Source: Anaerolineae bacterium (lineage in GTDB: Bacteria > Chloroflexota > Anaerolineae > S140-20). From it: a stretch of DNA of 10,134 bases. The stretch covers positions 1-10,134 of the forward strand of contig JALUTT010000078.1 of NCBI GenBank assembly GCA_027021705.1, in the 5' to 3' direction. How positions within the stretch are numbered: the stretch's first letter is position 1; each line of letters opens with the position of its first letter. This document shows, one piece after another, positions 1 to 10,134 of the stretch. The notes under the pieces are model-generated. The model was not told the DNA's origin. It saw nothing but the letters and a program-made list of their open reading frames with translations, and ran no database searches. The position numbers were made by a program, and so were the translations under genes.

Positions 1-479
1 CGCAGCGTGCCGCTGCTATCCCAGAGGGAGAACTCCACCTGGCGGGGGGCCGGGTTGGCGATCCGCAGGGTGTAGAACTCGCCGGTGGGCAGCCCCCCCA
101 CATACCCCTCGTTCCAGAGGTGCTGCGCCGGGTTCAACTGGGAGAGCCGGAAGGAGCAGCCCATCGTCGCCCCGCTATCCCCCACACTGCAATCCACCGC
201 CAGGTAGCGGTTCGCCTCGTCGTCCCGCAGTTGGGCGTAGAAGAGGTTCCAGCGGGCGTCGGGGTAGATGGTCGCCTTCCACTCCGCCCAGGCCCCTACG
301 CCGGTGAAGTTGAGCCGCTCCCTCAGCCGGATGCCTGCACTCTCGTTCCAGTCCGGTGTGTAGGTCTCCCCTCGGCTGCCGATGAGCAACCCGCCGCCGG
401 TGTAGAGTTGGATGCTCGCCTGCGTCCACGTCACCCATCGTTCGGTGTCCAGCGTGTCGAATTCGTCGGTGTACCCGTA
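1..479 (-). other. Globular, probably ConA/LamG-like beta-sandwich domain after the RHS repeats (partial)
   Basis: YGYTDEFDTLDTERWVTW...GLLIGS...WAEWKATI...FYTLRIA...VEFSLWD. The DEFD.LD...W start and the aromatic beta-strand pattern suggest a ConA-like fold. The fold call is inference. Confidence 0.45.
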
Positions 480-3400
480 TGTGGCCGGCAGAGGAATGGG
501 CGACCGGTTCCGGGCCGGACCTCGCCCCGGCCTGGCCCGTCCCCTCACCGGCACCTCCCGGCCGGCCCGCTCGACCGGCAGCAGGGCCACCGTCCGACCG
601 CCGGCCGGCATCACCACCGGACGCACCGCCGGCCCCTGCGCCCCCCCGACCGACCGGGCCGTCTCCCCACCGGCGCGGACCAGCATCCGCTCCCGGGCAA
701 CCGCCGCCACCGGCTCCCGCAGCTCCAGCGTCGCGCCGGGCCAGAAGACCTCGTAATGCTCCCCCACGTAGAGGGTCGTCCCCGCTTCCGTGATCTTCGC
801 CACCCGCACCCCGTCCCCGTCGTAGACGAAGCGGGTCACCGTCTCCGTCACCCCCTGCGTCCTCGTCACCACCACCAGCCGGTTCTCGGCGTCGAAGGCT
901 TGCCGGTAGGTGATCACCTCTGTTCCGCTCACCACCACCCGCAGCGTCATATTCCCCTTGGCATCGTAGGCGAACCGGGAACCGTCGTCCCCGCCCGTCA
1001 CCGCGTGCACGTGGGCCGGGTCTTCGTAGGCGTAGCGCACCGCCCCCTTCCGCCGCAGGTTCCCCCGCTCGTCGTACCCGTATGCCTCCTGATAGGGGGC
1101 CGGCCCTCCCGTCCCCTCGGCCTCCACCAGCCGGTCCAGGGAATCGTAGGCGAACCGCTGGCTCTCCCCCAGCACGCTGTCGGTGATCACCAGCACGTTC
1201 CCCACCCCATCGTAGGCATACGCCAACTGCTGCAACACCCCCTCCGGCCCTCGCCGCTCCAGCCCCGTCAGCCGCAGGGAGAGAGGATCGTAGGTGTAGG
1301 TCGTCTCCACCCCGTTGCCCAGGACCAGACCCGTCAGCCGGCCCGCCGCATCGTAGGTCGCCCCGGTGACGTAGGCCGCTGCCCCCACCAGCGTCGCCGG
1401 CCGTCCCCCGGCGTCGTAGGTCTGGGTCACCACCTCCCCGTCGGGATAGGTGATCCGCACCACCCGGTCCATCCCATCGTAGCCGTAGGTGGTGGTGTAG
1501 ACCCCCAGCCCCTCGAAGGCCCGGCTTTCCTCGATCGGCCGCCCCCGCTCGTCGTAGCGATAGTGAGCCGAACCGCCGGCATACGTCATCGAGGTCCGGT
1601 AGCCGATCCCCCAGGCCCCCTCGTCGTAGCCGTAGACCGCCAGCACCTGACCGCCTTCGTCCAGATCCGCCGTCCGGGTCACCCACCGCTTCCTCACCGG
1701 CCGGTCCAACTCGTCATAGTCAAAGACGACCCACTGCCCATCCGCCCCCTGCTGCCGGATCAGGTTCCCCACCGCGTCGTACTCGTATGTCCAATGTCCC
1801 ATATCGGGATCGTCCATCGCTTCCTTCCGGCCCAGCGGGTCGTAGGTGATCACCGTCGTCGCCCCCAGGGCGTCCTGCACCGCCACCAGGTTGCCCCGCA
1901 CATCGTAGGTGTAGACCGTCGTGGCGTAGAGGACCGGACCGCTCTCCACCGTCCCCGTGTACTCCTCTACCCGCGTCAACCGGCCGTAGGCGTCGTAAGC
2001 CTGAACCCGCCGGTGGCCGTTGGCATCCACCACCGTCGTGGTCCAACCGCTGTAGGAGCGCTCCTCGGCGGTGCCGTCAGGTCGCTCCACCCGCACCACC
2101 CGGCTCAGGGCGTCGTAGGTGGTCCGGGTGGCCGGCGTCTCCTCGGGCGGCGCCTGGTAGTCCGAGGAGAAGGCCGCCAGGAAGGGATGGGTGACCGTCA
2201 CCGCCCGCCCCAGGACGTCGTAGCCCGTCTCCTGAACGACCTGTTGACCGTTGGCTGCTTCGCTCCGGGTCTGCACCGGCCGCCCCAACCCGTCGTAGAG
2301 CCGGATGGTGGTGTAGACGCAATCGGCGCAGCCGCTCTCCTCCCGCCGCCGCTCCTCAACGGCGAAGGGGGCCGGCCCGTCGGCGTAGGTGGTGCTCACC
2401 GTCGGCATCTCGAAGCTGTCCCCGGGCCGGACCACCGCCGTCACTCGCCCGAAGGGATCGTAGCGATAGGCCGTCGCCGTCGCCTCGCCGTTCGGCCCCC
2501 ACTCCCGGTAGAGGGCTCCGAAGGCTGCCCCCTCGGCCTCCATCCCCGGCCCGTTCACCCCGTAGTACTCCCGGTAGCGACACCGCTCCAACGGCGTCCC
2601 CACCGCCTGACAGACCCGGACGGGGAAGCGGTGGTAGAGGTCGTCGTAGGTCGTCGTCGTCCGCCGGCCCAAGGCGTCCGTTTGGGCCGTTCGATTGCCG
2701 TAACCGTCGTATTCGTAGCTCGTCCGATAAGGACTCCCCACGGAGCCCTCTTCGACCCGCGTCGGCGCTCCCCGCTGCGGGGCCGCGTCCAAGGGCTGAT
2801 CGTCGTAGTAGAAGTAGCGCCGCGCCACCGCCAGGTCCGGGGCGTCCTCCGTCTGGATGCCCTCGTAGACCATCTCCGTCGCCACCCGATCCACGATCCA
2901 TACATCCGCCAGCGTGTTGACGACGAAGGTCCGCCGCACCGTCCGCTCGTCCCCGGTGACGACCGCGTCGCCGTAATCATACTCGGCCACGACGTTGCCG
3001 TAGTCGTCGTAGGCGTAGGCGACCCATCGCTGCACCGGGCCTCCTTCCGCCGCCGTCGTCGTCGTCACCGCCCGGACGTAGAAGAAGGCCGATCCACCCG
3101 CGTAATCCCACGTCGGCGTGACCACCCACCGGTAGCCCCAGGTCTGCGTCGTCCGCCGCTGCACCTCTCCCGCCGCATCGGCGATCTCCTCCTCGGCCAT
3201 CCGCCCCGTCAGCGGCCAGGCCAGCACGAAGCGCTGGGTCGCCCGGTAGAGCAGCCGTCCCCCCTCGTCGTAGGCCCGCTCTCGCGACCACTCGTACCCC
3301 TTCAGCCCCCAACTCCGAACGCCGTCGTCACAGGGGGTGTCGGTTGCGTCGTAGCAGGGGGGGCCGTAGTCGTAAACCCATCGTCCCACCTGGCCCATCC

Positions 3401-6400
3401 CGTCCAGGACCCGCCGTTCCCGCACCCGATAGTGGTAGCCGTACCGGTCGTTGACCACCGTCTGCTCGTAGTCCACCTCGAACCGCCCGCCGTAGCCGTT
3501 CTCCACGGCCACCAGGCGGCTATAGGGATAGCTTCGCCCGTTGGCCCACTGGGGACGGGTGTTCTCCAGGGCCTGGTAGGTGAAGGTCGTCGTCGGCAGC
3601 ACCGCCCCGCCGGCCTCCCCGCCCAGCCCGTACTCCCGGACCCAGGCCAGCAGCCGCACCTGCCCGTTGAAGGTGTACCCCGGCCGGTACTCCCGCACCA
3701 GCGACCCATCCTCCCACACCTGGACGCCGATCAGGTAGTCCTGCTGGAAGAAGAGGTAGTCGTCCCGGTCAAAGCGGTCCGCGTTCGGCGCGCCGGCATC
3801 ATCGGCCCGGGGCGCCCGCAGGAAGCGGACCTGTGTCCCCCAGCCGCCCCCTTCCTTCGGGTTGTACAGGATCTCCGACAGGTAGCCGGCCCGCTCACAG
3901 CGGTAGGGGTCGTTCTCCTCTTCGTCGTAGTGGAAGATCACCTCGTTGCCCCATCGGTCCCGGATCCGGTCCAGCCGCCAACGGTAGGTCGTCCGCCCCA
4001 GGAAGGCCACATCGCACAGCACCTGCTCGGCGTCGGGCTCGTAGCCGAACCGGTACTCGACCCCTTCTTTCGTCCTGACCACCCAGTAGGTCCCTTGCGC
4101 GTTGCTCTGGGTTGCTTTCTGCTCGATGTAGAAAAAGGCTTCCTCGTGGGTGCGATAGCGTCCCAGCCCCTCCAGGGTGGAAGGAGGCTTTCCCGACTCG
4201 GGGATCAGCGGGTAGGCGGTGCCGTTGATGAGCAGGGTGTACTTGTGGAGACCGGTGCAAAGCTGGACGTGACCGTTCTCGGGGTTGGACCAGGGGCACC
4301 AGTTGACGTCCCGGGTGATCTGGGGCACATCCAGGCTCCAGCCCAGCCCCACCCAGTCGGCTTGAACGTCGGCGAGGATTCCGTCCATCCGATCGCTGTG
4401 GTAGGTGAGGGCCAGGTCGGGTTGGAGCCCGCCCCGCCCTGCCGGCACCGCCAGCGGATAGCGGTAGCTCACCCCACCTCGGAAACGATCCACCGTTGGC
4501 TCGTTGACCGTCAATTGCCAGCCGTTCTCGCTGGTCACGCCGGCGGCGTAGTCGGAGAAGTGCTCCAGCGTCGTGGTGATCCGCCCCGCCGCCCATCCCA
4601 CCCCCCGCAGGGTCAGGTAGCGCCACTCCTCCTCGGTGCCGACGGCCCGGTAGGCCACGTAGGGCCACCACCCCTCCGGCAGCGCCCCCAGGTCGGCCAG
4701 CCCTGCCAGGTCTACCGTCAGCGTCACCGGCCGTTCAAACCGTAGGTCGGGCTCCAAAGAGAAGCGCAGCACCCACCCCCGCCGGTCCGGGGGCAGCGCC
4801 GGCCCAGGGTAGGCGGTCAGCGTCACCTCCCGCGTCGCCGTCACCGCCCCCGCCGGTGCCGCTACCGTCACCCGTCCATCGGCCGAGGTGACCTGTCCCC
4901 CCTCGGGCCCCAGCGTCCCCGTGGTCACCGTCCCCACCCAGAGGGTCGTCGAGGCCACCGCCGTCTCCGTCACCCCCTGCAGGCTCACCCGGGCCTGCCA
5001 GAAGCGCGGCCCTGCCTCCGTGCCGGCGACGACGGTGATGGAGACGGTGTGGGTCACCCGTCCCCCGGGGGCCAGCGGAGCGAGGGACCAAGAGGTCGGC
5101 CGGGCCTCCAACCCTGCGTCCAGGGTGAGCTGTACGTTGCCCGGCGGACTGTTCTCCACCCCGGTGTTCTCGATCCTTATCGTCCCCGTGACCACCTCTC
5201 CGGGCAACGCCAGGTCGGGCCGGGAGAGCAGGGTCACCGCCAGGTCGTTCTGGGCCGCCGTGCCCGTGACGGTGATGTAACGGGCGCGGAGCCGCCGGCT
5301 GCGCCCGTCCGGCCCTTCGACGGTCAGCGTCACCGTGTAGACCCCCGCCCGTCGGTAGACGTGGGTGTGGGTCGGGCCGGAGACGGTCCCGGTGATCCCA
5401 TCGCCGTAATCCCACCGGCGACGCTCGATGGTCCCCACCGACCGGTCTTGGAAAGTGACCGTCAGCGGGACCCCGCCCTCCAGCGGGCTCGCCTCGAAGT
5501 CGGCCCACAACGGCGCGTAGGGCTGGGCGAAGACCTCGTCCCGCGCCGTCTGCCACACCAACAGTGCCTCCGTCTCCCCCGTTCGGACCGCCAGCCCGCT
5601 CTGGGGCGCGTTCCCCACTTCTTCGACCAGCACCTCCTCGGTCAACGGGGTCCCGTCGCCGTCGAAGCGTCGGCCGTACAGGTCCGCTTGCCACCCCCAG
5701 TTCCGAAAGTCCTCCCACACCATCAGCAGCCCGCCGCCGCCGCCCAGCGCCCCCACCACCGGGTCCCGTTGGTCCTTGGCCTCCGCCACCAGGGCCACGT
5801 TCGTCCCGCTCAGCACGCCGCTCCCCTCGACCCACTGCCCGTACAGGTCGTACCCACCGTTCCGCCGGTCCCCCCACACCACCAAGTACCGGTCCGCTCC
5901 AGACCGGTAGGCCACCGCCGGCCGACGCTGGTCCCCACCGGCCTGGCTCAGGGCGAAGGGGGCTCCCTCCACCTGCCCATCCCCCCGCACGAAGCGACCG
6001 TACACGTCGTAGTTCCCGTCCCGCCGGTCCTCCCATACTACCAGGAAGCGGTCGCGTCCGCCGTCGTAGGCCAGCGCCGGAGCGGCCTGCACCGAGGCCG
6101 CCGTCACCAGGCTGAAGTCGCTCCCGCTCAACACCCCCGTCGTCGCAACCACCTGCCCTGCCAGATCCATCCCGCTGCGGGTGTCCCGCCAGACCACCAG
6201 GTAGGCTCCCGTCGCCTCGCCGTAGCCTACGACCGGTTCCGTCTGGGCCTTGCCCGTCGTGGCCGCGATGGGGAAATTCCCTCCGCTCAGGCTCCCGTCC
6301 CCCTGCACCACCTGCCCGTAGACATCCCCTTTGCCGTCCACCCGCGTGTCCTCCCAAACCACCAGGTAGCTCCCGTCGGCCGCCGCCGCCACCCGGGGCG

Positions 6401-9029
6401 CCTGCTGATCGCCCCCCGCCCCTGCTTCGGAGATGCGGAAGGGCTCCCCGATGGGCTCTCCCTCCGCCGTCAATCGCCGGCCGTAAACCGCCCAACTCCC
6501 TTCACCGTTGTCGGCCCAGACCACCAGATACTCGTCCCGCACCCCGTTGTAGGCTGCCGCCGGGTCCTGCTGCTGTCCCGTTAGCGGGCTGATGGCGAAG
6601 GCGCTCCCCACCAGGCCCCCGTCGGCCCCGATCCGTTGACCGTAGACGTCATAGTTCAGCCCGTTGCGGTCGTCCTGCCAGACCACCAGGCTGCCCCCCT
6701 GCCCCTCGGCGGCCGCGACGACGGGGTAGCGCTGGTTCCCCCCTTCGGCATTGACGGCGAAGGGGTCCCCCACCGGGCTCCCGTCGGCCCCCACCCGCCG
6801 GGCGTACAGGTCTCCCGACCGCTCCCAAGCCACCAGCCACTCCCCGGCCACCCCATCGTAAGCCAACGCCGGGTCCCGTTCCGTCGTCCCGCCCGTGGCC
6901 GCCAGAGCGACGTTCCCCCCGCTCAGGCTCCCGTCCCCTTGGACCACTTGACCGTAGACGTCTCCTTTGCCGTCCGTCCGTCGGTCGTACCAGACTACCA
7001 GCCAACTCCCTCCGTCGGAGTTGGCCGCCACCGCCGGCGTCTCCTGTCTCCCAGATCCCACGCCGACGGCAAACCCCACCGTCGGGTCCGATTCGTCCTC
7101 CGGCGTCCCCGGATTGTCCAGCAGCGTCCCGTCCCCCTTCACCCTCTGGCCGTAAATATCCCAGTCGGCCACGCCGGCCTCGGTCCAGACCACCAGGAAG
7201 GACTTCACCCCCGTCGCCTCGTTGTAGGCTACGTCAGGGTGGGTCTGCAGCCCGGCTGCACCGTTGACGACGAAGTTGCCCCCGATCAACTCCCCCGCCG
7301 TCCCCACCAGTTGGCCGTAGAGATCGTAGCCTCCGCTGCGGGCGTCCCGCCACACCACCAGGTAGCGGCCGTCGTCAGGGCTGTAGGCCACGGCCGGAAA
7401 GACCTGTTCCTGCCCCGTCGCCGCCACAACGAAGCTCACCGCCGGATCCGATTCGTCCTCCGGCGTTCCCGGGTTGTCCAGCAGCGTCCCATCCCCCTTC
7501 ACCCGCTGGCCGTAGACGTCACCCCGCCCGTCGGCCCGGTACTCCTCCCAGACCACCAGGTACTCGTCGGCCTGGGGGTTGTAGGCCACGGCAGGCCGCT
7601 GCTGGTCCTCCGGCCCTTGGGCGATGGGGAAGGGATCGCCCAGCAGCGTTCCATCGGCCCCCACCCGCCGCCCCATCAGGTCGCAGTCGGGGCTGAGGGT
7701 GGTGAAGGCACACCAGACGACCAGGTATTCCCCGGCCGTGGGGTTGAAGGCGGTCGCCACCTCGCGCTGCTGCTCCCGCTCTCCCCCCACCGCCACCGGC
7801 TGGCCGATCAGCGGGTCTATCACCACCGGATAGGTAGCCTGGGCCAGCCACGCTTCCGGCACCACCAGCCGCAGCCGCTGGCCCCGCAGGGAGAGCGTCG
7901 CCCATAGCTCCTGCCCCGCCGCGTCGCGCACCAGCGCTCCTCCGTAGGCCAACAGCGCCCGAGCCTCCCCCGTTCCTACCGCGTCGGGGTGGTAGAAACG
8001 AATTCCTTCCTCCGACGAGAGGACCACCGGCACCAACGAAGTGGTGAAGCGCCCCTCGATCACCAGGTCTCCCGAGGCCGGCGGAGGGCTCTCCAGAACG
8101 AAGCGCTGCTCCACCCCTTCGTTGAGCAGGACGTACTCTTCCCTCAGCCCCGGAGCTCGGCGGTAGCGGGCTTGGTTGTCCCTCACCTCCGGCCGCGGAG
8201 GACGCCCCCCGGCATCCCCCCGCCCCGACGCTTTGTACAGGACAGTCTGCCCCACCCGCACCCGCTCCAGGCGGAAAGTCAGCTCGGCCGCCCGTTCCGT
8301 TGGCCGACCGGGAAGATCGGTGCGAAAGGTGAAACCGTCGGCGTCCAGGAAAGCCCGATAGCGTCCGTTGGCCGCAGCCCAGCGCCCTTCCCCTTGGGGG
8401 TGCAGGGCGTTGCGCACCCGCTGCACCAGGTCGGCAGAGTCGGGCGGAGCGCCGGCCAGGCGCGTTGGACCGCCTGGGAGGACGACGGTGAAAGGAACCG
8501 TAGCGGTGATGGTGCCGAGATGGGCGACGATGCGGCCGGGACCGGACTCCGGCCCGGCGGTGAGGGTGAGCCGAACCAACCCCCGATGGGTCTGCCCTCC
8601 CGGAGCCGAGAGGGTGCCCCCCTCCGCCCGGAGGGCCACCGAGGTGCCGTCAACGACTTGGCGTCCCTGGGCGTCGGCCGCGAAGAGGAGAACCACGGCT
8701 TCCTGGCCGGGGTACAGGACGGTAGGTTCAATCAGGAGGGAGAGCAGAGAGGGAGGGGAGGCGGAAGCAAGGGAGGAGGTGGGAAGGGAGGGGGAGGGGA
8801 CGAGGGAGGGAAGGAAGACGGGGAGGTAAAGGCGGGGTGGGGAAGTGGAGGGAGGAATGAGCGACGGGGAGTCTCTGTCCGGGGCAGGACGGCCGGGAGG
8901 CCGCTCAAGCACACGGCTGGCCGTCGGCTGGTCGAAGGCCAGAGGGGCAGGAGGAATCGTGCTGCCTAGGGTACTGAGGATGGTCAGAACGTAGAGCCAG
9001 CGGACGAAGGCTTGAGGGATTGGGGACAT
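1..9029 (-). CDS. Giant secreted RHS/YD-repeat protein (polymorphic toxin/adhesin-like), >=3009 aa, 3' end beyond the left edge of the window
   Basis: Manual translation from ATG (complement of cat 9027-9029) finds no stop down to base 1. It begins MSPIPQAFVRWLYVLTILSTLGS and ends ...VEFSLWDSSGTL at the edge. It contains many YD repeats (YDPLGR, YDAVGNL, YDAAGRL, YDSLDRL, YDGDGVRVAK), an SpvB-like YPLAVPAGRGGLQPDLALTY...GLGWSL and a PKD WDYGDG motif. Third codon positions are strongly G/C, and an RBS is present. Confidence 0.96.
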   Translation of the reverse strand, partial: MSPIPQAFVRWLYVLTILSTLGSTIPPAPLAFDQPTASRVLERPPGRPAPDRDSPSLIPPSTSPPRLYLPVFLPSLVPSPSLPTSSLASASPPSLLSLLIEPTVLYPGQEAVVLLFAADAQGRQVVDGTSVALRAEGGTLSAPGGQTHRGLVRLTLTAGPESGPGRIVAHLGTITATVPFTVVLPGGPTRLAGAPPDSADLVQRVRNALHPQGEGRWAAANGRYRAFLDADGFTFRTDLPGRPTERAAELTFRLERVRVGQTVLYKASGRGDAGGRPPRPEVRDNQARYRRAPGLREEYVLLNEGVEQRFVLESPPPASGDLVIEGRFTTSLVPVVLSSEEGIRFYHPDAVGTGEARALLAYGGALVRDAAGQELWATLSLRGQRLRLVVPEAWLAQATYPVVIDPLIGQPVAVGGEREQQREVATAFNPTAGEYLVVWCAFTTLSPDCDLMGRRVGADGTLLGDPFPIAQGPEDQQRPAVAYNPQADEYLVVWEEYRADGRGDVYGQRVKGDGTLLDNPGTPEDESDPAVSFVVAATGQEQVFPAVAYSPDDGRYLVVWRDARSGGYDLYGQLVGTAGELIGGNFVVNGAAGLQTHPDVAYNEATGVKSFLVVWTEAGVADWDIYGQRVKGDGTLLDNPGTPEDESDPTVGFAVGVGSGRQETPAVAANSDGGSWLVVWYDRRTDGKGDVYGQVVQGDGSLSGGNVALAATGGTTERDPALAYDGVAGEWLVAWERSGDLYARRVGADGSPVGDPFAVNAEGGNQRYPVVAAAEGQGGSLVVWQDDRNGLNYDVYGQRIGADGGLVGSAFAISPLTGQQQDPAAAYNGVRDEYLVVWADNGEGSWAVYGRRLTAEGEPIGEPFRISEAGAGGDQQAPRVAAAADGSYLVVWEDTRVDGKGDVYGQVVQGDGSLSGGNFPIAATTGKAQTEPVVGYGEATGAYLVVWRDTRSGMDLAGQVVATTGVLSGSDFSLVTAASVQAAPALAYDGGRDRFLVVWEDRRDGNYDVYGRFVRGDGQVEGAPFALSQAGGDQRRPAVAYRSGADRYLVVWGDRRNGGYDLYGQWVEGSGVLSGTNVALVAEAKDQRDPVVGALGGGGGLLMVWEDFRNWGWQADLYGRRFDGDGTPLTEEVLVEEVGNAPQSGLAVRTGETEALLVWQTARDEVFAQPYAPLWADFEASPLEGGVPLTVTFQDRSVGTIERRRWDYGDGITGTVSGPTHTHVYRRAGVYTVTLTVEGPDGRSRRLRARYITVTGTAAQNDLAVTLLSRPDLALPGEVVTGTIRIENTGVENSPPGNVQLTLDAGLEARPTSWSLAPLAPGGRVTHTVSITVVAGTEAGPRFWQARVSLQGVTETAVASTTLWVGTVTTGTLGPEGGQVTSADGRVTVAAPAGAVTATREVTLTAYPGPALPPDRRGWVLRFSLEPDLRFERPVTLTVDLAGLADLGALPEGWWPYVAYRAVGTEEEWRYLTLRGVGWAAGRITTTLEHFSDYAAGVTSENGWQLTVNEPTVDRFRGGVSYRYPLAVPAGRGGLQPDLALTYHSDRMDGILADVQADWVGLGWSLDVPQITRDVNWCPWSNPENGHVQLCTGLHKYTLLINGTAYPLIPESGKPPSTLEGLGRYRTHEEAFFYIEQKATQSNAQGTYWVVRTKEGVEYRFGYEPDAEQVLCDVAFLGRTTYRWRLDRIRDRWGNEVIFHYDEEENDPYRCERAGYLSEILYNPKEGGGWGTQVRFLRAPRADDAGAPNADRFDRDDYLFFQQDYLIGVQVWEDGSLVREYRPGYTFNGQVRLLAWVREYGLGGEAGGAVLPTTTFTYQALENTRPQWANGRSYPYSRLVAVENGYGGRFEVDYEQTVVNDRYGYHYRVRERRVLDGMGQVGRWVYDYGPPCYDATDTPCDDGVRSWGLKGYEWSRERAYDEGGRLLYRATQRFVLAWPLTGRMAEEEIADAAGEVQRRTTQTWGYRWVVTPTWDYAGGSAFFYVRAVTTTTAAEGGPVQRWVAYAYDDYGNVVAEYDYGDAVVTGDERTVRRTFVVNTLADVWIVDRVATEMVYEGIQTEDAPDLAVARRYFYYDDQPLDAAPQRGAPTRVEEGSVGSPYRTSYEYDGYGNRTAQTDALGRRTTTTYDDLYHRFPVRVCQAVGTPLERCRYREYYGVNGPGMEAEGAAFGALYREWGPNGEATATAYRYDPFGRVTAVVRPGDSFEMPTVSTTYADGPAPFAVEERRREESGCADCVYTTIRLYDGLGRPVQTRSEAANGQQVVQETGYDVLGRAVTVTHPFLAAFSSDYQAPPEETPATRTTYDALSRVVRVERPDGTAEERSYSGWTTTVVDANGHRRVQAYDAYGRLTRVEEYTGTVESGPVLYATTVYTYDVRGNLVAVQDALGATTVITYDPLGRKEAMDDPDMGHWTYEYDAVGNLIRQQGADGQWVVFDYDELDRPVRKRWVTRTADLDEGGQVLAVYGYDEGAWGIGYRTSMTYAGGSAHYRYDERGRPIEESRAFEGLGVYTTTYGYDGMDRVVRITYPDGEVVTQTYDAGGRPATLVGAAAYVTGATYDAAGRLTGLVLGNGVETTYTYDPLSLRLTGLERRGPEGVLQQLAYAYDGVGNVLVITDSVLGESQRFAYDSLDRLVEAEGTGGPAPYQEAYGYDERGNLRRKGAVRYAYEDPAHVHAVTGGDDGSRFAYDAKGNMTLRVVVSGTEVITYRQAFDAENRLVVVTRTQGVTETVTRFVYDGDGVRVAKITEAGTTLYVGEHYEVFWPGATLELREPVAAVARERMLVRAGGETARSVGGAQGPAVRPVVMPAGGRTVALLPVERAGREVPVRGRARPGRGPARNRSPIPLPATYGYTDEFDTLDTERWVTWTQASIQLYTGGGLLIGSRGETYTPDWNESAGIRLRERLNFTGVGAWAEWKATIYPDARWNLFYAQLRDDEANRYLAVDCSVGDSGATMGCSFRLSQLNPAQHLWNEGYVGGLPTGEFYTLRIANPAPRQVEFSLWDSSGTL
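747..3518 (-). repeat. TcdB-mid-like region plus YD/RHS repeat shell
   Basis: RLVAVENGYGG, YAYDDYGNV, YEYDGYGNR, YDPFGRV, YDGLGRP, YDALSRV, YDPLGRKEAMDDPDMGHWTYEYDAVGNL, YPDGEVVTQTYDAGGR, YDGVGNV, HVHAVT, YDAKGNM, FVYDGDGVRVAK...TLYVGEHYEV. Confidence 0.92.
3576..4500 (-). other. SpvB/TcB-like N-terminal part of the RHS shell
   Basis: VDRFRGGVSYRYPLAVPAGRGGLQPDLALTYHS...WVGLGWSLDVPQITR...YWVVRTKEGVEYRFG...RWRLDRIRDRWGNEVIFHY...YLSEILY...LPTTTFTY. These are the typical SpvB-family motifs in the expected order. Confidence 0.85.
4540..4925 (-). other. ZU5-like autoproteolytic domain ending in HFS
   Basis: It starts GTLGPEGGQVTSADGRVTVAAPAGAV (ZU5-type GPEGG...PxGA), contains EPDLRFERPVTLTV, and ends ITTTLEHFSDYAAG. 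HFS is at 4554-4562 (aa 1490-1492). Confidence 0.75.
4935..5250 (-). other. DUF11/CARDB/NEW3-like Ig-fold domain
   Basis: NDLAVTLLSRPDLALPGEVVTGTIRIENTG...WSLAPLAPGGRVTHTVSITV fits the DL.V....PGE.VT.TI...N.G...L.PG pattern. Confidence 0.65.
5265..5510 (-). other. PKD domain
   Basis: ADFEASPLEGGVPLTVTFQDRSVG...WDYGDG(5397-5414)...THVYRRAGVYTVTLTV matches the canonical PKD signature. Confidence 0.9.
5520..7800 (-). repeat. 14 tandem ~54-aa beta-propeller-like blades (probably two 7-bladed propellers)
   Basis: The consensus Q..PAVAY.....YLVVW.D.R.G..DVYGQ.V..DG...G..F recurs 14 times. The LVVW-like cores lie near 7720, 7555, 7358, 7192, 6997, 6833, 6685, 6523, 6360, 6197, 6040, 5880, 5722 and 5560. 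Confidence 0.85.
7812..8430 (-). other. N-terminal domain ending in a YPVVIDP motif (WapA/RHS N-terminal type)
   Basis: ...EEYVLLNEGVEQRFVLE...LAYGGALVRDAAGQEL...LRLVVPEAWLAQATYPVVIDP, with the motif at 7812-7832 (aa 400-406). This resembles the WL....YPVxIDP ending of N-terminal domains in Gram-positive RHS/WapA-like and other secreted proteins. Confidence 0.6.
8485..8735 (-). other. Bacterial Ig-like (Big_1/invasin-type) domain
   Basis: IEPTVLYPGQEAVVLLFAADAQGRQVVDGTSVALRAEGGTLS...GLVRLTLTAGPESGPGRIVAHLGTITATVPFTV resembles the Big_1 pattern (DAxGxxVxDGTxV...G.L...G...TL.AG). Recognised by eye. Confidence 0.6.
8734..8900 (-). other. Ser/Pro-rich low-complexity linker containing a YLPVF motif
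   Basis: Translates as ...SPSLIPPSTSPPRLYLPVFLPSLVPSPSLPTSSLASASPPSLLSLL. The + strand is an almost pure purine tract here. Confidence 0.8.
8937..9029 (-). other. Putative Sec signal peptide of the RHS protein
   Basis: MSPIPQAFVRWLYVLTILSTLGSTIPPAPLA: one Arg, a hydrophobic stretch, then a Pro/Ala-rich c-region. The cleavage site is uncertain. Confidence 0.55.
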
Positions 9030-9036
9030 GGTCGCT

Positions 9037-9042
9037 CTCCTC
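9037..9042 (-). promoter_or_regulatory. Shine-Dalgarno sequence of the RHS gene
   Basis: The minus strand reads GAAGAGGAGAGCGACC-ATG, with GAGGAG 7 nt before the ATG. Confidence 0.85.
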
Positions 9043-9057
9043 TTCGTCGGGGGTGGG

Positions 9058-9093
9058 AAAAACAACCCCGCCGGCTATCTCAAGCCGGCGGGG
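9058..9093 (-). terminator. Intrinsic terminator within the 5' leader of the RHS gene
   Basis: A perfect 11-bp stem CCCCGCCGGCT/AGCCGGCGGGG (9066-9076 with 9083-9093) and a 6-nt loop are followed on the minus strand by TTGTTTTT (9065-9058). It ends ~30 nt upstream of the ATG. Confidence 0.85.
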
Positions 9094-9284
9094 CCTTGTG
9101 CTACGATGGGGGCTGCCGGGGTAGGCCCTGCCGCTCCGTCGGAGGCCCCGGGCACGCTCTCTGTCCCGGTGCCTCTCCCCTTTCTGCCGACGGACGCGAC
9201 CTCGGACCTAACCCGGGCCTTGCCCGAACCTCGGCGATCCTTCTCAACGAACAGCTTCGTGCCGGGGTACCAGGCACTGACACA
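9058..9284 (-). ncRNA. Candidate cis-regulatory structured leader RNA (attenuator/riboswitch-like, family not recognised)
   Basis: It contains a long interrupted hairpin at 9116-9216 whose G-U pairs form only on the minus strand, small hairpins at 9259-9277 and 9247-9260, a terminator, and a competing 8-bp pairing (9143-9150 with 9089-9096). Confidence 0.5.
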
Positions 9285-9290
9285 GAGCCC

Positions 9291-9299
9291 AGGGTAGCA
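9291..9299 (-). promoter_or_regulatory. Putative extended -10 promoter element (TG-n-TACCCT)
   Basis: The minus strand reads TGcTACCCT, matching TGnTAnnnT. The hexamer starts 10 nt downstream of the last TCTAAC repeat. The predicted +1 is about 9284-9283. Confidence 0.55.
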
Positions 9300-9306
9300 G
9301 GAAGAA

Positions 9307-9345
9307 GTTAGAAAAAGGTTAGAGAGTCGTTAGAAAACGGTGAGA
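9307..9345 (-). promoter_or_regulatory. Four 11-bp-phased direct repeats (TCTAAC x3, TCTCAC x1): putative winged-helix activator (SARP/OmpR-type) binding array
   Basis: The + strand has GTTAGA at 9307, 9318 and 9329 and GTGAGA at 9340. The period is exactly 11 bp, in an AT-richer intergenic patch that overlaps the -35 region. Confidence 0.7.
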
Positions 9346-9387
9346 GCGGGCCGTCCGGCAGTAAGGGCATTCCACGTCACCACTCTG

Positions 9388-9782
9388 TCATAGCGCTTCC
9401 ACCATCTCCTGCATCCGTGCGGCGTCAGGATGCAGGTAGCGCGATGTCGTCTCCAAGTTGACATGTCCCAAGAGCGCCTAGAGCGTTGCCAGGTCTCCTC
9501 CCCGGCGCAGAAAGCGGGTGGCGAAGGTATGCCGCAACACGTGAGGCGTAACCCGGGAGACGCCGGCCCTTCGCGCGGCGGCTTGGACCATCCGTTGGAC
9601 GGCCCGGCTGTCCATCCGCCGCCCTGTTCTGGTGAGGAAAAGAGCCTCCGTCTCCCCCAGGTTGGGGCGTACATCCAGGTAATCCCGGAGCACCCTCCGT
9701 GCTTCCGCCGAAAGGGGCACTCGGCGCTCCTTCAACCCCTTGCCCCGGCGGACCAGCACCCATCCCGACCGTGGTTTGAGAA
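9388..9782 (-). pseudogene. Tyrosine recombinase/integrase (XerC/XerD-like) pseudogene: C-terminal catalytic fragment with an in-frame stop
   Basis: LKPRSGWVLVRRGKGLKERRVPL...LFLTRTGRRM...[53 protein letters not shown]. The GKG.K.R, HxLRH, LLGH and catalytic Tyr motifs are present. TAG at 9478-9480 sits where the conserved Gln is expected, the true stop is TGA at 9388-9390, and the N-terminal half including the first catalytic Arg is not seen. Confidence 0.9.
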
Positions 9783-9902
9783 ATTCATTATGGGCAAGCT
9801 CACCCCCCTTTTTCGACCATTTTACGAAGCCCAGAGCCAATTTCGGCTATCTGTAAGTCCCCAACTTGATATGCTCACGTGGGAGCCCTGCTGATTACTC
9901 AG

Positions 9903-10005
9903 TTCATCCGCGTTGGACCACCGATGACACGGATGGCGCGGATAGACACAGATTTCTCAAGAGACATCCGCGCCGACCCGTCGCACCCGTGTCTATCCGC
10001 GTCCC
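9903..10005. repeat. REP-like imperfect palindrome of CRCGGAT / ATCCGYG motifs
   Basis: The left arm is GACACGGATGGCGCGGATAGACACAGAT. CGCGGATAGACAC (9937-9949) is the perfect inverse of GTGTCTATCCGCG (9989-10001), and GGCGCGGAT (9935-9943) is the inverse of ATCCGCGCC (9966-9974). Confidence 0.7.
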
Positions 10006-10134
10006 CCCTGCCCAAGAGACATCCGCGCCGACCCGTCGCACCCGCGTCTATCCGCGTCCCCCCTGCCCAAGAGACATCCGCGCCGACCCGTCGCACCCGC
10101 GTCTATCCGCGTCCCCCCTCCCTGCCCAAGAGAC
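9958..10134. repeat. 55-bp tandem repeat (3 full copies plus the start of a 4th), continuing to the right edge
   Basis: The unit CAAGAGACATCCGCGCCGACCCGTCGCACCCGYGTCTATCCGCGTCCCCCCTGCC starts at 9958, 10013, 10068 and 10127. Periods are 55, 55 and 59. There is one T/C difference at 9990 and a 4-nt insertion in copy 3. Confidence 0.95.

Follow-up and report, generated by a model that had tools for sequence, protein, structure and literature searches.

Possible transcription attenuation in the orphan leader of a giant SpvB/RHS gene behind a candidate response-regulator promoter in an Anaerolineae genome

The window analyzed in this study, 10,134 bp long, is an entire contig of an Anaerolineae genome of 5.19 Mb with 66% GC, which consists of 183 contigs and is 95% complete. 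The same DNA was present in five public runs labelled as hydrothermal vent metagenomes, none of which is on record as RNA. The window carries the 5' portion of a giant gene on the minus strand. Its reading frame starts with the ATG at 9029-9027, stays open through all 3009 codons that fall in the window and continues beyond the end of the contig. The translated protein has a signal-peptide-like N-terminus and matches the Pfam families RHS_repeat (PF05593, 5e-41, six stretches) and SpvB (PF03534, 1.9e-13). It additionally matches PKD, CARDB and DUF6443. With RHS repeats and an SpvB domain, the protein belongs to the giant secreted RHS/SpvB, Tc-like proteins, which bears out the RHS gene of more than 9 kb that the initial annotation of this DNA had placed behind a structured leader. 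Only one SpvB/RHS gene of such kind was found in the genome. The control of giant RHS/Tc-like genes in uncultured Chloroflexota is little understood; such genes are costly and potentially self-harmful.

The upstream side of the gene is occupied by remains of mobile DNA (Table 1). The copies of the repeat whose cut end lies at 9880-9781 are mostly found at contig ends elsewhere in the genome. The tyrosine recombinase remnant corresponds to the C-terminal half of such an integrase; it lacks the N-terminal part, is interrupted by an in-frame TAG at 9480-9478 and aligns with positions 55-149 (E 6.5e-22) and 153-171 of PF00589. No tRNA or tmRNA was found in a scan of the 10,134-bp window. Thus, the structured stretch ahead of the RHS gene is not a tRNA-derived attachment site.

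Near-identical leaders are carried by other samples. A 217-nt piece from sample X2 had no differences, and two 151-nt pieces from sample X3 had no difference and one difference, respectively. Among the four DNA runs compared, the leader pieces were identical except for a variant in a single contig, and a deletion form was also found. The sole variant, C to T at 9132, was seen in one contig at a depth of 3 and turns a G-C pair of the long hairpin into A-C. In the deletion form, contigs from two other samples fuse 8696 straight to 9869, by which 1172 bp are lost, including the leader, the ribosome-binding site (RBS) and the first 110 codons of the RHS gene. Because this form occurs in two other samples, the locus is unstable.

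Table 1. Features on the minus strand of the 10,134-bp window, ordered by position.
Feature	Coordinates	Strand	Basis or remark
Giant secreted SpvB/RHS-repeat protein, 5' portion	3..9029	-	Translation, Pfam
Shine-Dalgarno GAGGAG	9037..9042	-	Read from sequence; 7 nt 5' of ATG
Intrinsic terminator	9054..9095	-	13-bp stem, 6-nt loop, tail GUUUUUCCCA
Long interrupted hairpin, 110 nt	9111..9219	-	Minimum-energy fold, shuffle test
First, branched hairpin of leader	9221..9276	-	Predicted minimum-energy fold of 9290-9025
Predicted -10 hexamer TACCCT with preceding TGC (extended -10)	9291..9296	-	10 nt after last repeat unit
Three direct repeats TTCTAAC, CTCTAAC, TTCTAAC	9307..9335	-	Genome motif scan; exact 11-bp spacing
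Tyrosine recombinase (integrase) remnant	9391..9768	-	PF00589 profile match, reading frames
First 100 nt (cut end) of repeat with >20 genome copies	9880-9781	minus-strand reading	
Tandem 55-60-nt repeats	10134-9960	minus-strand reading	

A terminator consensus scan returned a single terminator, on the minus strand only, with its stem at 9095-9064 and the tail GTTTTTCCCA. Ten of the 13 stem pairs are G-C. Folded alone, the element reached -28.8 kcal/mol (z -4.89), and none of 200 shuffled sequences folded as well. It is thus an intrinsic (Rho-independent) terminator, a GC-rich stem-loop followed by a U-tract on the transcribed strand. The strong minus-strand terminator of the initial annotation was therefore recovered, although its stem has 13 pairs instead of the 11 bp given there. 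The U-tract ends 28 nt 5' of the RHS ATG, and the end of the stem is 34 nt from the start codon. Upstream on the minus strand there is no intact gene to which the terminator could belong; the nearest is the integrase remnant, whose end at 9391 is separated from the terminator by about 295 nt. The terminator region has a sibling at C47:37275-37334 of the same genome, with 83% identity over 60 nt, which is located downstream of the stop codon of a gene. The terminator module may have been copied. Given that its surroundings are debris of mobile DNA and that the sibling serves as an ordinary 3' terminator, it may have arrived by accident.

In Pho-box-type promoters of the PhoB/OmpR family, such as those of E. 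coli PhoB and cyanobacterial SphR, direct repeats with an 11-bp period take the place of the -35 element and stop 10 nt short of the -10. Similar to these promoters, the repeats between the integrase remnant and the hairpins of the RHS leader have an 11-bp period, leave 10 nt between their last unit and the -10, and come without a -35. Different from Pho-box promoters, however, the unit is TTCTAAC, and the targets are secreted-protein, polysaccharide and NRPS-like genes, not phosphate genes. By analogy, the TTCTAAC repeats are probably a binding-site array for a response regulator of the OmpR/PhoB type. The -10 hexamer is weak. The whole genome was scanned for arrays of two units that together had no more than one mismatch and were spaced at 10, 11 or 12. 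Arrays were found at 12 loci, where every pair was at spacing 11 and none at 10 or 12. At eight of these 12 loci, exactly 10 nt separate a unit slot from a TAnnnT hexamer downstream of it. Moreover, the exact 18-nt array pattern had 23 matches in 10 of 41 related genomes, compared with 1 match for the reversed control. Judged from translations by eye, the genes behind the 12 arrays appear to encode secreted proteins, glycosyl- and sugar-transferases, an NRPS-like ligase, ATP sulfurylase and a hybrid sensor-regulator. At the C36 locus, the gene behind the array encodes a hybrid regulator-kinase, which is a candidate for the response regulator. The array is the better-supported regulatory result of this study, and it links the RHS gene with secreted-protein and polysaccharide genes in one regulon. 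The matches listed in a literature search on TTCTAAC were all unrelated. Integrase arm sites were also considered as a reading of the units and were rejected by eye, as copies of the units also occur at 11 further promoters and in 9 further genomes.

The array and its -10 predict a transcription start near 9284 and a leader of about 255 nt, which agrees with the leader length initially proposed. As only 28 nt separate the terminator from the ATG and, as read from the sequence, no TAnnnT hexamer is found between 9100 and 9030, there is no room for a separate RHS promoter. Given the likely promoter upstream and the same layout at 11 other promoters, the terminator is probably inside the transcription unit. 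Its position between the likely promoter and the RBS, which the initial annotation had also claimed, means that transcripts of the giant gene must read through the terminator.

The whole stretch from 9290 to 9025 folded better than most shuffled sequences, with a z of -3.20 and 2 of 200 shuffles as good. Counting an extension to 9225/9108, the long hairpin contains 42 pairs, and a one-sided purine bulge of 12 nt, CAGAAAGGGGAG, is found at 9186-9175. On the minus strand, the hairpin segment 9225-9105 reached -70.1 kcal/mol (z -4.13) and none of 200 shuffles was as good, whereas its plus strand reached -61.6 kcal/mol (z -1.74) with 12 of 200 shuffles as good. The difference between the two z values indicates that the strand preference of the hairpin is real. 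All 34 pairs that the initial annotation had listed for six hairpin helices are in the minimum-energy fold, and two helices hold one G-U pair each, which it had taken to favor the sense strand. The leader RNA amounts to one long interrupted hairpin without a multi-helix junction or pocket. An integron attC site was rejected by eye as a reading of the hairpin, whose arms lack the expected attC core.

The initial annotation had further proposed that the 3' arm of the hairpin pairs alternatively with the 5' arm of the terminator, so that the two folds would be mutually exclusive. The 8-nt complementarity between 9150-9143 and 9096-9089 does exist. However, matches of at least 8 nt to the terminator 5' arm also turned up in 15% of dinucleotide-shuffled leaders (299 of 2000) and in 14% of 190-nt windows drawn at random from the genome (429 of 3000). 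Forcing the 8-nt helix gave -111.5 kcal/mol, compared with -126.0 kcal/mol for the unconstrained fold, at a cost of 14.5 kcal/mol and with an ensemble probability of about 0. Because its 5' strand lies inside a loop closed by the four lower helices, the 8-nt helix would be a pseudoknot or would need the opening of the -70 kcal/mol hairpin. The terminator/antiterminator switch as first drawn is not supported, and the leader shows no credible aptamer-linked antiterminator that would compete with the terminator in the manner of a riboswitch. An alternative antiterminator helix, 9290-9281 with 9100-9091, is present in the minimum-energy fold and would cut the terminator to 7 pairs. It was set aside and is not relied on, because half of it lies upstream of the predicted transcription start.

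Searches for relatives of the leader returned little. With a permissive threshold, Rfam 15 yielded only chance-level matches in 8900-10134, of which the best was P5 sRNA (E 0.7, 20.9 bits against a threshold of 60). The T-box model RF00230 had no match in the window, and the same search recovered three T-box leaders elsewhere in the genome. A DNA search found a homologous leader in none of 40 relatives. A covariance model of the hairpin found only itself in the genome and nothing in the 40 relatives, and its best match in 15 loci of homologous genes had an E of 1.6. Neither blastn nor the covariance model detected a second copy of the hairpin in the genome, and so gave no sign that it is one of the palindromic repeats known there. 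A metagenome scan with the protein N-terminus gave 342 pattern matches, none of which was a relative, and another with an alignment of N-termini gave 6 loci, none with a usable upstream region. A scan of species-representative genomes identified 9 loci, most of which had already been found. Literature searches on Rhs with riboswitch, intrinsic terminator and leader showed no RHS leader among the matches listed. From these comparisons, the leader appears to be an orphan that occurs in single copy, with no sign of selection on its sequence.

To place the terminator among those of the genome, perfect stems of at least 8 pairs, with at least 6 G-C pairs and at least 5 T in 8, were listed. Of 267 distinct strong terminators, 33, including that of the RHS gene, were 23-66 nt before a Shine-Dalgarno sequence and start codon of a same-strand reading frame of at least 150 codons. 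Among the 32 other loci, Rfam identified three T-box leaders (E 1.9e-15, 1.5e-16, and 3.6e-15; 74-80 bits, which is below the curated 93), one L10 leader (E 2.3e-4; 42.3 bits against 44) and two ends of tRNA operons. For the remaining 26 nothing matched, and they may simply terminate the genes upstream of them. The T-box and L10 matches indicate that this organism uses leader terminators as attenuators. T-boxes and Chloroflexi are reportedly mentioned in PMC2494555 and PMC3766115. The T-box terminator stems end 35, 43, and 40 nt before the start codon, and the stem-to-start distances of the four recognizable attenuators range from 35 to 61 nt. The stem and U-tract of the RHS terminator are at least as good as theirs. 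The RHS and T-box leaders thus share the order of a promoter, a long structured leader and a terminator 34-43 nt before the start. Different from the T-box leaders, however, the RHS leader has no Rfam match, no credible antiterminator, no known sensor and no conservation.

Among 400 other genomes of this class, 24 encode relatives of the N-terminus (420 aa) of the RHS protein, or 25 of 401 with this genome included. Five distant homologs with a recognizable start (G354:C114, G099:C86, G001:C62, L030, and L032) were compared. The homolog G354:C114, from a Caldilineaceae genome, is 37% identical at the protein N-terminus. It has a TTGACA-16-GATATT promoter and a leader of about 315 nt, whose terminator (-34.1 kcal/mol, z -3.92) is about 40 nt before the ATG. 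At G099:C86, a weak 7-bp terminator-like hairpin is found 135 nt before the GTG (-12.5 kcal/mol, z -1.15, 27 of 200 shuffles as good). No leader terminator was found in the upstream regions of the other three. A second giant gene in the genome under study, on contig C49 and 1951 aa long, has a TTGAAA...TACAAT promoter and a leader of about 150 nt, in which a 12-bp hairpin with a poor U-tract is 23 nt before the ATG. Thus, the layout of promoter, leader and terminator recurs at G354:C114 and C49, where sequence similarity is lacking, but it is not general, as only one of the five homologs has a strong terminator. Among the 11 other array promoters of the genome, the leaders of only two contain a terminator-like hairpin.

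The best explanation, to which we give an even chance, is a transcription attenuator in this stretch, read as the 5' leader of the giant SpvB/RHS gene. The attenuator would terminate a share of the transcripts in vivo and so set the level of the gene. An activator-dependent promoter, made of three TTCTAAC units at 11-bp spacing followed after 10 nt by TGC-TACCCT, would start transcription near 9284. The nascent RNA would fold into two stable hairpins and would then reach the strong intrinsic terminator. Most polymerases would stop there, leaving a short RNA of about 230 nt, and the RBS and the gene of more than 9 kb would be carried by read-through transcripts only. Expression of a giant gene that is costly and probably toxic would thus be held down twice, first at the promoter and then at the terminator. 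Regulation of the read-through receives less than half of the weight given to the attenuator itself. If there is such control, we favor a protein bound to the hairpin or to its purine bulge, or the kinetics of the polymerase, over an aptamer for a small molecule. The element is plausibly an orphan leader attenuator of an already known type and not a new RNA class.

In this weighing, we counted for the attenuator the upstream promoter, the sense-strand-specific hairpin and the strength and placement of the terminator, which resemble those of the T-box and L10 attenuators of the genome. The recurrence of the layout at G354:C114 and C49 and the lack of an intact upstream gene to which the terminator could belong were also counted for it. 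Counted against it were the weak -10, the orphan status of the leader, the 9132 C to T change that breaks a G-C pair of the hairpin, the mobile-DNA debris around, the sibling that acts as an ordinary 3' terminator, the 26 comparable terminator loci for which Rfam had no match, and the finding of leader terminators in few homologs and in 2 of 11 other array promoters.

The main rival to the attenuator is that hairpin and terminator are a fossil of mobile DNA, left over from the upstream elements or copied as a 3' terminator module. In that case nothing would be sensed, and the stretch would only shield the RHS gene from transcription coming from outside or simply lower its expression; the gene may be poorly expressed or decaying. 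The upstream 1.1 kb of tandem repeats, cut repeat end and broken integrase fits such an origin, as do the resemblance of the terminator region to a sequence that follows a gene end, the junction between 8696 and 9869 in an unstable locus, and the lack of detectable leader conservation in 40 relatives. However, the debris is separated from the hairpin by a conserved promoter array directed toward the RHS gene, which is intact over its length in the window. An insulator would be expected upstream of the promoter, not between promoter and RBS, and plain DNA debris does not predict a hairpin that is stable on the sense strand only. We consider this origin less likely than the attenuator but the most probable of the alternatives. 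It is improbable that the stretch is instead the gene of an independent small RNA, about 230 nt long and running from 9284 to about 9056, which has a function of its own and for which read-through into the RHS gene is secondary. Its promoter-like array, strong terminator and stable fold are the anatomy of a small-RNA gene, but neither an Rfam match nor a second copy or homolog was found, and the RHS gene would then be left without its own promoter within 28 nt. The sense-strand reading frame looks non-coding, yet this does not separate a small RNA from a leader.

Whether the leader senses a signal by one of the established mechanisms was considered as well. A metabolite-binding riboswitch, which the initial annotation had offered as a candidate reading, would use the hairpin as aptamer and swap its 3' arm between the hairpin and the terminator 5' arm. 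The 12-nt purine bulge could form a pocket, and a terminator and the 8-nt complement are present in the leader. This is nevertheless very unlikely, given the chance-level frequency of the complement, an alternative fold that is much worse in energy and crosses the lower helices, the lack of a multi-helix junction and of an Rfam family, and the failure to find a homologous leader in the 40 relatives, 15 homolog loci and two metagenome scans. An RHS toxin gene also offers no obvious metabolite logic. Still less probable is ribosome-mediated attenuation of the pyrBI or leader-peptide type, in which a ribosome on a short leader frame would block the terminator stem. A frame of 60 codons does run from a GTG at 9283 to a TAG at 9103-9101, 6 nt before the terminator stem, and another frame is open into the terminator loop. 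However, the GC contents of the 60-codon frame by codon position (0.68/0.77/0.65, compared with 0.74/0.53/0.83 in the RHS gene) follow a non-coding pattern, the frame has no Pfam match and no Shine-Dalgarno sequence before its GTG, and the candidate starts of the other frame are within the stable hairpin. At 66% GC, chance often produces frames as long as these, and no convincing coding frame with an RBS and a position to control the terminator was identified. Specialized NusG paralogs of the LoaP or RfaH type act by processive antitermination, and their usual clients are long operons and extracellular products. The RHS leader resembles the leaders that depend on them in having a hairpin and then a terminator before a very long transcription unit, here with an extracellular product. 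Different from those systems, however, this 95%-complete genome contains a single NusG-family gene (one PF02357 match) and no NusG paralog, which argues against a LoaP/RfaH-type system and makes it the least probable of the mechanisms considered.

If the attenuator is real, a response-regulator promoter and a leader terminator would together form a simple two-step safeguard, and one more giant secreted-protein gene with a terminator leader would be added. A more elaborate idea, which we regard as speculative and rather improbable, is that the hairpin and its purine bulge serve to recruit an RNA-binding antiterminator of a kind not yet described, or another trans-acting signal. The gene would then be under a two-key control, where the promoter is opened by a two-component regulator and passage of the terminator depends on a further signal, and the same logic might hold at C49 and G354:C114. 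Among the five distant homologs, two TTCTAAC units are also present at G001:C62.

The predicted promoter of the giant RHS-repeat gene belongs to a group of 12 promoters that a motif scan of the genome identified, each of which contained 2 to 4 TTCTAAC-type units spaced by exactly 11 bp. A TAnnnT -10 element was located 10 nt from the final unit, a distance that was exact in 8 of the 12 arrays. Judged by the look of their translations, the genes behind the arrays encode secreted proteins, an NRPS-like ligase, an ATP sulfurylase, a hybrid sensor-regulator and proteins with polysaccharide and sugar-nucleotide functions. The motif was also kept in 10 of 41 related genomes. Together, the 12 promoters form a regulon-like set.

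Coordinates of the features identified in the window and of the other TTCTAAC arrays in the genome
Feature	Location	Remark
TTCTAAC array, predicted RHS gene promoter	window 9335-9291	
Other TTCTAAC arrays	C36:19835, C40:4538, C48:136233, C56:136691, C73:49898, C82:8521, C99:103797, C108:9981, C108:46806, C110:7317, C147:9547	
Tyrosine recombinase pseudogene	window 9391-9768	N-terminal third absent
Truncated repeat copy	window 9781-9880	first 100 nt; repeat in >20 copies in the genome
Three tandem units	window 9960-10134	55-60 nt each

Upstream of the RHS leader, the tyrosine recombinase pseudogene has an in-frame TAG (9480-9478) immediately ahead of its LLGH motif. Most copies of the neighboring repeat were found ~27 nt from a contig end, so it probably represents an insertion sequence end at which the assembly breaks. 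A single sigma-70-like consensus match was obtained in the region, TCGAAA-18-CATAAT (9816-9787), and it falls within the truncated repeat copy. In contigs from two other vent samples of one study (sets X2 and X5), position 8696 was joined directly to 9869, with no letters shared at the joint. The 1172 bp missing from this deletion form (window 8697-9868) cover the end of the repeat, what is left of the integrase gene, the entire leader, the RBS and codons 1-110 of the RHS gene. Just 5' of the joint, the deletion form has an in-frame stop codon.

Residues ~420-1180 of the RHS protein (window 5490-7770) consist of a long series of ~55-residue units with the recurring signature LVVW..D.R....D(V/L)YGQR, and a Pfam search returned no match covering this stretch. 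The final 41 residues of the reading frame in the window were 100% identical to those encoded by C21:3819-3941, so the RHS gene probably continues on contig C21. An additional piece, with 66% identity, was found at C151:3-221.

The terminator in the RHS leader has a sibling at C47:37275-37334, 27 nt past the stop codon of a gene; the two are 83% identical over 60 nt, flanks and loop included. A second giant gene, in the C49:39800-39975 region, comprises 1951 codons with a signal-peptide-like start and is preceded by a predicted promoter (TTGAAA...TGTGTTACAAT) and a leader of ~150 nt, of which a 12-bp G+C hairpin lies 23 nt 5' of the ATG. At 26 loci in the genome, a strong terminator with no Rfam match was found 23-66 nt ahead of a start codon, and the genes that follow include those that we take, from their first residues, to be greA-, pyrH- and argC-like. 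Some of these 26 terminators may be undescribed attenuators.

Finally, an array at the start of C44 was 95% identical to the tandem units at the contig end, and more distant arrays of this type were found on C179, C82, C92, C162 and C2.
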